From assembly GCA_963839815.1 (NCBI GenBank), contig CAWIWF010000005.1, forward strand, positions 30,045-94,044: 64,000 bases of DNA, read 5' to 3'. The notes under the pieces are model-generated. The model saw only the letters and a list, made by a program, of their open reading frames with translations. It was not told the DNA's origin and made no database searches. Position 1 is the stretch's first letter. The number at the start of each line of letters is the position of its first letter. Source of the DNA: an uncultured Thermoleophilia bacterium. Lineage in GTDB: Bacteria; Actinomycetota; Thermoleophilia; Gaiellales; Gaiellaceae. Below are positions 1 to 64,000 of this stretch, in pieces. The position numbers and the translations under genes are program-made.

Positions 1-372
1 CGGCTGACGCTGGAGGCGCTGAAGCTGTCGCTGGGCACCGTCCGCGCCGGCGTCGTCGGGCGCGATGCGCACCTCGCGGTGTGCTCGTTCTACGAGGAGC
101 ACGGTCACCCCACCCAGGCGTCGAAGCAGGCTGGCACGGTGCTCGAGGACGGGTTCTTCCACGGGCTCGGCCATGGGGTCGGACTCGAGGTGCACGAGGA
201 GCCGGGCCTCGGTATGAGCGGCCACGAGACGCTCGTCGCCGGTGACGTCGTCACGCTCGAGCCGGGCCTCTACCGGCAGGGCTTCGGCGGCTGCCGGCTC
301 GAGGACATCGTCGTGGTCACCGAGGACGGTGTCGAGAACCTGACCGACTTCCCCTACAACCTGGAGCCGTAG
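1..372 (+). CDS. M24-family Xaa-Pro aminopeptidase, C-terminal fragment (5' end outside window)
   Basis: Frame 1 is open from base 1. The tail HGLGHGVGLEVHEEPG...LEPGLY...GGCRLEDIVVVTEDG matches the conserved metal-ligand C-terminus of M24B peptidases. Confidence 0.8.
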   Translation, partial: RLTLEALKLSLGTVRAGVVGRDAHLAVCSFYEEHGHPTQASKQAGTVLEDGFFHGLGHGVGLEVHEEPGLGMSGHETLVAGDVVTLEPGLYRQGFGGCRLEDIVVVTEDGVENLTDFPYNLEP

Positions 373-445
373 TGCGCGGCCACGTCGTTCCTCGCCGAGA
401 CCACCCGCAGGGCTTCAGCCAGGCACGGCGCCGGAGGCCCCGCCC

Positions 446-2395
446 GTGACGCAGGCGATCGAGACCATGTTCCTCGAGGAGCGGCGCTACGAGCCGACTC
501 CCGAGTTCGCCGCGCGGGCCAATGCGAAGCCGGAGATCTACGACCGCGATCCGGACGAGTTCTGGGAGACGGAGGGTCGCGGGCGAGTCACCTGGTTCGA
601 GCCGTTCACGGAGCTCTACGAGTGGGAGCTGCCGTACGCGAAGTGGTACCTGGGCGGCACGCTCAACGTCTCCTACAACTGCGTCGACCGGCACGTCGAG
701 GCAGGGCTCGGCGACCGGGTCGCCTTCCACTGGGAGGGCGAGCCGGACGGCGAGCGCGGCTCGCTGACCTACGCCGAGCTGCAGCGGCAGGTCGTCCGCA
801 TGGCCAACGTGCTCAAGGAGCTCGGCGTCCGCAAGGGCACGCGGGTGGCCATCTACATGGGCATGGTCACCGAGCTGCCGATCGCGATGCTGGCCTGCAC
901 GCGCCTCGGCGCTCCGCACACGGTCGTCTTCGGCGGCTTCTCGGCCGACTCGCTCTCGGACCGGGCCAACGACATGGGCTGCGAGGTGCTGATCACCCAG
1001 GACGAGGCCTGGCGGCGGGGCACCCCGGTGCCGCTGAAGCGCACGGCCGACGCCGCCATGGCCGCAGCTCCCGGGATCCGGGCCTGCCTCGTCGTCCGGC
1101 GCACCGGCAACGAGGTTCCGATGACCGAGGACAGGGACAGGTGGCTGCACGACTTCGACGTCTCGGACGATCCCGCGACGTGCCCGCCCGAGCCGATGGA
1201 CAGCGAGGACCTGCTCTTCCTGATGTACACGTCGGGGACGACCGCCAAGCCGAAGGGGATCACCCACACGACCGGCGGCTACCTCGTCGGCGCGGCGACG
1301 ACGCACTCGCTCGTCTTCGACCTGAAGCCCGAGGAGGACGTCTACTGGTGCGCGGCCGACATCGGCTGGATCACCGGCCACAGCTACATCGTCTACGGGC
1401 CGCTCTGCAACGGCGCCACCTCGGTGATGTACGAGGGCACGCCCGACTACCCCGGCAAGGACCGCTGGTGGGAGATCGTCGAGCGCTACGGCGTCACCAT
1501 CCTCTACACGGCGCCGACGGCGATCCGCGCGCACATGAAGTGGGGGCCGGAGCACGCCGCCGAGCACGACCTGACGAGCCTGCGCCTGCTCGGCTCGGTC
1601 GGCGAGCCGATCAACCCCGAAGCCTGGATGTGGTACCGCGAACACATCGGCGGCGGCCGGACACCGGTGGTCGACACCTGGTGGCAGACGGAGACCGGGA
1701 TGATCATGATCACGCCGCTGCCGGGGGTGACGACGACGAAACCGGGCTCGGCGACCAAGCCCTTCCCGGGCGTCGAGGCGGGGGTCTTCAGCGAGTCGGG
1801 CGAGAAGGTCGGCCCGGGCGGCGGCGGCTATCTCGTGCTCACGCGGCCCTGGCCGGCGATGACTCGCGGGATCCACGGCGACGACCAGCGCTTCCGCGAG
1901 ACGTACTGGTCGAAGTACCCGGGCGTCTACTTCGCGGGCGACGGTGCACGTGTCGACGAGGAGGGCGACTACTGGCTGCTCGGTCGCGTCGACGACGTCA
2001 TGAACGTCTCCGGCCACCGCATCTCGACGATCGAGGTCGAGTCGGCGCTCGTCGACCACCAGCAGGTGGCCGAGGCGGCTGTCTGCGGCCGGGCGGACGA
2101 CCTCACCGGCCAGGCGATCGTTGCCTACGTGACGCTCAAGGGAGGCAACGAGGGCTCGGTGGAGATGCTCGAGGAGCTCCGCAGCCACGTGGCCGACAAG
2201 ATCGGTCCGATCGCGAAGCCGGCGAACATCGTCTTCACGCCTGAGCTGCCCAAGACCCGGAGCGGCAAGATCATGCGCCGCCTGCTCCGCGACGTCGCCG
2301 AGAACCGGCCGCTGGGCGATACGACGACGCTTGCAGACCCCACCGTCGTCGAGGAGATCAAGACGCGGGCCGAGTCCGACCCCGGCGAGGAGTAG
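446..2395 (+). CDS. acs: acetyl-CoA synthetase
   Basis: 649 aa. Contains WYLGGTLNVSYNCVDRH, the AMP-binding motif YTSGTTAKPKG and the C-terminal PKTRSGKIMRRLLR, with full-length Acs architecture. Confidence 0.95.
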   Translation: MTQAIETMFLEERRYEPTPEFAARANAKPEIYDRDPDEFWETEGRGRVTWFEPFTELYEWELPYAKWYLGGTLNVSYNCVDRHVEAGLGDRVAFHWEGEPDGERGSLTYAELQRQVVRMANVLKELGVRKGTRVAIYMGMVTELPIAMLACTRLGAPHTVVFGGFSADSLSDRANDMGCEVLITQDEAWRRGTPVPLKRTADAAMAAAPGIRACLVVRRTGNEVPMTEDRDRWLHDFDVSDDPATCPPEPMDSEDLLFLMYTSGTTAKPKGITHTTGGYLVGAATTHSLVFDLKPEEDVYWCAADIGWITGHSYIVYGPLCNGATSVMYEGTPDYPGKDRWWEIVERYGVTILYTAPTAIRAHMKWGPEHAAEHDLTSLRLLGSVGEPINPEAWMWYREHIGGGRTPVVDTWWQTETGMIMITPLPGVTTTKPGSATKPFPGVEAGVFSESGEKVGPGGGGYLVLTRPWPAMTRGIHGDDQRFRETYWSKYPGVYFAGDGARVDEEGDYWLLGRVDDVMNVSGHRISTIEVESALVDHQQVAEAAVCGRADDLTGQAIVAYVTLKGGNEGSVEMLEELRSHVADKIGPIAKPANIVFTPELPKTRSGKIMRRLLRDVAENRPLGDTTTLADPTVVEEIKTRAESDPGEE

Positions 2396-2404
2396 CGCGA
2401 GGCA

Positions 2405-3250
2405 TCAGCTCGTGCGGCAGGCCCGGCCGGCGACCGCCGGGACGTAGGCCGCGCAGCCCGTCGTGACGGCTGTCCGGTGCGTCGCCAGGGCCGCGTAGAC
2501 GATCCTCCGGCCGGCCACCACCGAGAGCAGGGCGCCGTCGAAGCGACGGCCGCCGATGCCGAGGCGCGAGCGGAAGAGGCGCAGACCCCGGCCGCCGAGG
2601 AAGGAGGCCGGCTTGGCGGTCGTCACCGTCACGACCGGCGCCTTGCCGAACGGGTTGTACCGCTCCAGCCGCACACGGACGCCCAGACGCCTCGCGTCGC
2701 GGCGCAGTCGCGCGGCCAGGGTCTCCCAGCGGCCGTCCGCCGCCTTGCCGAGCGAGCGGATGCCGGGCCGTACGGCCCAGCGCTCGAGGCCCCAGTCGGG
2801 CCGGGCGAGCGGCCGGAGGAAGCGCGGGTCGACCTCGGCGCTGCCTGCCGCTGCCGCATAGGCGACCGCCCGGCTCAGGCCTCGGCGCGCGAAGCCGTCG
2901 CGGATCGCACCGGCCGCGATCTCGGCTTCCCAGCCCGCGCGTCCCTGCAGTGCGAAGCGGTTTCTCTGCGGGTCGCCCGGCCGCCCGCGGACGACGATGA
3001 CGAGGGTGCGCGTCGCCGCCGGCGCTCCGTCGGGGGCCGCCAGGATCGACACGCGCGAGATGCGAGTGCCGGGCATGCGGCAGAGGATCCGCTTGACGGT
3101 GGTGCGCTCGGCCGCCGTGCCGCCGGTGACGGTGCGCGCGCACCCACCCGCGGCGGAGGCGTTGCCCGCCAGGGCGAGCGCAATCCCGGCGGCCGTCACG
3201 CCCGCCGTCACGGCGAGACGTACATGCCGCCGCGGTGAGCTAGCCGGCAC
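2405..3250 (-). CDS. secreted hypothetical protein
   Basis: 281-aa ORF with a signal-like N-terminus (RLAVTAGVTAAGIALALAGNASA). Its GTG start overlaps the stop of the upstream 800-aa gene by 11 nt, which suggests an operon. No recognisable domain. Confidence 0.55.
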   Translation of the reverse strand: MPASSPRRHVRLAVTAGVTAAGIALALAGNASAAGGCARTVTGGTAAERTTVKRILCRMPGTRISRVSILAAPDGAPAATRTLVIVVRGRPGDPQRNRFALQGRAGWEAEIAAGAIRDGFARRGLSRAVAYAAAAGSAEVDPRFLRPLARPDWGLERWAVRPGIRSLGKAADGRWETLAARLRRDARRLGVRVRLERYNPFGKAPVVTVTTAKPASFLGGRGLRLFRSRLGIGGRRFDGALLSVVAGRRIVYAALATHRTAVTTGCAAYVPAVAGRACRTS

Positions 3251-5642
3251 GCCGGTTCGTGAAGCGGAGCTCGGTGGTGCTGCCGGCGCTGATGTTGGCG
3301 CAGGCTCGCGTCGATGCCGGCGTCGGGCACGTGCGGGCCTCAGACGGCGGGTCGATCGTGATCGACGGCGGCAGCTCGGAGCCGGGCGGCAGCGTCTCGG
3401 TCACCTCGACGGTCGTCCCGGCTGCGATGCCCGGGAAGGAGGAGCAGGCCCCCGTCGGGATCGTGGCTGCGCTCGCCGGCCCGCCGAGCAGCAGCCGGAT
3501 GACGAAGTCGTACGGCTCCCCGGCCGCGACGCCGACGCCGGCGACCTTGCAGATCCTCAGCGTGCCTGTAGCGGGAGCGACGGTGCTGTTCGTGGCGACG
3601 ACCTCCGTCGGGCCCGAGCTGACGTTGGCACAGACGCGGTTCGCCGCCGGGGTCGGACACGCCCGCTCCTCGCCGGCCGGCGTCACCGCAAACGCGACGC
3701 GCTCGCCCGGGGGCACCGCCTCGGTGATCTCCACCGTCGAGCTGACCGTGAAGTCGCGCAGCGTCGTACACGAGCCCACCCCGACGTACACGGTGCGGGG
3801 GAAGCCGCTCGGGAGGATCCGCACGGTGAACCGGTAGAGACCGGCGATTCCCGGGCTACCGGCTGCCTTGCACAGCCTCACCGGCACGGGTCCGGGGGCG
3901 GCTCGGTTCGTGAACAGCACCTGGGTGACGAGGCCGGCAACGACGCGGGCGCAGATCCGGTTCGACTGCGGCAGGGCGCATGGCTCTCCGGCGGAAGCCG
4001 GCAGCACCTCGCGGCCGTTCACCTCCACGCCCGGAGGCACGGACTCGGTGACCTCGACCAGCGCTTCGCCATCGAAGGCGCCTACCAGGGCACACTGCCC
4101 GGCTGGGACGACCACGGTCATGGCCTGGCCCGACGGCGCCTCGCGGACGGTGAACGTGAACTCGCTCCCGGGCGACACGCCGGGGCCGGCCACCTTGCAG
4201 ACCTTCACCTGGCCGGGCACGGCGGTACTGCGGTTGACGAACTTGACCTCGGTGACGCTGTTGCCCCTGATCGACACGCAGACGCGGTCGGGGCGCCAGG
4301 CCGCACACCGCTCGGTGCGATCCGCCGGCAGGACGTAGCGGGCGGCCACCTCGACGCCGACCGGCAGGGTCTCCGTCACCTCGAGCGTCGTGCCGTGCTC
4401 GAACTCGCCGGCGTCGGCGCAGCTGCCCGCGGGGACGATTACGGGCGCGCCGGCCCCACCTGCCACATCGCGCACCGTGAACGTGAACTCGGTGCCGTGG
4501 GTGATGCCGGGGCCGGCGATCTTGCAGAGGCGCAGGCGACCCTCTCCCTCGATGCGGCGGTTGGTGAACGTGATCTCGACGATCTCGCCGGCGGCGATCA
4601 GCGCACAGGCTCGCTCGGGGTGATCGCCGGCACAGCCACGCCGGCTCGTGGAGGGCACGACCTCGCGTCCGGCCACTTCGATGCTGTCGGGCAGCGATTC
4701 GGAGACCTCGATGACGGCGCCGTCATCCCACCCGCTCTCGAGCACGCACTCGCCTGCGCGGACGACGATCCGGCGGAGCAGACCCGTGGCGGGATCGCGA
4801 ATCGTGAACGTGAACGGGGCGCCCGGCTCGACGCCTGGCCCTGCCACCTTGCAGATCCGCACGGCGCCGCTCTCGACCGGGCGATTGCAGAAGACGACGA
4901 TGGTCCGGTCACCTGCGGGCACGCTGACCGCCGCAGTCCGGTCCCGCGCCCACGCGAGCCTGCCGGTCGGGATCGTGCGCACGCCGCAGAGGCCGGTGCC
5001 GGCGAGCCCGCGCTCGGTGACCGTCACCTGGCCCGCGGGGACGTCGAAGGCCTCGGCGCACGCCGGCTGTGTCACATCGCGCGACACGTGGATCGTCGTG
5101 CGCCTGCCCGCGGCATCGAAGGCAAAGGTCCCGGTCAGCCCGTCACGCGTCTCCTTGCAGATCTGGAGCGAGCCCTTGGGCGCCGCCTTGTTGCAGAAGA
5201 CCACCGTCGTCTCGGTCTCGGGCCCGCCGGCCGGAACCGTGACCGCCGCCGTTGCGCCGCGCGTCCAGGCCAGCCGGCCGGGCTGCACGGTGCGGATCCC
5301 GCAGAGCTCGGTTCCCGGCGCGGCCCTCTCCGTGACGCTGACCTGACCGGCGGGCACCTGCAGGGCCGGCGTGCAGACAGGTTGGGTCGCCCCCGGCGTC
5401 AGCGTCACGTCGGTGGTGCGGCCGGCGAAGCTGAAGCCGAACGTCCCGGTCAGGCCGCCCCGTGTCTCCTTGCAGATCTCGAGGAAGCCCTGTGGCGGCG
5501 GGGGGGCTGCGAGCGCGGGCGGGCCGGTGAGCAGGAGCGACGCGGCGAGGACGACGGGGAGCGCGAGGAGTCGGGCCACCTTCCCCTGTGTCGGCGCACA
5601 GGGGGATTCCTTGACCGGCCGAGGCCGGCGGGCGACGTGCAA
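3240..5642 (-). CDS. secreted protein of seven tandem ~105-aa Cys-rich modules (xxICK...FTN repeats, probable beta-sandwich)
   Basis: 800-aa ORF with signal peptide ARLLALPVVLAASLLLTGPPALA. Seven modules each open with [LV]x[IL]CK (LEICKETRGG, LQICKETRDG, VRICKVAGPG, LRLCKIAGPG, VKVCKVAGPG, VRLCKAAGSPG, LRICKVAGVG) and each closes with F[TCV]N. An alternative GTG start lies at 5579. Confidence 0.8.
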   Translation of the reverse strand: MHVARRPRPVKESPCAPTQGKVARLLALPVVLAASLLLTGPPALAAPPPPQGFLEICKETRGGLTGTFGFSFAGRTTDVTLTPGATQPVCTPALQVPAGQVSVTERAAPGTELCGIRTVQPGRLAWTRGATAAVTVPAGGPETETTVVFCNKAAPKGSLQICKETRDGLTGTFAFDAAGRRTTIHVSRDVTQPACAEAFDVPAGQVTVTERGLAGTGLCGVRTIPTGRLAWARDRTAAVSVPAGDRTIVVFCNRPVESGAVRICKVAGPGVEPGAPFTFTIRDPATGLLRRIVVRAGECVLESGWDDGAVIEVSESLPDSIEVAGREVVPSTSRRGCAGDHPERACALIAAGEIVEITFTNRRIEGEGRLRLCKIAGPGITHGTEFTFTVRDVAGGAGAPVIVPAGSCADAGEFEHGTTLEVTETLPVGVEVAARYVLPADRTERCAAWRPDRVCVSIRGNSVTEVKFVNRSTAVPGQVKVCKVAGPGVSPGSEFTFTVREAPSGQAMTVVVPAGQCALVGAFDGEALVEVTESVPPGVEVNGREVLPASAGEPCALPQSNRICARVVAGLVTQVLFTNRAAPGPVPVRLCKAAGSPGIAGLYRFTVRILPSGFPRTVYVGVGSCTTLRDFTVSSTVEITEAVPPGERVAFAVTPAGEERACPTPAANRVCANVSSGPTEVVATNSTVAPATGTLRICKVAGVGVAAGEPYDFVIRLLLGGPASAATIPTGACSSFPGIAAGTTVEVTETLPPGSELPPSITIDPPSEARTCPTPASTRACANISAGSTTELRFTNRRAG

Positions 5643-5793
5643 CGGCTCCTCCTTTCTCTCGCCGGCGGGGCCTCAGCCGACGAGATTCCCCGCTCCGCGG
5701 GCCGATGCAGGTGACCCCGGCGACGGTACCAGGGCGTCCAGACGGCCTCTGACCGCACGCGCGCGGCCCGCCGTGCTCCTACCATTGGCGCCA

Positions 5794-6240
5794 GTGGCGC
5801 TCGACGATCACCGGCGGCTCGGCGTCTCGCTCTTCAACCACGTCTGGGAGTTGATGCAGCGGCCCGATCGCACGCCCGAGGAGGTGGACGAGATGATCCA
5901 CGCCGCCCACGCGTCGCGGTATCACTGGGGGCGGATCTCGGAGGGGATCGAACGGGCGCGCGGCGACTGGCAGTGCTCGCGCATGTACTCGGTGCTCGGA
6001 CGCGGAGAGCCGGCTCTCTGGCACGCTCGCCGTTGCCAGGAGCTCGTCGAGGCGGCCGACGACGCCGAGGACTGGGACCTTCCGTTCGCCTACGAGGCGC
6101 TCGCTCGTGCGCACGCTGCGGCAGGCCACGCGGAGGAGGCCGCCCAGTACGCCTCGCTCGCGCGTGAGGCCGGCGCGTCGGTCGCCGACGAGGAAGACCG
6201 CAGGCTCCTCGACGAGGCGCTCGCGACGCTGCCCGCGTAG
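5794..6240 (+). CDS. hypothetical helical (TPR-like) protein
   Basis: The protein-like part of ORF 5371..6240 begins at VALDDHRRLGVSLFNHVWELMQRPDRTPEEVDEMIHAAHASRYHWG. In-frame starts are GTG 5794 or TTG 5785. The upstream part of the ORF has Arg/Pro/Gly composition and looks non-coding. Confidence 0.6.
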   Translation: MALDDHRRLGVSLFNHVWELMQRPDRTPEEVDEMIHAAHASRYHWGRISEGIERARGDWQCSRMYSVLGRGEPALWHARRCQELVEAADDAEDWDLPFAYEALARAHAAAGHAEEAAQYASLAREAGASVADEEDRRLLDEALATLPA

Positions 6241-7706
6241 TGGCTCCTCGCCCCGGCCGGAGCGCCGCGTTGCTGCTCGCCCTCGCGGCGGCGGCTGTGA
6301 TCGTCCCGGCGGCCGGCGCGGCCGACGGCCCCGTCCGGCGCGCGGCCGCGCGGCAGCTGCCGGCGCTCGAGCGGGTCGTGGGCGCAGGCGTCGGCTCGCC
6401 AGCCCTCGCGCAGGCCCAGTACGACGCGGCCCGCCGGCTCGAGGCATCGCTGCCGCCGTCCGCCGGCGTCAGTGCCGGCTGCCGCCCGCTTGCGCGCGAC
6501 CTGCAGGCGTACGCCACCGGCGTGCTGGCGGCGACGCAGGGTGTCGACCGGCTCCAGTCCTGGCGGGTCGCAGCCGGCCGCCGCTTCGCCGATCGTGCGC
6601 TGGAGCGCGTCGACCGCCGCCGGCGCACGTGCCGCTCAACGGAGCCGCCGCGCGGAGTGGAGCAGGCCGACGCGATCGCCTCGCCGCGCTCGGGCGAGGC
6701 CTTCTTCGGCGACGTCCGCGAGGAGAACCACGGCGAGGAGGCGCGGCTCTATGCCAACGGGCGCCTGGTGGAGACCGTGCGCACGGCCGCCGCCGAGGTC
6801 AGGCTGCGCCTCGAGCTGCCGCCGGGCCGGTACGCCCTCGAGCTCCGCTTCCTGCGCGGCGGGCGGAACGTCCATCGCTCGGTGGCCCGCGATGTCTACC
6901 TCCTGCCCGCGTCTGCTGGTCCCGCAAGGCCGCCTCGAACCACCGACCGCGCGCTCAACCGGCGGCTGGCGGAGCTCGCGGCGGGATTCCCGGGACACGA
7001 GGCGATCTACGTGCAGAACCTGCGGACGGGGCGGACCGCCGGCTGGAACGCCGACGCCCGGTTCCCAGCGGCCTCGACGGTGAAGCTCGGCGTCGCGGTC
7101 GCGGTGCTGCGACGCTGGCGCCCTCATCGTCGTGACCTGCGGCTCGACCCCGAGCTGCGGGCGCTGGCCGGCTGGTCGTCCAATCTGGCGGCCAACCGTC
7201 TGGTGAGCCTGCTCGGGGGTGGCTCCGAGACGAGGGGAGCCGGCATCGTCTCCTCCGTCCTGCGGCAGCTCGGCGCCACGAGCAGCACGTACCCGCAGGG
7301 CTACCGGGTCGGCACCGGCGTCGACGCCCAGCCGCCGCTCGTGTCGGGGCGGGTCACGACGGCCCGGGACCTCGGCACCATCCTCAGGGTCGTCGCCGCG
7401 GCCGCTGGCGGGGACAGCTACGCCCAGCGTCGCAGCGGCCTCGCCGCTCCGAGCGCCCGCTACCTGCTGGGCCTTCTCCTCCAGGGGGAGCGCAGCGGCA
7501 ACAACATCGGGCTCCTGGCGCCGGCGTTGCCGCGCGGGACGCCGATCGCCCAGAAGAATGGCTGGATCTCGTCGGCGCGGCACACCGCCGCGATCGTGTA
7601 CGGCCACGAGGGCCCCATGATCGTGGTCGTGCTCACCTACCGGGAGCAGCTGCGCCGGCGCGACGCCGTCGAGCTCGGTCGGCTCGTCGTGCGCACGGCG
7701 CTGTAG
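6240..7706 (+). CDS. class A beta-lactamase-like serine hydrolase with ~250-aa N-terminal extension
   Basis: Signal peptide AALLLALAAAAVIVPAAGA. The C-terminal half carries SxxK (ASTVKL), SxN (SSNLAAN) and K[TN]G (KNGWI) in the class A order. The start overlaps the upstream stop (TAGTG). Confidence 0.75.
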   Translation: MAPRPGRSAALLLALAAAAVIVPAAGAADGPVRRAAARQLPALERVVGAGVGSPALAQAQYDAARRLEASLPPSAGVSAGCRPLARDLQAYATGVLAATQGVDRLQSWRVAAGRRFADRALERVDRRRRTCRSTEPPRGVEQADAIASPRSGEAFFGDVREENHGEEARLYANGRLVETVRTAAAEVRLRLELPPGRYALELRFLRGGRNVHRSVARDVYLLPASAGPARPPRTTDRALNRRLAELAAGFPGHEAIYVQNLRTGRTAGWNADARFPAASTVKLGVAVAVLRRWRPHRRDLRLDPELRALAGWSSNLAANRLVSLLGGGSETRGAGIVSSVLRQLGATSSTYPQGYRVGTGVDAQPPLVSGRVTTARDLGTILRVVAAAAGGDSYAQRRSGLAAPSARYLLGLLLQGERSGNNIGLLAPALPRGTPIAQKNGWISSARHTAAIVYGHEGPMIVVVLTYREQLRRRDAVELGRLVVRTAL

Positions 7707-7715
7707 GCGGCAGAG

Positions 7716-8783
7716 CTAGGCCGCGGCGCACTTCGGGTCGGTCGCCGTCGACCCGCAGAGATACGTCGTGTGGCGCTCGACGTTGTTCCCCTTGGGATCG
7801 GTTCCCTTCGGGATCACCTGCCACGTCACCCGCAGCTCGCCGACGGAGGTCGGCCCGAAGCCAGGGACTGTCTGCGCGGGGATGCGCACGATCGGCACTG
7901 CGGTCGTGCCCGCACGGAGCGCCGCGTAGCTGCACGTGATCCTGCCGCCCCGCAGGCCGGCGAGCGGCTCGACTTTGCAATCGTGGAAGGGAGCACCGAT
8001 CGCCGCCGCCGAGAAGTCGCTCACGCCTGCGTTCATGTTGGCGCTGACGCTGGCGGTGAGCTCGAAGATGCCGGCGACGCTCCCCGAGGGCCCGTTGTTG
8101 CGGATCCGCATGGCGTACTCGGCGCCGCTGAACCCCGCTGCCGGCACGGTGCGCTCGCGGCCGTTGACGAGCGGCACGGCCTCGACATCCGACGTGAAGC
8201 GCAGGTGGAGGTCGGCCACGACCCCGAGTGTCCGGTGTCGGTGCTGGCAGGCCTCGCCGCGCTTCGTGGGCGCCTTCACGGCACGGATCGTCAGCGTGTT
8301 GGGCCCGTAGCGGAACGCCGCCCGGGCCCTCGCGCTCAAGGGGCCGGAGTACGACCTCGGGCCGATGCCCTTGCTCAGGGCGCCGGTGACCTGGATGCCG
8401 TTGACGTACAGCGCACCGCTCGTGAATGCCTTGCCCACGAACCCGAAGCCGAGGACGAATGAGACGGTGCCCTCCCCGGGCGCGCCCGGCGCGTGGATCG
8501 TCCTCGTGAACGTGACCGCCTGCGAGCGGTTGCTGCAGGTCCGCGCCCAGATGTAGTTGCGGGGCACCGTGCGGCCGAAGAGGACGTTTGACGGGAACGG
8601 CTTGTGGGTCCTGGCGCCGAGGACCACCCGGGCGCCGTTCCACTTCGCGTCCGTGCTCACGAACAGCTGCTGGACGTCGTAGTCGAAGTAGGGGAGCTTC
8701 CGCCAGTCGACGTCGGCGCCGCTCGAGGCGGTCGCGGTGACCGCAAGCACGAGGAGGACAAGGGCAGACCCCAGGCGCCGCAT
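7716..8783 (-). CDS. secreted hypothetical protein
   Basis: 355 aa with signal peptide MRRLGSALVLLVLAVTATASS. Coding-like composition throughout. No recognisable domain. Confidence 0.65.
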   Translation of the reverse strand: MRRLGSALVLLVLAVTATASSGADVDWRKLPYFDYDVQQLFVSTDAKWNGARVVLGARTHKPFPSNVLFGRTVPRNYIWARTCSNRSQAVTFTRTIHAPGAPGEGTVSFVLGFGFVGKAFTSGALYVNGIQVTGALSKGIGPRSYSGPLSARARAAFRYGPNTLTIRAVKAPTKRGEACQHRHRTLGVVADLHLRFTSDVEAVPLVNGRERTVPAAGFSGAEYAMRIRNNGPSGSVAGIFELTASVSANMNAGVSDFSAAAIGAPFHDCKVEPLAGLRGGRITCSYAALRAGTTAVPIVRIPAQTVPGFGPTSVGELRVTWQVIPKGTDPKGNNVERHTTYLCGSTATDPKCAAA

Positions 8784-8850
8784 CTGCCGAAGCGTACGAC
8801 GCGGGAGGCGTGCTGCCTAGCCTGCGCGCCGACCGCGCGAGCGAGCGGAG

Positions 8851-10113
8851 TCAGTCCAGCAGGCGCTCGAAGCGCTCGGCGTCGTCGAACGGGCCGATCA
8901 GCGCCAGCCGCAGGCCGCGGTTCTCGATCACCTCGGTCGCGACGCGCTGGATGTCCTCGGCGGTGACCGCGTCGAGCCCGGCGAGCACGTCCTCGGGCTC
9001 GGCGGCACGACCCTCGAGCACCTCCCGCCGCAACCCGAACATGATCGTCCCGTGCGGGCTTTCGATCTGCAGCACGAAGCGCCCCTTGGCGAAGTTGCGC
9101 GCCTTCTCGAGCTCCTGGGCCGGCACGGGCTCCCCCGCCATGCGCCGCAGCTCGTTCACGATCGTGCCGACGGCGTCGTCGATGCGGTTGATGTCGACGC
9201 CGGCCTGCGCGTACAGCGAGCCCGCGTCGGTGTACCCGTGGCTGGTGGCAAAGACGTAGTAGCCGAGGCCGCGCCGCTCGCGCACCTCGGTGAAGAGGCG
9301 TGAGGACATCCCGCCGCCGAGCACCGTCGCAAGCAGCATGAGCACGTAGCGGTCGGGGTGGGTGAGCGGGTAGCTGGGGGCGCCGAGGATCAGGTGCGCC
9401 TGGTCCGAGTCCTTCGAGTGCACCCTGACGCTGCCGTTCCGATGCGAGCTGACAGGCGCGGGCGCCGCGTCGGCGTCCGTGTCCTGCAGGTCGCCGAGCA
9501 GTTCGCCGAGCCGGTCTGTCAGGCCCTCGCCGATCCGCCCGCCGAGCCCGACCACGATGCGCGACGGCTGGTACCAGCGACCCAGGTAGTCCGTGAAGGT
9601 GTCGCGCGTGGCGGCGCGCACGGTCTCCTTGCGGCCGATGATGTCCCAGCCGAGCGGCTGGTCGCCGTAGAGCAGCGACTCGTAGACGCCGCCGATGTAG
9701 TCCCGCGGGGTGTCGAAGTACATGTTCATCTCCTCGACGATGACGCCCTTCTCGCGGTCGATCTCCTCGGCGTCGAACTTCGAGTTGCGGATCATGTCCA
9801 CGAGCACGTCGAGCGCCACGTCGCGGTGATCGGCGGCGCACTTGACGTAGTACCCCGTGTACTCCTTGCTCGTGAAGGCATTGAACTCGCCGCCGATCGA
9901 GTCGATCTCGCCGGCGATGTGACGGGCGGTCGGGCGCCGCTCGGTGCCCTTGAAGAACATGTGCTCCGCGAAGTGTGCGATCCCGCTCGAGTCCTTCGTC
10001 TCGTAGCGCGACCCCGCGGCGAACATGAGGAAGCAGGACACCGACTGCGCGTGCGGCATGGGCGCCGTCAGCACGCGGATGCCGTTCGGCAGGGTCTGGC
10101 GCTCGAAGGTCAC
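8851..10113 (-). CDS. M16 (pitrilysin/insulinase) family zinc peptidase
   Basis: 420 aa. The inverted zinc motif HxxEH is present in GIAHFAEHMFFKGTERR. The layout is typical of M16. Confidence 0.9.
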   Translation of the reverse strand: MTFERQTLPNGIRVLTAPMPHAQSVSCFLMFAAGSRYETKDSSGIAHFAEHMFFKGTERRPTARHIAGEIDSIGGEFNAFTSKEYTGYYVKCAADHRDVALDVLVDMIRNSKFDAEEIDREKGVIVEEMNMYFDTPRDYIGGVYESLLYGDQPLGWDIIGRKETVRAATRDTFTDYLGRWYQPSRIVVGLGGRIGEGLTDRLGELLGDLQDTDADAAPAPVSSHRNGSVRVHSKDSDQAHLILGAPSYPLTHPDRYVLMLLATVLGGGMSSRLFTEVRERRGLGYYVFATSHGYTDAGSLYAQAGVDINRIDDAVGTIVNELRRMAGEPVPAQELEKARNFAKGRFVLQIESPHGTIMFGLRREVLEGRAAEPEDVLAGLDAVTAEDIQRVATEVIENRGLRLALIGPFDDAERFERLLD

Positions 10114-10520
10114 GCGGCCACCTGGAGCGCGTCGCGCCAGCGGTCGGGGACGGGAACGGACCGGTTGCGGCGGTAGTCGTAGGCGACGAGCACGGTGCCG
10201 GCCTCGGCGATGCGCCGGCCGTCCTGCTCGAGCGCGTAGTCGAGCTCGAAGCTCTTCGTCCCCACGGGACCCGGGCGGACGCCGATCTCGACCTCGCCGG
10301 CAGGCTGGCCGGGCGCCCGGAAGTCGATCTCGAGCCGGGCGAGGATCATGCTCTCCTCGGAGGCGTCGTACACGGACGTGTCCAGCACGCCGAGCGACGC
10401 GAGGTACTCGACCCTGGCCTGCTCGACGTAGGTCGCGATGACGGCGTTGTTGACGTGACCGAGCGCGTCCAGGTCGCGGAAGCGAACGCGCTCGCGGTGC
10501 ACGAAGGGGTAGCCGTCCAC
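10110..10520 (-). CDS. acyl-CoA thioesterase, 4HBT/YbgC-like hotdog fold
   Basis: 136 aa. The N-terminus HRERVRFRDLDALGHVNNAVIATYVEQARVEYL is the YbgC-type signature. There is a 4-nt overlap with the downstream M16 gene. Confidence 0.85.
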   Translation of the reverse strand: MDGYPFVHRERVRFRDLDALGHVNNAVIATYVEQARVEYLASLGVLDTSVYDASEESMILARLEIDFRAPGQPAGEVEIGVRPGPVGTKSFELDYALEQDGRRIAEAGTVLVAYDYRRNRSVPVPDRWRDALQVAA

Positions 10521-10530
10521 ACGGGCGATC

Positions 10531-10848
10531 CTAGTGGGGGCGGTCGGCCAGGCGCCAGACGAAGCGCACCGCCTGCCAGCGCTCGTCGATCGCGCAGGAC
10601 TTGTTGTCGACCAGCCCGGCGTCGAGGCCGATCGCCTGGACGGCGGCGAAGTCGAGGTCGGTCTCGATCCCGGAGCGCTTCGTGGGCCACGCGATCCAGA
10701 GCCCGTCGGCGGGCGCGAGCGTCTCCCGGAGCGCGGCGAAGCGCCGCTCGAGCTGCTCGCGCCGCGTGGTGAAGAGGACGACCACCTCGGTGCCGGGCTT
10801 CGCCCCCAGCTTCTGCGACAGCGGCGTAGCTCCCGTCGCGGGGCTCAC
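10531..10848 (-). CDS. DUF3052-like small protein
   Basis: The conserved part is PLSQKLGAKPGTEVVVLFTTRREQLERRF...LWIAWPTKRSGIETD. The GTG at 10848 forms a GTGA overlap with the stop of the upstream epimerase gene. The longer ORF to 11139 is rejected. Confidence 0.65.
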   Translation of the reverse strand: MSPATGATPLSQKLGAKPGTEVVVLFTTRREQLERRFAALRETLAPADGLWIAWPTKRSGIETDLDFAAVQAIGLDAGLVDNKSCAIDERWQAVRFVWRLADRPH

Positions 10849-11855
10849 GCCGGCGAGCCGGCGTGCCAGGCTGCGAGCAGCTCGGACTCGCGCTCTGGGC
10901 TGAGGCCGACAGCACGCTCGTCGTCCGTCGGGCGCGTGGGGGTGTCCGTCGTCGCGGCCCAGGCGAGTGTGTCGCGCACCGTGTCGTCGAGCGGCCGGAA
11001 GCGGAGGCCCGCGTCGATCGCCCGCGACACGTCGGCTTCCTGCATCGAGCGCCACTCGGAAGGGACTTCGGCGATCCAGAGCGGCAGCTCCATCCACTGA
11101 CCGACGCCGCGCTCGAGCAGGAAGGTGTCGTCGACCCACGTGATCTGCGCGCTCGTGTCGGTGGCTCGCAGGCAGCTGTTGACGACATCCGCGAACGGAC
11201 GCGGCGGGGCCGAGGCGTTGAAGGTCCCGGCGATGCGCCTCTCGGCGAGCGTCACGAGCCAGTCGCCGAGGTCGCGGGCGTCCACGAACTGGACAGGCCG
11301 CTCGGGGCGCCCGGGCGCGAGCACCTCACCGCCGCGGGCGATGCGCTGCGGCCAGTAGGTGAAGCGTCCGCTGGGGTCGTGCGGGCCGACGAGGAGACCT
11401 GCGCGGACGTTCGCCGACCGGCCGGCGAACACGTCGTCGACCACGCGCTCGCAGGCCGCCTTGAGACCGCCGTAATTGGCCGCCACGTCCTCCGTCGCCG
11501 GATCCTCGAGCTCGATCACGGGGCTGTCCTCGCCGAAGCCGGGCCGGTCGAACGAGCGGTAGACGGAGACGCTCGACACGAACGTGAGGTGCTCCGCCGC
11601 GTCGGCAAGGAGCTCGGTGGAGTCGCGCACGACGCGGGGGACGTAGCCGGAGGGGTCGAGCACCGCGTCCCAGCCTCGCCTGCGCAGCGCGTCGAGCCCT
11701 CCGTCCCGGTCGCCCTGCAGCCGCTCGACGCCCGGGAGCACGTCGGGTGCCGTGCGTCCGCGGTTGAAGAGCGTCACTTCGTGGCCGCGCGCGAGGGCAG
11801 CCTCGGCCGCCGCCCGGCCGAGGAAGATCGTGCCGCCGAGGATCAGCAGCTTCAC
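10845..11855 (-). CDS. NAD-dependent epimerase/dehydratase (SDR superfamily)
   Basis: 336 aa with a Rossmann N-terminus MKLLILGGTIFLGRAAAEAALARGHEVTLFNRG. Confidence 0.85.
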   Translation of the reverse strand: MKLLILGGTIFLGRAAAEAALARGHEVTLFNRGRTAPDVLPGVERLQGDRDGGLDALRRRGWDAVLDPSGYVPRVVRDSTELLADAAEHLTFVSSVSVYRSFDRPGFGEDSPVIELEDPATEDVAANYGGLKAACERVVDDVFAGRSANVRAGLLVGPHDPSGRFTYWPQRIARGGEVLAPGRPERPVQFVDARDLGDWLVTLAERRIAGTFNASAPPRPFADVVNSCLRATDTSAQITWVDDTFLLERGVGQWMELPLWIAEVPSEWRSMQEADVSRAIDAGLRFRPLDDTVRDTLAWAATTDTPTRPTDDERAVGLSPERESELLAAWHAGSPA

Positions 11856-13018
11856 AGGCGCGCGAGTGCTGCCAGCAGCCGATCAACCTCGTCCGGCGTG
11901 TGGTAGTGGACGAGGCCGGTGCGGACGAGGCCGTCGGGGAGGCCGAGTGCCCGTGTGAGCTCCGGCGCGTAGAAGTCGCCGTGCCCGACCGCCAGTCCTT
12001 GGCTCCCGAGCGTGGCGGCGACTTCGGCAGGCGTCCTGCCCGCGACGGTGAAGGCGAAGGTGGAGACGCGGCCCGCCATCGTCGGCGGCCCATAGAGCCG
12101 GCAGCTGGACGGCAGCCCGGCAAGGAAGCGTTCGCCGAGGCCGTGCTCGGCGGCCGCGATCGCCTCCCAGCCGACCGACTCGACGTACTCGACGGCGGCG
12201 ACGAAGCCGGCGAGGAGCTCATGCTGCTGCGTCCCGGTCTCGAGCCGGCGGCCCGGGGGCTCGTCGGCGGCCGGCCGCACCTTGTATGGGCGCAGCCGTG
12301 CGACCAGATCAGCCTGGACGAACGCGAGGCCGAGGTGGGGGCCGTAGAACTTGTAGGGCGAGCAGAGGAGCACGTCGGCGCCGAGCGCCCCGACGTCGAT
12401 CGGGACGTGTGGAGCTGCGTGCACGGCGTCGATCCACGAGAGCGCGCCCGCCTCGTGGGCGAGCTCGGACACGCGGGCGCCGTCCGTGAGCGTGCCGGCG
12501 ACGTTCGACGCGAGCGGGAACGCGACCACGCGCGTCCGCGGCGTGAGCTGGCGCCGCAGGTCGTCGAGGTCGAGCCGGCACTCCTCGTCGATCGCGGCGA
12601 ACCGCACCTCGAGCCCGAGGTCGCTCGCTAGCTGGAGCCAGGGGGCGACGTTGGCGTCGTGGTCGAGTCGCGTGACGACGATCTCGTCGCCGGAGGCGAG
12701 CTCGCGGCCGAGGGTGCGGGTCAGGGAGAAGTTGAGCGTCGTCATGTTGGCGCCGAAGGCCGTCTCGCCGGGCGAGCAGCCGAGGAAGCGTGCGGCCGTC
12801 GTGTGCGCACGCTCGATCAGCGCGTTCGTGCGCCGGGTCGTCTCGAAGTCACCGTGCGGGCTGGTGTTGGCGTTGTCCGTGCGGAGGTAGCCGGCGATCG
12901 CATCGATCACCTCGTCCGGCACCTGCGTCCCGCTGGGCGCGTCGAAGAGGGCGAGCTGCCGGTCGAGCGAGCTGAAGCGCGCCCGTGTCCGCTCGACGTC
13001 GAGTGCCGTGACCGTCAT
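11852..13018 (-). CDS. class V aminotransferase-fold PLP enzyme (cysteine desulfurase-like)
   Basis: The protein-like part starts at MTVTALDVERTRARFSSLDRQLALFDAPSGTQVPDEVIDAIAGYL. The ATG at 13018 forms an ATGA overlap with the OsmC stop. The 5' extension of the 491-aa ORF is non-coding-like. Confidence 0.85.
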   Translation of the reverse strand: MTVTALDVERTRARFSSLDRQLALFDAPSGTQVPDEVIDAIAGYLRTDNANTSPHGDFETTRRTNALIERAHTTAARFLGCSPGETAFGANMTTLNFSLTRTLGRELASGDEIVVTRLDHDANVAPWLQLASDLGLEVRFAAIDEECRLDLDDLRRQLTPRTRVVAFPLASNVAGTLTDGARVSELAHEAGALSWIDAVHAAPHVPIDVGALGADVLLCSPYKFYGPHLGLAFVQADLVARLRPYKVRPAADEPPGRRLETGTQQHELLAGFVAAVEYVESVGWEAIAAAEHGLGERFLAGLPSSCRLYGPPTMAGRVSTFAFTVAGRTPAEVAATLGSQGLAVGHGDFYAPELTRALGLPDGLVRTGLVHYHTPDEVDRLLAALARL

Positions 13019-13419
13019 CGGACGTCCACACCGTTGACGCGCCAGTGGTAGGCGGGCTCGGGGTGGAGCGAGGCGCCGACGAAGCAGCCTCGCTCGGCAC
13101 GGTCGAGCAGGGCCATCAGCGCGTCGCCGTCCGGCGCGGGCTGCAGCGAGATGCCGAGAGTGCAGTCGATCTCGACGAAGCCCCAGCTGCCGTCCTCGCG
13201 GCGGTCGATCGACCCGGTGGCGGTCACGGTGCCGCCGACCTCGAGCGATGCACGGCTCGCGTGGTGCTCGAGCGAGGCCAGCGAGCAGCGTCCGAGCGCT
13301 GCGAGGACGAGGTGCTCCGGCGTCCACGAGCCCGGGAGCTCGAGCCCGGCGTCGCGCTCGGTCGCGAGGGTGCCGTCGGCGGCGAGCTCGACGCGGTAGT
13401 CGGTGGGCGGGCGTGCCAT
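13015..13419 (-). CDS. OsmC/Ohr family protein
   Basis: 134 aa with PEHLVLAALGRCSLASLEHH...RAERGCFVGASL, showing the two conserved Cys of OsmC-like proteins. Confidence 0.85.
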   Translation of the reverse strand: MARPPTDYRVELAADGTLATERDAGLELPGSWTPEHLVLAALGRCSLASLEHHASRASLEVGGTVTATGSIDRREDGSWGFVEIDCTLGISLQPAPDGDALMALLDRAERGCFVGASLHPEPAYHWRVNGVDVR

Positions 13420-13476
13420 CGCGCGAACGCTACCGCGCTGTTGCGCGCGTGGCCCGAGCCGAATACCGTACGCGCC

Positions 13477-13683
13477 GTGACCGACAGGCTCCGGGCGCTG
13501 AGCGAGGCCGAGGCATATGCGCGGTGTTACGGGGGCGGCAGTTTCGACGTGAAGGTCGTCAAGGTGCCCCGCCGTCCCCGGTATGACCTCGACGTGTCGG
13601 GCGAGGACCTCCGCAAGGCTTTCGAGGCGCGCCTGGACGACCGCGAGCCGGAGCTGCCGGCGGGCGAGTCCGAGGCCGCCTGA
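13477..13683 (+). CDS. small hypothetical protein
   Basis: In-frame GTG at 13477. The 68-aa product VTDRLRALSEAEAYARCYGGGSFDVKVVKVPRRPRYDLDVSGEDLRKAFEARL has balanced composition. A hairpin follows. No homology recognised. Confidence 0.35.
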   Translation: MTDRLRALSEAEAYARCYGGGSFDVKVVKVPRRPRYDLDVSGEDLRKAFEARLDDREPELPAGESEAA

Positions 13684-13712
13684 CGCGTCCAGAGCGCGCT
13701 CGCGGGAGGCGT

Positions 13713-13729
13713 CCCGGCGGGGCGCCGGG
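13713..13729 (+). terminator. short GC hairpin downstream of the small ORF
   Basis: CCCGGCG-ggg-CGCCGGG (7-bp stem) lies 30 nt after the stop at 13683. There is no U-tract. Confidence 0.3.
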
Positions 13730-13811
13730 CCTCAATGAACCACGGGCGCGCGCGCGTGGGGCACCCCAGCCCACCACCCACCGCGAGCGTAACGGCGGGG
13801 TACGCACGCGT

Positions 13812-14819
13812 GTGACGCAGAACCGTGCCGAGATCGTGTCGTGTGCCGTTCCGGACGTCCTCGCCCCGGGGCTGCGGATCGTCTTCTGCGGGATCAACCC
13901 GGGCCGTGCGTCCGCCGCGGCGGGGGCGCACTTCGCCAACCCGCGCAACGACTTCTGGCGGCTGCTGCACGCCTCGGGGCTGACTCCGCGCCTGCTCGAG
14001 CCGCGCGACCAGCACGAACTGCCGGCGCTTGGCCTCGGCCTGACGAACGCGGCCCGGCGGACGACGCGCGGGTCATCCGAGCTGCGTCGCGCGGACTTCG
14101 CGGGCGCAGAGGAGCGCCTCGCAGAGCTGGCCGCCGAGCTCGTTCCGGCCTGGATCGCCTTCGTCGGCAAGGAGGCCTACCGCGGCGCGTTCGGCGAGCG
14201 GCCGGAGCTCGGCCTGCAGCAGCGGCGCCTGCGGCCGGCCCACCTCTTCGTCCTCCCGTCGACGTCCCCGGCCAATGCGGCCGTGCCCTGGCGCGATCGC
14301 CTCCGCTGGTTCGCCGAGCTCGCGCACCTGAGCACGCCCGTGGCCCGGCCCGGCTGCCGCGCTCTGCTGATCGACGGAGCGGGCCGGGTCTTCCTCCACC
14401 GGTTCGTCGGCCCCCGCGACCCCGGTGTCTGGGTTACTCCGGGGGGCGCGGCGGAGGCGGGAGAGACGCCCGAGCAGACGCTGCGGCGCGAGCTGCGCGA
14501 GGAGCTTCGCCTGGGCGAGTTTGAGCTCGGCCCGTGGATCTGGCGGCGGCGGCACCTCTGGTACTGGCCCCGGTTCGGGCAGACGACCGACACGCGCGAG
14601 CTCTTCGCGCTGGTGCGTGTCCCCGACCGGGGCGTCGTCCAGCCGACGGAGCACGACTCGCTCCTCGCAGGCCCCGACACCGTCGAGGAGCATCGCTGGT
14701 GGAGCGTCGACGAGATCCTGGCGTCCTCGGACGAGTTCGCGCCTCGACGGCTCGGCCGCCTGCTCGGCGACCTTCTCCGGGGCGACCTGCCGACGAGCCC
14801 GGTCGACGTCGGCGTCTGA
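13812..14819 (+). CDS. G/U mismatch-specific DNA glycosylase (Mug/TDG, UDG family 2) fused to a NUDIX hydrolase domain
   Basis: The N-terminal half has the Mug signature FCGINPGRASA and, later, LPSTSPANA. The C-terminal half has a NUDIX box GAAEAGETPEQTLRRELREELRL. Confidence 0.85.
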   Translation: MTQNRAEIVSCAVPDVLAPGLRIVFCGINPGRASAAAGAHFANPRNDFWRLLHASGLTPRLLEPRDQHELPALGLGLTNAARRTTRGSSELRRADFAGAEERLAELAAELVPAWIAFVGKEAYRGAFGERPELGLQQRRLRPAHLFVLPSTSPANAAVPWRDRLRWFAELAHLSTPVARPGCRALLIDGAGRVFLHRFVGPRDPGVWVTPGGAAEAGETPEQTLRRELREELRLGEFELGPWIWRRRHLWYWPRFGQTTDTRELFALVRVPDRGVVQPTEHDSLLAGPDTVEEHRWWSVDEILASSDEFAPRRLGRLLGDLLRGDLPTSPVDVGV

Positions 14820-14820
14820 G

Positions 14821-16537
14821 TCAGCCGCGCCAGTGGTTCGTGATCGGTACGCGACGGTCGCGGCCGAACGCCTTCGGGTGCAGCTTGACGCCGGGCGGTG
14901 CCTGACGCCGCTTGTACTCGGCCCGGTCCACCATCGCCACCGCCCGCTGGACGGCATCGGGGTCGAAGCCGTCCTGGGACAGGTCGGCGCGGGAGCGGTC
15001 GAGCTCGATGTAGGCGCGCAGCACGCGATCGAGCTCGTCGTAGGGCGGCAAGGAGTCCTCGTCGCGCTGGTCGGGCCGAAGCTCGGCCGAGGGTGCGCGC
15101 TCGATGATCGAGACGGGCACGAGCTCGCGCCCTGCTCGGTCGTTGAGGTGCCGCGCGAGGCGGAAGACGTCGGTCTTGTAGACGTCCTTGAGCAGCGCGA
15201 ACCCGCCCGCCATGTCGCCGTAGAGCGTCGCGTAGCCGACCGAGAGCTCCGACTTGTTGCCCGTGGCGACGAGCAGCCAGCCGAACTTGTTCGACAGCGC
15301 CATCAGCAGCACGCCGCGGGCGCGGGCCTGGATGTTCTCCTCGGTGAGATCGGCCTCTCGCCCCGTGAACACGGCCGAGAGCGCTGCCTCGACAGCCCCC
15401 ACGATCCCGTCGATCGGCAGCTCGAGGAACGGGCAGCCGAGCGACTCGGCGAGGCGCCGCGCGTCCCGCTGCGTCTCCGCCGAGCTGTAGCGCGAGGGCA
15501 TCGACACGCAATGCACACTCTCCGGCCCCAGAGCCTCGGCGGCGAGCGCGGCAGTGACGGCGGAGTCGATACCCCCGGAGACGCCGACGACGACGTCGGT
15601 GAACCCGTTCTTGCGCACGTAGTCGCCGAGACCGAGCTCGAGCGCCAGGCGCGTCTGCTCGAGCTCGTCGACGAGCGGCGCGATCTCGCCAGGAGCAGAG
15701 GAGCCGTCTGCCTCACGCGGAGCGCCGATGTGCACCACGGCCACCTCAGCTGGGTCGCGCTCGCTCGCCAGCGCGCGCCGGCGGACGTCGCGCAGCCGCC
15801 GCGCCACAGCGCCGCGCGGGTCGACGTCGACGACGAGCAACGCCTCCTCGAATCCCGGTGCGCGGGCCAGGATCTGGCCGTCGTCGTCGAGGACGAGCGA
15901 GTGCCCGTCGAAGACGAGCTCGTCCTGTGCGCCGACGGCGTTGCAGAACGCGATGAAGCAGGCGTTGTCCCGCGCGCGCGTCTTGAGCATCTCCTCGCGC
16001 TCGCGCTCCTTGCCGACGTGGAACGGCGAGGCGGAGATGTTCGTGACGAGCTGGGCTCCGGCCAGCGCGAGGTCGGTCGCCGGCGGGCCGGGCTGCCAGA
16101 TGTCCTCACAGACCGTCGGGCCGAGCAGGACGTCGCCGTGCTGGAGCAGCAGGAGGTCGCGCCCGGGGGCGAAGTAGCGGGCCTCGTCGAAGACGCCGTA
16201 GTTCGGCAGGAAGCGCTTGCGGTAGACGGCGCGCACCTCGCCGGCGACGCAGACGGCGCACGCGTTAGAGAGGTCGCGGTCGAAGAGCGGCGCGCCGACG
16301 AGGGCGGCGATCCCGCGGCACGCGCGAGCGATCTCCTCGAGCGACTCCTCGCGCCGCGCGAACGAAGCCGGGGCGGAGGAGGAGATCCTCGGGCGGGTAG
16401 CCGGTGACGGCGAGCTCCGGGAAGAGCACGAGGTCGGCGCCGGCCGCCCGGGCCTCGTCGATCCGCTCGAGAATGCGCGCGCGATTGCCGGCGAGGTCGC
16501 CGACGACGGTGTTGATCTGTGCGAGTGCGAGCCTCAT
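14821..16537 (-). pseudogene. nadE: glutamine-dependent NAD+ synthetase, apparent frameshift near 16348-16353 (or sequencing error)
   Basis: The N-terminal nitrilase part [18 protein letters not shown]...[18 protein letters not shown] is in one frame. It continues as [56 protein letters not shown] in the frame of ORF 14821..16236, which carries the synthetase motif VGVSGGIDSAV. Confidence 0.85.
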
Positions 16538-16598
16538 AGGTTTTCGCCTCTCAGTCGAAAACTGTAGCGCAGCGCCGGCGTGCGGCACGATACGGGCC

Positions 16599-17306
16599 GT
16601 GGACGAGCTGGTCATCGCGCGCCGGTTCCGTGGCCCGTCCGGGTCCGGAAACGGCGGCTACACGTGCGGCGTGGTGGCGGCCTTCGTGGACGCCCCCGGC
16701 GTGGAGGTGACCCTGCGCGTGCCACCGCCGCTCGACCGCGCCCTGACCGTCGAGCGAGCCGGCCCCTCCGTGAAGGTCACGGACGGCACCACCCTCGTCG
16801 CCGAGGCGGAGCCGGCGAGCGTGGAGCTCGCGCCGCCGCGCGCCGTCTCCGTGGGCGATGCGCGGGGGGCCGAGGGGCGCTACGTCGGCGCGGAGAGGCA
16901 TCCGTTCCCGGAGTGCTTCGTCTGCGGGCCGGCCCGCGACGAGGCCGACGCGCTGCGCCTGCGGCCCGGGCGCGTGGGGGAGGAGCGGCTCGTCGCGGCG
17001 AACTGGGTGCCGGACGCGTCGCTCGCGGACCGCAGCGGCGTCGTCGAGCCGCACTTCGTCTGGGCGGCGCTCGACTGCCCGGGCGCCTTCGCGGTCGAGC
17101 TCGTCGGCCGTGGTACCCGCGTGCTCGGGCGCCTGGCGGCCCGGATCGACCGGCTGCCCCGGGCGGGCGAGCAGACGATCGTTGTCGGCTGGCCGCTCGG
17201 CGGCGAGGGCAGGCGGCAGGAGGCAGGCACGGCGCTGCTCTCGGGCGACGGTGACGTGCTCGCCGTGGCCCGAGCGGTCTGGATCGAGCCGCGACCGCAG
17301 CCCTAG
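16599..17306 (+). CDS. hotdog-fold thioesterase-like protein
   Basis: The protein-like part begins at [24 protein letters not shown] with GTG at 16599. It contains [11 protein letters not shown] and WAALDCPG. The upstream part of the ORF is antisense to nadE. Confidence 0.6.
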
Positions 17307-18068
17307 CGCTGCAGGCGGATCGCGTTCAGGTCGCGCTCGCGGATCTCGTCGGCGCGGCGGATGAGATCCTCGATGTCGTCGTGCTCGGCGTGGAGGTAGC
17401 GCCCCGCGAGCGCGTCGGCCCGCCCGCCTGCGAGCGCGCGCACGAGCTGCGGGGCGAGCTCCGGCGGCGTCCACGGAGCGTCGTCCGAGAACCGGTCGTC
17501 CGTCATCTCCGTCCGGACGAGACCGGGGCTGAAGGTGAAGACCGGGATCCCGTGGCCCGCCAGTTGGCCGGCAGAGCGTCTCGCCGAAGCGGTAGAGGGC
17601 GGCCTTGCTCGCGCTGTAGGCGGTCGAGCCGCCCCCCGGCAGGTAGCCGGAGCCGCTGCCGGTGTTGACGATGCGGCCGCGGCCCCGCTCGATCATCCCC
17701 GGGATGACGGCGCGGCAGCACAGGTAGGCGCCGAGCACGTTGACCTCGAACACGTGCCACCAGTCGCCAGCGTCGACCTCCCAGGCGGCCTGCTCCCACA
17801 ACGCAACCCCTGCGTTGTTGACGAGCAGGTCGATCGGCCCGAGCTCCTCCTCGACCCGCGAGACCATCTGCTCGACGTCCGCCTGCTGCGACACGTCGGC
17901 GGTTACGGCGAGGCCACCGATCTCGTCTGCGATCTCCTTCACCTGACTCTCGGTGCGCGCCGAGACCGCAACCCGCATGCCGCCTGCGGTCAGCTCGCGC
18001 GCGATGCCCGCGCCGATGCCGCGGCCGCCGCCGGTGACGAGTGCGATCTGTCCCTCGAGCTCGGCCAT
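17303..18068 (-). pseudogene. SDR-family oxidoreductase, apparent frameshift near 17565-17575 (or sequencing error)
   Basis: MAELEGQIALVTGGGRGIGAGIA...NNAG...YSASKAALYRFGETL is in one frame. It continues as GQLAGHGIPVFTFSPGLVRTEMTDDRFSDDAPW in the frame of ORF 17303..17506. Confidence 0.8.
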
Positions 18069-18487
18069 CAGTTGTCGCAGTATCCCTGGTCCCACGTTCG
18101 CTCTGGGTGGTGGTTTCGCAGGTCGACGCCGTGGTCGCAGGCCGCCTTGAGGCTCATGAGCACGGACACCCAGCCGGCGTTGACCTCGATGTGCGAGTCG
18201 TCGGGCACCTCCTGTGTCAGCGTCAGCTCGGTGCCGCCGCTGCCGTCCGGCTCCAGCGCGAACGCCGCAGGCGTGCCGAAGTAGTCGACGGCGAGGCGCC
18301 GGCCAGGCTCCCGCTCGAGCACATCGGCGTCCCACGCCTGGCCGTTCGGGAAGCGGAACGCGATCCGGCCGTCGCGTTCGACCGCCTCCTCTGCCCAGAA
18401 GCGCGCGCGGCCGTCGTCGGTGGCGAGCAGCTCCCAGACCTGCACGGGCGGAGACGCAAAGTGCACGCGCCAGCGAACGTCCGGCAC
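18068..18487 (-). CDS. SRPBCC / Aha1-domain family protein
   Basis: 139 aa with VHFASPPVQVWELLATDDGRARFW...NAGWVSVLMSLKAACDHG, typical of the AHSA1/START-like family. The stop overlaps the SDR start by 1 nt. Confidence 0.8.
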   Translation of the reverse strand: MPDVRWRVHFASPPVQVWELLATDDGRARFWAEEAVERDGRIAFRFPNGQAWDADVLEREPGRRLAVDYFGTPAAFALEPDGSGGTELTLTQEVPDDSHIEVNAGWVSVLMSLKAACDHGVDLRNHHPERTWDQGYCDN

Positions 18488-18493
18488 CAGAAC

Positions 18494-20437
18494 CTAGACC
18501 GCCGCCTCGCGGCGGTCGACGGCACGCGCGATCTCGTCCAGCGCCTCCGGGTTCTCGAGCGAGGAGAGGTCGCCGGGGTCGGTGCCGAGCGCCGTTGCTC
18601 GGACGGCACGGCGCATGATCTTCGCGCTTCGCGTCTTGGGGAGCGCCGCGACGAACACCACCCGATCCGGACGGAACGCCTTGCCCAGCTCGCGCGCCGC
18701 CGTGTCGGCGACCTCGGTTGCCAGCTCGCTCGTGGCCCCGTGTCCCGGGGAGAGGATGCAGAACACCCATGCCACCTCGCCCTTGACCTCGTGCGGAACG
18801 CCGATCGCGGCCGCCTCGGCGACCGCCGGGTGCTCCACCGCAGCCGACTCCAGCTCCGCCGGCCCGATCCGCTTGCCGGCGATGTTGAGCGTGTCGTCGG
18901 AACGGCCGTGCAGGAACCAGAAACCGTCCTCGTCCACCGAGGCCCAGTCGCCGTGCACCCACGTGCCTGGGAAGCGGCGCCAGTACGTGTCGAGGTAGCG
19001 CTCGGGGTCACGCCAGAAGCCGCGGGTCATGCCGGGGAAGGGCTTCCGGCAGACCAGCTCGCCGACCTCGCCGCGCAGCGAGTGGCCTTCCCCGTCGACC
19101 ACGTCCATCGCCATGCCGAGCGCCGGCCCGCCGAGCGAGCACGCCTTGATCGGCACCGCCGGCGTCGGCGAGAGGAAGCAGGCGCCGACCTCGGTGCCGC
19201 CCGAGCAGTTGATGATCGGGCAGCGCCCGCCGCCGACGCGCTCGAACAGCCAGCGGTAGGGGTCGGGGTTCCAGGGCTCGCCCGTCGTGACGATCACGCG
19301 CAGCGAGCCGAGGTCCGCCTGGGGGTCGCCGTGCGGGATCAGCGCCCGGATCAGCGTCGGCGAGCAGCCGAGGACCGTCACCCGCTCCGACTCGATCAGC
19401 CGCCAGAGCCGGTCGGCGGGCCGGTCCGGCGCGCCCTCCGCCATGACGAGCGTGCAGCCCACCGCGTGCCCGCCGACCACCGTCCACGGGCCCATGATCC
19501 AGCCCATGTCGGTGGAGAAGTGCAGCCGGTCGTCCGGGTGCGCGTCGGCCTGGTAGGCGACCTCGCGCGCGATCGAGACCAGGAAGCCGCCGTGGACGTG
19601 GACGATCCCCTTGGGCCGGCCGGTGGTGCCGGAGGTATAGGTGAGCAGGTACGGGTGCTCGGCGTCGAGCTCGCGGGCCGGCAGCTCCCCGGGCGCCGCA
19701 GCCACCGCGTCGTCCCAGTACTCGTCCCGGCCCGCCCGCATCTTCACCGAGCTGCCCAGCCGGCGCCAGACGAGGATGTGCTCGAGTGACGGCGCGGCTT
19801 CGGCGGCCTCGTCGGCGATCGCCTTCATCGGCACCTCGCGGCCCCGGCGGAGCGAGCCGTCCGCGGTGATCAGCACCTTGGCCTCGGCGTCCTGCAGGCG
19901 CGCCGCCACCGCGGGCGCGGCGAAGCCGGAGAAGACCGGCACCTGGATCGCGCCCACGTGCGCGCAGGCGTGCGAAGCGATCGCGACCTCGGCCGACATG
20001 GGCAGGTAGATGGCGACCCGGTCACCTGGCTCGACACCGCGGGCGACGAGCGCCTCGGCCAGCCGTGTCACCTCCTGCGACAGCTCGCCGTAGGTGAGCT
20101 CGCGCCGGCCGCCGTCCTCGCCGAGCGAGACGACCGCGGGGGCGCCGGCACGGTCGCCCTCCGCCCAGCGGTGGACGCACGCGTGGGCGATGTTGAGTCG
20201 CGCGCCCTCGAACCACGTCGCCCACTCGGAGCCGCGCGAGCGATCCAGCACCGCGTCCCACGGCCGGAAGAACGGCAGGCCGAGATCCTCGACGACCGCC
20301 GGCCAGAACCACTCCGGATCCTGTTGTGAGCGGGCGACGAGCGCCGGGTAGTCGTCGACGCCGTGCCGGCGCATCAGCCGCACGACGTTCGCGTGCGCGA
20401 GCACCTCGGGCGTGGGGCGCCAGACGATGTCGGCCAC
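18494..20437 (-). CDS. AMP-forming acyl-CoA synthetase (Acs-like paralogue)
   Basis: 647 aa with YTSGTTGRPKG and a C-terminal LPKTRSAKIMRR. The N-terminal region resembles Acs/acetoacetyl-CoA synthetase. GTG start. Confidence 0.9.
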   Translation of the reverse strand: MADIVWRPTPEVLAHANVVRLMRRHGVDDYPALVARSQQDPEWFWPAVVEDLGLPFFRPWDAVLDRSRGSEWATWFEGARLNIAHACVHRWAEGDRAGAPAVVSLGEDGGRRELTYGELSQEVTRLAEALVARGVEPGDRVAIYLPMSAEVAIASHACAHVGAIQVPVFSGFAAPAVAARLQDAEAKVLITADGSLRRGREVPMKAIADEAAEAAPSLEHILVWRRLGSSVKMRAGRDEYWDDAVAAAPGELPARELDAEHPYLLTYTSGTTGRPKGIVHVHGGFLVSIAREVAYQADAHPDDRLHFSTDMGWIMGPWTVVGGHAVGCTLVMAEGAPDRPADRLWRLIESERVTVLGCSPTLIRALIPHGDPQADLGSLRVIVTTGEPWNPDPYRWLFERVGGGRCPIINCSGGTEVGACFLSPTPAVPIKACSLGGPALGMAMDVVDGEGHSLRGEVGELVCRKPFPGMTRGFWRDPERYLDTYWRRFPGTWVHGDWASVDEDGFWFLHGRSDDTLNIAGKRIGPAELESAAVEHPAVAEAAAIGVPHEVKGEVAWVFCILSPGHGATSELATEVADTAARELGKAFRPDRVVFVAALPKTRSAKIMRRAVRATALGTDPGDLSSLENPEALDEIARAVDRREAAV

Positions 20438-20463
20438 GGGCCTAGCCTATGCAGCTACCCATA

Positions 20464-20481
20464 AGTTAGTGTTCCCTAACT
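20464..20481. promoter_or_regulatory. candidate TetR-type operator (6-6-6 inverted repeat) abutting the MFS start codon
   Basis: AGTTAG-tgttcc-CTAACT sits in the only AT-rich stretch of the 44-bp divergent intergenic region and ends 1 nt before the ATG at 20482. Confidence 0.35.
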
Positions 20482-21910
20482 ATGCGCGCCTCGATCGTGA
20501 ACCCGGCCACGCGGAAGTGGTGGACGCTCGCCGCCGTCGCCCTCGGCCTCTTCATGATCATGCTCGACAACACGGTCGTGAACGTCGCGCTGCCGTCGAT
20601 CCAGCGCGACCTCGGCGTCGGGCCTGTCGGAGCTCGAGTGGATCGTCACGGGCTACGCCCTGACGTTCGCCGCTTTCATGCTCAGCGGCGGCAAGCTCGC
20701 CGATCACTATGGCCGGCGGCTGGTCTTCGTGATCGGCATCGGGGTCTTCACGCTCGCCTCACTGGCGTGCGGCCTCGCCGCGAGCGGCGAGGTGCTCATC
20801 GCGGCCCGGCTGCTCCAGGGCGTCGGAGCCGCGCTGATGAACCCGGCGACGCTCTCGATCGTCTCGGCCACCTTCCCGCCGCGCCAGCGCGGTACTGCGA
20901 TCGGGATCTGGGCGGGCGTGTCGGCGCTCGCGCTCGCGATCGGCCCGCTGGTCGGCGGTCTGATCACCCAACACATCTCCTGGCACTGGATCTTCTTCAT
21001 CAACGTTCCGGTCGGGGCGCTCGCCATCGTCGCCAGCTTCCTGCTCATCGACGAGTCCCGTGACACCCGCACCGACCAGCGGCTCGACCTGCCCGGGCTG
21101 ATCACCTCCGGGGTCGGCCTCTTCGCGCTCACCTACGGGCTGATCGAGGCGAACACCTACGGCTGGACGTCGGGGCGGATCCTCGGCGCCTTCGTCGTCG
21201 CCGTCGTGGGGCTCTCGCTCTTCCTCGTGATCGAGGGGCGCGGCCGCACCCCGATGCTCGATCTCTCGCTCTTTCGCAACGGCACGTACGCCGGCGCCAA
21301 CCTGGTCACGCTCCTGGCCGCGCTCGCCATGTTCGGCGTCTTCTTCTTCGTCTCGCTCTACATGCAGAACGTGCTCGGCTACTCCGCCGTCCAGACCGGC
21401 GCTGCCTTCCTGCCGATGACGGTGCTGATCATCCTGATCGCGCCTGTCGCAGGGCGCACGACCGATCGCATCGGGTCGCGCTGGCTGATGACCGTGGGGC
21501 TCGTGCTGGTGGGCGTGCAGCTCCTGTACTTCTCGCGGCTCGACGAGACGGCGTCCTACTGGAACCTGCTCGTCGCCTTCCTGATCGGCGGCACGGGCAT
21601 GGCGCTGACGATGACGCCGAGTGCTGCCGCGGCGATGCGTGCAGTCCCCGTCGACCGCGCCGGCGTCGGCTCGGCCGTCCTGAACTCGTCCCGCCAGGTG
21701 GGCGGCTCGCTCGGAATCGCGCTGATGGGCGCAATCGTCGCCCACGGGATCGGCGGCCGGACGACGCCGCAGGCGTTCGTGGACGGGTTCTCGGACGCGC
21801 TGCTCGTCGGGGCGTTCATCGCCTTCCTCGGCGCGGCCGTGGCGATGGTGACGGTGCGGCACCACGTGCTCGACGAGCACCCCGTGCCCGTTCCCGAGCC
21901 GGTCGCATGA
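20482..21910 (+). pseudogene. MFS drug:H+ antiporter (DHA2/EmrB-like), apparent frameshift near 20619-20626 (or sequencing error)
   Basis: MRASIVNPATRKWWTLAAVALGLFMIMLDNTVVNVALPSIQRDLGV is in frame 1. It continues as LSELEWIVTGYALTFAAFMLSGGKLADHYGRR in the frame of ORF 20678..21910. Confidence 0.85.
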
Positions 21911-22506
21911 CGGTGCGCACGCGCCTGCCGGCAGGGGAGCGGCGGGCCCTCGTGCTCGATTGCGCGCTCCGGGCGTTCGCCCGCGGCACCTACCGTGGCA
22001 CCACCACCGCGGAGATCGCGCGCGCTGCCGGGGTCACGGAGCCGGTGCTGTACCGCCACTTCCCGTCAAAGCGCGCCCTCTACATCGCCTGCATGGACGA
22101 GGCCTGGGAGCACACGCAGCGGCGCTGGGAGGAGGCGATCGAGGCCGAGCCCGACCCTGCCGAGTGGCTGCCGGCCATGGGTCGCGCCACGTACGGCACC
22201 GAGCAGCATGCTCTCGTCGCCAACGTCTGGCTGCAGGCTCTGGGTGAGGCCAGCGAGGATCGGGAGATCCGGCGCGCGTTGCGCCGTCGCGTCCGCTCGG
22301 TCCACGGCTTCGTCGCCGAGACAGTGCGCCGGGCGCAGGAGCTCGGAGCCCTCCGGCCGGAGCTCGACCCGCACGCCGAGGCCTGGCTCGCCATCGCCAC
22401 GGGCCTGCTCGGCGCGCTCGGCGTGCGCATCGGCGGGCTGATCGACGACGCAGACGTCGAAGCGGTCCGGGCCGCTCGCAGCGCCTGGCTGCAGGGGAGG
22501 ACGTAG
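21907..22506 (+). CDS. TetR family transcriptional regulator
   Basis: 199 aa with HTH GTTTAEIARAAGVTEPVLYRHFPSKRALY. There is an ATGA overlap with the MFS gene. Confidence 0.9.
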   Translation: MTVRTRLPAGERRALVLDCALRAFARGTYRGTTTAEIARAAGVTEPVLYRHFPSKRALYIACMDEAWEHTQRRWEEAIEAEPDPAEWLPAMGRATYGTEQHALVANVWLQALGEASEDREIRRALRRRVRSVHGFVAETVRRAQELGALRPELDPHAEAWLAIATGLLGALGVRIGGLIDDADVEAVRAARSAWLQGRT

Positions 22507-22513
22507 ACGCGCA

Positions 22514-22537
22514 CCGGGGGCCCTCTCAGGCCCCCGG
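22514..22537. terminator. bidirectional GC hairpin between convergent TetR gene and small-peptide ORF
   Basis: CCGGGGGCC-ctctca-GGCCCCCGG, a perfect 9-bp stem. Confidence 0.6.
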
Positions 22538-22586
22538 CTCCGTCTCGGGTGTCGGCGGCCGCTGCGAGGCGGAGCCGAGTGTGACG

Positions 22587-22709
22587 CTAGCTGGACTGCG
22601 AGATGCGGTGCATGTCGTGGCCGTCATGCATGCCGGCGGCCGCGAACGTCGGGAACACCGCGGTCACGAGCGTCACGAGGACGAACGCGAGTGCGAGGCG
22701 AATCTTCAT
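22587..22709 (-). CDS. 40-aa secreted-peptide-like ORF (candidate signalling propeptide or metal-binding peptide)
   Basis: ATG at 22709 has a GGAGG 7 nt upstream. The product is MKIRLALAFVLVTLVTAVFPTFAAAGMHDGHDMHRISQSS, with a signal-peptide-like N-terminus and a hydrophilic His/Met/Asp tail. It starts 17 nt after the stop of the HTH-TPR regulator, on the same strand, and is followed by a hairpin. Confidence 0.6.
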   Translation of the reverse strand: MKIRLALAFVLVTLVTAVFPTFAAAGMHDGHDMHRISQSS

Positions 22710-22726
22710 GGGCGCACCTCCTTTCG

Positions 22727-24097
22727 CTAGAACCGGACGTCCTGGAGCACTTCTGCCGCGCGCCGGTAGAGCAGCGCAGCCGCCCGGTCCTCCCCCCTGC
22801 GACTCGCGAGGTCGCCTTGAGCGACCCACACAGACGCCCTGTGGCTCGGTGACTCCGACTGCTCTGCCACTGCGTCTGCGCGTGTGAACCACTCCTCTGC
22901 GTCGTCGAGTCGACCCTGTTCCATGAGCGCGCGTCCCAGCACCTGCTGCGAACCCGCGATCTCAGTGGCGTAGTCGGCACGGCCGCCGAGGAACTTGAGT
23001 GCCTCGCGCGCGAGCCGCTCGGCATCGGCGTGCTCGCCGCGATCGAGATGGACGCGCGCGAGCGACCCCGCCGCCGTCGCCGCGTCCGTGTCCGTGTCGT
23101 GCTCGAGCGCCACCGAGAACGCTGCCTTGAGGTTCTCGACCGCGGCGTCGGAGTGGCCCAGCATGTGGTTGAGCCCGCCCAGGTTGTTGAGCAGGCGGCC
23201 GACGTGGATCTCGTCGTCGAGCTGCTCGTACAGGGCGCGGGCACGCTCCGCGTACGTCCGCGCGCGAACCAGCTGGCCCAGCCGCTCGGCGACGAGCGAC
23301 GCCTGGAAGTACGTGTTCGCGACACTGCGGCGGTCGTCGATCCCCCGCGAGAGCTCGAGCGCACGCTCGACGTCCTCACGGGCGGCCTCCAGGTCGCGCT
23401 GGCGCCGGTAGCAGCGCGAGCGCCAGCCCAGGATCTCGGAGCGAAGGTGGTCGGCGGGCAGCTCCGAGCGCTCGGCGAGCGCGAGCGCCTCGCTCAGCAG
23501 CGCGAGCGCCGTCGAGACGCTCTGCAGCTTGTACCGGCAGACGCCCAGCCGGAAGAGCACGTCCGCACGATCCAGGTCGGAGAACCCCGGCCCCTCGACG
23601 ATCGCGCGAGCCCTGCTCAGCAGGTCGAGGGCGCCGCGGACGTCACCCGCCAGATTGCGGGCCCACGCCTCGCCCGCTAGAGCGCGCGCCTCGAGCTCGA
23701 CCGAGCCGGTGATCCGCACCAGCCGGCCGACCGTCTCGTACTCCTCGACGGCCTCCTCGCTGCGATGCGCGCGCGTCAGCGCCTCCGCGCGGGCGAGCGT
23801 CGCCTCCACACGCCCGCGGTCGTCGGACGAGACGCCGCTCGCGAGATACCCGGGATCGACGTTCAGACGGGAGGCGAGCCACTCGATCGTCTCCGCCGTC
23901 GGGCGAGTCTTCCCGCGCTCGATCTGGCTGACGTACTCCTTCGAGAAGCGCTGACCGGCGACCTCGCTCTGGGTCAGCCCGGCCGCGACCCGCAACTGCC
24001 GGAGGCGATCGCCGAGGCGATGGCCGGGACGAGAGGAGCCTGTCTGGAGTGCGTGCGGCATGGGGAGCGTCGTAGCGAAGTGTGGCCGACACTTCAC
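22727..24097 (-). CDS. XRE-family HTH + TPR-repeat transcriptional regulator
   Basis: N-terminal HTH LRQLRVAAGLTQSEVAGQRFSKEYVSQIERGKTRPTAETIEWLASRLNV, followed by ~350 aa of repeated helical TPR-like pairs. The start is GTG 24097 or ATG 24061. Confidence 0.85.
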   Translation of the reverse strand: MKCRPHFATTLPMPHALQTGSSRPGHRLGDRLRQLRVAAGLTQSEVAGQRFSKEYVSQIERGKTRPTAETIEWLASRLNVDPGYLASGVSSDDRGRVEATLARAEALTRAHRSEEAVEEYETVGRLVRITGSVELEARALAGEAWARNLAGDVRGALDLLSRARAIVEGPGFSDLDRADVLFRLGVCRYKLQSVSTALALLSEALALAERSELPADHLRSEILGWRSRCYRRQRDLEAAREDVERALELSRGIDDRRSVANTYFQASLVAERLGQLVRARTYAERARALYEQLDDEIHVGRLLNNLGGLNHMLGHSDAAVENLKAAFSVALEHDTDTDAATAAGSLARVHLDRGEHADAERLAREALKFLGGRADYATEIAGSQQVLGRALMEQGRLDDAEEWFTRADAVAEQSESPSHRASVWVAQGDLASRRGEDRAAALLYRRAAEVLQDVRF

Positions 24098-24197
24098 CAG
24101 GAAGCAACCCGTCCGAAAAGGACACTCCCCAAAGGGGCAGGTTCAAGGGGCCTAATGAGTGAAGTAACCGCCAGGTTCGATCGCTTGATCGAGCTAC

Positions 24198-24226
24198 TTG
24201 ACTCTTTCGGACATGCCCGTTACAGT
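24198..24226 (+). promoter_or_regulatory. near-consensus sigma70/SigA-type promoter directed into the tandem-repeat array
   Basis: TTGACT (24198-24203), a 17-nt spacer, then TACAGT (24221-24226), located in the only AT-rich stretch of this intergenic region. Confidence 0.45.
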
Positions 24227-24337
24227 CAGGTCACCTCGCCACCCCGATCAACCGCCAGGTCAGGAGCGAGCGTTGTGTTTGCGACGGAGGGCCGAGGGCG
24301 TGGCTGGGCCGCAGAGCCAAGCCCTCGGCCCTCCGCC

Positions 24338-25170
24338 GTGCCCTGGCCGGCGGCGGCTCCCGGCCGGCGGAGCCCGGCTCCGCCGCCGCCTCGCGCCGCT
24401 GCGGGCACGTCGCTCTCCGGGCCCGTACTCGGACGTACTGTGCCCTCCGGCGCCGCACCCGCAGCGACACGCCAGGAGCACGGCGGAGCGCTCGGTGTTG
24501 GGCAGGTGGTTGGCGTGCCCTGGGCGGGCGCCTCTGCCGCCGGCAGAGCCCGGCTCCGCCGCCGCCTCGCGCCGCTGCGGGCACGTCGCTCTCCGGGCCC
24601 GTACTGGACGTACTGTGCCCTCCGGCGCCGCACCCGCAGCGACACGCCAGGGCACGGCGGAGCGCTCGCTGGAGGAGCAGGTGGTCTGGCGTGCCCTGGC
24701 CGGCGGCGGCCCTGCCGCCGTCTCGCCGCTACGGGCACGATCCTCTCCGGGCCCGTACCCCGACGTACTGTGCCCTCCGGGCTCGCACCCTAGCGACGAG
24801 CCAGCAACGAGGTGCGCCCTGCGCCGCGGTGTTTGTCGCTGTCCCCTCCGGCCTCCTGCTCTCAGCGACACGCCAGGACACGGCGGAGCGCTCGCTGGAG
24901 CGGCAGGTGGTTGGCGTGCCCTCGGCGGCGGCTCCCGCCGGGCGGAGCCCGGCTCCGCCGCCGCCTCGCGCCGCTGCGGAGCCCGGCTCCGCCGCCGCCG
25001 CCTCGCGCCGCTGCGGGCACGTCGCTCTCCGGGTCCGTACTGGACGTACTGTGCCCTCCGGCGCCGCACCTGCAGCGACGCGCCAGGACACGGCGGAGCG
25101 CTCGGTTGTTGGAGCAGGTAGTTGGCGTGCCCTGGGCGGGCGCCCCTACGGGCACGATCCTCTTCAGTCC
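24338..25170. repeat. non-coding tandem repeat array, 4 full units plus 1 partial unit of 176-225 bp
   Basis: The unit anchor GTGCCCT recurs at 24338, 24515, 24691, 24916 and 25127, giving spacings of 177, 176, 225 and 211. Units 1 and 2 are near-identical. Unit 3 carries a divergent insert and unit 4 carries an internal 34-35 nt duplication (GAGCCCGGCTCCGCCGCCGCCTCGCGCCGCTGCG). No reading frame is conserved between units. Confidence 0.9.
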
Positions 25171-25227
25171 CGAGGCAGTGGGGTTCGACCTCGCGCGGCC
25201 GCGCAAGCGGCGCCTAGACTCGAGCGG

Positions 25228-26151
25228 GTGAACGCATGGGCTGAGCGCCTTGGGCGGGTGCGCCGGCGCGAGCTGTCGCCGGCCGGTTTTCGCAAGCTCG
25301 CGATCGCCTCCGCGACCTCGCTCTACCTCATCGTCGTCACCGGCGCCGCCGTCCGGCTGACCGCCTCGGGGCTCGGGTGCGACAGCTGGCCGGGCTGCCA
25401 GTCAGGAAGCTTCTTCCCCGAGAACGACGTCCACGGCGCCGTCGAGTTCGGCAACCGGGCTGTCGCGATCGTCCCGATCTCCCTCTCCCTGGCGACCGCA
25501 GTCGGCGCCCGCTGGGTGTCCGGCCTGCCACGTTGGGCCGTGCTCGTCGCCGCGGGGGTCGTGACCGGCACGGTTGGCCAGGCGCCGCTCGGGCTGCTCA
25601 CGATCACCTCGGGCCTGCACCCGCTGCTCGTCATGACCCACTTCCTGCTCGCGCTCGTCGTGCTGGCGGGCGCGGTCGTGCTCGCGCTGGCCCCGTGGCG
25701 CGAGCCGCGCCGCGCCACGCCGCCGCTCGTCCGTCGCCTCGGCCTCGCCCTCGCCGGCGCCGGCCTCGCGCTCGTCGTCACCGGCGCGTTTGCGACCGCC
25801 GCCGGCCCCCATCCCGGCGACAGCGCCGAGATCCGCCGGTTCGGCTCGCTCGAGACCACGGTCTGGATCCACGTCCGCGCCACCGCCCTCTTCGGCATCG
25901 CGTTCCTCGTGCTCTTCGGCTATCTGCTCTCCCGCCGCGCCGACTACCCCCGCCTGTTCCGCGTCGCCGCCGGGCTGATGGCGATCCTCGTCGCGCAGAT
26001 GGTCGTCGGCGAGATCCAGTATCGAACCGAGCTGCCCTGGGGGCTCGTTCTCGTGCACGTCTCGCTCGCCGCCGCCATCTGGGCCGCGACGGTGGCTTTC
26101 GTCACGCTCCTGTGGCGTCCGCCAGAGAGAGTGGGCGAAGGCGCGACGTAA
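25228..26151 (+). CDS. ctaA: heme A synthase (COX15/CtaA family)
   Basis: The protein-like part starts at VNAWAERLGRVRRRELSPAGFRKLAIASATSLYLIVVTGAAVRLTASGLGCDSWPGC. It is a multi-TM protein with conserved His (MTHFLLA, VLVHVSLA). The upstream part of the ORF is the repeat array. Confidence 0.85.
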   Translation: MNAWAERLGRVRRRELSPAGFRKLAIASATSLYLIVVTGAAVRLTASGLGCDSWPGCQSGSFFPENDVHGAVEFGNRAVAIVPISLSLATAVGARWVSGLPRWAVLVAAGVVTGTVGQAPLGLLTITSGLHPLLVMTHFLLALVVLAGAVVLALAPWREPRRATPPLVRRLGLALAGAGLALVVTGAFATAAGPHPGDSAEIRRFGSLETTVWIHVRATALFGIAFLVLFGYLLSRRADYPRLFRVAAGLMAILVAQMVVGEIQYRTELPWGLVLVHVSLAAAIWAATVAFVTLLWRPPERVGEGAT

Positions 26152-26160
26152 ACTGGCGGC

Positions 26161-27045
26161 GTGCCGAGCGAGCTCAGAGTCGTCCACCGTCCGCGTCTCG
26201 AGAGCCCCGTGCTCGTGGTCGCGTTTCGCGGCTGGAACGACGGTGGCCAGGGTGCCTCGCTCGCGGGTGGCTTTCTCGCCCGCGAGTGGCAGGCGGAGCG
26301 CTTCGCCGACATCGACCCGGAAGGGTTCTACGACTTCCAGGCGACCCGCCCGCTCGTCTCGCTCGACGAGGGGCAGACGCGCAAGGTCGACTGGCCCGAG
26401 AACGCGTTCTACTTCGCGCGCCCGCGCGAGCTAGGCCGCGACGTCATCCTCATGCTCGGCATCGAGCCCAACGTGCGCTGGCGCACCTTCTGCGAGCTGA
26501 TCGTCGACTTCGCCCGCGACCTCGGCGTCGAGCTGGTGGTGACGCTGGGCGCGCTGCTCGCGGACGTGCCGCACACGCGGCCGAGCCCCGTCACCGGCAG
26601 TGCCACCGACCCCGAGCTCGTCGAGCAGATGAACCTCTCCTCGTCACGGTACGAAGGGCCGACAGGGATCGTCGGCGTGCTCCACGACGCCTGCCGCACG
26701 GCGGGCATCCCCTCGGTGAGCCTCTGGGCCGCCGTTCCGCACTACGTCCAGCTGACGCCCAGCCCGAGGGCGGCGCAGGCTCTCTGCGAGCGGCTCGCCA
26801 CCCTCCTCGGCGGGCACATCGACGTCGCCGAGTTGCGCCGCGCCGGGCGCGGTTACGTCGAGCAGGTGAGCGAGGCGGTGGCCGCCGACACGGACACCTC
26901 CGCGTACGTCGAGGAGCTCGAGCAGCGCAGCGACACGCTCGACCCCGGCGACCTGCCGTCGGGAGATGCCCTCGCAGCGGAGCTGACCAGGTTCCTGCGT
27001 GAGCGCGAGCGCGACGACGACCCGCCCGCAGCCACCGACCAGTAG
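26161..27045 (+). CDS. PAC2 (proteasome assembly chaperone 2-like) family protein
   Basis: 294 aa with PVLVVAFRGWNDGGQGASLAG...YEGPTGIVGVL, typical of actinobacterial PAC2 proteins. Confidence 0.85.
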   Translation: MPSELRVVHRPRLESPVLVVAFRGWNDGGQGASLAGGFLAREWQAERFADIDPEGFYDFQATRPLVSLDEGQTRKVDWPENAFYFARPRELGRDVILMLGIEPNVRWRTFCELIVDFARDLGVELVVTLGALLADVPHTRPSPVTGSATDPELVEQMNLSSSRYEGPTGIVGVLHDACRTAGIPSVSLWAAVPHYVQLTPSPRAAQALCERLATLLGGHIDVAELRRAGRGYVEQVSEAVAADTDTSAYVEELEQRSDTLDPGDLPSGDALAAELTRFLRERERDDDPPAATDQ

Positions 27046-27048
27046 CGC

Positions 27049-29514
27049 CTAGGCTGCCGCCGCTTCGTCGGTGCCCGGCTCGGACGGCTCGTCCTTGCCC
27101 GTGGTCTCCCCGTTCTTGCCCTGCTGCTGCGCCTGGCCCGAGCCGCCGCGCTTGCGGCGCCGGCGCCGGCGCGACCGCGACGGGCGCGCTTTCGGCGCCG
27201 GCAGGTTCTCGCTCAGCGCCAGCGCCACCTCGGGCAGCTCGGCGAGTCGCTCGCGGGCTGCCTCGATCAGTTTGGTCGATCGCGGCGTATACCCCTCCGC
27301 CGAGGCGAGCAGCGCCGCGCCGACGTGGAGCGGAAGCTCCAACGTCGCGTTGACGAGCTTGCCGGCGTTCTCCTCGTGCCGGTGCCCTCGCGAGTTGGCG
27401 AGCGCGCCGAGGAGCCGCTTGGCCTCCGGGAACTCGGCGCTGGCTCGACGGTCCTGCGACTTGCGCGTCGCCCGCGCGAGCTTCCACGTCCACCGTGCCT
27501 GGATCTGCTCGGGTGCGTCCACCTTGCCGTCGCCGATCGCCCGCAGCAGCGTGCGGATGCCCGGCAGACGGTCCTTCTCCCACGGTGGTGCCTGGGTGAC
27601 GATCGTGACCAGGTCGTCGAAGGCCTCACGGTCGATGCCCATCGAGACGCGGTCGGCGAGCGCGGTCATGCGCAGCCGCCGATTCGGGTTCTCGGCTGCG
27701 CACGTGAACAGGAACTGCTCGAGGCACACCTTGGAGGCGCGTCCCTCGGTCAGCTTCTTGACGAGCTCCGTGCGATCCTCGTAGCGCACCTGGCGGCCGG
27801 CGATCGTCGCCCAGTAGCGCTGCTCGTCCTCGTCCAGATAGCTCGGGTTGATGCGCTGCCACTCGCGCGAGATGACCGCGAGCCGGCGGCGAACGTCGGG
27901 TGTCACCGGCACGAGCCACGACGCGGGTGAGAGCCGGCGGCGGGCGCGGCGCTGTGGCCGGCGACGAGGTGCGGGGGTGACGCGCGCACCCTCGCGGTAG
28001 AAGTCGGAGTCGAGCAGCGAGTGCAGCGTCATCACGCGCTCGTTGTGGGTCGCGCTCTTGGGCACGAAGTCAACGACGATGCCTGCTTCCTTGCGCGCGT
28101 GCGTCCGCATGATTCGGCCGATGCGCTGCTGATAGACGCGGCGGGAGGCTGTCGGAGCGAGGTGCATGACGACGGTGGCGCGCGGCGAGTTCCAGCCCTC
28201 GGCCAGCAGCATGGCGTTGATGAGGACGTCGATCTCGGCGCGCTCGTAGGCGGCGAGGATCTCCGCCAGACGCACCGGCGGGGTGCGCCCGCTGACCGCC
28301 TCCGCCTTGAGCCCCGCGGCGCGGAACTCCTTGGCGAGGTTGTAGGCGTGCTCGACGCCGGCCGCGTAGACGACGCCCGGCGTCGAGTCGAAGCGGTCGC
28401 GATAGAGGCTCGCCGCCGCCTGGTTGAGCGCGGTGTGGTCGAGCACGGCGGCCAGCGCCTTCTCCTCGAAGTCACCGCCGACGATCGGCACGGAGTGAAT
28501 CGCGGCCACCGGCGGCACCCGCAGGCAGCGCAGCGGCGCGATCAGGCCGCGCCTGGCCGCGTCGGCGAGCGGCAGGTCGTCGACGGAGGCGGGGAAGACG
28601 TCCGCCACCTGCTTGGCGATCAGCTGCTCGGTCGCCGTCATGCCGATGTAGATCGGCGCGGGGAAGCTGCGGATCGCGGCGGCCGTCTTCTCCCCGAGCG
28701 CGGTGTGCGCCTCGTCGCAGATGACGAGCTGGTACGCCTCGGAATCGAGATCGCCGACGTGGCGGGCGAACCACGCGTACGTCTGAATCGTGATCAGGTC
28801 GGGCCGGGGCAGGGGCTTGCCCTTCGTCACGACCTCCTGGAAGCGGCTGCCGTATCCCTCGCTCGTCAGGTCGCGCGTGAACTGCGAGACGAGCAGCCGC
28901 CGGTGGGTGAGGATCAGGATGCCGAGCGTGCGGGAAGCCTCGACGAAGCCCGCCGCCGCGATCGTCTTGCCCGACGCGGTCGGATGGCGGAAGCGAAAGC
29001 GGCGCGATGCGCCCGGGTCGTCCTCGGGCAGCACCTCCGGCTCCTCGTCGTCTGCCAGCTGCTCCTCGTCGTCGTCCTCGTCCGCCAGGTCGGCGAGCTC
29101 CTCTGCCGCGACGGCGCCGTTGGTCCCGCCGTTGCCGTTTCCGTTGCCGTTCGGCGCTTCCTGGTTGGCGGCGATCAGCTCGGTCAGCATGCCGGCGAGC
29201 GCGTCGATCTGGTGGCGACGCAGCTCGGTGCCGGACTGGAGGCGCGGCGGCCGCTCGCTGAGCACCCGCTCGAGCCCGAGCATGAGGCCATAGCGGACGC
29301 GCCACGTATACGACGGCTGCTTCGCGCCCGCCTCGATCTCGGCGAGCGCGTCGTCGAGGGCGCGCCGGCGGGCAGTGTCGGGCGCCAGCACGACGGCCGG
29401 ATCCTCATCCGGATGGAGGAAGGGCTCGCCGGCCCAGTTCTCGGCGCGAGTCGCGGCCTCGCTCAGCGCGGCCGCGCCCGACGTCATGGTCGGTGGCTCT
29501 GCGGTGTCTTGCAT
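27049..29514 (-). CDS. DEAD/DEAH-box superfamily 2 helicase with long C-terminal extension
   Basis: Walker A HPTASGKTIAAAG, DEAH box VICDEAHTA and a helicase C region VLINAMLLAEGWNSP...QRIGRIMR. The likely start is ATG 29514 (MQDTAEPP). The tail is Arg-rich. Confidence 0.85.
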   Translation of the reverse strand: MQDTAEPPTMTSGAAALSEAATRAENWAGEPFLHPDEDPAVVLAPDTARRRALDDALAEIEAGAKQPSYTWRVRYGLMLGLERVLSERPPRLQSGTELRRHQIDALAGMLTELIAANQEAPNGNGNGNGGTNGAVAAEELADLADEDDDEEQLADDEEPEVLPEDDPGASRRFRFRHPTASGKTIAAAGFVEASRTLGILILTHRRLLVSQFTRDLTSEGYGSRFQEVVTKGKPLPRPDLITIQTYAWFARHVGDLDSEAYQLVICDEAHTALGEKTAAAIRSFPAPIYIGMTATEQLIAKQVADVFPASVDDLPLADAARRGLIAPLRCLRVPPVAAIHSVPIVGGDFEEKALAAVLDHTALNQAAASLYRDRFDSTPGVVYAAGVEHAYNLAKEFRAAGLKAEAVSGRTPPVRLAEILAAYERAEIDVLINAMLLAEGWNSPRATVVMHLAPTASRRVYQQRIGRIMRTHARKEAGIVVDFVPKSATHNERVMTLHSLLDSDFYREGARVTPAPRRRPQRRARRRLSPASWLVPVTPDVRRRLAVISREWQRINPSYLDEDEQRYWATIAGRQVRYEDRTELVKKLTEGRASKVCLEQFLFTCAAENPNRRLRMTALADRVSMGIDREAFDDLVTIVTQAPPWEKDRLPGIRTLLRAIGDGKVDAPEQIQARWTWKLARATRKSQDRRASAEFPEAKRLLGALANSRGHRHEENAGKLVNATLELPLHVGAALLASAEGYTPRSTKLIEAARERLAELPEVALALSENLPAPKARPSRSRRRRRRKRGGSGQAQQQGKNGETTGKDEPSEPGTDEAAAA

Positions 29515-29701
29515 GCGTGCGACACGGGTGTCGTGCCGCCTCCTGTGGAGATGCCGCTCGCGGATCCCTCGTGGCGAGCAGTCGCCGACCAGCATAGCGG
29601 ATCCAATCGGCGGCCATGTCCCTCCTCGAGGCGCCGAATTGGTCTCGGTTGCGGCATCGGCAGCGCGACGCGGAGCCCGGCCCCGGCGGCATACTCGCCA
29701 C

Positions 29702-30364
29702 GTGGCTGACTGGGAAGCGCTGCTCGCGCGGGCGGGCGAGCGGTACGTCGATGGCAAGGAGCGGCTCGGCAACGCCGTCGACCCGGACACGCGCCAGCGG
29801 CAGCTCACTCGCCTCGCCAACGCTGCCTACGCGGCCGGCCTCGCCTGCCTGATGACAGGGCGCAGCGAGGGGGCGATGTGGCTCGACCGAGCGGCCGTCC
29901 GCTACCGCGAGTCGTTCGCGGACGCGCCCCCCGAGAGCTGGGGCCGGCCGATCGGCGCTCTCAAGGCGCGCGTGCTGGCGGCGGATTGGGCCGGCGCCGA
30001 GCAGGAGGCGCGCTGGGCGCTCGAGACCGGCGCCGCGACGGCGGAGTCGCCGATCGGCCGCTACGCCGCCTGCCTGGCGCAGCTCGTCCTCGGCCGGGAC
30101 AGCGCGGCCCGCGTCCACGCCGACGAGATCCGGATCCGGGAGGACTTTCCTGCCGACGTAGGCGACGCGCTCGCGATGCTCGCCGCGGGCACCGACCGGA
30201 TCGGCTACATCGAGGCGGTCGAGAGCGTCCTCGAGTCCTTCGAGGAGCGCACCGAGTACCTCGAGGACGTCCCCGTGGCGGACACGGTGATCGTCTTGCA
30301 GGCGCTCGCCGAGCGTCGCGAGCTCGCCGCCGAGCTCCTCTCGCCCCTGCTGCCGCCTCCCTGA
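29702..30364 (+). CDS. hypothetical all-helical protein
   Basis: In-frame GTG at 29702. The 220-aa product starts VADWEALLARAGERYVDGKERLG and has balanced composition. The upstream part of the ORF is antisense to the helicase 5' end. Confidence 0.55.
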   Translation: MADWEALLARAGERYVDGKERLGNAVDPDTRQRQLTRLANAAYAAGLACLMTGRSEGAMWLDRAAVRYRESFADAPPESWGRPIGALKARVLAADWAGAEQEARWALETGAATAESPIGRYAACLAQLVLGRDSAARVHADEIRIREDFPADVGDALAMLAAGTDRIGYIEAVESVLESFEERTEYLEDVPVADTVIVLQALAERRELAAELLSPLLPPP

Positions 30365-30543
30365 CTCCGCCGGCTCGGCCGACCGAGCGGACCGCGCGGA
30401 GGAGCGCGCCGGTTCGGTGGGCATCTCGTCACAGATTCGGCACCTCCGCGTCACCCACGAGCGCGTCTCTCCCGGCTAGCGTCGAGATCGGAGGGAGGCC
30501 CGCGGCCGGCCCCCGGGGACGTGACCCTTCCGGCCCTGTCCGA

Positions 30544-31212
30544 TCAGGACAGGAGGGCGCCCGCGGCAGGGTCCAGGATCGCCACGGTCCGGCGCCCGCG
30601 AATCAGGCTCGCGGGGGTCTGCGCCGAGGGAGGCTCGGCGAACGCGCGCCGGACGGCTGCGGCCTTGTCCTCACCCTTCACCAGGTAGACGAGCACCTGC
30701 GCAGTCGCGAAGACAGGCGGCGTCAACGTCACCCGAGAGACGAACGGCTCCAGTCCCGCGTCCGCCGCCACTGCGCGCCGAGTGGTCTCCTGGAGACCCG
30801 GCGCGCCCGGGAAGAGGGAGGCTGTGTGACCGTCGGGCCCGATGCCGTTGAGCGCCAGCGCGAGCGTCACGCCCTCCAGCTCGTGGTCGTAGCGGCGCGC
30901 CGCCTCCTCGGCGCCGAGCTCCCCCTCGATGCGGTGAACGGCCGCCGGCCCCGCTGTCAGCCGGTCGAGCAGGCTCGCGCGCGCGAGCCGGTAGTTGGAG
31001 CGCTCGTCGTCCGGGCCGACGGCGCGGTCGTCGCCCCACCAGACCTCGACATCGCTCCAGTCGGGCGCCATCGCTGCGGCCTGGGCGTGCGCCTCGCCGA
31101 CCGTGCCGCCTCCCGAGAGCGCCACGTGCCCGCCGCGCCGGGCCGCAGCGGCCAGGACGCCGGCGGCGACGCGGGCGGCGTCGTCCTCGATGCGGATCTC
31201 GACGTCCGTCAC
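30544..31212 (-). CDS. pgl: 6-phosphogluconolactonase
   Basis: 222 aa with ALSGGGT...VWWGDDRAVGPDDERSNY...GIGPDGHTASLFPG, matching Pgl/DevB motifs. Confidence 0.85.
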   Translation of the reverse strand: MTDVEIRIEDDAARVAAGVLAAAARRGGHVALSGGGTVGEAHAQAAAMAPDWSDVEVWWGDDRAVGPDDERSNYRLARASLLDRLTAGPAAVHRIEGELGAEEAARRYDHELEGVTLALALNGIGPDGHTASLFPGAPGLQETTRRAVAADAGLEPFVSRVTLTPPVFATAQVLVYLVKGEDKAAAVRRAFAEPPSAQTPASLIRGRRTVAILDPAAGALLS

Positions 31213-31277
31213 GGGCGTCGGTCGGCGTCGCGTGCCGGCCTCGGCGAAGCGGTCCCCGCCGGCCGGGGCGCCGGCAC

Positions 31278-32096
31278 TCAGGTCTCGCCGGCGGCGAGCT
31301 CCTGCGAGCGCTCCATCGCCGCCTGGATGGCGTTCAGGAAGGCTGCGCGCACGCCGGCGCGCTCGAGCTCGCGGATCGCCCGGATCGTGGTGCCGCCGGG
31401 CGAGGTCACCATCTCCCGCAGCTCGACCGGATGCATGCCCTCGTCGCGCAGGAGCTTGGCTGTCCCCAGCATGGTCTGGACGACGAGCTGCGTCGTGATC
31501 TCTCGCGAGAGGCCGAGCAGGATCCCCGCCTCGATCATCGCCTCCGCCAGCAGGGCGAAGTAGGCAGGCCCCGAGCCGGAGACCGCCGTGACGGCGTCCA
31601 TGTACCGCTCCGGGACGCGCACGACCGAGCCGACGTGGCCGAGGACATCCTCCGCAAGCGCCAGGTGGGCGTCATCGGCATGTGCTCCGGCGCAGATGCC
31701 GGCGACGCCCTCGTGCACGGTTGCGGGTGCGTTCGGCATCGCGCGTACCACCGGGACGCCCTCGGCGACCCGCGACTCGATGTGGGCGGTTGGGATGGCG
31801 GCCGCCACCGACAGCAGCGTCTGCTCGGGTGTCAGCAGGCCCCCGATCTCGCCGAGCAGCACCTCGAAGTCCTGGGGCTTGACGGCGACCACGATCACCG
31901 CCGCGTGGACGACCGCCTCCGTGTTGGACAGGGTGCCCGCGACGCCGTAGCGGTCGTGCAGCTCGTCGACGCGCTCCTGCCGGCGGCCCGTGACGACGAT
32001 CTCGTCGGGACGCCGCCAGCCGGAGCTGAGCAACCCGGCGAGCAGCGACTCGCCGATCTTGCCGGCGCCCAGAATGGCGATGCGGCGCTCGTCCAC
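31278..32096 (-). CDS. proC: pyrroline-5-carboxylate reductase
   Basis: 272 aa with IAILGAGKIGESLLAGL...RAMPNAPATV...VTSPGGTTIRAIRELE. Confidence 0.92.
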   Translation of the reverse strand: MDERRIAILGAGKIGESLLAGLLSSGWRRPDEIVVTGRRQERVDELHDRYGVAGTLSNTEAVVHAAVIVVAVKPQDFEVLLGEIGGLLTPEQTLLSVAAAIPTAHIESRVAEGVPVVRAMPNAPATVHEGVAGICAGAHADDAHLALAEDVLGHVGSVVRVPERYMDAVTAVSGSGPAYFALLAEAMIEAGILLGLSREITTQLVVQTMLGTAKLLRDEGMHPVELREMVTSPGGTTIRAIRELERAGVRAAFLNAIQAAMERSQELAAGET

Positions 32097-32105
32097 GGCG
32101 CGAGT

Positions 32106-33020
32106 CTATGCCGCCGCGACGCGCGCCTCGGCCGCCCGCAGACGAGCCTCGGCGTCCTGGAGGCGGCGCAGGTCATCGCGTGGGACGGGCAGCAGGCCGC
32201 GGCTCCAGCCGGCCAGCAGGTACGCGCTCGCGAGCCCTGCCCACTCCTCGTAGTGCGTGAGCAGCTCCGCCGTCTCCCAGCCCTCGACCCAGCGGCCACG
32301 CATGGCAGCGAGCAGCTTCACCAGCCCCAGGTCGCCGACGAGCGGACGGTCGAAGCGCCCCAGGCCCTCGAGGAAGACGACGCCGACCGACCACGGCCCG
32401 AACCCGCGCTCGCGCTCGAGCCGTGCGGCGACAGCGTCCGGGTCCGCCTCGTGCAGCCGCTCCAGGTCGACGGAGCGGCACAGGCGAACGAGGGTCGCGG
32501 CCTTTCGCGCCGACAGTCCGTCCCGGCAGAGCCGCACGGGTGCGGTGCCGGCGAACGCGGCCCGCGTCGGCGCGGCAGCGAGGGGGCCGGGGGTGGGCGA
32601 GACCGCGCGGACGATGCGCCGCTCGATCGCCCGGGCGCGCCTCGCCTCGATCAGCTGGCCGGCGAGCGCGCGCAACAGCGCCAGGCAGACCGACTCGGTC
32701 CGAACGGGCCGCAAGCCCGCGAGCTCGCGCAGCGTCCGGCCGAGCATGTGGTCGGCGGCAAAGCGACGCAGGAACTCCGAGTGGTCGTCGTCGATGCCAA
32801 GCACGAACCGGAGCCGATCGACGCCGCCGTCAGACTCGGCGGCGACGCAGATCGTTCCGTCCGGCCGCTGCCAGGCGCGCGCCAGCTCGTGGCCGTCGTC
32901 GACCGTGACGCGAGCCGTCAGGACGCCGTCGCGAAAGCGTCGGGTCGCGTCCCCCGCGTGCCGGGCGGACAGTCGCAGCGAGTACGGGCCGCGCGGGCGG
33001 AGCTCGGCATGGACTGGCAC
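32106..33020 (-). CDS. DNA-3-methyladenine glycosylase II-like (HhH-GPD, AlkA family)
   Basis: The protein-like part starts at VPVHAELRPRGPYSL (GTG 33020). The HhH-GPD region is ERERGFGPWSVGVVFLEGLGRFDRPLVGDLGLVK. Confidence 0.8.
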   Translation of the reverse strand: MPVHAELRPRGPYSLRLSARHAGDATRRFRDGVLTARVTVDDGHELARAWQRPDGTICVAAESDGGVDRLRFVLGIDDDHSEFLRRFAADHMLGRTLRELAGLRPVRTESVCLALLRALAGQLIEARRARAIERRIVRAVSPTPGPLAAAPTRAAFAGTAPVRLCRDGLSARKAATLVRLCRSVDLERLHEADPDAVAARLERERGFGPWSVGVVFLEGLGRFDRPLVGDLGLVKLLAAMRGRWVEGWETAELLTHYEEWAGLASAYLLAGWSRGLLPVPRDDLRRLQDAEARLRAAEARVAAA

Positions 33021-33713
33021 GAGCCCGGGACGATACGGCGCAGCCCCGACACCGCGCTCGTCTACGCTCCCCGGCCAACCGAGGGAGGCCCTTCGAGACG
33101 CCGACTCGCCCAGGCAATCTCGCTCCGCAGCAGGAAGCGCAAGCTGCAGCTCTTCCTTGAGCGCCTGCAGCCCGACGAGCAGACGACGGTCGTGGACGTC
33201 GGCGTCACCGACGCCGCCTTCGGCGACGCCGCCGGCCACCCCGCGGACAACTTCTTCGAGGCCCTCTACCCGTGGCCCGAGCGGATCACGGCCGTCGGGC
33301 TGGCCGACTTCCCGCGCTTTCGGAGCGCGTTCCCGGCCGTGCGCTTCGTGACCGCGGACGGGAGGCGACTCCCGTTCGCCGACCGCGAGTTCGACGTCGG
33401 CCTGTCGAACGCCGTCCTCGAGCACGTTGGCGGCGAGGACGAGCAGCGTGCGTTCGTCCACGAGCTCTGCCGGGTGGCAGGCCGCGTGTTCGTCTCCACC
33501 CCGAACCGCTGGTTTCCGATCGAGGTGCACACGCTGCTGCCGTTCGTGCACTGGCTGCCGCGGGGCCGGGCCGAACACGCCTTCCGCATGCTCGGAGCCC
33601 AGGGGGCCGAGTCGCTGCGCCTGCTCGGTCCCCGTGAGCTGGCGGCGCTGTTCCCGTACCGTGTAGAGATCGTGAACACCGGCATCAACCTCGTCGCCAT
33701 CGGGCCCGCATGA
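33009..33713 (+). CDS. class I SAM-dependent methyltransferase
   Basis: Contains VVDVGVTD...LPFADREFDVGLSNAVLEHVGGEDEQRAFVHELCRVAGRVFVSTPN. The start is uncertain. ATG 33009 would overlap the divergent AlkA start by 12 nt. Confidence 0.7.
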   Translation: MDWHEPGTIRRSPDTALVYAPRPTEGGPSRRRLAQAISLRSRKRKLQLFLERLQPDEQTTVVDVGVTDAAFGDAAGHPADNFFEALYPWPERITAVGLADFPRFRSAFPAVRFVTADGRRLPFADREFDVGLSNAVLEHVGGEDEQRAFVHELCRVAGRVFVSTPNRWFPIEVHTLLPFVHWLPRGRAEHAFRMLGAQGAESLRLLGPRELAALFPYRVEIVNTGINLVAIGPA

Positions 33714-34207
33714 GCATGCTCGATCCCGGTGTCGACATCGGTCACGTCCACCTGAAGGTGGCCGATCTCGAGCGCGCCGTCAGGTTCTACTCCGACGTCC
33801 TCGGCTTCGAGCTCACGCAGCGCTACGGCGATCAGGCGGCCTTCCTCGCGGCCGGCGACTACCACCACCACATCGGCCTCAACACGTGGGAGAGCGCGGG
33901 TGGAACGCCGCCTGCGCCGGGAACCACGGGGCTCTTCCACGCGGCCATCCGGTACCCGACCCGCGCGGCACTCGGCCGTGCGCTCCGGCGGCTGGTCGAG
34001 CACGAGGTTACGCTCAGCGGCGCGTCCGACCACGGCGTCAGCGAGGCGCTCTACCTCCGGGATCCGGACGGCAACGGGCTCGAGCTCTACTACGACCGCC
34101 CGCAGGAGCAGTGGCCGCGCGACGCGAACGGTGGCATCGCGATGATCACCGCTCCGCTCGACCTCGACGGCCTGCTGGCTGTAGCCGACGACGCGGGCGT
34201 TCGTTAG
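33710..34207 (+). CDS. VOC (glyoxalase/bleomycin-resistance/dioxygenase) family protein
   Basis: 165 aa with IGHVHLKVADLERAVRFYSDVLGFEL...HHHIGLNTW...SEALYLRDPDGNGLELY. Confidence 0.85.
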   Translation: MSMLDPGVDIGHVHLKVADLERAVRFYSDVLGFELTQRYGDQAAFLAAGDYHHHIGLNTWESAGGTPPAPGTTGLFHAAIRYPTRAALGRALRRLVEHEVTLSGASDHGVSEALYLRDPDGNGLELYYDRPQEQWPRDANGGIAMITAPLDLDGLLAVADDAGVR

Positions 34208-34247
34208 GTTGAGTCGCCCGCGATCGCAGAGGGAGGATGGGCCGGTC

Positions 34248-37005
34248 GTGCGGAGTCGACGACGCGTTTCCCCGGAGAAGCTCAGTGATGAGATCGGCGC
34301 GCTGCTCGAGCGCGAGCGGGAGCGCCAGGCGGCGACGCTCGAGCGTCTCCAGGCCGACCTCGCCGGCGCTGCCGAGCGGGTAGCCGAGCGGTCACAGGCG
34401 CTGGAGGAGCGCGAGCGGGCAGCGACTGCTGCCCAGCGCGAGCTGGCGGAGCGCACACGGGAGCTCGACAAGCGTGAGCGCGGAGTTGCCCAGGCGGAGA
34501 CGGCACTGGAGGCGAGTCGCACGGAGGTCGAGCGCGTCCGCCGCGAGCTCGAGCAGGTCGAGCAGCTGCATCAGGTGACCGTTTCTCGGGCGCGCGCGGA
34601 GGCGACGGAGCTGGCCGAGCGCGCGCAGGAGCTCGGACGCTCCGAGCAGGCGTTGGCGGCGCAGCGCTCCCAGCTCGAGGAGCGCCTTGCCGGCCTGGCG
34701 GCCAAGGAGCGCGAGCACGACCAGCAGCTGGCCGAGCTGACGCGCGCTCGCGAGGCGGAGCTGGCCGAGCGCGAGCGGCTGGTCGCCGCAGGGGAAGAGG
34801 CCTTGACGGCCCGCGACGCGAGCCAGGAGCCCCGAGAGCGCGCGCTCAGCCGCCGCGAGGCCGAGCTCGAGCGCCGTGCAGCCGCCGTGGCCGACAGCGC
34901 GCAGGAACTGGCAGAGCGCGAGAGGTCGCTCACGGCCGACGTGCACGAGCGCGAGACCGAGGTCACGACGCGTGAGGGCGAGCTCGACCGGCGCGAGCAG
35001 GCGCTCGCTGCGCGCGAGAAGGACGTCAGGGACCGGGATCGCGCCTCGCGAGGGAGGTCGAGCGCCTGGACGATCGCGGCAGTCCGCCGACCAGAAGCTC
35101 GCCGAGCGCGTGGCGGCCGGAGGAGCTCGAGCGCCTGGCTCGCGAGCGCGAGACCGCCAGGCTCGCGCGCACGCAGAAGCTCGCCGAGCACGTCGGCGCG
35201 GCTCGACGAGCGTGAACGGCCGCCGCACTCCGTGCGCGAGCGAGCCGGAGGCGTGCGTAACGAGCCTGGAGGCGCGTGCAGCAGGCCCTAGGGGCCTCAG
35301 CCGATGAGCAGGCGCTCGCGGCGGCGGCGGAGCGCCAGGAGCAGGAGCTCGCCGAGACGCTCGCGCAACGTGAGCGCGAGCTCGAGGCGCGTCTCGCCCA
35401 GCGCGAGCGGGAGGCCGAGGCCGGGCTCGCAGAGCGGCGTCAGGCGCTCGAGGTGGCGCGCAAGGCGTGGGAGGAGCAGCAGGCCCGGGACGAGGCTCAG
35501 GCCGAAGCGCGGCAGCGCCATCAGGAGCAGGAGCTGGAGGCGGCGCTGAAGCGACGCGAGGAGGAGCTCGAGCAGCGTCTCGCCGACCGCGAGCGTGCGG
35601 TGACGGAGCGGGAGCGCGCACAGGCCGCGGCCGCCGCGGAGCAGCAGCAGGAGCTCGAAGCCCGCCTGGCGGAGCGTGAGCAGGAGTCCGCTGCCGCCCT
35701 GGTAGAGCGCGAGCAGGCGCTGGTGGAGCAGGAGCAGGCGCTTGCGGAAGCCCGCGCCACAGCAGGAGGCCGAGGTCGCCGAGCAGCAGCGTGCGCTCGC
35801 AGCCGTTCGAGCGGCCCATGAGAAGGATCTCGCAGCCGAGAAGCAGGCGGCTGCGGCGCAGCGCGCCGTCCTCGAGCAGCAGCTCGCCGAGCGACGGCAG
35901 TCCTGGGAGAGCGAAACGTCCCGCCGCGAGCACGAGCTCGCCGCGCGCCTGCAAGAGGCCGAACGGACGGCCGAGACGGAGCTCGAGGCGACACGGCGAC
36001 AGGTCGTGGAGGAGCTCAAGCAGCGCGAGCAGTCGCTGGCTCGGACGCTCGAGGAGCGCGAGCGCGCCTTGGCGGGGGAGCTGGCGCGGCGCGAGCGCGA
36101 GCACTCGACCCGGCTGGAGGAGCGACGGCAGGCGCTGGAGGCCGAGCATCGCCAGCGCACTGAGGCCGTGGCCGCGCGTGATCGAGAGCTCGCCGAGCGC
36201 ACCGAGACAGTCGACCGGCGGGATCGCGAGCTCGGCGACCGCGAGCGCGCGATGCAGCGCGAGCTCGAGCAAGGACGCCGGACGCTCGAGCGGGAGCTGG
36301 CAGATCGTGAGCGCCGCGCACGCAGCGAGCTCGAGCAGCGGGAGCGCGAATTTCTGCGCAAGGCGGAGGAGCGCCAGCGCGCGGCCGAGGAGGCGCTCGC
36401 TGCACGCGAGCAAGGGCTGGCGCAACGGGAGAGCGAGCTCGAGGAGACGTGGCGGCGCATCGAGCAGGAGGCGCTCGAGCGAGTCGAGCTCGAGACCGCG
36501 CGCCATCTCGAGGAGCTCACCGAGCGGGAGCGCGCCCTCGGCCGGCGCGAGGCCGAGTTGCGCGAGCACGAGATCGCGGTGCGCGACTCGACGTGCCGCC
36601 GCACAGGAGGAGCAAGCGGCTTCGGTCGCTACCGCCGAGGCGGCACACGAGCCGCCCGTCGAGGCGGAGCCGGTCGCGGACACGCCGGCCGAGCAGCCAG
36701 TGATGGCGCTCGTGCCGGACCTGCCGCGCGACGATCAGGCGGCGTCTCCGGTTGGCAGTGCCAGGGCCGACGGAGAGCCCTCCGCGGGCGGGCCGATGCG
36801 CGTAGACGACCGCTGGGACCTCGAGGCGCTCGCCGCCCTCGTCGAGGAGCGAGCCGCCGACTTCCCCGATCGGGTGGAGGAGTGGCGCGCCTACATCGTC
36901 TACCTGCGGGACTTCGTCGGAGACGACCGGCTGCTCCCCGCCGCCTTCGACGGCCTGGTCGTCGACGTCTTCGGCGGTTTGCTCGAGTTACACGACCGGG
37001 CATAA
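34248..37005 (+). pseudogene. very large Glu/Arg/Ala/Leu coiled-coil protein with globular C-terminal domain, broken by multiple apparent frameshifts
   Basis: Continuous ERERxL/AEREx-type coiled-coil text can be followed through frame 3 (34248-~35040), a scrambled stretch (35040-35280, at least 3 frame changes), frame 2 (to ~35755), frame 3 (to ~36590) and frame 1. It ends with DDRWDLEALAALVEERAADFPDRVEEWRAYIVYLRDFVGDDRLL and TAA at 37003-37005. An SD GGGAGGA precedes the GTG at 34248. Confidence 0.7.
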
Positions 37006-37013
37006 GGCCCCTC

Positions 37014-38321
37014 ATGCCACTGTTCCGACGGCGTGCAGGACGGCCGGCCGCGCCCCCTGCGCCGGCCGATGAGGCGACGCAGCGCCTCGATCCAGCCGCC
37101 ATGGCCGCGCACTACGAGGTCCACGAGGAGATCCCGGAGGAGGAGGCGCCGCCGCCACCGCCGCGACTGTGGCCCTGGCTCGTCGCCCTGCTGCTGCTCG
37201 TCCTCGCCGGTCTCGGCGGGCTCTGGTGGGCGACTCGCGACGACGACGCCGGCGCCGCGGCGCCCGCGACGACGGCCGCGGCTGCGGGTCAGGTGCAGGT
37301 ACCCGCCGTCGAGGGCGAGCCGCTGGACGACGCGACCGCGGCCCTCGCCGCCGCCGGGCTCGAGCCGAAGCTCGCGCGCGCGCCGAGCGAGCGCCCGAGC
37401 GGCATCGTCCTGGAGCAGGATCCCGCGGCCGGCAGGTCGGTAGACCGGGGCTCGACCGTCACGCTCACGATCTCGCGCGGGGAAGCGACGATCTCGGTCC
37501 CGGACGTGCGCCGGCTCCCTGCGGCACGCGCCTTCGCGGAACTCGAGCAGGCCAGGCTGACGCCGTCCTCCCGGAGGGTGTACGCCGATGCTCCGGTCGG
37601 CGAGGTGGTGGCCCAGAAGCCCGGCCCCGGCAACGAGGTCGAGCCCGGCACCGAGGTCGCCCTGACCGTGTCGCGCGGCGAGCGGGAGGTCGAGGTGCCC
37701 GACGTCACGGGGCGCGACGAGGCCGAGGCCGTCGCGGCGCTCGAGGACGCGGGCCTCACAGCCGGGTCCAGGCGCGTCCCGTCGGGCGAGCCCGCGGGAA
37801 CCGTGGTCGCTCAGAACCCGCGCGCGGGCGAGCGGGCGGCCAAGGGCTCGAAGGTACAGATCAACGTCTCCGCCGGCGCGGCGGGAACGACGACCAGCAC
37901 GACGACGAGTTCCGGCCGGGTGACCGTGCCCGACGTGGTCGGGCTGAAGCGGCGGGCCGCGGTCGGCCGGCTTCGCGGCGCCGGCCTCGAGGCGGACACG
38001 AAGCCGATCCCGTCCGACGAGCCCGAGGGCACGGTGGTGGCGCAGTTCCCTGCAGCCGGCACCCAGGCTCGCCGCGGCGGCTCGATCCGCATCAACGTCT
38101 CGGCCGGGCGCGCTGCGCGGGAGGTGCCGGACGTCGTCGGCGACGACGAGCTGACGGCGACCGACCGGCTGGAGGAGGCGGGCTTCGTCGTCGAGGTCGT
38201 GCGCCAAGACACGTCCGCCCCGGAGGAGGACGGCGTCGTGCTCGAGCAGGATCCCTTGCCCGGCGACAAGCGCAAGCCGGGAACGACGGTCACGGTCATC
38301 GTCGGCACGCTCACCGGCTAG
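37014..38321 (+). CDS. membrane-anchored protein with five PASTA domains and no kinase or transpeptidase domain
   Basis: ATG lies 8 nt after the coiled-coil stop. It has a short Pro/Glu-rich cytoplasmic tail and one TM segment (LWPWLVALLLLVLAGLGGLWW). Five repeats of the type VxVPDVxG....A...L...GL......P......G.V..Q.P..G......G..V.[IL].VS.G follow. Confidence 0.85.
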   Translation: MPLFRRRAGRPAAPPAPADEATQRLDPAAMAAHYEVHEEIPEEEAPPPPPRLWPWLVALLLLVLAGLGGLWWATRDDDAGAAAPATTAAAAGQVQVPAVEGEPLDDATAALAAAGLEPKLARAPSERPSGIVLEQDPAAGRSVDRGSTVTLTISRGEATISVPDVRRLPAARAFAELEQARLTPSSRRVYADAPVGEVVAQKPGPGNEVEPGTEVALTVSRGEREVEVPDVTGRDEAEAVAALEDAGLTAGSRRVPSGEPAGTVVAQNPRAGERAAKGSKVQINVSAGAAGTTTSTTTSSGRVTVPDVVGLKRRAAVGRLRGAGLEADTKPIPSDEPEGTVVAQFPAAGTQARRGGSIRINVSAGRAAREVPDVVGDDELTATDRLEEAGFVVEVVRQDTSAPEEDGVVLEQDPLPGDKRKPGTTVTVIVGTLTG

Positions 38322-38333
38322 CCTCCTCGCGCC

Positions 38334-39536
38334 GTGGAGGAGTACCGCCCGCCGCTCGAGGCATATGCCGAGCTGATCGCCGGCTTCGCCGCCAACGTCC
38401 AGCGTGGGCAGGTCGTCAGCATCCTCACGGAGCCCGGGAAGGAGGCGCTGACCCGCCTCGTGGCCGCCGAGTCGTACCGTCGCGGCGCGCGCTTCGTCGA
38501 CGTCTGGTCGTTCGATCCGCTCGTGAAGCGCGCGCGGATCGAGCACGCGGCCGAGGAGACGCTCGACTACGTCCCACCCTGGTGGGGTCGCCGGCTCGTC
38601 GAGCTGAGCGAGCTTGGCGCCGCGCGCATCACGCTGAACGGCGCGGCCGAACCAGGGGCGCTGAACGACCTCGACCCGGCCCGCGCCGGGCGCGATCGCA
38701 TGCCGCAGCTCGCCGAGCTCGGCGACGTGGTCAACGCGCGGACGACCAACTGGACGGCGGCACCCTGCCCGACCCCGCGCTGGGCCCGTCTGGTGCATCC
38801 CGAGCTCGAGCCGGCCGACGCGCTCCGCACGCTCTGGCAGGAGATCGTCTACGTCTGCCGGCTCGACGAGCAAAACCCGGTTGCGGCGTGGGACGAGCGC
38901 ATGCGTCGGCTCGTCGGCGTCTGCCGGCGGCTCGAGGAGCGCCGCTTCGATTCACTCCACCTCGAGGGGCCCGGCACCGATCTGCGCGTCGGCCTGTTCC
39001 CCTCGTCCCGGTGGATCGCGGCCGAGTTCTCGACTCGTGAGGGATTGCGCCACCTGGCGAACCTGCCCTCCGAGGAGGTGTTCACGACACCCGATCCTGC
39101 GCGGGTCGACGGGGTCGTGCGCTCGACGCGGCCGCTCGACTACGCCGGCACGCTCGTCCAGGGGCTCGAGATGCGCTTCGAGGGCGGCCGAGCCGTTCAG
39201 GTCGAGGCGGAGTCCGGGGCTGACGCGCTCCGGGCCGGGCTCGCGGTCGACGAGGGTGCTGCCCGGCTCGGCGAGATCGCGCTCGTCGACGGGGAGGGTC
39301 GCGTTGGCTCGACCGGCACCGTCTTCTACGACACCCTGCTCGACGAGAACGCGGCCAGCCATCTGGCGCTCGGGCACGCCTACTCCTTCGCCGTCGGCGA
39401 CGAGGACGCGGCCCGCGTCAACCGCAGCACGGTGCACATCGACTTCATGGTCGGCTCGAACGCGGTCTCGGTGACCGGCGTGACGTCCGCCGGTGAGCGC
39501 GTGCCCGTGCTCGTCGACGGCGACTGGCGGATCTAG
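38334..39536 (+). CDS. M29 family aminopeptidase (AmpS/PepS-like)
   Basis: 400 aa with AELIAGFAANVQRGQVVSI...NWTAAPCPTPRWA...HLALGHAY...VHIDFMVGS. Confidence 0.9.
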   Translation: MEEYRPPLEAYAELIAGFAANVQRGQVVSILTEPGKEALTRLVAAESYRRGARFVDVWSFDPLVKRARIEHAAEETLDYVPPWWGRRLVELSELGAARITLNGAAEPGALNDLDPARAGRDRMPQLAELGDVVNARTTNWTAAPCPTPRWARLVHPELEPADALRTLWQEIVYVCRLDEQNPVAAWDERMRRLVGVCRRLEERRFDSLHLEGPGTDLRVGLFPSSRWIAAEFSTREGLRHLANLPSEEVFTTPDPARVDGVVRSTRPLDYAGTLVQGLEMRFEGGRAVQVEAESGADALRAGLAVDEGAARLGEIALVDGEGRVGSTGTVFYDTLLDENAASHLALGHAYSFAVGDEDAARVNRSTVHIDFMVGSNAVSVTGVTSAGERVPVLVDGDWRI

Positions 39537-39651
39537 CCGTCCCGGCATCCCTTGGCGGGCGGGGTTGACAACCCGCGCATCCCGCAGAGAGTGAGAAGTG
39601 TCTCTGGAGGGGTCCAGGGCACCGAGGGTGCGACCAGGGGAGGTCTTTCGA

Positions 39652-42413
39652 ATGGGATTGCGGTTTGCGTGCGCGGCGGCGCTTGCCCTCGCGGCCACGG
39701 CCTGTGCGAGCGCGCCTGCGCATGCGAGCGCGTTCCTGCCTGCGTTCGACCCGCTCCAGTCCAATCGGCCGCACCTCGCCTGGCGCGGGGAGGAGATCCG
39801 GCTCGTCCACTGCGCCGCCGGCCTGAACCCCGACTCCGGCGCGCCCGGCGACGGCAGCGCCCAGTACGACGCCGACTGGGCGGTGATGGCATGGAGCGGG
39901 ACCGGCGTCCCAGCAAGCGTCGCCGGCGGCTCCGTCAAGTTCGTCATCGACAACAAGCAGGGCTCGCCGCACTTCGGCCAGCAGTGCGTCCGCGCGAACT
40001 TTCGCTCGGCGGGTGCGGGTCTCGCCGTCGTTCAGCTCGACATTCGTAACCAGTCCACGGGCGCCTCGCTCGTCAGCCGCCAGTTCCTCGCCGGCTGGCT
40101 GTCGCTCAAGCAGGTCGCGCTCGACGACGGATTCGGCGGGACGACGGTGTTCGACGGGCCGGGCTGGGGCTCTTACAACTGGCTGCGTGCCCGCGTCACC
40201 GCGACGCTGCCGCTGTCGGGCTTCGGCGAGCTCGTTCAGCCCGCCGGCCCGTTCCCGTCGGTGATCCACCTGCCCGCCGAGGCGCCGGGCTCGCCGGCCG
40301 CCGGGCAGGGTGATCCGTCCACCTGGTACGACGATCTGGCCCTGCGGCTCGCGACCACGACGAGCAGCGAGACGGTCTACCGCACCCAGCCCTGGCTCAT
40401 GTGGGACGTGCACGACGACCAGGGCACGGCCGCCGGTCACGTGGACGGCGACGCAGCTCTCTCGCCTGCGAGCCCCTACAACGGCTCGTGCGACCCGATC
40501 GGCGTCGACTTCCTCCCCGTGCTCGACATGGCCGTCGACGCTGTCGACAACTGCACCGGCGGACCGGCCGAGGAAGGCCCGTTCTCGCGGATCTGGCCGA
40601 CGTTCACGAGCGGCCTGGCGATCGGCCCGTTCGATCCGCTCCGTGCTGCCGAGACATTCCTGGGAGACGGCCGGATCACCGCGGGCGACGTGGTGCTGCC
40701 GTCCGCGCCGATCGAGCTCGTGATCGCGCCGAACAGCGGAGCGGTCGGCGACGTCAGCGGCACCGGCACGCTCGAGGCGCTCGACAAGGAGGACGTCTAC
40801 GTGCGCCGGGCGGAGGCCGGGCACGACGCCCCGCACAACATGTACGCACCGTTCTACCGCGCCTACATTCCGGCGACGCGGGCCGAGCTCGCCGGCCACG
40901 GGCTCTCGTCCGGCTCGGACGCGCAATGGTCGCCGAGCTACCCGAACTACGTCACGTGCGACCCCTCGGGGGGAACGGCACAGGCGAGCGAGGACTGCAG
41001 CTACGCCTACTGGGAGATCGAGGACGTGCTCGAGAGCGTCGTCGGCCAGGACACGGGGTGCCTCTACCGGTACCGCTCGGGCGCTCCGGAGTTCCGACCG
41101 ACGCCAATGGGCGACCAGGCGGTCGTCGTCTACAGCGACGAGCACGGCGAGGCGATGGTCAAGTACGTGCCCGGCTGGGACTTCTACTACGACTCGCTCG
41201 CGGCCAACTTCCCGGGCGTCCTGAACGCCAACGGCGGCTGCGACCTGCAGGACGTCTCTCCGCTCGGGACGGCGGAGGTCACGGCGACGGCCCGCTACCC
41301 CGGCCAGTCCGTGCTCGACATCGACAAGGTCTCGAACGTCGTCACCGAGAGCACCTACAACAACTTCACCAAGGAGCTCGCCTGCGCGCCGAAGGCGGCG
41401 TCCGGGCCCGACCGCCTCCTCTACATCTGCACGGCCCTGTCGATCGACATCGACGGCACCGCGATGGCCCAGAGCCGCGCCTGCTTTAGCGCAACGGGCG
41501 CCGACAGCATGGCCGCGTATCCGGCCGGCACGCCGTTCACGCTCGAGGGCGTCGGCCGCCTGTGCGTGCAGACGGACTGGAACGGCGAGGCCAAGGTCGA
41601 GCTCTCGGCGAGGTGCTCGACACCGGCGGGTAGCGTCACCGCGGACTTCGCCGACGAGCGCATCGTGCGGACGGCAGCCGTCGACTTCTCGTACTGCCCG
41701 GCACCGCCGCCGCCGCCGGTCACCACGACGACGCCGACGACGACCAGCGCGCCGCCGGTGACGACGACCACGACGCCGAAGCCCGCACACCACGCAGGTC
41801 ACGACGACGACGACGACGCCGGCGCCCACCACGACGACCACGTCGCCGGGAACCACGACGACCACGAAGACCACGCCGGGTCCGGGCCTCGCGCTCGTTC
41901 GCATCAAGACGGTGACGCTCAACACGAAGCGCGCCCGCGTCGTCGAGGTGCCGCGTCAACGGAGCCGTCGGCAGCGCGACGCTCGAGATCCGGCTCGTGA
42001 AGGGCAACGGCAAGACGCTCCGGCGGCTGACGCGCATCGTCGCCGCCAACCGCGTCGTCCAGGTGCCGAACCTGGCGCTCGATCGCATTGTCCACACCGT
42101 GACCGTCAAGATCCTCGCCACGTCGGCGGCGACGGTGGTGCCCGTCCCGTCCGTCCCCAAGGCGCAGCCGGCGAAGACCACGGTGGGGCTCCTGCGGATC
42201 ACGCGCATCACCTCACGTGGCAAGCGCGCGCGCGTCGTCCAGGTGCGGGTGAACGGCCCGGGCCGCACCGCGAAAGTTGAGATCAGGCTCGTCAAGAGCA
42301 ACGGCAAGACCCTGCGGCGGGTGACTCGCGTCGTTCCCACCAACCGGGTCGTCCAGGTGCCGAAGCTCAAGCTCGACCGCATCGTCAAGACCGTTCGAGT
42401 CAGGCTCGTCTAA
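39652..42413 (+). pseudogene. large secreted protein (novel ~690-aa N-terminal region, Pro/Thr linker, duplicated ~95-aa C-terminal module) with two apparent frameshifts
   Basis: SD GGGGAGG precedes ATG 39652. The signal peptide is MGLRFACAAALALAATACASAPAHA. Frame 1 runs to ~41785 (PPPPPVTTTTPTTTSAPPVTTTTTPKP). Frame 2 continues TTQVTTTTTTPAPTTTTTSPGTTTTTKTTPGPGLALVRIKTVTLNTKRARVVEV. Frame 3 from ~41951 continues RVNGAVGSATLEIRLVKGNGKTLRRLTRIVAANRVVQVPNLALDRIVHTVTVKIL, and a second copy of that module ends at 42413. Confidence 0.7.
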
Positions 42414-42474
42414 GGCTGCAGGGGGAGAGAGGGGCCGCGAGGCCACGCCGCTTTCGCGTCGTGAGCTCGCTCGC

Positions 42475-42501
42475 GTGGGGGGAGATCTGGTCTCCCCCCA
42501 C
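42475..42501. terminator. bidirectional hairpin between convergent genes
   Basis: GTGGGGGGAGA-tctgg-TCTCCCCCCAC, a perfect 11-bp stem. Confidence 0.6.
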
Positions 42502-42654
42502 CGGCCCCGCCGCTGAACGCCCGGCAAGCTGCGCTGCCGCTGGGGGTCCGGCTCGCTACGCGGGTCGTGACGACGCTCAGCAGGGCGAGCCGAGATGGAC
42601 GCGTCAGGCGCGCCATAGCCCGGCGATCGGCGTCTGCCAGAGCTCGGTACTTGT

Positions 42655-43659
42655 CTAGCTGCCGCTCGGCTCGGCCTCTGCTCCGGGCCAGGTGTAGGCG
42701 TCGCCGATAGTCCTCAGCCCGGTCTTCGTCTCCTCGTCGCAGAGCGCGCCCGCGACGCCGGCCTCGTACGCTGCGCGCGGCCCCACGCCGAGCGTGCGCG
42801 CCAGCTCGAGCTCACGCGTCAGGTCGGTGTCGAACATCGCCGGGTCGTCGGTCGAGATCGAGCACGGGATGCCCGCGGCGACGAGCCGGGGCAGCGGGTG
42901 CTCGGCCGGCGTCCGGACGACGCCGGTGCGCAGGTTCGAGACGGGGCACACGTCCAGCACGATCCGGCGCGCCGCTAGCTCGGAGAGTAGACCGGCGTCC
43001 TCGACCGCGCGGATGCCGTGGCGGATCCGGTCGGCGCCGAGGACGTCCAGCGCGCCCCGGATCGACGGCGGGCCTGCCGCCTCGCCTGCGTGCGGCACGG
43101 AGCCGAGCCCGCCGGCCCGCGCTCGCGCGAAGGGCGCCGCGAACCGCTCGGGCGGATAGGCCGCCTCCTCGCCGCCGAGCCCGACGGCGACGACGCCGCG
43201 CTCCGCGTAGGCGAGGCAGTGATCCACTGCTCGCTCTGCGTCCTCGACGGGGGCACCGCGAGTGATGTCCGGCGTGAGGAGCACGCGTACGCCGTGCTCC
43301 TCCCAGGCCTGCTGCGCACCGTCGCAGTAGCCGCTGAAGATGGCATCCCAGGAGATGCCGCGCCACGTGCGCTCGATGGGCGAGAAGATCGCCTCCATGT
43401 AGACGGCCCCATGGGCTGCCGCCTCAGCCGCGTAGTCGACCGTGATGCGCCGGAAGTCGTCGTCCCGGCGCAGGCAGTTCGTGGTGAGGATCCAGACCTC
43501 GATGAAGTGGTCGAAGTCCCGAAAGCGATAGAGGTCGGCGAGGCCTGCTTCGGTGTCCGCAGGGAGAGACAGCCCGTTGGCCCTGGCCAGTGCGAGCAGG
43601 GTGGCAGGCCGGATCGTGCCCTCGAGGTGTACGTGCAGCTCGATCTTCGGGAACGGCAC
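42655..43659 (-). CDS. add: adenosine deaminase
   Basis: 334 aa with PKIELHVHLEGTIRP...HAGE...STDDPAMF. Confidence 0.92.
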   Translation of the reverse strand: MPFPKIELHVHLEGTIRPATLLALARANGLSLPADTEAGLADLYRFRDFDHFIEVWILTTNCLRRDDDFRRITVDYAAEAAAHGAVYMEAIFSPIERTWRGISWDAIFSGYCDGAQQAWEEHGVRVLLTPDITRGAPVEDAERAVDHCLAYAERGVVAVGLGGEEAAYPPERFAAPFARARAGGLGSVPHAGEAAGPPSIRGALDVLGADRIRHGIRAVEDAGLLSELAARRIVLDVCPVSNLRTGVVRTPAEHPLPRLVAAGIPCSISTDDPAMFDTDLTRELELARTLGVGPRAAYEAGVAGALCDEETKTGLRTIGDAYTWPGAEAEPSGS

Positions 43660-43740
43660 ACCGGTCAGCCTAGGCCGGGACGAGGCAGCCGGGTCGCCTC
43701 TCCCGCCGCCTGCCTCGACCTCGACCTGAGCTTGAGAGAG

Positions 43741-45036
43741 CTACCGCGTGAGGGTGATGCGGATCGACGCGCTACTGATGCCGCTCACCGTCGCGCTCGT
43801 GCACCCGGCCGGTGCGTCGGCGCTCGGGGCGGCTGCACAGGGCACCGGCTGCGAGGTCGCCCGGGCCTGGAAGAACACGAGTCCGGGTCGGGACGGCGCT
43901 TTCATGCGGAACGTGAACGAGCCGTTCGCGCCCGTCTTGACCTTGCCGGCGGGCCTGAAACCGCGCCGGTCGCTCGCGACGAGCACCTGCACCGGCGCCC
44001 CCGCTACCGGCCCGTTGAGCGAGAGCGTGCCGCGGAGCGTGATCGTCGTGCCCACGAGGGCGGTCGGCTTCCCCGCCGCCTCGAGCGTCAGAAAGCTCGG
44101 CAGCCGCACGATGCCCTGGCTCGAGGTCGTCGATGCCAGCTCGGCCGCGGGCGCGCCGAGGCGCGGGGTGAAGACGCCGCGCCACACGGCATCACCGGGG
44201 CCCGGCGGCACGAGCCCTGACGTGATCTTCAGCGCGACGCGCCTGATCGTCCGGTTTCCAGCGAACGGCCCCTTCGGCAGGCAGATCTCGATCCGACGCG
44301 AGCCGGAAGCCTTGTGGACGAAGACGGTGAGCGGCACGCGAACCGGTTGCAGGCTCTCGGCCTCGGGTACGGCGACGGCCCGCAGCACCCACGTCGGCTT
44401 GGCGACGCACGAGCTGCCGATGCGCCTGGTTGTGCGCAAGTCGCCCTGCAGGACGAGCGGGGGGAGTTGCGCGAGCTTGCCGGCGCCGGCAAGGTCGACG
44501 GTGATCTCGCCGGCGCGCTTCCCGGGCGCGAGCGGGTTGAGCCCGTAGCCGGCCGGAATCGCGATCGAGATGCGCGACATCGCCCGCTCCGTCGCGCCCT
44601 GGGTGACGTCGATCGTCAGGTGACTGCCGCGGACGGCGTCGTAGCGACTGGCCTCGACGCGCAGCCGCGGCTGGAAGTTGATGCGGCGCCCCTTCACCGA
44701 GGGAGCTGCCGTCGTCGTGCGCGGCGCGGCCTTGGTGGTGGTGGTCGTGGCGCCCGCGCTGCCCGTGGTCGTGCGGGGCGCGGATGTCGTCGTCGAGCCC
44801 TTGCCGGTCGGCGTCGCCGTGGTGGTGGGCTTGCCGGTCTTCGCTCCCGTGGTCGTTGTGGCGCTCTTGGTCGTGCCGGGCGCCTCGGTGACCGTCGTCG
44901 TCCCGGCGCGCGTCGTCGTGCCGGCGGGTGCTGCGGCGCCGTCCGGCGCGCCGTCGTCCCCGCAGGCGCTCGCGGCGAGGAGAAGTGCGAGCGCGGCGAT
45001 GGCCGCGCCCATGCGTGCTGAGCTCGTCGATCTCAC
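43741..45036 (-). CDS. secreted or lipoprotein with Thr-rich linker
   Basis: The likely start is GTG 45036 (or ATG 45012). The signal/lipobox-like sequence is RSTSSARMGAAIAALALLLAASAC. About 110 aa of T/G/A/P/K-rich linker (GTTTRAGTTTVTEAPGTTKSATTTTGAKTGKPTTTATPTGKGSTTTSAPRTTT...) is followed by a ~300-aa globular region. Confidence 0.7.
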   Translation of the reverse strand: MRSTSSARMGAAIAALALLLAASACGDDGAPDGAAAPAGTTTRAGTTTVTEAPGTTKSATTTTGAKTGKPTTTATPTGKGSTTTSAPRTTTGSAGATTTTTKAAPRTTTAAPSVKGRRINFQPRLRVEASRYDAVRGSHLTIDVTQGATERAMSRISIAIPAGYGLNPLAPGKRAGEITVDLAGAGKLAQLPPLVLQGDLRTTRRIGSSCVAKPTWVLRAVAVPEAESLQPVRVPLTVFVHKASGSRRIEICLPKGPFAGNRTIRRVALKITSGLVPPGPGDAVWRGVFTPRLGAPAAELASTTSSQGIVRLPSFLTLEAAGKPTALVGTTITLRGTLSLNGPVAGAPVQVLVASDRRGFRPAGKVKTGANGSFTFRMKAPSRPGLVFFQARATSQPVPCAAAPSADAPAGCTSATVSGISSASIRITLTR

Positions 45037-45477
45037 GTGTGCTTGACCCCCGGTGGTGAAGTGACCCCTACCCATTCTGCATCGGATTCGAGCGATGTGG
45101 GTGAATTTCGCGGAGCGGCATCTCGGACTCTCTATCGGCTGTCTCGCGACGCCCCGAGAGCGGTGATTCGGAGAGAAACTCTCGTCCTGGATAACCGCTG
45201 AAAAACGCGGCGGCATCCCTCACCATGAGGGATATCCACCCCCACTCGTGGGGATGGCAAATCACCCAGGTGTGGGGATAGAGATTCGGCCCGTAGGGGC
45301 GGAGAATCCCCTCGTCCGGCTTGGGGAGAGTGGTTCTGCGGACTTGCTTCACAACGCGACGTCGGCTTACGCACCAGGGTGGCAGTGCCGCTTCGACAGA
45401 GGTGAGCACTCCGCCAATCGGGGCGGTAGCCGGTGGCAGTGCCGGATGCGTCCGTGAAGCACCCGAAGGGAGGGGTA

Positions 45478-47644
45478 GTGCAGGACAGTAAAAGAAGGGG
45501 GCTCCGTCGCCTCGGTGTTGTTCTTGCCGTGGCGGCAGCTGGAGTCCTTTCGGTCGGTGCCAATGCTGCTTTCGCCGTGGGGACGCTTGAGATCTGCAAG
45601 TCCTCGGCGAACGGCATGTCCGGCCGGACATTCGAGTACTCGATCGCAGGCGGCCAGACGGTGTCCGTCAAGGGCGGTCGCTGTACAGGACCGATGTCGG
45701 TGCCCCATGGGGACATCGCCATCACCGAGCTGGCGACGTCGCCTGCGACCGAGGTTGACTCGGTCGTCGTGCGGCCGAGCCAGCGCTTCAAGAGCCTCAA
45801 CGGCAACACGGCCGTGGTCAACGTCCCGGCGGGCAGCACCGCCGCCAACGAGACGCGGATCACGTTCGTGAATCAGCCGGCAGGCGGCCCCACGGGCGAC
45901 CTGAAGATCTGCAAGCTGTCGGAGACCCCAGCGTACTGGGGCCGTCAGTTCAGCTTCACGGTCAACGGTGGCCCGGCCATCAGCACCGAGGCGAATCCGG
46001 CCTTCGACGACCCGTCTGCGTGGTCGTGTCGTGAGGCGGGCTCGTTCGCGCAGGGCACCAACGTGACGGTGCGGGAGCTGATCCCGGCCGGCAGCGAGAT
46101 CGCCTGGATCGACAGTGATCCGAGCGACTGTCTGCAGGACTTCGACACCAACGCCGGCACCGCTGATCTGCTGATCGGCGCCGGCGCCTGCGTGGTGCTG
46201 TTCGACAACGAGCCGATCCCGCCGTCGGGCACCGGCTTCCTCGAGGTCTGCAAGGACGACGGCTGGCCGTTTGAGCGTGACTCTGAGGTCACCGGCGTGC
46301 CGTTCGACTTCACGATCGACGAGCAGGACGGCTCGCAGCCAGGACATCACCGTGCTCGGCGGCCAGTGCTCGGCGCCGATCGTGGTCGCTGCAGGCGTCG
46401 CGCGGGTGACGGAGCACGCCAACGCGGGCTACAGCCTCGTGGGTGTCTACACGATCCCCGAGGAGCGCCTGCTGGCGTCCAACCTGATCAACCGCACCGC
46501 CGATGTCGAGGTTCCGACGTCGGACAACCCGAACGACGAGACGCAGGTGCACTTCGTCAACGTCCGTGACCGCGCGCAGCTCAAGATCTGCAAGGCGCTC
46601 GGCCCCGGCAGCTCCGCGTTCGTCGGCCGCTCGTTCGACTTCACGGCCGCCGGCCTTTCCGGCCAGCGTGAGTACGCGAGCATCATCGCGGCGTCCAGCA
46701 CCCAGTGCCGGATCGTCGGCTACTTCCCGACGGGCGATGAGGTCTCCGTGTCGGAGGACAACCCGGCGCCGTACAGCCGGGTGTCGTGCTCGCCGAACGG
46801 TGGCACGATCACCATGCAGCCGGGCATCAACACGGTCACCTGCACGAACCAGGCTCTCGGCAAGCTCGAGATCTGCAAGTTCGTGACGGACGCGATCACG
46901 TTCGATCGGACGTTCTACTTCCGCATCGACGGCGGACCGAGGCTTGCTGTTCGGGCCGGTCGCTGCTCCGAGCCTCAGCTCGTGACCCCGGGGAACCACA
47001 CCGTGGTCGAGGATCTGAGCATGGAGCAGGACTTCGAGCTCGACACGAGCCATCCGAGCGGCGGGATCGCAGTGACGCCGTCCAGCGCCGAGGTGAGCCG
47101 CAACACGCTCGCCCGGTCGGTGACGGTCAACGTCCCGTACGCCGGTGAGGACGGCGACGAAGTGCGTGTGGACTACTACAACCGCATCAAGCGCGGCCAG
47201 ATCAAGGTCTGCAAGCACATCACGCCTGGTTCGGCGGACTCCCTTGGCAACAAGGGGTTCAGCTTCAACGTGTACCTCAACGGCCGTGGCCCGATCGTCC
47301 TGAGCGACGTCAGGCCCGGCGAGTGCAGGCTCGCCCTGGACAACACGGGAAGCCCGAACAGCCAGCCGATCCTCCAGCTCAACGGCAATCCGGCACGCGC
47401 CGGTGTCGAGGAGATCGGAGCGACCGACGCGCTGACACCGGCTGGGACGTGGCACGTGTCCAACCTCGCCCTGCAGGGTGGGCGTGGCGGTCTGTCGCAC
47501 AACTGCTCCCCCGCTCCGGGTGCTGACAACCCGCTGCGGGTCTGCAGCCGCTTCACGGACACGGGCAGGCAGGTGCACGCGGCCTGGAACCTCGGCCCGA
47601 ACACGAACACGATCCACTTCACCAACACGTCCAACGATCCCTAA
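45478..47644 (+). pseudogene. secreted protein of six tandem Cys-rich xxICK modules (paralogue of 3240..5642), one apparent frameshift near 46325-46337
   Basis: SD GGGAGGGG precedes GTG 45478. The signal peptide is RRLGVVLAVAAAGVLSVGANAAFA. The modules open LEICKSS, LKICKLS, LEVCKDD, LKICKAL, LEICKFV and IKVCKHI. ORF 45433..46569 reads ...FDFTIDEQDGSQ, and the text continues as QDITVLGGQCSAPIVVAAG in ORF 46271..47644. Confidence 0.75.
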
Positions 47645-47705
47645 ACCAGGATCACGACACAGCCTGCTGACCGGCAACTGACCGGCACAGAGGCAGCAAG
47701 TGGAG

Positions 47706-47735
47706 CCGAGGCCCCCGGGAGACCGGGGGCCTCGG
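47706..47735 (+). terminator. strong hairpin terminator downstream of the xxICK-repeat gene
   Basis: CCGAGGCCCCCGG-gaga-CCGGGGGCCTCGG, a perfect 13-bp stem followed by TCGTT. Confidence 0.7.
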
Positions 47736-47818
47736 TCGTTGTGGGGCCCGCCGTGGGCCGCCGGCCGGCGCCGCCGCATCGGGGGCGCGCCCGGCGGCGC
47801 GTGGCAGAGTCCGGCCGG

Positions 47819-48623
47819 ATGGACGGCGGCGCAGGAACAGAAGGCCAGTACGTTCCGTGCCCTTCACAAGGGTGACCCGGCCTTCGTGATCCCGAACCCG
47901 TGGGACGCGGGCTCGGCCCGGGTGCTCGAGGCACTCGGCTTCAAGGCGCTCGCGACGACGAGCTCCGGCTTCGCCTTCACGCTCGGCCGGCTCGACGGCA
48001 GGGTGACCCTCGACGAGGTCGCCGCGCACACGGCAAGCCTCGACGCGGCGACGTCGCTGCCCGTCGCCGTCGACCTGGAGAACGGCTTCGGACCCTCGCC
48101 GGAGGACGCCGCCCGAGCCGTGACGCGGGTCGCCGAGGCCGGTGCCGTCGGTGGCTCGATCGAGGACTGGGACCCGGACGGATTCCTCTACGAGCGCCCC
48201 CACGCGGTCGAGCGGGTGGCCGCCGCGGCCGAGGCGGGCGGGGCGTTGCCCTTCCCGTTCATGCTGGCCGCGCGGGCGGAGAATCACATCCGCGGCAACC
48301 CTGACCTCGACGACACGATCGCCCGGCTGCAGGCCTTCGAGAACGTGGGGGCCGACGTGCTCTACGCGCCGGGCCTGCGCACGCTCGAGGAGATCCGGAC
48401 GGTCTGCGAGGCCGTCTCGAAGCCCGTCAACGTCCTCGCCGTGCCGGGCCTGCCGCTCGCAGACGTGTTCGCTGCAGGAGCCCAGCGAGTGAGCGTCGGC
48501 GGCGCGCTCACCTGGGTGGCGGCGAGCGCCTTCGCAGCCGCAGCCGAAGCCCTCCGTGACGGCGACGCGTCGGCGCTCTCCGCGTCGCTACCGCTCGAGC
48601 GCTGGTTCGGCGGCGGCGCCTAG
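47819..48623 (+). CDS. isocitrate lyase/PEP mutase superfamily enzyme (2-methylisocitrate lyase-like); start unresolved
   Basis: Conserved text runs from ~47832: QKASTFRALHKGDPAFVIPNPWDAGSARVLEALGFKALATTSSG...VDLENGFG...GGSIEDW. The only nearby ATG (47819) is one base out of frame with it. The listed GTG at 47700 lies upstream of and across the terminator hairpin. Confidence 0.7.
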
Positions 48624-48633
48624 AGTCCCGCCG

Positions 48634-49017
48634 GTGGCGTTCGTGAAGAGGAACCTCCGCGAGATTCCCGACTCGGCCGCCGAGCACGGTCTGGGCGAGT
48701 ACCAGGAGGCGCGCTTCCCCGGCCGCGAGCTCGGCCTGGAGCGGACGGGGCTCAACTACCTGGTGATCAAGCCGGGCAAGCGCGAGGCGTTCGCGCACCG
48801 CCACCGGGAGGCGGAGGAGGTGGTCGTCGTCCTGGCGGGCAGCGGCAGGGTGAAGCTGGACGACGAGCTCGTCGAGCTGCAGCCGCTCGACGTTGTTCGG
48901 GTCGGGCCGGAGACGACCCGCGCCTTCGAGGCGGACGCCGGCGGCCTCGAGGTGCTCGTGGTCGGCGCGCGCGTCGAGGGGGACTCCGAGCTGGTCGACG
49001 GCTTCTGGGGCGACTAG
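48634..49017 (+). CDS. cupin domain protein
   Basis: Contains LNYLVIKPGKREAFAHRHREAEEVVVVLAGSGRVKLDDELVELQPLDVVRVGPETTRAFEA. The start is GTG 48634 or 48643. Confidence 0.75.
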   Translation: MAFVKRNLREIPDSAAEHGLGEYQEARFPGRELGLERTGLNYLVIKPGKREAFAHRHREAEEVVVVLAGSGRVKLDDELVELQPLDVVRVGPETTRAFEADAGGLEVLVVGARVEGDSELVDGFWGD

Positions 49018-50612
49018 GGCGCAGGCGCGGGCGCAGGCTCGGAGGGTGCCTCCGCCGCGGGAGCGACCGGCACCGCCCGGCGGAGCAGCACCGCGGCGAC
49101 GACCGCCGTCAGCAGCGACAGCGCGACGCTCGCGACGGCGACCGCCTGGAAGCCGAGCGTGAACGCGTCGCGGGCCGCGTCGAGCAGGGCCGCTGCTGCC
49201 GCCGCGGGCACGTCGCCGGCGACCGCCACCGCGCCGCCGAGCGTGTCCCTCGCCGTCTCCGCCTCCGCGGCGGGCACGCCGGCGGGGATGCCGTCGTCCA
49301 CCTCGCGGCGGTAGATCGCCGTCCCGAGCGTTCCGAGCACCGCGATCGAGAGCGCGCCGCCGAGCTCGGCGCCCGTCTCCGAGAGCGCCGAGGCCGCCCC
49401 CGCGCGCTCGGGCGGCGCCGAGCCGATGATCAGGTCGTTCGTGAGCGTGAACATCGGCGCGAAGCCGAGCGAGAACAGGACCGACGCCGTCACCAGTGCC
49501 GCCACCCCTGACTCGCTCTCGATCTGGGTCAGCACGGCGAAGCCGGCGGCGGCGAGCGTCGCGCCGGCTGCCATCACCGTGCCGGGGTGCAGCCGGCCGA
49601 CCAGAAGAGGCGAGAGCATCGAGCCGACGATGAAGGCACCGAACGACGGCAGCGTCAGGAGACCGGACTCGAAGGGGCCGAAGCCGAGGACGAGCTGGAG
49701 GTACTGGTAGATGAACAGGAAGCCCCCGAAGAGCACGAGGATGCCCAGCGTGTAGACCGCGAGCGACGCGCTGAACGCGGGGCGGCGGAACAGGCCGAGG
49801 TCGATCAGCGGTTCGCGCAGCCGCTGCTGGCGGCGCACGAACAGCAGGCCGAGGAGCAGCCCGGCGACGATGGCGGCGACGGCCAGTCCGGTGACCCCGT
49901 CCTCGGCGATGCGCTTGATCCCGTAGATCACGGCCAGGACCGACAGGAGCGAGATTGCGGCGCTGCGGAGATCGATCCGGCCGGCGCCGGGGTCGCGGTA
50001 CTCGGGGATCAGCACCGGCCCCAGCACCAGCAGCAGCGCCATCACCGGCACGGCCAGCAGGAAGACGGAGCCCCACCAGAAGAACTCGAGCAAGGCGCCC
50101 CCGGCGAGCGGCCCGATCGCGCCGCCCAGCGAGTAGGCGGTGATCCAGACGCCGATCGCGAACGTCCGCTGCTTGTCGTCGAGGAACATGTTGCGGATCA
50201 GCGACAGCGTCGCCGGCGCGAGCGTCGCTCCGGCGAGCCCGAGCAGCGCGCGCGAGGCGATGAGCATCTCGGCGCTCGTTGAGAACGCGGCCAGGATCGA
50301 GGTGAGGCCGAAGGCAGCGGCGCCGATCATCAGCAGCCGCCGGCGGCCGATGCGGTCGCCGAGCGTGCCCATCGTGATCAGCGCGCCCGCGACCATGAAG
50401 CCGTAGATGTCGGCGATCCAGAGCAGCTGGGCGCTCGACGGCTCGAGGTCGGCGCTCAGGTGCGGGATCGCCAGGTGCAGGACCGTGAGGTCCATCGCGT
50501 AGACGACGCACGCGAGCGCCAGCACCGCCAGCCCGATCCACTCGCGGCGCGTCGCCTGCGCCGGCAAGCCGGCCGTGATGAGTGCGTCCGTCCGTCCCGT
50601 CTGCTCGGTCAT
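49014..50612 (-). CDS. MFS transporter, DHA2 (14-TMS, EmrB/QacA-like)
   Basis: 532 aa with MDLTVLHLAIPHLSADLEPSSAQLLWIADIYGFMVAGALITMGTLGDRIGRRRLL. An SD GGGAGAGGGA is present. Confidence 0.9.
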   Translation of the reverse strand: MTEQTGRTDALITAGLPAQATRREWIGLAVLALACVVYAMDLTVLHLAIPHLSADLEPSSAQLLWIADIYGFMVAGALITMGTLGDRIGRRRLLMIGAAAFGLTSILAAFSTSAEMLIASRALLGLAGATLAPATLSLIRNMFLDDKQRTFAIGVWITAYSLGGAIGPLAGGALLEFFWWGSVFLLAVPVMALLLVLGPVLIPEYRDPGAGRIDLRSAAISLLSVLAVIYGIKRIAEDGVTGLAVAAIVAGLLLGLLFVRRQQRLREPLIDLGLFRRPAFSASLAVYTLGILVLFGGFLFIYQYLQLVLGFGPFESGLLTLPSFGAFIVGSMLSPLLVGRLHPGTVMAAGATLAAAGFAVLTQIESESGVAALVTASVLFSLGFAPMFTLTNDLIIGSAPPERAGAASALSETGAELGGALSIAVLGTLGTAIYRREVDDGIPAGVPAAEAETARDTLGGAVAVAGDVPAAAAAALLDAARDAFTLGFQAVAVASVALSLLTAVVAAVLLRRAVPVAPAAEAPSEPAPAPAP

Positions 50613-50696
50613 CGTCCGTCCCTCTCCCGTCGCGCTTCGACGCCGGACGTTTCACCGAGGCAGACCGCAGGCCGGTCTAACTCGAGACGGGCCGGC

Positions 50697-53057
50697 CTAG
50701 GGGTCCGGCGGCCGCCCGGTTTCGCCGCCCGCCCGCGCCGCCTCGCCGGGTCGTCCGTCCCCGCCTGCCGCTGCGACCGCCGGCGCTACGACCGGTGCCG
50801 CGTGCGGGGGCTCGATCGTCAGGTTCGGCAGCGCCCGGTCGAGCCAGCCCGGCATGTACCAGGCCTTTTCGCCGAGCATGGTCAGGAACGAAGGCACGAG
50901 CGTCATCCGGATGAGCAGCGCGTCGGTGAGGATCGCCACCGCGAGCAGCAGGCCGAACTCCTTGGAGATGCGGTCGCTCGTGAGGATGAACGCTGCGAAG
51001 ACGGTGCCCATGATCACCGCCGCGGCGACGACGACCCGGCCGATGGCGGCGATGCCGTGCTCGACCGCCTCGCGCGTCGGCAGCCCGTGGACGTGCTCCT
51101 CACGGATGCGGCTCATCAGGAAGACCATGTAGTCCATCGAGAGCCCGAACAGGATCGCGAACGCGATCGGCGGCACGAATGTCTCGATCGGCCCGGTGCG
51201 GTCGAGCCCGGTCAGGCCGAGCAGGTGGCCCTCCTGCACCACCAGCGTCAGCACTCCGAAGCCGACGAACGCGGACAGAATCGTCGTGACGGCGGCGGTC
51301 AGCGAGATCACGATCGAACGGAACGCCATCGCCAGCAGGATGAAAGTGACGCCGACGATGTACAGCAGGAAGATCGGCAGCCGGGACAGAATCCGCTCGC
51401 CGATGTCCTTGAACGCGGCCGTCAGGCCCGCGACGTAGACGACCGAGTCGCTGCCCTCGGTCGCTGCGGGGACGACCCGGTCGCGCAGCCGGTCGACGAG
51501 CTCGTCGGTCTCCTCGTCCTGCGGCGCAGAGTCGGGCGTCACGAACACGATCGCCACCGACTCGGCATCGTTCAGCTGCGGGTCGCTCGCGGAGGCGACG
51601 CCCTCGAGGTCGCGGACGGCGTCGGTGATGCGCTGCGGCGTCCCGGTGTCGCCGTTGACGTCGACGACGATCGGGATCGGGCCGTTGAAGCCCGGCCCGA
51701 ACCCCTCGGCCAGCAGGTCGTAGGCGCGCCGGGCGGTCTGCGCCTCCGGCTGCGTCCCCTGGTCTGAGGCGCCGAGACGCACGAGCGCGGAGGTCGACGC
51801 GAGCGCGATCACGATCACCGAGACGACGATGAAGACAGCCTTGGCGTGAGCCGTGACGAAGCGGCCCCAGCGCGCGATCAACGTCCGCTCGCGCGCAGCC
51901 TCGGAGTCGTCGATCGGACGCATGAAGGGCACCTTGAGCCGGTCGACCTTGTGACCCAGCAGGCGGAGCACGGCGGGCAGCAGCGAGTTGGCGATCAGCA
52001 CGGTCGTCAGCACGCCCAGGGCAGAGCCGATCCCGAGCTTGGTCACGAAGTCGAGGCCGAAGAAGGCGAGGCCCGACACGGAGATCGCCACGGTCAGCCC
52101 GGCGAAGAGGACCGCTCGGCCCGCCGACGCGCCGGCCTCGGCGGCCGCGTCGACCGGCGTCAGCCCCTCGTGCAGCAGCTGTCTGAAGCGGGTGACGATG
52201 AAGAGCGAGTAGTCGATCCCGACGCCGAGGCCGATCATCGACACGAGCAGCGGCGTGATCGTGTTGATGTCGGTGAGGCCCGCGAGGATGAAGAGCAGCA
52301 CGAAGGCGGTGGCGACCGCGGAGAGCGCCAGTGCGATTGGGATCGTCGTCGCCACGAAGGTGCGGAAGACGGCGATCAGGACGAGCAGCGCCGCGAGCAG
52401 GCCGAGCAGCTCCTGCGTGCCCTGCTCGATCGGCGGGAACTCGGCGTCGCCATTGAACTCCGCCGTCACCCCGGCAGGCTCGACCGCCTGGCGCACGGCC
52501 TCCTGCACGGCGAGCACGGCCTCGCGGTCCTCCTCGTAGATAACGCGGTCGAACTGCGCCTCGGCGTAGGCGATGCGGCCGTCGTCGGAGAAGGTGTCCT
52601 CGCTGAACGGGTCGCCGACGCTCTCGACGCCGGCCACGTCCTCGGTCGGGGTGAACTCCGCGGTCTCGAGCTTGGCAACCGCCGCCTCGATCGCAGCCTT
52701 GCGCTCGGCGGAGTCGAGGCGCTCCCCCTCGGGCGCGGCGAAGACGAGGTTCAGGACGCCGCCCTGCTCCTCGGCGAACTCGGCCTCGATCAGGTCGGTG
52801 GCCTTCTGCGTGTCCGAGCCCGGGATCTCGAACTCGTCCTTGAGGCTGCCGCCGACCGTCGCGACGAGTGCGATGAGCACGACGATGATCCCGAGCCAGC
52901 TCGCGACGACGCGCCACGGGTGGGAGGCGCAGGCACGCGTCCAGCGCGCGAGGCCGCCGGTGGCGAGGCGCTCGTGGGCAGCGAGGCGGTCGCCCGTGCG
53001 CGCGTCCGCGTCGCTCCCCGGTGCGAGATTGCTGGTGCCGCCGGCCTGCTCCGTCAT
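50697..53057 (-). CDS. MMPL family (RND superfamily) transporter
   Basis: 786 aa with two 6-TM bundles, periplasmic loops and motifs GVGIDYSLFIVTRF and GLSMDYMVFLMSRIREE. An SD GGGGGAG is present. Confidence 0.92.
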   Translation of the reverse strand: MTEQAGGTSNLAPGSDADARTGDRLAAHERLATGGLARWTRACASHPWRVVASWLGIIVVLIALVATVGGSLKDEFEIPGSDTQKATDLIEAEFAEEQGGVLNLVFAAPEGERLDSAERKAAIEAAVAKLETAEFTPTEDVAGVESVGDPFSEDTFSDDGRIAYAEAQFDRVIYEEDREAVLAVQEAVRQAVEPAGVTAEFNGDAEFPPIEQGTQELLGLLAALLVLIAVFRTFVATTIPIALALSAVATAFVLLFILAGLTDINTITPLLVSMIGLGVGIDYSLFIVTRFRQLLHEGLTPVDAAAEAGASAGRAVLFAGLTVAISVSGLAFFGLDFVTKLGIGSALGVLTTVLIANSLLPAVLRLLGHKVDRLKVPFMRPIDDSEAARERTLIARWGRFVTAHAKAVFIVVSVIVIALASTSALVRLGASDQGTQPEAQTARRAYDLLAEGFGPGFNGPIPIVVDVNGDTGTPQRITDAVRDLEGVASASDPQLNDAESVAIVFVTPDSAPQDEETDELVDRLRDRVVPAATEGSDSVVYVAGLTAAFKDIGERILSRLPIFLLYIVGVTFILLAMAFRSIVISLTAAVTTILSAFVGFGVLTLVVQEGHLLGLTGLDRTGPIETFVPPIAFAILFGLSMDYMVFLMSRIREEHVHGLPTREAVEHGIAAIGRVVVAAAVIMGTVFAAFILTSDRISKEFGLLLAVAILTDALLIRMTLVPSFLTMLGEKAWYMPGWLDRALPNLTIEPPHAAPVVAPAVAAAGGDGRPGEAARAGGETGRPPDP

Positions 53058-53159
53058 CGTCTCCCCCTTGCTCGCTGGACGTCACCCTCTCAGACCGCAG
53101 CGGCGCCGCGGAGTCATCGCTCCGCGCTGCCGGTCGTGCCTGGTCTCGGCCTCCAGGCG

Positions 53160-53822
53160 ATGGCCGAGACCGCCGCGACCCTGCGTATCATCGCGGCGGT
53201 GAGTCACTACCACGGCGCGCAGCGCGCGCTGCAGGATCGCTTCGACACGCGGCGGCTCGCCGATCGCCTTGCCGAGACCACCAAGCCCGTGATCGGGCCT
53301 AAGCAGGCGGCGTTCATCGAGCGGCGGGACATGTTCTTCCTCGCAACGGCCGACGCGGACGGCTGGCCGCAGTGCTCCTACAAGGGCGGCGAGCCCGGCT
53401 TCGTGCGCGTCCTCGACGAGACCTCGCTCGCGTTCCCGAGCTACGACGGGAACGGCATGTTCCTCTCGGCTGGGAACGTGGCCGTCAACGCAAAAGTCGG
53501 CCTGCTCTTCGTCGACTTCGAAGTGGGGACGCGGCTGCGCGTCAACGGCGAGGCCTCGATCGGCGACGACGACCCGCTGGCGGCGACGTACCCCGGGGCA
53601 CTGTTCGTCGTCCGGGTGAACGTGAGCCGGGTCTTCACGAACTGCCGCCGCTACGTCCATCGCTACCAGCTTGTGGAGCGCTCGCGGTTCGTGCCGGCCG
53701 CGGACGAGGAGCCTCCGGTTCCGGACTGGAAGCTCGACGAGTGGTTCGCGGGAACCCTCCCGGCCGGCGACCCGGCACACGACCCCGACCGTCCGACCGC
53801 ACCCTCGATCCCGCAGCTCTAA
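53160..53822 (+). CDS. pyridoxamine 5'-phosphate oxidase-like FMN-binding family protein
   Basis: ATG at 53160. Contains FIERRDMFFLATADADGWPQCSYKGGEPGFVRVLDETSLAFPSYDGNGMFLSAGN, a split-barrel family signature. Confidence 0.8.
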   Translation: MAETAATLRIIAAVSHYHGAQRALQDRFDTRRLADRLAETTKPVIGPKQAAFIERRDMFFLATADADGWPQCSYKGGEPGFVRVLDETSLAFPSYDGNGMFLSAGNVAVNAKVGLLFVDFEVGTRLRVNGEASIGDDDPLAATYPGALFVVRVNVSRVFTNCRRYVHRYQLVERSRFVPAADEEPPVPDWKLDEWFAGTLPAGDPAHDPDRPTAPSIPQL

Positions 53823-53851
53823 GGGCGGCCGCGGGAGGCGGGCGCGCCGGG

Positions 53852-54928
53852 CTAGCCGGCGCCGCGCGGGAGGGTGAACGAGACTCTGGCCCCGCCGTAG
53901 GCCGCGTTCTCGGCCCAGATCCTGCCGCCCTGCGCCTCGACCAACCCGCGTGCGATCGCGAGGCCGAGCCCTGCGCCACCGTCCTGGCGTGAGCGTGCCG
54001 GATCTCCCCGCCAGAAGCGGTCGAACACCCGGCGGAGGGACTCGGGAGGAATTCCCGCACCCGTGTCCTCGACGCTGACGCGGACGTCCGACTCGAGCGA
54101 CTCGAGCGTCACGGCGACCGAGCCGTCCGAGGGTGTGTGCCTCAGCGCGTTCGTGAGCAGGTTGAGGAGGACGCGCTCGACCTTGTCCGGCGCGCAGAGG
54201 ACCGGCGCGTCCCCGTCGATCTCGGCGCTCAGGGAGACGTGGCGCGACCGGGCCTCCGCTTCGAGCCCCTGCAGGCAGGTACGGATGAGGTCTCCAATCG
54301 GTGTCTCGCGGAGCTCGAGCGTCAGCGCGCCTGCATCGATCCGCGCCAGCTCGAAGAGGTCGTCGACGAGCATGCTGAGCGTCCGTACCTGCTCACGGAG
54401 GGCGGGCAGATAGTGCTCGGGCGGGGCGAGACCGTCCTCGAGTGCCTCGAGCATCGCCTGCATGTTGGCCAGCGGCGTCCTCAGGTCGTGGCTGGCCCAC
54501 GCCACGAGCTGGCGGCGCGCGTCGAAGAGGTCTTCGACCCGCGAGGCCATCGCGTTGAACGAGGCGGCGAGCTCTGCGAGCTCGGCTGGACCACCGTCGG
54601 GTACCCGCGCAGCCAGATCCCCGTGCGCGAGAGCCGACGAGGCGCCGCGCACTCGCTCGAGCCCGGCCAGGATGGAGCTGCTCAGCAGGAGCGCGGCGAC
54701 GAGCGCTCCGGTCGAGCAGGCACCGGCCACGAGGAGAATCGTCAGGTCGTGCGCAGAGTCGAACATGACCACGCCGGAGACGAGGACGGCAGCGAGCGGG
54801 AGCCCGACGGCGAGGAGCCCGAGCCCGGCGAGTTGCATCCGCAGCGTGGGCAGCCGCCGCAGCAGGAGTGCGCCGAGCAGGCCGGTGGCAAGCGTGCCCA
54901 GGGCGACGATGAGTGCGAACGCGATCAC
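53852..54928 (-). CDS. sensor histidine kinase
   Basis: The GTG at 54928 forms a GTGA overlap with the response-regulator stop. It has two TM segments, a HAMP-like region, the H-box WASHDLRTPL, the N-box LLNLLTNALRHTP and the G-boxes VEDTGAGIP and GGAGLGLAI. Confidence 0.88.
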   Translation of the reverse strand: MIAFALIVALGTLATGLLGALLLRRLPTLRMQLAGLGLLAVGLPLAAVLVSGVVMFDSAHDLTILLVAGACSTGALVAALLLSSSILAGLERVRGASSALAHGDLAARVPDGGPAELAELAASFNAMASRVEDLFDARRQLVAWASHDLRTPLANMQAMLEALEDGLAPPEHYLPALREQVRTLSMLVDDLFELARIDAGALTLELRETPIGDLIRTCLQGLEAEARSRHVSLSAEIDGDAPVLCAPDKVERVLLNLLTNALRHTPSDGSVAVTLESLESDVRVSVEDTGAGIPPESLRRVFDRFWRGDPARSRQDGGAGLGLAIARGLVEAQGGRIWAENAAYGGARVSFTLPRGAG

Positions 54929-55602
54929 GGCGCGAACCTGTAGCCGACGCCCCAGACCGTCTGGATGAAGCTCGGGCGCGAGGGATCGTCCTCGATCTTC
55001 TCGCGCAGACGGCGGATGTGGACCGTGATCGTGCCCGTGTCCACGGCTGCCTCGTAGCCCCAGACGCCCTCCATCAGCTGATCCCGCGAGAACACCTGGC
55101 GCGGATTGCACGCCAGGAACCAGAGAAGGTCGAACTCCTTCGCCGTCAGCTGCTGGAGCGTGCCCCGGTGGACGACCTCGCGTCTCTGGGAGTCGATCTC
55201 GAGCCCGTCGAACGTCAGTCGCTCCGTCCGCGGGGTCGCGGGCGACGAGCGGCGCAGCACGGTGCGCACGCGTGCTGCCAGCTCGCGGGGCGAGAACGGC
55301 TTCGTGACGTAGTCGTCCGCGCCGAGCTCGAGGCCGACGATGCGGTCGGCTTCCTCTCCGCGGGCGGTCAGCATGATCACCGGCAGATCGGAACGGGCCC
55401 GGATCCAGCGGCAGAGCTCGAGACCGTCGGTGCCCGGGAGCATCAGGTCGAGGACGACGAGCGTGGGCGGATCGGCCTCGATCATGCGGCGAGCAGCGTC
55501 GCCGTCGCCCGCCTCGAGCGTCTCGTAGCCCGCTCGCCGCAGATAGCTGACCACGACCTCCCGCACGATCTGCTCGTCGTCCACGACCAGGACAGTGGTC
55601 AT
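54925..55602 (-). CDS. OmpR-family response regulator
   Basis: MTTVLVVDDEQIVREVV...VVLDLMLPGTDGLELC, followed by the winged-helix region LTAKEFDLLWFLACNP...TVWGVGYRF. Confidence 0.92.
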   Translation of the reverse strand: MTTVLVVDDEQIVREVVVSYLRRAGYETLEAGDGDAARRMIEADPPTLVVLDLMLPGTDGLELCRWIRARSDLPVIMLTARGEEADRIVGLELGADDYVTKPFSPRELAARVRTVLRRSSPATPRTERLTFDGLEIDSQRREVVHRGTLQQLTAKEFDLLWFLACNPRQVFSRDQLMEGVWGYEAAVDTGTITVHIRRLREKIEDDPSRPSFIQTVWGVGYRFAP

Positions 55603-55678
55603 GAGAGGTATTGAACCTCCAGCCGGCGGGCCGGGGACGCGAGCCGCCCCGACCCGCCTGCTCGAGGCCGTCACGCTG

Positions 55679-56362
55679 TTACCGGACCCGCTCGATGTCG
55701 ATCTTGGCGACAGGCCCGCTCCACCCGTACACCTGCGGGCTGAGATCGCCGCCGCCCTGGATGCCGGGATGCATGCGGATCAGCTCGCCTTCCGGGTCGC
55801 GGACGAACGGGTTCCCGCAGCAGGGGCCCGGGATCGAGCTCGTGAGCTCGTTGTTCGCCTCGCTGCCTGCGTCGTAGGCCATGCGGTAGAGCGTCGTCCT
55901 CCGACCGTGCAGGTGCAGCGAGTCGAGCCCCGTGAAGCCGTCGTTCGTGTTCACGAGCATGGTCACGACCGAGAGGCGATCGAACGGCCCTCGTGTCTCG
56001 ACCATGTAGGTCGCCGAGGCGCCAGAGACGATCGGCCCGCCTGCGCCGGTTGTGGCGTTGGCGACCCCGTCGAGCTGGCTCAGGGCAGACTCGGCCGGCC
56101 CGTTGTTCGCATCCTCGGCAATCGCAGCCACCGGCGCGCTGGCGATCCCGCCCAGACTCCAGACCTCTGCCTTCTTCGAGTGGACGACGAGTAGCGGCGG
56201 CGACAGGGGTTGCGACCCCGGCCCGCCGGGACCAGGCGGCGTGAGGTTCGTGATCGTGACTCGCCAGGTCGTGCCGTGTCCGCCCGAGGCAGGCGCGCCG
56301 GGTGCGATCAGCAGGACCGAGGCGACCGTCGCAGCCAGGCCGAGCAGCAGAATCCTTTTCAT
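55679..56362 (-). CDS. secreted spondin_N domain protein
   Basis: SD AGGAGGA. Signal peptide MKRILLLGLAATVASVLLIAPGAPA. Contains PLSPPLLVVHSKKAEVWSLGGIASAPVAAIAEDANNGP...VNTNDGFTG, which resembles bacterial spondin N-terminal domain proteins (recognised from memory). Confidence 0.7.
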   Translation of the reverse strand: MKRILLLGLAATVASVLLIAPGAPASGGHGTTWRVTITNLTPPGPGGPGSQPLSPPLLVVHSKKAEVWSLGGIASAPVAAIAEDANNGPAESALSQLDGVANATTGAGGPIVSGASATYMVETRGPFDRLSVVTMLVNTNDGFTGLDSLHLHGRRTTLYRMAYDAGSEANNELTSSIPGPCCGNPFVRDPEGELIRMHPGIQGGGDLSPQVYGWSGPVAKIDIERVR

Positions 56363-56633
56363 GCGCTTCCTCCTCTTGAGCTTGGAGCCAGGCTAGGAGG
56401 AAGTGATTGCGCTCCACTTGCGCGCGGATGAACAGATCCTTAAGGGCGTTCGGCGACGCTACCGCGAGCGGGCCGTCCTCGCTCCTCGGCAGGGTCGAGT
56501 CGACCATGTCGACGCACGCGACGAGCTCATAGACAAGGAGTGCCGTACGGGAGCACGTCTGCTGACGCCCGGTGGCCACGGGCGCATTGATCGGCTCGCT
56601 CGAGCCTCGTAAGCTCCGTAGATGGGGAGGGGG

Positions 56634-56965
56634 ATGCAGAAGGCGACGTTCGTTCTCGCGGCGAGCGCCTTCGTGCTCGCCGTGCTCGGGGCGACGCCGG
56701 CCGGCAGCGCGGCGCGGGAGACGGCCCACGCGGCGGCCTCGGCGTTGAAGCATCCGCTCTACAGAGCAAACCTGCTCTCCGAGCCCAAGCAGGTCTCGGC
56801 GACCCGAGGCCCACGAGGGCCGCGAGGCCCGAGGGGCCGCGCGGCCCGCGTGGACTTCGAGGCATCGCCGGACCGGCGGGACCGCAGGGTCTCCAGGGCT
56901 CGGCCGGCCCGCAGGGGCCCGCCGGGCCAGCGGGGCCGCAGGGCCCCCAGGGCCCGCAGGGATAG
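56634..56965 (+). pseudogene. small secreted collagen-like (Gly-X-Y)n protein, apparent frameshift near 56838-56846
   Basis: SD GGGAGGGGG precedes ATG 56634. The signal peptide is [39 protein letters not shown] is in frame 3. After a 1-nt shift it continues [40 protein letters not shown] up to TAG 56963-56965. Confidence 0.6.
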
Positions 56966-57036
56966 CCGAACGGTCGGCGAGAACGCGGAACGCAACGTTG
57001 AGGGGCGTTTGGCCGCCGAGGGCTGGCCGGAGTGGC

Positions 57037-57762
57037 TCAACACCCCCTCGAAGGTCGGCCAGGTCGCGGCCGTGCGGATCCTGGCGCGCCCTCCAAGACG
57101 AGCTCGTCCAGTTCGGCAGGGTGTTCCCCTGGTGATGATCTCGACCCGACGGTCACGCCGGGCGGGTCGATCGAGAGTCGAGGCAGCAGAAGGTGAGCGA
57201 TCGGTCGAATGCAGAGCGCGTAGACGATCGTGACGACGCCCAGAGTGCCGCCGAGCAGGAAGCCGATCGCGACGACGGCGACTTCGATCGCCGTCCGCAC
57301 GAAACGGATCGACCTTTCCGTGACGCGCACGAGCGCGGTCATCAGGCCGTCTCTCGGGCCGGGGCCGAGGCGCACGCCGATGTAGGCGGCGGTGGCAACG
57401 GCGTTGAGCACAACGCCGGCGAGCGCCATGAAGGTTCTCGCGGCGGTGGCTTCGAGCTCGGGCACGACGGCGAGCGAGGCGTCGACCGCGATCCCGATGA
57501 CGACGATGTTGCTAGCTGTGCCGAGGCCAGGGCGCTCGCGCAGCGGTATCCAGGCGAGCAAGACCAAGGCGCCGACGAGGATCGTCACCGTACCGAAGGA
57601 CAGGCCGAGCTGCTCGGACAGTCCCTGATGGAGCACGTCCCACGGCATGTTGCCGAGGTCGCCGCGAACCATCAGCGCCATCGAGAAGCCATAGAGAGCG
57701 AGGCCGGCATACAGCTGGAGGAGTCGGCGAACGACGCGGTCAGTGGGCACGACTCTCCACAC
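57037..57762 (-). CDS. YczE/YitT-like integral membrane protein
   Basis: 241 aa with five or six TM segments. The N-terminus LLQLYAGLALYGFSMALMVRGDLGNMPWDVLHQGLS is typical of YczE-like proteins. The last ~40 residues are doubtful. Confidence 0.7.
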   Translation of the reverse strand: MWRVVPTDRVVRRLLQLYAGLALYGFSMALMVRGDLGNMPWDVLHQGLSEQLGLSFGTVTILVGALVLLAWIPLRERPGLGTASNIVVIGIAVDASLAVVPELEATAARTFMALAGVVLNAVATAAYIGVRLGPGPRDGLMTALVRVTERSIRFVRTAIEVAVVAIGFLLGGTLGVVTIVYALCIRPIAHLLLPRLSIDPPGVTVGSRSSPGEHPAELDELVLEGAPGSARPRPGRPSRGC

Positions 57763-57809
57763 GGATCTATATTGGCACAGTGCAATCGAGCCAATTGCGG
57801 GCGGGTGGC

Positions 57810-59237
57810 ATGGGGTCGATCTCAGCTGCGCGTCTCGCCGAGTTGCTGAGCCTAGAGCGCGACCGATGTGGTTCGGTTGAGATCGCCGCGCGCCTCCGCC
57901 GGCTGGTCGCCGACGGCAGGCTCGGCCTCGCCGTCGGTTTGCCTGCCGAGCGGGTCCTGGCCGCGCGGCTCGGGGTCAGCCGCGGCATGATCACCGCCGC
58001 CTACATGCAGCTTCGCCGCGACGGCTGGGCCGACGCGCGCCAGGGGGCAGGCACCTGGACGACGCTGCCCGACCGCGATGTCCACGCCGCCCCCTACGGC
58101 GGCGCGTGGGCGCCGGACGCCGGCCGTGAGGACGTGCTTGATCTCGCGCACGCTGCGCCTTCGGCGCCGTTGCAGCTCGCCCCGGCGTTCGCGGCAGCGC
58201 TCGACGCACTCCCGCGCCATCTGCCCGGTCACGGCTACCACCCGGCTGGGTTGCCGGAGTTGCGGGCGCGGATCGCCGAGCGCTACTCGACGCGCGGTCT
58301 CCGGACGGTGCCCGAACAGGTGCTCGTGACCTCAGGCGCCTTGCACGGGATCACCCTCGTGGTCGATGGGCTCGCGCGGCGCGGCGACCGCGTGCTCGTC
58401 GAGCATCCGACCTATCCGAACGCGCTGGCCGTCGTCCGCGCTCGAGGTGCCCGGCTCGTCGAGGCTTCCGTGGTGCCGGCGGATGCGTTTGCCGACGCCG
58501 CCGCGGAGATCGTGCGCAGCGCGCAGCCGCCCCTCGCCTATCTCATGCCTGACGTGCACAACCCAACCGGCCGCGTCCTCGATCCCCGAACAGGGGAACA
58601 GCTCGCGGCCGCGCTGAGCGCCGCACGAACCGCCGTGATCGTCGACGAGACTCTGGCCGACCTCCAGCTCGACTACCTTCCGGCGGGGTCTCCCGACACC
58701 TGGGTCAATGCCGTCCACGTCGGCTCGCTGAGCAAATCGGTTTGGGGCGGTCTCCGCATCGGCTGGCTCCGCGGCCGAGCCGAGCTGATCCGCACTCTCA
58801 CCGTGGCCGCGGCGAGAGCCTCACTCTCCGGGCCAGTCGTCGAGCAGCTCGCCGCCTGCCACCTCCTCGATGTGCTCGACGAGGTGCTGACCGCCCGCCG
58901 GATCGAGCTACGGGAACGCCGAGACTTCCTGCGCGCAACGCTCGCCTCACACCTCCCCGACTGGGACGTGCCGCTGCCCCCCGCGGGTCTCTCCCTCTGG
59001 TGCCGCCTCCCCGACCGGCGATCCAGCACCCTCGCCCTCGCCGCAGAGCAGCGCGGCCTCCGGCTCGCGCCCGGCCCGCTGTTCGGTACGGGCAGCGCGT
59101 TCGAGGATCGCCTGCGCATCCCCTTCACGCTGCCGAGCGAGCGACTGCAGAGAGCGGTGGAGATACTCGCGGAGGTCGACAGCAGCCCGCACCCGACCAC
59201 CCGAGCACGCCTCCGATCGGCCGAGCCCGTCGTCTGA
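57810..59237 (+). CDS. MocR/PdxR-type regulator (GntR HTH fused to class I aminotransferase-like domain)
   Basis: GntR wHTH LPAERVLAARLGVSRGMITAAYMQLRRDGWADARQGAGTW, then an aminotransferase fold (HPTYPNA...GSLSKSVWGGLRIGW). The start is ATG 57810 or GTG 57780. Confidence 0.85.
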   Translation: MGSISAARLAELLSLERDRCGSVEIAARLRRLVADGRLGLAVGLPAERVLAARLGVSRGMITAAYMQLRRDGWADARQGAGTWTTLPDRDVHAAPYGGAWAPDAGREDVLDLAHAAPSAPLQLAPAFAAALDALPRHLPGHGYHPAGLPELRARIAERYSTRGLRTVPEQVLVTSGALHGITLVVDGLARRGDRVLVEHPTYPNALAVVRARGARLVEASVVPADAFADAAAEIVRSAQPPLAYLMPDVHNPTGRVLDPRTGEQLAAALSAARTAVIVDETLADLQLDYLPAGSPDTWVNAVHVGSLSKSVWGGLRIGWLRGRAELIRTLTVAAARASLSGPVVEQLAACHLLDVLDEVLTARRIELRERRDFLRATLASHLPDWDVPLPPAGLSLWCRLPDRRSSTLALAAEQRGLRLAPGPLFGTGSAFEDRLRIPFTLPSERLQRAVEILAEVDSSPHPTTRARLRSAEPVV

Positions 59238-59691
59238 CCGACTAGCCGTGTGCGGGCGTCGAGACGTCGCGGCCGTCGGCAACGACTCTTGCGCGTACGG
59301 CGCGGCGAACCCCGCTTCCGCCCGCGTCGTGCGGGATGAGCGCGGGATGCGTCGTTGCCAAAGAGAGAGCGGCCGCAGGCATGTGCGCGGGTGACGGCTG
59401 CTGTGGCTGTGCTGCGAGCGGGCGCGTCGTCTGGGCTCCTCCAGGCGGTGGAGATGGGGGAGGTTTCGGTCACACCGCAGAGGGATCTTCACCTCGTGCC
59501 TGTGCATCAGGCGGCTCCGCTTCGCCTGCTCGTCGTGACGCGCCACTCCGGAGCGTCGGGGACGCCGGGTATCGCGCGCTCGTAGATCGCCGCGAGCAGC
59601 TCGATGTCGTCGCCCTGCTCGAGCGCGACTGAGCGCCGTCCACACAGCCCGCCAAGGAATACGATCTGATCAGGCTGCCGGAGGAGGGTTG

Positions 59692-62512
59692 ATGTCGCCG
59701 GCGTTGGAGGTCGTAGGGCGCGAGTCGGAGATCGATTCGGTTCACCACTTCTTGGAGGCAGTTCCAGGGGGACCGATCGCGTTGCTCATCGAAGGTGAGA
59801 TCGGGATCGGAAAGACGACGCTCTGGAGGGAGGGCGTCGCCGAAGCGGGTGAGCGCGGACTGCAGATGCTCACGAGCAGGCCGGTCGAGGCTGAGATCGC
59901 ACTGCCGTTCGCCGTGCTCGGTGATCTCCTCGGAGACGTGCCAGACGCTGCGCTCGGGCGGCTTCCCGACCCTCAGCGCGAGGCCCTCGAAGTTGCGCTG
60001 CTGCGAGCTGGAGCGAAGCGTGGAGGGTTGCAGCGCCGAGCGGTCGCGCTCGGCGTCCTCGGTGCTATTCGAGTGCTCGCCGAGGACACGCCGCTGATCC
60101 TGGCGATCGACGACACGCAGTGGCTCGACCCACCTTCGGCAGATGCCCTCGCATTCGCGGCCAGGCGATTGCGCGACGAGCCGGTCGGCTTCCTCCTCGC
60201 GCGCCGCGTAGAGGCGAGCGAGTCTCGCGTCGAGCTCGAGACCGCTCTGGGCTCTGACCGCCTGACCCGGCTCATCGTCGGCCCGCTCGACATCAGCTCA
60301 CTCGATCGTCTTCTGCGGGCCCAGCTCGGCAGGCAGTTTCTCCGTCCCGCGCTCGTCGAACTGCAGCGGGTTTCGGGAGGCAATCCGTTCTTCGCGCTCG
60401 AGCTTGGCAGGGCGCTGCTCACGCGCGATGTGTCCCCCGCGCCAGGGGAGCCGCTGCCGGTGCCGGCGACTCTCAACGAGCTCGTTCGGGAGCGGCTCGC
60501 CGGAATCTCAACCGCGGCGAGGGAGGTGGCGCTCGTTGTCTCGGCGCTCTCGCGGCCGACCGTCGAGCTCGTGGCTGCCGCCGCCGGCGGTGGGCGTGGG
60601 GCGGCCGCACTCGAGAAGGCGGCAGCCGCCGGAGTGCTGGAGGTCGGCGACGGCCGCGTTCGCTTTTCACATCCGCTGCTCGCCTCGGTCGTCTACGCGC
60701 AGACACCGCCGGCTCGAAGACGCGAATTGCACGCCCGCTTGGCGGCGATCCTCGACGATCCGGACGAGCAGGCGCTCCATTTCGCCCTCGCCGCGAGCGG
60801 TCCCGATGCCCAGGTGGCCGCGACCGTCGAGGATGCTGCCCGACGGGCACGAGCACGTGGCGCTCCGCAAGCCGCAGCGGAGCTTTGGGAACGGGCACGA
60901 ATGCTCACGCCGCCCGACGACGCCGACGCCTGGAGGCGGGCCATCGACGCCGGGGAGTGCCATCTCGAGGCGGGGGACACCGACCGGGCGCGACGTCTTC
61001 TCGAAGAAGTGGTGGCGCGTCTCCCTCCGGGTCGCGAGCGCGCCTTCGCGCTCACGCGCCTCGCGTGGGTCACAGGGTTCGGGAATGGCTACCGCGTCTC
61101 TGCCGATCTGTTCCGCGATGCTCTCGCGGAGATCGGAGACGATCCTGCGACGCGCATCGAGATCGAACGGGGACTCGCATGGAGCATCCACGCGACGGGT
61201 GACGTCGCGGCGGCCGAGGCTCACGCCCGTGCGGCGCTCGAGCTCGCCGAGCGTCTCGAGGAGCCCGGCGTGCTCGCAAGCGCACTGGCGGACATGGCCT
61301 TCTTTCAAACCATTCGCGGGCGAGGAATTCCAACTGCGCTCATCGAGCGCGCCCTGAGAGCTCGAAGACACGGCGGACGAGTGGAGGTCGATCCTCGGAC
61401 GTACCCGCCCCGCCTGGGTTCAGGGGATGCTGCTCGAGTGGGCAGGCGATCTCGACGCCGCTCGTTCGACGCTCACTGCGCTTCGCGACACCGTGCTCGC
61501 GCGCGGCGACGAGCACATCTTGGGCGACGTGGTAGACCACCTCGGTCGGGTCGAGTGCCTGGCCGGAAACTGGGAGCTCGCTTCGCACTACACCGCCGAG
61601 TTCTTCGAGCTCACCGTGCAGACCGCCCAGGTCACCGAGCGCCCGTTCGCACTGTCGACCAGGGCACGCGTCGATGCGCACCTCGGACGCGTGGCCGAAA
61701 CGCGTGCTGCCACCGACGAGGGCCTGCCGCTCGCGCTCGCAGTCGGCGTCGTCCCCGCCCACTTTGAGATGCTCGCAACCCGCGGGTTCCTCGAGCACTC
61801 GCTGGGCGAGGCTCGCGAGGCCCATCGTTTTCTCGGCCCCCTTCCCCGCGCAGTAGCCGAAGCGGGGTTCGGCGAGCCGGCGCTGTTTCGCTTCCACGGC
61901 GATGCGATCGAGACCCTCCTGGCACTTGGTGAGCCCGACGCCGCGAAGGCGCTCCTCGCCGAGTTGGAGGAACAGGCCCGTGCAACGGGCGGCGTGTGGG
62001 CGCTTACGGTCGCGAGTCGCTGCCGCGCGCTGCTCAGCGCAGCGGCCCGGGATAGCGATGCCGCGTACGCAAGCCTCGACCGCGCGCTCGAGCTACACGA
62101 ACAACTCCAAGAGCCGTTCGAGCGCGGGCGCACGCTCCTCGTCCGCGGGACGCTTCAACGCCGGGATCGCATGAAGCGTCCAGCCAGAGAGTCGCTGACG
62201 CAAGCTCTGGCCGTGTTCGACGAACTCGGCGCGCGGCTGTGGTCCGAGAGGGCTCGAGCCGAGTTGAGGCGGATCGGGGGACGGGCGCCGGCAACACCCG
62301 GCGCGCTTACGCCGACCGAGGAACGCGTCGCTGCCCTCGTCGCTGCCGGAGGCACGTACCGCGAGGTGGCGGACGCCTTGTTCATCAGCCCCAAGACGGT
62401 TCAGTGGAATCTCTCGAAGATCTACCGGAAGCTCGGCATTCGTTCCCGCGCCGAGCTCGCCGCCAAGCTGGCCGCCGGTCAAACGCCAGCCGTTCCGCCG
62501 GTTCCCGAGTAG
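59692..62512 (+). pseudogene. LAL-type LuxR regulator (AAA ATPase + TPR-like + LuxR HTH), apparent frameshift near 61352-61358
   Basis: SD GGAGGAGGG. Walker A GEIGIGKTTL. Frame 1 runs to ...GIPTALIERAL. It continues as ELEDTADEWRSILGRTRPAWVQGMLLEWAGDLDAAR in the frame of ORF 61427..62512, ending with the LuxR HTH LTPTEERVAALVAAGGTYREVADALFISPKTVQWNLSKIYRKLG. Confidence 0.85.
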
Positions 62513-62609
62513 GTCGTCGCCTCTCAAAACCGGCGGCTCCGCCGATTTCGCACTGGCTCGTGCCGGCTTACCGTCGCGTCAGGTGACTACGCACAGCAAA
62601 GGAGGAGTC

Positions 62610-63041
62610 GTGAACATCGCAAGCACCATCGGTCGGATCGCAGCGGTACTCGCCACGCTGAGCGCACTGACGGCGCTGGCAGGCGTCGCTCAGGCGGGAA
62701 CGTCGAGCATGTCGAAGGCCGACCGGGCGCTGATGCTCCGCAGCGAGGCGCTCAACCAGAAGCACGGGCTCGGCCAGCAGAGAGCGGTGTCCCAGGGCAC
62801 GACCGCTGCCGCGAACCGGGCGCTGATGCTCCGCAGCGAGGCGCTCAACCAGACGTACGGGCTCGGCAAGCAGAAGGCAGCCGCCGTTACATCGCAACCC
62901 ACGAACTCGACTCGGCGCTTCGCGTGGAGAGCTTTCGGGATCGGCGCCGCCGTGATGTTCGGTCTCGCGCTGTTCGCCGGCGGATTCTTCGTCCGCCGCC
63001 GGCTCTTTGCCACGCTCCCGCGGGCTCGCACCTCGCCATAG
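62610..63041 (+). CDS. small secreted/membrane-anchored protein with a 31-aa internal duplication
   Basis: Perfect SD AAAGGAGGA precedes GTG 62610. The signal peptide is IAAVLATLSALTALAGVAQA. The repeat (D/N)RALMLRSEALNQ(K/T)(H/Y)GLG(Q/K)Q occurs twice. A C-terminal TM segment FGIGAAVMFGLALFAGGFFV is followed by a basic tail. Confidence 0.65.
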   Translation: MNIASTIGRIAAVLATLSALTALAGVAQAGTSSMSKADRALMLRSEALNQKHGLGQQRAVSQGTTAAANRALMLRSEALNQTYGLGKQKAAAVTSQPTNSTRRFAWRAFGIGAAVMFGLALFAGGFFVRRRLFATLPRARTSP

Positions 63042-63092
63042 ACGACCGGAACGACTGGCACCGAGCGCTGGCGACGACTGGACGGCGTGCGC

Positions 63093-63124
63093 ATGAGAGG
63101 GGCGGCACTTGCTGCCCCTCTCAT
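63093..63124 (+). terminator. hairpin terminator after the small repeat protein gene
   Basis: ATGAGAGGGGCGG-cacttg-CTGCCCCTCTCAT, a 13-bp stem with one G-T pair. Confidence 0.6.
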
Positions 63125-63336
63125 CTGTCAGTCCGGCTCCGCCCGGCCCCAGCAACGGGACGTGCGGGATCAGCCCGGACGTGCGGTCAGCGCGGGATGG
63201 AAGCGACGAGCGGCGCCGCATGAGAGCGAAAGTCGCTCCAGACCCGGACTCGGGCAGGAACGACGCGGGATCCACGAAGGCCGGCGCGCGTTGTGCCTAC
63301 GCGAGCGAGAGAAGCCGTCGATTCGAGGGGACTTTA

Positions 63337-63410
<74 letters not shown>

Positions 63411-63449
63411 AGGCTCACGCCAGTGTAGCCGCGCCCGGCCCGGAGCACC

Positions 63450-63480
63450 CACCGCTTGCAACAGACTGTTGCAAGCGGTG
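63450..63480. promoter_or_regulatory. perfect 14-bp inverted repeat in the divergent tRNA-Asp / cvpA promoter region
   Basis: CACCGCTTGCAACA-gac-TGTTGCAAGCGGTG. It has lower GC than its surroundings and lies 40 nt upstream of the tRNA 5' end and 69 nt upstream of the cvpA ATG. Confidence 0.4.
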
Positions 63481-63548
63481 CGACAGGGCGCGCTTAACGG
63501 GCGACGCAGACCAGGCTCGCTGCTGCCCGGGGCCTCTAGCCTGCGGAC

Positions 63549-64000
63549 GTGACGACGTTCGACTGGGCGGCGCTCGCGCTGGCAGGGCTCGCCGCGCTCG
63601 CCGGCCTGCGCCGGGGGCTGCTCGTAAGCGCGCTGTCGCTCGTCGGGGTCGGTCTGGGGGCCGTCGTCGGCAGCCGGCTGGCGCCTCACCTGCTGCCCGA
63701 CGGCGCGGACTCGCCCTACACGCCGCTCGTCGCGCTCGCGGGCGCCGTCCTGCTCGCGTTCCTGCTCGAGGGCATCGGCGCGCTTGCCGGAGGCGCGCTG
63801 CGCCGGTCGCTGCCCTTCCGCTCCGCAAGGAGTCTCGACTCCGCCGGCGGGCTCGCGCTCGGAGCCGTCACGGGGCTCGCCGTAGTCTGGGTGCTCGGCG
63901 CCGTGGCGCTCCAGCTGCCCGCCAGCGCGAGCTGCGTCAGGCGGCCCAGCGCTCTGTCGTCCTCCAGCGCCTGAACGAGATCGTCTCGCCGAGAGTCGTG
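63549..64000 (+). pseudogene. cvpA: CvpA family membrane protein, 3' end outside window, apparent frameshift near 63915-63925
   Basis: MTTFDWAALALAGLAALAGLRRGLLVSALSLVGVGLGAVVGSRLAP...LGAVALQLP is in frame 3. The text continues as RELRQAAQRSVVLQRLNEIVSPRVV in frame 2 to the window edge. Confidence 0.7.

Follow-up and report, generated by a model that had tools for sequence, protein, structure and literature searches.

A regulator gene on the minus strand of the window (the whole stretch of 64,000 nucleotides that was analysed, from a Gaiellaceae-type soil actinobacterium) is followed on the same strand by a small open reading frame (ORF), which starts 17 nt past the regulator stop codon and encodes a peptide of 40 residues. 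A structured small RNA (sRNA) is encoded divergently, upstream of the regulator. The features of the locus are given in Table 1. The initial annotation had listed the regulator, the 17-nt gap, the Shine-Dalgarno sequence, the 40-codon ORF and the perfect 9-bp hairpin that closes the unit; all are present as described, and the receptor and propeptide layout that they form is real.

Table 1. Coordinates of the regulator/peptide module and its divergent sRNA in the window.
Feature	Position	Strand	Details and basis
Regulator coding sequence (probable start)	22727..24061	-	444 aa from ATG 24061; ORF list, sequence, Pfam, upstream alignment
XRE-type helix-turn-helix (HTH) DNA-binding domain	23843..24019	-	Residues 27-85 of the 456-aa ORF; Pfam
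TPR superhelix, putative ligand-binding domain	22733..23761	-	17 helices (~8 pairs and one capping helix); Pfam, DSSP on model, Foldseek
Small ORF, pre-pro-peptide MKIRLALAFVLVTLVTAVFPTFAAAGMHDGHDMHRISQSS	22587..22709	-	40 aa plus stop; ATG 22709 to TAG 22587
Shine-Dalgarno AAGGAGG of the small ORF	22717..22723	-	Sequence; also found ahead of this ORF in most of the related loci
Signal-peptide-like segment	22635..22709	-	Residues 1-25: n-region MKIR, 18-residue hydrophobic core, AAA; read from sequence
GMHDGHDMH, the form taken here by the family motif [G/S]-Φ-Φ-D-G-x, putative mature signal	22608..22634	-	Motif comparison
First 3'-UTR stem-loop, right behind the stop codon	22552..22578	-	RNA fold
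Terminal G+C-rich hairpin, 9 perfect bp	22514..22537	-	Sequence, RNA fold; kept in close clade
Putative regulator promoter TTGCTT-N17-CACACT	24075..24107	-	Conserved blocks in upstream alignments, heptamer search
Tandem heptamers GTCAAGT-N6-(A)TCAAG(C), 13-nt spacing, candidate operator	24183..24202	.	Strict pattern in 65/90 loci, constant position
sRNA promoter TTGACT-N17-TACAGT	24198..24226	+	Conserved in 81 loci; TATAGT in most relatives
Structured sRNA, 5' domain P1 and long hairpin P2	24227..24346	+	Covariance model, fold, covariation

The longest ORF for the regulator (22727-24097, minus strand) begins with a GTG codon at 24097 and gives 456 residues. From the upstream alignment, the ATG at 24061 was picked as the start and is probably the true one. 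The GTG falls within a conserved non-coding palindrome, and a stop codon in one relative (L001) closes the frame equivalent to the region upstream of the ATG. Homologues are 445-460 aa in length. At the amino terminus, residues 27-85 match the Pfam families HTH_31 (E = 2.4e-13) and HTH_3 (E = 2.4e-10), an XRE-type HTH as in the PlcR, NprR, PrgX, Rgg, ComR and AimR types. A profile search against PDB sequences likewise matched XRE HTH domains, including DdrOC and the HTH of ComR and PlcR. The carboxy terminal part (approximately residues 178-455) matches TPR_12 (E = 3e-30), TPR_MalT (E = 6.5e-14) and TPR_2. Neither a signal peptide nor a transmembrane segment was seen in the regulator sequence, which is consistent with a cytoplasmic TPR receptor.

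AlphaFold2 predicts, with high confidence (pLDDT = 91), an HTH and a TPR superhelix of ordinary type, with ~17 paired helices as assigned by DSSP. When the model was searched against the PDB with Foldseek, designed CTPR and LGN proteins were the best matches and RapJ stood at rank 42. Among the matches are TPR proteins whose ligands are extended peptides (LGN/Pins); RapJ-PhrC (PDB: 4gyo) aligned with TM-scores of 0.62/0.75. Homology to the RRNPP receptors (Rap, Rgg, NprR, PlcR, PrgX, AimR) was sought by the PDB profile search and by Foldseek against the PDB and the viral structures of BFVD, and these returned only generic TPR and XRE likeness. AimR was absent among the 50 BFVD matches listed. 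In the profile search, Rap (6t3h) was marginal (E = 0.0096), and both PlcR (2qfc, E = 3.7e-4) and ComR (E ~1e-4) matched in the HTH only. Since specific homology to an RRNPP receptor was not found by these searches, the regulator is better described as an analogue than as a demonstrated member of the family, and the membership proposed by the initial annotation is not borne out at the level of the regulator. Regarding a possible ligand site, the A helices of TPRs 5-7 contain five of seven class-specific residues, which is weak evidence, and the comparison of A-helix with B-helix conservation is suggestive at best. Small molecules can be ligands of MalT-type TPR sensors.

The small ORF occupies the same place in ~95 of 96 related loci, drawn from Gaiellaceae and Thermoleophilia genomes and soil metagenomes. 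It stands behind the regulator stop codon with a strong Shine-Dalgarno sequence in all 14 genome loci, typically at a distance of 13-26 nt, and this recurrence of the arrangement far exceeds chance. In the window, GGAGG is spaced 7 nt from the ATG; the strength of this site had been remarked upon earlier, and indeed only eight AAGGAGG heptamers exist in the 64 kb when both strands are counted. For a subgroup of 16 sequences, the mean pairwise differences at codon positions 1, 2 and 3 of the small ORF are 0.13, 0.12 and 0.37, and the codons of the SWFDGH stretch differ solely by synonymous changes. Since third positions differ three times as often as the first and second, the small ORF is translated. 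The earlier expectation that a short ORF with a signal-like amino terminus would recur beside orthologous regulators is therefore upheld, both by its presence and by its coding substitution pattern, and it extends to divergent, paralogue-like members elsewhere.

Four divergent representatives (of 50% clusters) were examined, three of which have a full small ORF; the contig ends before that of the fourth (L101) is complete. The other three lie in visibly different contexts, and their peptides end in ISDGR (L099), GSWFDGS (L100) and GGFFDGH (L102/L103). More generally, the neighbours of the pair vary between genomic contexts. Genes for ctaA and DsbD-type proteins are nearby, and a scan of ten flanking ORFs (8.9-32 kb) found no oligopeptide permease (Opp). 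From these comparisons, regulator and peptide gene appear to form a conserved unit. The named relatives are all Gaiellaceae, Thermoleophilia or Actinomycetes metagenome-assembled genomes.

All 88 distinct peptides of the family carry K or R within the first 10 residues and a 15-residue window with a hydropathy of at least 1.6, and 74 of the 88 have a small-x-small site upstream of the motif. Clear AxA-type sites are present in the GMHDGH-bearing clade of the window and in the AFDGG clade; some clades have no clear cleavage site. Judging by these features, the family peptides look exported, and the many without a clean AxA site could stay membrane-anchored.

The motif [G/S]ΦΦDGx is present in 84 of the 88 distinct peptides, with at least two copies in 21. 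It ends 0-2 residues from the carboxy terminus in 62 of the 84. In the window it stands 10 residues before the stop codon, and the window and the FFDGH clade have 4-10 residues after the motif. Depending on the regulator clade, ΦΦ is WF, WW, AF, FF or MH; the first four account for 50 of the 84 motif-bearing peptides and MH for only eight, while D-G are the only family-wide residues. Tandem arrays of two to four copies occur in two independent clades (SAFDGG and GMHDGH[GD]), and tandem pheromone units within one propeptide have been documented for Phr (PMC11343458). In these respects [G/S]ΦΦDGx behaves like a signal unit, and the pattern is consistent with a putative match between peptide and receptor. 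The pattern that the initial annotation looked for was a conserved amino terminus and a variable tail. The signal-like amino terminus is indeed kept; the tail holds the most conserved element of the peptide, ΦΦ-D-G-x.

An alternative, raised at the outset for Cu and Zn, was that the small ORF encodes an extracytoplasmic peptide, controlled by the regulator, that binds Cu, Zn or Ni through its MH-D-GH-D-MH ligands. The tails of the window's own clade are rich in Met, His and Asp, cleavage between AAA and G would leave an ATCUN-like N-terminal G-M-H, ctaA is nearby, and a Sco/TlpA-like lipoprotein is nearby in relatives. In most clades, Met and His give way to Trp, Phe or Ala, leaving WF, WW, FF or AF before D-G and at most one His, and the SAFDGG repeats offer Asp as the sole metal ligand. 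The metal-binding reading fails on this lack of Met and His conservation between clades and is given very little credence.

Equally little weight is given to the idea that the small ORF codes for the precursor of a ribosomally synthesised and modified peptide (RiPP), or for a small hydrophobic toxin whose XRE partner is an antitoxin-like repressor. XRE repressors often accompany toxins, some RiPP precursors have repeated core-like units, and NCBIfam returned a weak, TPR-only match of the regulator to the HaaT RiPP TPR protein (54 bits; the cutoff is 1125). On the other side, genes for modification, transport or immunity are not conserved beside the pair, the putative signal is of the Sec type instead of a RiPP leader, and the C-terminal motif, conserved and polar, does not resemble type I toxins.

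The 86-nt region 3' of the small ORF is predicted to fold with -47.2 kcal/mol (z = -2.6) and has no identity in Rfam. The hairpin at its end has no T-run or U-tract and separates the operon from a convergent TetR gene ending at 22506, and the operon has no downstream gene in the window. Close relatives have CCGGCUCCG as the 5' arm of the first stem-loop, and there it can alternatively pair with CGGAGCCGG, a stretch that overlaps with the terminator's 5' arm. In ~50 loci the small ORF is followed by a thioredoxin-fold lipoprotein gene, the product of which has only weak thioredoxin-fold matches (CycY and Sco1) in Pfam and the PDB. This gene is missing from the FFDGH and SWWDGP clades and from the divergent members.

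With this region in mind, the small ORF may be considered as a leader or arrest peptide, or 'monitoring substrate', that controls a downstream RNA structure, read-through into the next gene or translation. Like SecM, MifM, VemP and the actinobacterial ApcA/ApdA, it combines a putative N-terminal export signal with a conserved C-terminal motif and structured RNA downstream. The motif lies within two residues of the stop codon in most clades, some peptides have Pro immediately before the stop, the stem-loops behind the stop are conserved with the alternative pairing just described, and the ~50 loci supply a next gene to be controlled. The comparison falters on what defines these substrates, namely a motif at a fixed distance and a Sec or YidC gene downstream that is reached through an RNA structure. 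The spacing is broken by the 4-10 residues after the motif in the window and the FFDGH clade, there is no Sec or YidC gene downstream, and the window and several clades have no downstream gene of the kind at all. The ribosomal tunnel is constant, yet ΦΦ differs between clades; a repeated unit is hard to reconcile with a stalling site; and the ORF always has a regulator upstream. An arrest or leader peptide is unlikely, given a downstream gene that only some clades have and the window lacks, and a motif that is both variable and repeated.

Somewhat less improbable, but still on the unlikely side, is that the small ORF is cargo, co-transcribed with the upstream gene or regulated by it. The product, a small peptide either secreted or anchored in the membrane, would act outside the cell in its own right (for example as envelope factor, antimicrobial or signal to another sensor), and the TPR domain would sense another ligand or a protein partner. 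The generic MalT/TPR_12 type of that domain, with no RRNPP-specific similarity, fits this explanation, as does the lack of an obvious signal-peptidase site in several clades. The lipoprotein, ctaA and DsbD-type genes suggest a neighbourhood of envelope or respiratory biogenesis. Peptide classes do track regulator clades; since the module is single-copy, vertically inherited and syntenic, that agreement is expected from shared descent alone. What cargo accounts for less readily is the persistence of the regulator-peptide pair in divergent members stripped of all other neighbours, which is the pattern expected of direct partners, and the tandem unit of 6-7 residues with a D-G anchor beside a variable ΦΦ, which is typical of released ligands matched to a receptor.

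Upstream of the regulator, a palindrome GTGAAGTGT-N5-ACACTTCGC at 24075-24097 overlaps the putative regulator promoter. The pattern GTSAAGTR occurs seven times in the window (2.0 expected), and three of the seven lie within 24090-24202. The first of the tandem heptamers doubles, on the opposite strand, as the -35 box of the sRNA promoter, which is itself the only sigma-70-like match in 22300-24600. The heptamers are candidate operators on this basis; since a heptamer beside the sRNA may simply be a good -35 box, the operator reading is not proven.

The sRNA in most relatives is ~185 nt long and ends in a hairpin and U-tract terminator; in the window, the segment assigned to it covers P1 and P2. 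Its covariance model (129 positions) has a sole match in the window (73 bits, E = 1.5e-12), the fold has a z of -4.5, and the loop of P2 (GGGCCGCAG, 24306-24314) is invariant. RNAalifold recovered only nine pairs from the raw MAFFT alignment, and the structure from single-sequence folding was therefore checked by counting pairs. In this count, 79% of cells are paired compared to 31-49% in slid controls, and compensatory changes are present in 32 of 38 pairs, with none of 500 shuffles as good. A search of the whole window with Rfam 15 at gathering thresholds gave no match, and relaxing this to E <= 1 for the upstream region and five relatives gave only chance-level miRNA matches. Targets complementary to the sRNA loop were at chance level in the window. 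All 80 orthologous loci have the sRNA in divergent orientation to the regulator. Three divergent members with enough upstream DNA to be scored (L100, L101 and L102) have no sRNA; in L099 only ~260 nt are available upstream, which are taken up by a coding gene. Taken together, the covariation and the linkage to the regulator point to a previously undescribed structured RNA.

In the window, sRNA, regulator and peptide gene are inverted jointly relative to related genomes, and the flanks are still syntenic. The three move as one module. The initial annotation had missed this inversion as well as the sRNA and the heptamer repeats, both of which are part of the module.

Taken as a whole, the locus is read as a chromosomal peptide-receptor signalling unit that works in the manner of RRNPP systems without demonstrable homology to them, a reading that is given slightly better than even odds (about 0.55). 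Regulator and small ORF would be carried on one transcript. The 40-aa product would be exported by Sec and its signal peptide cut off after AAA, setting free a short peptide with a G-M-H-D-G-H(D) unit outside of the cell. Upon accumulation, the peptide would re-enter the cell and dock in the groove of the TPR superhelix of the regulator. Docking may then alter how the XRE domain sits on the repeated GT[CG]AAGT heptamers, which lie in a divergent control region of 160 bp, and so shift transcription of both the regulator-peptide operon and the divergent sRNA, in a direction that could be either up or down. In this reading, the most likely one, the sRNA would be the output of the module and would act post-transcriptionally.

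Re-imported peptides and cytoplasmic TPR receptors are regarded as a hallmark of the Bacillota, and Actinomycetota are thought to signal by small molecules such as butyrolactones. The peptide strategy, whether it arose there or persisted, would be extended by a conserved Thermoleophilia cassette to a second phylum and a different TPR scaffold. A fuller proposal is put forward more tentatively, at a little under even odds: that quorum sensing by a peptide and a cytoplasmic receptor evolved independently in the core genome of Gaiellales/Thermoleophilia, abundant and mostly uncultured soil Actinomycetota, with a receptor that is non-homologous to RRNPPA, ΦΦ-D-G-x peptides that act as clade-specific 'dialects', and a new ~185-nt sRNA with repeated GCCGCAG loops as direct output. 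If true, no peptide-receptor system of this type would have been seen before outside the Bacillota. The peptides GMHDGHD, SWFDGH, SWWDGP and SAFDGG are unmodified and readily synthesised, which makes direct tests feasible, and both the candidate operator and the sRNA, as candidate output, have been placed at single-nucleotide resolution. The module may serve as an entry to the social behaviour of a very abundant, almost uncultured soil lineage, and the sRNA is by itself a candidate for a new RNA family with strong covariation behind it.

RRNPP(A) systems have been described as systems of Bacillota (PMC10075063, PMC11343458). The propeptide gene adjoins the receptor gene in the module as it does in these systems, and the relatives of the module are Actinomycetota instead of Bacillota or mobile elements. 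A report of such a peptide-receptor system in Actinomycetota was not found in the literature.

The streptococcal ComR-ComS (XIP) system resembles the module in having an XRE and TPR regulator with the peptide gene directly downstream. The type II 'WW' pheromones of ComS are C-terminal mature peptides with a double-aromatic motif, comparable to SWWDGP here. Unlike the peptides of this family, with their putative Sec signal, ComS has no such signal and is exported by PptAB, and the likeness to ComR is confined to the HTH. In the Rap-Phr systems of Bacillus and its phages, a TPR receptor binds a peptide of 5-6 residues derived from an exported propeptide. The units of a single propeptide may be duplicated in tandem (PMC11343458). 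By TM-score, RapJ-PhrC ranks with the best matches of the regulator model. Rap has no HTH and acts on response regulators, and the sequence similarity is marginal.

The arbitrium system (AimR-AimP-AimX) of SPbeta-like phages also consists of an HTH and TPR receptor followed by a peptide gene of ~40 codons with a signal peptide, which is putative in the module. AimP contains a C-terminal mature hexapeptide with a conserved C-terminal anchor (xxxxGG/GA, compared to a putative ΦΦDGx here) and variable specificity residues. In arbitrium, a small non-coding RNA beside the receptor gene is the regulated output, a likeness to the putative role of the sRNA in the module. AimX lies downstream of the receptor, whereas the sRNA is divergent, upstream and highly structured with invariant loops, and the module is chromosomal rather than phage-borne.

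PlcR-PapR and NprR-NprX of the Bacillus cereus group share with the module a cytoplasmic XRE-HTH and TPR regulator, a propeptide gene of ~40-48 codons that follows at once in the same orientation and, as putative features here, a signal peptide of the Sec type and the placement of the active unit in the C-terminal part of the propeptide. The repeat domain of the regulator has no detectable homology to theirs, the HTH matches being generic, and its repeats are more numerous and of the canonical TPR_12/MalT type. In contrast to these systems, the module has an actinomycetote host, is single-copy and syntenic and belongs to the core genome, and it adds a D-G-anchored motif and a divergent sRNA.

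The module made up of the regulator, the small ORF and a divergent structured small RNA (sRNA) is best read as an RRNPP-like circuit, with a probability of about 0.55; the evidence is entirely computational and we infer every step past translation. The initial annotation described a regulator with an N-terminal XRE helix-turn-helix (HTH) and tetratricopeptide repeats (TPRs), followed on the same strand by a 40-codon ORF with an unusually strong Shine-Dalgarno (SD) sequence and by a 9-bp hairpin. All of these elements are present (Table), and the 64 kb, with a G+C content of 72%, contain just 8 copies of AAGGAGG.

Table. Features of the regulator-peptide-sRNA cassette and of the surrounding DNA
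Feature	Position	Strand	Remarks
Regulator ORF, longest (from GTG 24097)	22727-24097	minus	XRE-type HTH, then TPRs
Small ORF, 40 codons	22709-22587	minus	17 nt past regulator TAG; product MKIRLALAFVLVTLVTAVFPTFAAAGMHDGHDMHRISQSS
AAGGAGG ahead of small ORF	22717-22723	minus	read from sequence
Hairpin, 9 bp	22514-22537	minus	adjoins stop codon of convergent TetR gene
TetR gene	21907-22506		convergent with peptide operon
Palindrome GTGAAGTGT-N5-ACACTTCGC	24075-24097
CCCC-TTT(T)-GGGG palindrome/hairpin	24127-24137		CATGCCCCTTTTGGGGGATG in relatives
GT[CG]AAGT heptamer, inverted	24159-24165
GT[CG]AAGT heptamer	24196-24202		degenerate partner 24183-24189
sRNA promoter TTGACT-N17-TACAGT	24198-24226	opposite regulator	near-consensus
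sRNA copy	24227-24346		covariance model, 73 bits, E = 1.5e-12
Repeat array	24337-25120	plus	four to five imperfect G+C-rich units of about 176-210 nt, between sRNA and ctaA
MFS gene, split	20482-21910	plus	upstream of TetR
M16-family (insulinase-like) peptidase gene	8851-10113	minus	about 12 kb from cassette; possible peptide-processing enzyme
tRNA gene	63337-63410	minus	sole Rfam match above gathering threshold in window

The small ORF was expected to be conserved next to orthologous regulators, and this was borne out in a retrieved set of 14 loci from genomes, two more contigs and 80 loci from metagenomes. It was found with a strong SD sequence in all 14 genome loci, starting 16-22 nt past the regulator stop codon, and an automatic scan identified it in 90 of 96 loci. 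Most of the others were recovered by eye, among them loci with a CTG or overlapping start, loci at contig ends and one with a frameshift. Among 16 distinct sequences from one subgroup, pairs differed on average by 0.13, 0.12 and 0.37 at the first, second and third codon positions, and the six C-terminal codons, which encode SWFDGH, differed only synonymously. As judged from these alignments, the substitution pattern is the one that purifying selection leaves on a protein, and it shows the small ORF to be translated.

The 88 distinct peptides are 19-67 aa long (median 40). Each has a Lys or Arg within the first ten residues and a signal-peptide-like hydrophobic window, and textbook signal-peptidase sites can be read in the sequences of the window's clade (..P-T-[FV]-A-[AG]-A/) and of the clade named for its AFDGG motif (..L-A-Q-A/K; slash, cleavage point). 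The initial annotation had anticipated a variable C-terminal tail; instead, the hydrophilic tail is constrained, and 84 of the 88 peptides share [G/S]-Φ-Φ-[D/E]-G-x, where ΦΦ is a variable pair. A small-x-small site lies ahead of this motif in 74 of the 88. The last motif copy is followed by 0-2 residues in 62 of the 84 motif-bearing peptides and by 10 residues in the window peptide. The ΦΦ pair is WF, WW, AF/MF, FF or MH, each type falling in a separate clade of the tree of regulators, a match for which shared descent alone may account. Tandem copies, two to four in number, occur in two unrelated clades: SAFDGG-SAFDGG-SAFDGH in one and, in the other, GMHDGHG...GMHDGHG...GMHDGHG...GMQDGHG at locus L003 and three copies at locus L005. 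The MHDGHDMH of the window looks like one and a half motif units. An earlier alternative took this tail for a Cu/Zn ligand. Met and His are peculiar to the window's clade, the others having WF, WW, AF/MF or FF, and the metal-binding alternative therefore loses its basis; readings of the peptide as a RiPP or a toxin are likewise poorly supported.

The regulator likely starts at ATG 24061, giving 444 aa, because GTG 24097 is inside a conserved non-coding palindrome and a close relative has a stop codon in that frame. Residues 27-85 match the Pfam families HTH_31 (E = 2.4e-13) and HTH_3 (E = 2.4e-10), and the repeats match TPR_12 (E = 3e-30) as well as TPR_2 and TPR_MalT. The AlphaFold2 model, calculated from a 44-sequence alignment (pLDDT = 91, pTM = 0.77), is composed of an HTH of five helices, one linker helix and a further 17 helices paired as TPRs. 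A Foldseek search of the model against the PDB gave designed consensus TPRs and LGN/Pins as the top matches, proteins in which extended peptides are held in a groove; RapJ bound to PhrC (PDB: 4gyo) ranked 42nd and was among the better TM-score pairs (0.62/0.75). When PDB sequences were searched with the family profile, generic TPRs and XRE domains were identified, the similarity to ComR and PlcR was confined to the HTH, and a single Rap match had an E-value of 0.0096. No AimR-like protein was among the 50 matches listed from a viral structure library. The modelled fold is compatible with peptide binding, as the initial annotation had supposed, but the kinship with RRNPP receptors that it also implied is unsupported since the fold matches are generic; the Foldseek, PDB-profile and viral-structure matches listed gave no evidence of common descent.

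Seven regulator positions are fixed inside each of the five peptide classes, yet across the classes they show three or more states. Residues 285, 299, 331, 336 and 367, five of the seven, map to A helices of TPRs 5-7, which is a weak hint, confounded by phylogeny, of a specificity pocket. One conserved A helix is rich in Arg (W-R-S-R-C-Y-R-R-Q-R). The main rival to an RRNPP-like circuit is that the peptide is a mere co-expressed secreted or membrane product and that the TPR domain senses something else; this is considered unlikely.

Conservation of the 330 nt upstream of the regulator exceeds that of the coding sequence. The sRNA promoter is the only sigma-70-like match within 22300-24600, and its -10 box is TATAGT in most loci. 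The sRNA is approximately 185 nt long and in most lineages ends in a hairpin and U-tract, GCCCCCGGAGCCGCAGCCGGGGGCUUUU. Nine divergent copies folded singly gave mostly concordant structures, with a 5' hairpin P1 (loop ..ACGCCAGG), a long hairpin P2 (invariant loop GGGCCGCAG) and a terminator hairpin (loop AGCCGCAG); the copies in the window and at locus L002 are without the usual terminator, which in the window is replaced by the repeat array, and the copy at locus L094 is without P1. In a MAFFT alignment of 45 copies that was not fitted to the structure, 79% of the cells were paired versus 31-49% with the partners slid, compensatory changes were found in 32 of 38 pairs, and none of 500 shuffles matched the observed values. 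The fold of the window copy has an energy of -63.9 kcal/mol (z = -4.5).

With a covariance model, each orthologous locus gave a single significant copy on the sense strand, which lay upstream of the regulator and antisense to it in every case; one locus, L058, gave an extra marginal match on the opposite strand (E = 0.0085), and the divergent paralogue-like loci gave no copy. By motif search, the sRNA is present in 80 of the 80 orthologous loci having sufficient upstream DNA, and it has no match in Rfam 15. The divergent sRNA belongs to the regulator-peptide module. A GCCGCAG heptamer is common to two apical loops (24306-24314 in the window and the terminator loops of relatives), and a related heptamer, CGCCAGG, is found in the P1 loop. 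The repeated loops recall those of protein-titrating or multi-seed sRNAs; no target complementary to the sRNA loop was found above chance within the window.

Between the divergent transcripts, two GT[CG]AAGT heptamers follow each other in tandem at a spacing of 13 nt, the proximal one doubling as the sRNA -35 box, and another direct copy and an inverted one are close to the putative regulator promoter. The window contains 7 GTSAAGTR sites (2.0 expected), three of them inside these 110 nt. The heptamers may be the regulator's binding sites. The small conserved CCCC-TTT(T)-GGGG palindrome is halfway between the sRNA and regulator promoters, flanked by GGACAT/ATGTCC repeats in the window's clade, and could be a second protein-binding site.

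At the other end of the operon, folding of the 3' region beats shuffled sequence (z = -2.6). In six related loci (L002, L004, L006, L009, L013 and L014), the 3' UTR of the small ORF is the counterpart of 22505-22585; there the post-stop segment CCGGCUCCG has two possible pairing partners, a nearby GCGGAG and a distal CGGAGCCGG, the latter overlapping the terminator 5' arm AGCCGGGGGCGC. These alternative pairings resemble an attenuator. Together with the position of the motif next to the stop codon, they would suit a leader or arrest peptide; that role does not suit clades, the window's included, in which the downstream gene is missing or the motif is followed by further residues, and it is judged improbable.

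Regulator relatives number in the thousands, the best being 60-89% identical and 445-460 aa long, and those surveyed are mostly metagenomic contigs. Named sources are Gaiellaceae, Thermoleophilia or Actinomycetota metagenome-assembled genomes and soil metagenomes. The gene order in relatives is MFS, TetR, sRNA (divergent), regulator, peptide, a thioredoxin-fold lipoprotein, an AIRS-domain gene, ctaA and PAC2. The window shares both flanks: one comprises UDG/NUDIX, NAD synthase, acetyl-CoA synthetase, MFS and TetR, the other ctaA, PAC2 and a helicase. Compared with loci L016 and L017, the sRNA-regulator-peptide block at 22514-24346 is inverted, although the genes on either side (MFS-TetR ... 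ctaA-PAC2) keep their synteny. With the inversion, transcription of the peptide operon and of TetR is convergent, and that of the sRNA heads for ctaA. The MFS gene is split across two reading frames (residues 1-44 in frame 1 to 20613, the remainder in frame 2 from 20627); it is a pseudogene, or else the assembly is wrong here.

The lipoprotein and AIRS genes are absent from the window, where the 0.8-kb repeat array occupies the gap. Its first unit starts exactly at the end of the P2 hairpin, TCCGCCGTGCCCTGGCCGGCGGCGGC recurs at 24685, and long spurious ORFs arise on both strands. The lipoprotein is also missing in the FFDGH and SWWDGP clades. Encoded directly 3' of the small ORF in L016 (9593-10489) and about 50 other loci, it has about 298 aa, a lipobox (..AAC) and a C-terminal thioredoxin-fold domain with an invariant F-A-T-P-x-F-C-x-S-x-x-C-G-P; it has no Pfam match, and the PDB gives weak matches to CycY and Sco1 alone. 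Divergent representatives, at 430-510 bits against the family profile, retain a signal-like small ORF with a terminal motif, in unrelated contexts for most. It ends ...GGGISDGR in L099, ...GGSWFDGS in L100 (140 nt downstream) and ...AGGFFDGH in L102/L103 (150 nt downstream); in L101 the start is present and the rest is lost to the contig end. From these comparisons, the conserved unit is the regulator-peptide pair, not the neighbourhood. A 285-bit distant relative has a SHOCT-domain gene in place of the small ORF and therefore marks the edge of the family.

In an RRNPP-like circuit, the propeptide would be co-transcribed with the regulator, exported and trimmed to a ΦΦDGx peptide, which would be re-imported and bound by the TPR domain. 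Peptide binding would alter HTH occupancy of the heptamers and, through this, control the regulator-peptide operon and the sRNA. The closest systems in function and layout are PlcR-PapR, NprR-NprX, AimR-AimP-AimX, ComR-ComS and Rap-Phr. The proposed operon and sRNA control is analogous to AimR-AimP-aimX. Arbitrium peptides vary as a conserved anchor beside variable specificity positions, the same pattern as D-G with ΦΦ. In Rap-Phr systems, the pheromone can be tandemly duplicated within the propeptide (PMC11343458), as the motif is in two cassette clades.

Full-text literature searches turned up no RRNPP-type system described from Actinomycetota, which typically signal by enzyme-made small molecules (PMC10075063, the large-scale RRNPP_detector paper), and a structural phylogeny of RRNPPA makes no mention of Actinobacteria or Actinomycetota (PMC12700828). 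The initial assignment to RRNPP stands for layout and logic; in homology and in taxonomy the cassette falls outside RRNPP(A). The module shares the RRNPP logic but departs from these systems in its scaffold and its phylum, and it has a structured sRNA in addition.

Follow-up and report, generated by a model that had tools for sequence, protein, structure and literature searches.

What is the GC-rich tandem array that lies between a divergent regulator gene and the heme A synthase gene ctaA in an uncultured Thermoleophilia bacterium, and does its unit occur elsewhere? In the window, by which we mean the whole 64,000-nt stretch of DNA analyzed, four full units and one truncated unit are arranged head to tail at 24338-25175. 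Tandem Repeats Finder (TRF) confirmed the tandem arrangement: it reported a period of 176 at 24337-24720, with a score of 625 and 90% matches, and detected a 37-nt duplication inside unit 4 at 24942-25016. The units are about 84-92% alike across the array. By blastn of the units against the window, units 1 and 2 share 91.6% identity over 179 nt (E 7e-67) and units 1 and 4 share 92.8% over 153 nt, and unit 3 matches the other units at 83-86% in two blocks. Neither blastn nor nhmmer found further copies outside the array in the 64-kb window. The array, its promoter-like site and its neighbors are as follows.

22727-24097, minus strand: HTH_31 and TPR regulator gene, running in the same direction as the units' sense strand
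24198-24226, plus strand: sigma-70-like promoter match, TTGACT-17-TACAGT (1 found vs 0.1 expected)
24282-24338, no strand assigned: GC-rich hairpin adjoining the array (24-nt arms, 92% complementary, 9-nt loop)
24338-24514, minus strand: unit 1, full copy, 177 nt (nhmmer 24341-24482, E 7e-27)
24515-24690, minus strand: unit 2, full copy, 176 nt (nhmmer E 8e-23)
24691-24915, minus strand: unit 3, rearranged copy, 225 nt (nhmmer E 2e-15)
24916-25126, minus strand: unit 4, full copy, 211 nt, with the internal duplication (nhmmer E 2e-21)
25127-25172, minus strand: unit 5, truncated copy (25141-25172 is 88% identical to 24724-24755)
25228-26151, plus strand: ctaA, heme A synthase (COX15/CtaA), start GTG at 25228

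The initial annotation had delimited the units by a GTGCCCT anchor, and all five anchors were found at 24338, 24515, 24691, 24916, and 25127. The motif also occurs within units at 24440, 24615, 24770, and 25051. The unit lengths it gave (177, 176, 225, and 211 nt, plus a truncated fifth from 25127 to about 25172) were borne out, as was the placement between the divergent HTH-TPR regulator gene and ctaA. Its view of the array as noncoding agrees with the flat GC content by codon position in the array (0.78/0.77/0.78, compared with 0.74/0.50/0.92 in the flanking genes) and with the lack of any Pfam domain in the array ORFs. A degenerate partial unit suggested at 24247-24337 was not homologous to the units by blastn or nhmmer; this segment holds the separate hairpin at 24282-24338, which lies outside any unit and has a U-tract on neither strand. 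The promoter-like match at 24198-24226 is the only one of its kind in the intergenic region and sits within a dip to 60% GC at 24000-24300. It points into the array toward ctaA, and transcription from it would read the antisense strand of the units. The true start of ctaA is the GTG at 25228, which overlaps a TGA (GTGA), and homolog N-termini align from residue 1. The closest matches of this ctaA are in Gaiellaceae/Thermoleophilia MAGs. Relatives without the array retain the ctaA-PAC2-helicase synteny and have 20-58 nt upstream of ctaA. Exact-protein searches with ctaA (with either start) and PAC2 retrieved no second assembly of the locus.

As for known repeat and RNA classes, Rfam 15 covariance models gave no relevant match at E ≤ 1 on either strand of the window region and of five loci of the dispersed family described below, in line with the earlier statement that no annotated RNA family fits. 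The units are contiguous, 176-225 nt long and free of spacers, so the array is not a CRISPR, and an element of 150-180 nt with four helices is not a classical REP of 20-40 nt. Checking for a dispersed family, as had been suggested, gave a positive result. The folded core of about 150 nt recurs, mostly as single copies, across soil metagenomes and actinobacterial MAGs (more than 110 contigs); a 19-mer from the core matched 4 actinobacterial MAGs, and a degenerate core pattern matched 108 metagenome contigs. The window units align to the family copies over the whole element, with 76-82% identity to the consensus and nhmmer E values of 1e-15 to 1e-27. The carriers are uncultured high-GC soil actinobacteria, Thermoleophilia-like. 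The family is apparently undescribed: literature searches by sequence string, taxon, and concept found no description of it, and plasmid and viral collections contained no genuine match.

The genes around the copies form no common set. Flanking ORFs fall into 139 clusters, and no recurrent neighbor gene, transposase or other, was found near the copies, nor was a transposase-like neighbor within 2.5 kb. One large apparent neighbor cluster was rejected, as it consisted of downstream-gene ORFs that open inside the element and hence share element-derived sequence. The two copies at locus L003 have his genes and ppc as neighbors. At the secY-adk junction, orthologous copies are 82-91% conserved vs 56-70% at adk third codon positions, a pattern easier to reconcile with host function, or with gene conversion, than with a selfish insert that is purely neutral.

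The element, about 150-180 nt long, has a four-domain structure with strong covariation, and its folding (sense) strand is the reverse complement of the window plus strand. In the sense fold, an outer helix (P1) is followed by a long helix (P2) and a 3' domain of two nested helices. RNAalifold predicted 43 pairs, 30 of them with compensatory changes. Paired cells amounted to 96.5% vs 84.6% in shuffles, and 0 of 500 shuffles reached the observed value; cells changed on both sides numbered 347 vs 75 in shuffles, and slid controls were only 36-45% paired. There were 460 G.U pairs vs 23 A.C pairs, so that G.U is 20 times commoner on one strand. A canonical copy (L027) folds at -127.9 kcal/mol in sense (z -5.7) and at -104.9 kcal/mol in antisense. 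P2 is capped by a highly conserved apical module, GCC-GGA-GGGC-ACA-GUAC-loop-GUAC-GG-GCCC-GGA-RGGC, although the core looks nearly invariant in the alignment partly because copies were ascertained with a core pattern; two copies retrieved without that pattern vary there. The terminal helix P1 covaries rather than conserving sequence, and it is predicted to pair a UUCCUGG stretch with AGGGG and the start region.

The window units carry the same fold. The inverted-repeat pairs named in the initial annotation exist and correspond to P1 and P2; the mutually exclusive stems it proposed proved mostly to be parts of one nested multihelix structure. Units 1, 2, and 4 retain 39, 37, and 37 of the 43 family pairs, respectively, with 5 G.U and 0 A.C pairs in unit 1. 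Window units fold 16-19 kcal/mol better on the minus strand, with -112.1 vs -94.9 kcal/mol on the plus strand for unit 1, -101.8 vs -85.3 for unit 2, and -132.1 vs -114.4 for unit 4. The array is thus upstream of heme A synthase in position, as described earlier, but not in orientation, since the favored fold is antisense to ctaA. Unit 3 retains 25 of the 43 pairs. It has lost the GGAGCC hairpin domain, and its insert of about 70 nt holds a partial duplicate of the 3' half of the core (24839-24911 is 85% identical to 24613-24685). Unit 5, which resembles unit 3, is 5'-truncated in the sense orientation, leaving only the 3' arms of P2 and P1.

Canonical copies are placed between co-directional housekeeping genes of operons. 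The flanking genes are both in sense in 55 copies, both antisense in 6, and mixed in 4. Upstream stops lie at fixed offsets and are NTGA in 41 of 48 copies (N being G, A, T, or C) and TAG in the other 7, while the downstream start is RTGA in every case, borne by the element as GTGA. The NTG of the upstream NTGA opens an ORF that runs through the element and ends at the TGA of the GTGA. We call this the relay ORF. It has about 18-65 codons, 52-60 in full-length copies. The downstream gene genuinely starts at the GTG of this element-borne GTGA, and Pfam domains (ADK, sulfatase, GT2, transketolase, and others) begin at residues 2-8 of the proteins that are read from it. Canonical tandem copies elsewhere share a common GTGA junction. 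The downstream genes are diverse (among them ADK, SDR, GT2, sulfatase, HPRT, Wzy, DsbD, a transketolase subunit, hisD, and ppc), and a riboswitch-like or gene-specific cis-regulator was rejected for lack of a coherent downstream gene set.

Spacing between the two genes follows a frame rule. Of 48 copies, 40 have a stop-to-start distance of 2 mod 3; looser selection gives 67 of 69, and all relay frames are open. The rule holds at 56, 65, 134, 155, 158, 161, 164, 170, 173, 176, 179, and 194 nt. Where the core loop is 1 nt shorter, the upstream stop is 1 nt further from the core and the total stays at 179 nt. Across the three codon positions, variability of the relay ORF is 0.355/0.334/0.330, with no rise in GC3; by this codon pattern the peptide is not under selection, and a protein-coding role for the relay ORF was rejected for want of codon periodicity. 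A target-site duplication was likewise rejected. At the NTGA and RTGA flanks, the initial bases are uncorrelated and differ in 13 of the 41 copies with both ends of NTGA type. There was no consistent longer duplication, and the longest flanking direct repeats did not exceed a mismatched-partner null, with the exceptions of L008/L055 (20 nt) and L031/L036 (9 nt).

The frame rule and the predicted P1 pairing suggest how such an element could work. We infer relay function and SD sequestration from sequence. As the 2 mod 3 spacing is kept in about 12 length classes, the ORF would relay ribosomes from gene to gene, passing terminating ribosomes on to the downstream gene and keeping the two genes translationally coupled. 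With P1 paired over AGGGG and the start, the SD/start region would be masked, leaving the downstream start accessible mostly to ribosomes that had translated the relay ORF. The element would insert at -4 stop/start overlaps, and its insertion would be tolerated or used in that it rebuilds both the stop and the start signal. We speak of insertion because the family distribution is dispersed; neither a mobilizing enzyme nor an autonomous partner came to light, nor did any pair of empty and filled sites.

The window array departs from this arrangement. Its units are without TGA/GTG junctions, the sense junction reading CCAGGGCAC followed directly by GCCAACC, their lengths of 177, 176, 225, and 211 nt break the family frame rule, and the array lies between divergent genes, unlike the canonical co-directional context. 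For these three reasons, we consider it probable that the units, all copies of the dispersed structured repeat family, were amplified locally, outside the canonical relay context. One inserted long-form element would have been amplified by tandem duplication, as in MIRU-VNTR loci, and the array would have no part in relaying translation.

Among known systems, mycobacterial MIRUs come closest. MIRUs (Supply et al. 1997, as summarized in PMC12548453 and PMC3184786) are described as elements that insert at a start codon, carry an ORF with -4 coupling, have tetranucleotide direct repeats, and occur in tandem arrays. Like MIRUs, the family is actinobacterial, GC-rich, and rich in internal inverted repeats; it lies co-oriented between operon genes with tetranucleotide direct repeats at its flanks, and its ORF overlaps the stop of the gene before it and the start of the gene after it, at -4 spacing. 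Tandem arrays are common to MIRUs, the family, and the window. The differences lie in size (40-100 nt for MIRUs vs 134-194 nt for the family and 176-225 nt in the window, about 3-fold larger), in the four-domain covarying fold with its near-invariant apical module, for which descriptions of MIRUs offer no counterpart, and in hosts, which are Mycobacterium vs uncultured Thermoleophilia-like soil bacteria. The likeness, as read from MIRU descriptions, is one of design. By this analogy, the family appears to follow MIRU logic with a larger and highly structured unit, and the two are apparently unrelated. The earlier verdict that the array is not MIRU-type therefore stands for unit size but not for behavior, since the family matches the published MIRU description. 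The window array itself has neither the stop/start junctions nor the co-directional setting that MIRUs share with the family.

Other repeats share single features. Neisseria REP2 and Borrelia upstream repeats are dispersed, supply a downstream RBS and start codon, and have internal stem-loops, but they carry a promoter, form 5' UTRs of monocistronic genes, and have no relay ORF or upstream stop/start overlap (PMC3184786). MITEs (ERIC/IRU, Correia/NEMIS, RUP, BOX, and Rickettsia RPE) also occur as dispersed intergenic copies of 100-200 nt; in operons, their terminal complementarity gives a long hairpin in the mRNA, and RPE is tolerated through keeping the reading frame. Sequence-conserved TIRs, a TSD of fixed length, and a related IS characterize MITEs, whereas the family has a covarying terminal helix, only NTGA-type flanks, and no IS partner seen. 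SD-sequestering coupling helices offer a model for P1, in which the anti-SD-like UUCCUGG is predicted to face AGGGG and the start; there too, the downstream start is expected to open only upon translation of the upstream ORF (PMC12548453). Such helices are locus-specific, whereas the device of the family would be a portable, repeated module. REP/BIME-RAYT elements and IS200/IS605 PATEs are structured, strand-specific intergenic repeats in transcription units whose hairpin is conserved rather than sequence, and their insertion beside a short motif without true target duplication would fit the family. The REP palindrome is 20-40 nt long and headed by GTAG or CGTC, compared with 150-180 nt and no RAYT/TnpA gene seen within 2.5 kb for the family, and REP/BIME elements and PATEs have neither a translated relay ORF nor a frame rule.

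These last elements underlie an alternative reading of the whole family, which we regard as unlikely, namely that it derives from a single-strand DNA transposon. An HUH Y1 transposase would recognize the top strand in its folded form and integrate it on the 3' side of a tetranucleotide that contains TGA, and the conserved fold would serve transposition rather than RNA function. The strand specificity of the fold agrees with this, G.T pairs being tolerated in single-stranded DNA, as does covariation of the helices without sequence conservation, which is expected for a hairpin-recognizing enzyme. The element also ends in GTGA and follows an NTGA target whose N varies without tracking the downstream R, which speaks for the absence of a true target-site duplication, and no longer duplication is consistent. 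However, no transposase gene lies near any copy, the occasional longer repeats at the flanks (20 nt for L008 and 9 nt for L031) do not fit, and the frame rule needs selection at the level of translation under any mobility mechanism. Orientation with transcription (55 vs 6) also argues against it, though selection could produce that. For the window alone, an exapted cis-regulatory RNA leader is a similarly doubtful explanation. Leftward, the array would be a structured 5' leader of about 1 kb, or an independent multimodule RNA, ahead of the HTH-TPR gene; rightward, it would be a long antisense-oriented ctaA leader from the promoter-like site at 24198-24226. Units that retain 37-39 of 43 family pairs with the sense-strand G.U bias may have a local minus-strand RNA function, and the leader reading gains further from the sole promoter-like site pointing into the array, the strong adjoining hairpin, the apparent constraint on orthologous family copies elsewhere, and the ctaA start, whose GTGA overlaps an ORF that runs through units 3-5. 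Against it, close relatives manage ctaA expression with 20-58 nt of upstream sequence and no array, the family elsewhere is tied to no particular gene class, and the rearranged unit 3 and truncated unit 5 look like decay.

Two further explanations have much less in their favor. Expansion of a single element by the assembler would be conceivable for a window from a MAG-type contig, in which repeats are error-prone in short-read assemblies, but we consider such an artifact very unlikely. Simple stutter would yield near-identical units, whereas these are set apart by many unique substitutions and by indels specific to one unit or another (the 37-nt duplication and the 70-nt insert), and they separate into unit 3/5-type and unit 1/2/4-type variants. 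A repetitive Arg/Pro/Gly/Ala-rich protein is the least credible reading, its probability being close to negligible. Long ORFs exist on both strands, for example at 24198-25121 on the plus strand (307 aa) and 24260-25069 on the minus strand (269 aa), but such ORFs are expected by chance at 77% GC, and the flat codon-position GC and lack of Pfam matches count against coding. Successive units are also read in different frames because unit lengths are not all multiples of 3. Local amplification of a dispersed structured repeat thus remains our preferred explanation for the array.

Beyond the window, we tentatively propose, as a long shot, that the family represents a new class of portable "translational relay" RNA module that spreads through operon junctions and is retained by its hosts. 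If so, each module would carry its own sequestered SD, its start codon, and a frame-locked relay ORF. It would spread by a route that is possibly RNA-mediated or that uses a hairpin-recognizing enzyme, and hosts would retain it at orthologous junctions, for example secY-adk. A protein that mobilizes or reads the element would bind at its invariant apical GGA/GGA-GUAC module, and the window array would be a source locus or a minus-strand multimodule RNA gene rather than debris.

To our knowledge, the reason for the placement of MIRUs at stop/start overlaps was never tested mechanistically, although MIRUs have been typing markers for decades. Herein, the same MIRU-like design appears in a different actinobacterial class with unusually clean statistics in the frame rule, the covariation, and the element-supplied start. 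For annotation, genes downstream of such elements start at the element GTG, and long GC-rich ORFs across the elements are not genes. The conserved apical motif gives a concrete handle on a partner protein, and the family offers a natural portable coupling module for synthetic biology. Our results suggest that "relay" repeats are a general solution for colonizing or tuning translationally coupled operons.

The array was present as first described. Tandem Repeats Finder on the window returned an array at 24337-24720 with a period of 176 (score 625). It also returned a duplication of 37 nt at 24942-25016, which is the internal duplication claimed for unit 4. Multiple alignment resolved four full units, whose lengths of 177, 176, 225, and 211 nt match those proposed, and a fifth that is truncated. 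GTGCCCT was found at all five anchor positions claimed for it, with one internal occurrence per full unit. When the units were searched against the window with blastn, unit 1 showed 91.6% identity to unit 2 (E 7e-67) and 92.8% to unit 4, and unit 3 matched at 83-86%, split over two blocks. Units 3 and 5 have a common variant, ACGGGCACGATCCTCT, and another is common to units 1, 2, and 4, indicating amplification in place. Neither blastn nor nhmmer found a further unit copy elsewhere in the 64-kb window. The array has a GC content of 77%, compared with 72% for the window, and is non-coding, as had been claimed: codon-position GC is flat in every long array ORF (~0.78/0.77/0.78) against 0.74/0.50/0.92 in the flanking genes, and none of these ORFs has a Pfam match. 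The stretch 24247-24337, suggested as a possible degenerate partial unit, is not one; it holds a separate hairpin. The array is flanked by the following features.

22727-24097, minus strand: HTH_31+TPR regulator gene
24198-24226, plus strand: sigma-70-like site, TTGACT-17-TACAGT, the only one in the intergenic region, directed into the array
24282-24338, no strand assigned: GC-rich hairpin with 24-nt arms, 92% complementary, without a U-tract, directly adjoining unit 1
25228, plus strand: true start (GTG) of ctaA, the COX15/CtaA gene

Homolog N-termini, whose alignment begins at residue 1, place the ctaA start at GTG 25228. The public gene call (P0001, 297 aa) starts 10 codons downstream, and codon 2 is AAC in the window and Glu in homologs. 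The start codon overlaps a TGA (GTGA; window 25216-25231) that closes a compositionally non-coding 139-codon plus-strand ORF across units 3-5 (24812-25231). The ctaA product is 63-72% identical to MAG proteins named Gaiellaceae or Thermoleophilia by NCBI, and these best hits suggest that the host is an uncultured actinobacterium resembling Thermoleophilia. Relatives keeping the ctaA-PAC2-helicase synteny have just 20-58 nt upstream of ctaA, making the array a lineage-specific gain.

A search for dispersed copies was positive. A 19-mer from the unit's most conserved part retrieved single ~135-nt homologous cores in four actinobacterial MAGs, and 108 soil-metagenome contigs matched a degenerate core pattern (loci carrying copies are denoted by L numbers). 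The element is ~150-180 nt long and highly regular when copies are printed in register. The family alignment, A2, spans the whole element and holds 92 non-identical copies plus four window units, whose identity to the family consensus is 76-82%. Two divergent members lack a core-pattern match (L048 6255-6399 and L007 2750-2918), one with a compensatory GUGU/ACAC apical helix and the other with an extended Watson-Crick helix in place of the GGA/GGA internal loop, so the family extends beyond the 108 contigs recovered. Contig VAWW01000013 carries three copies in two 8-kb stretches (L003 1277-1427 and 3320-3469, at the hisG-hisD and hisA/F-ppc junctions, and L005 6478-6590), a high local density compared with the single locus in the 64-kb window. 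Neither the window region nor the canonical copies, which lie between co-directional genes, matched Rfam 15 on either strand; plasmid and viral collections gave no genuine family match, and no description of the family was found in the literature. The family is apparently undescribed and widespread.

RNAalifold on a MAFFT alignment predicted 43 pairs in four domains, 30 of them with compensatory double changes. The array had rightly been described as structured and unannotated. The parts of the fold, on the sense strand (the reverse complement of the window plus strand), are listed below.

P1, sense strand: outer helix, CGCGCGUUCCUGG / CCAGGGGCGCGCG
P2, sense strand: ~16 bp, with conserved tandem U.G/G.U
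Apical module, sense strand: GCC-GGA-GGGC-ACA-GUAC-loop-GUAC-GG-GCCC-GGA-RGGC
3' domain, sense strand: nested helices

Paired cells amounted to 96.5%, compared with 84.6% when partners were shuffled, and 0 of 500 shuffles reached 96.5%. Cells changed on both sides numbered 347 against 75 in shuffles, and only 36-45% of cells were paired when the 3' partners were slid by 1-3 columns. The search pattern itself accounts in part for the near-invariance of the apical module in A2; the module varies in two copies that nhmmer recovered without the pattern, one of which preserves the apical helix through a double change from GUAC/GUAC to GUGU/ACAC. Among family pairs, 460 were G.U and 23 A.C, an excess showing that the fold is that of a single-stranded nucleic acid with the sense sequence. 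For the canonical copy L027, the sense strand folded at -127.9 kcal/mol (z -5.7) versus -104.9 for the antisense.

Canonical copies occupy a regular gene context. With flank gene strands assigned by GC periodicity, both genes lie on the sense strand for 55 copies, both on the other strand for 6, and on mixed strands for 4. In sense orientation, the upstream stop falls at fixed offsets from the core and is NTGA in 41 of 48 copies (GTGA 24, ATGA 12, TTGA 4, CTGA 1) and TAG in the other 7; the downstream start, also at a fixed offset, is RTGA in all 48 (GTGA 43, ATGA 5). In eight different downstream proteins translated from RTG, Pfam domains begin at residues 2-8, so RTG is the real start. Of the 48 copies, 40 have an N-to-R distance of 2 mod 3, as do 67 of 69 selected independently of gene calls. 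All 2-mod-3 copies contain a relay ORF, running from the NTG that overlaps the upstream stop, through the element, to the TGA that overlaps the downstream start.

This frame rule is kept at 134, 155, 158, 164, 170, 173, 176, 179, and 194 nt. It is also kept in a 56-nt internal-deletion mini-element consisting of the 5' extension and two P1 arms only (L107 2609-2668) and in a 65-nt 5'-truncated copy (L010 44-112), both directly upstream of full copies with a common GTGA junction. Of the antisense-inserted minority, L031 1922-2124 and L075 2915-3116 lie between two NTGA motifs at spacings of 161 and 155 nt (2 mod 3) with the frame open; the rule is thus valid in both orientations. In L067, L105, and L108, the core loop is 1 nt shorter and the upstream stop 1 nt farther from the core, and the total is still 179 nt. 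Seven of the eight exceptions among the 48 have an upstream TAG or CTGA instead of a start/stop overlap (e.g., secY-adk), and the eighth is a GTGA copy, L061, with a spacing of 169 nt (1 mod 3). The relay peptide is not selected: its ORF varies equally at the three codon positions (0.355/0.334/0.330), and GC3 is not raised. Downstream genes are diverse (ADK, SDR, GT2, sulfatase, HPRT, Wzy, DsbD, transketolase subunit, hisD, ppc), and the flanking ORFs formed 139 clusters with no recurrent partner gene, which argues for a generic junction module and not a regulon-specific switch.

From this anatomy we infer a relay mechanism. The canonical element would sit at a -4 stop/start overlap, the commonest prokaryotic gene junction (PMC12548453), and provide a new GTGA. 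A ribosome ending the upstream gene would re-initiate, cross the element, stop at the new TGA, and then start again on the downstream gene. In P1, UUCCUGG would pair, via conserved U.G pairs, with AGGGG and the start region, and this pairing should prevent independent downstream initiation before the relay ORF has been translated. MIRUs are described as elements that insert at start codons, carry an internal ORF whose coupling has a spacing of -4, and have tetranucleotide direct repeats on their flanks and GC-rich inverted repeats inside (PMC12548453, PMC3184786). The canonical element has the same logic of junction insertion with an internal coupled ORF, so the initial annotation was wrong to exclude MIRU-type elements.

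The upstream N shows the variation of natural start codons and no correlation with the downstream R, making GTGA part of the element and NTGA its target. A true target duplication (NTGA/GTGA) was rejected on the same lack of correlation. Longer flanking repeats were not enriched over a mismatched-partner null, except for direct repeats of 20 nt, AGAAAGGAAAGACCCGCCGC, at L008 (about 1300-1500) and L055 (same locus) and of 9 nt, GGTCATGCC, at L031/L036; these, unlike the bulk of the family, hint at a non-standard insertion mechanism. No transposase was found near any copy. The strand-specific fold would fit an RNA-mediated route as well as an ssDNA transposase of the IS200/IS605 or RAYT type that recognises hairpins. 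Copies at the secY-adk junction in five diverged contigs (L001 1609-1744, L004 4226-4361, L054, L079, and L043) are 82-91% identical, whereas identity at adk third codon positions is only 56-70%, so either constraint in place or gene conversion has kept these copies alike. Four of the five come after a TAG stop and do not keep the frame rule, whereas L043, with a GTGA overlap and a spacing of 158 nt, does.

Units 1, 2, and 4 of the window keep 37-39 of the 43 family pairs, with 3-5 kept pairs differing from the consensus on both sides, 4-5 G.U and 0-2 A.C, and the minus strand folds better by 16-19 kcal/mol in every unit. This makes the units genuine long-form members of the family, with their sense strand pointing at the HTH-TPR gene, antisense to ctaA. 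Unlike canonical copies, they lack junction codons (sense junction CCAGGGCAC|GCCAACC versus ...GCGCGUGA|GACGUCC), have lengths of 0, 2, 0, and 1 mod 3, and are flanked by divergent genes, without a co-directional gene upstream. Tandem canonical copies at other loci have a common GTGA junction. The array is best read as the product of local tandem amplification, outside the normal context, of a single inserted element; on this reading it is analogous to MIRU-VNTR arrays and does not act as a relay.

Alternatively, though less probably, the array may have a local RNA role, in view of the sigma-70-like site directed into it and the strong hairpin adjoining it. Downstream of that site, AGGAG (24262-24266) precedes TTG/GTG codons at 24273/24275, and the whole (24198-24277) may mark a plus-strand transcript that enters the array. 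These codons open a 283-codon ORF across the array with flat codon-position GC. For a minus-strand array transcript the hairpin could serve as an I-shaped terminator or a processing site; for a plus-strand one it could be a 5' hairpin. Local amplification remains our preferred reading, and the array itself is probably a by-product. Its value is that it pointed to a family, apparently undescribed and widespread, whose fold is well supported and whose frame rule is striking.
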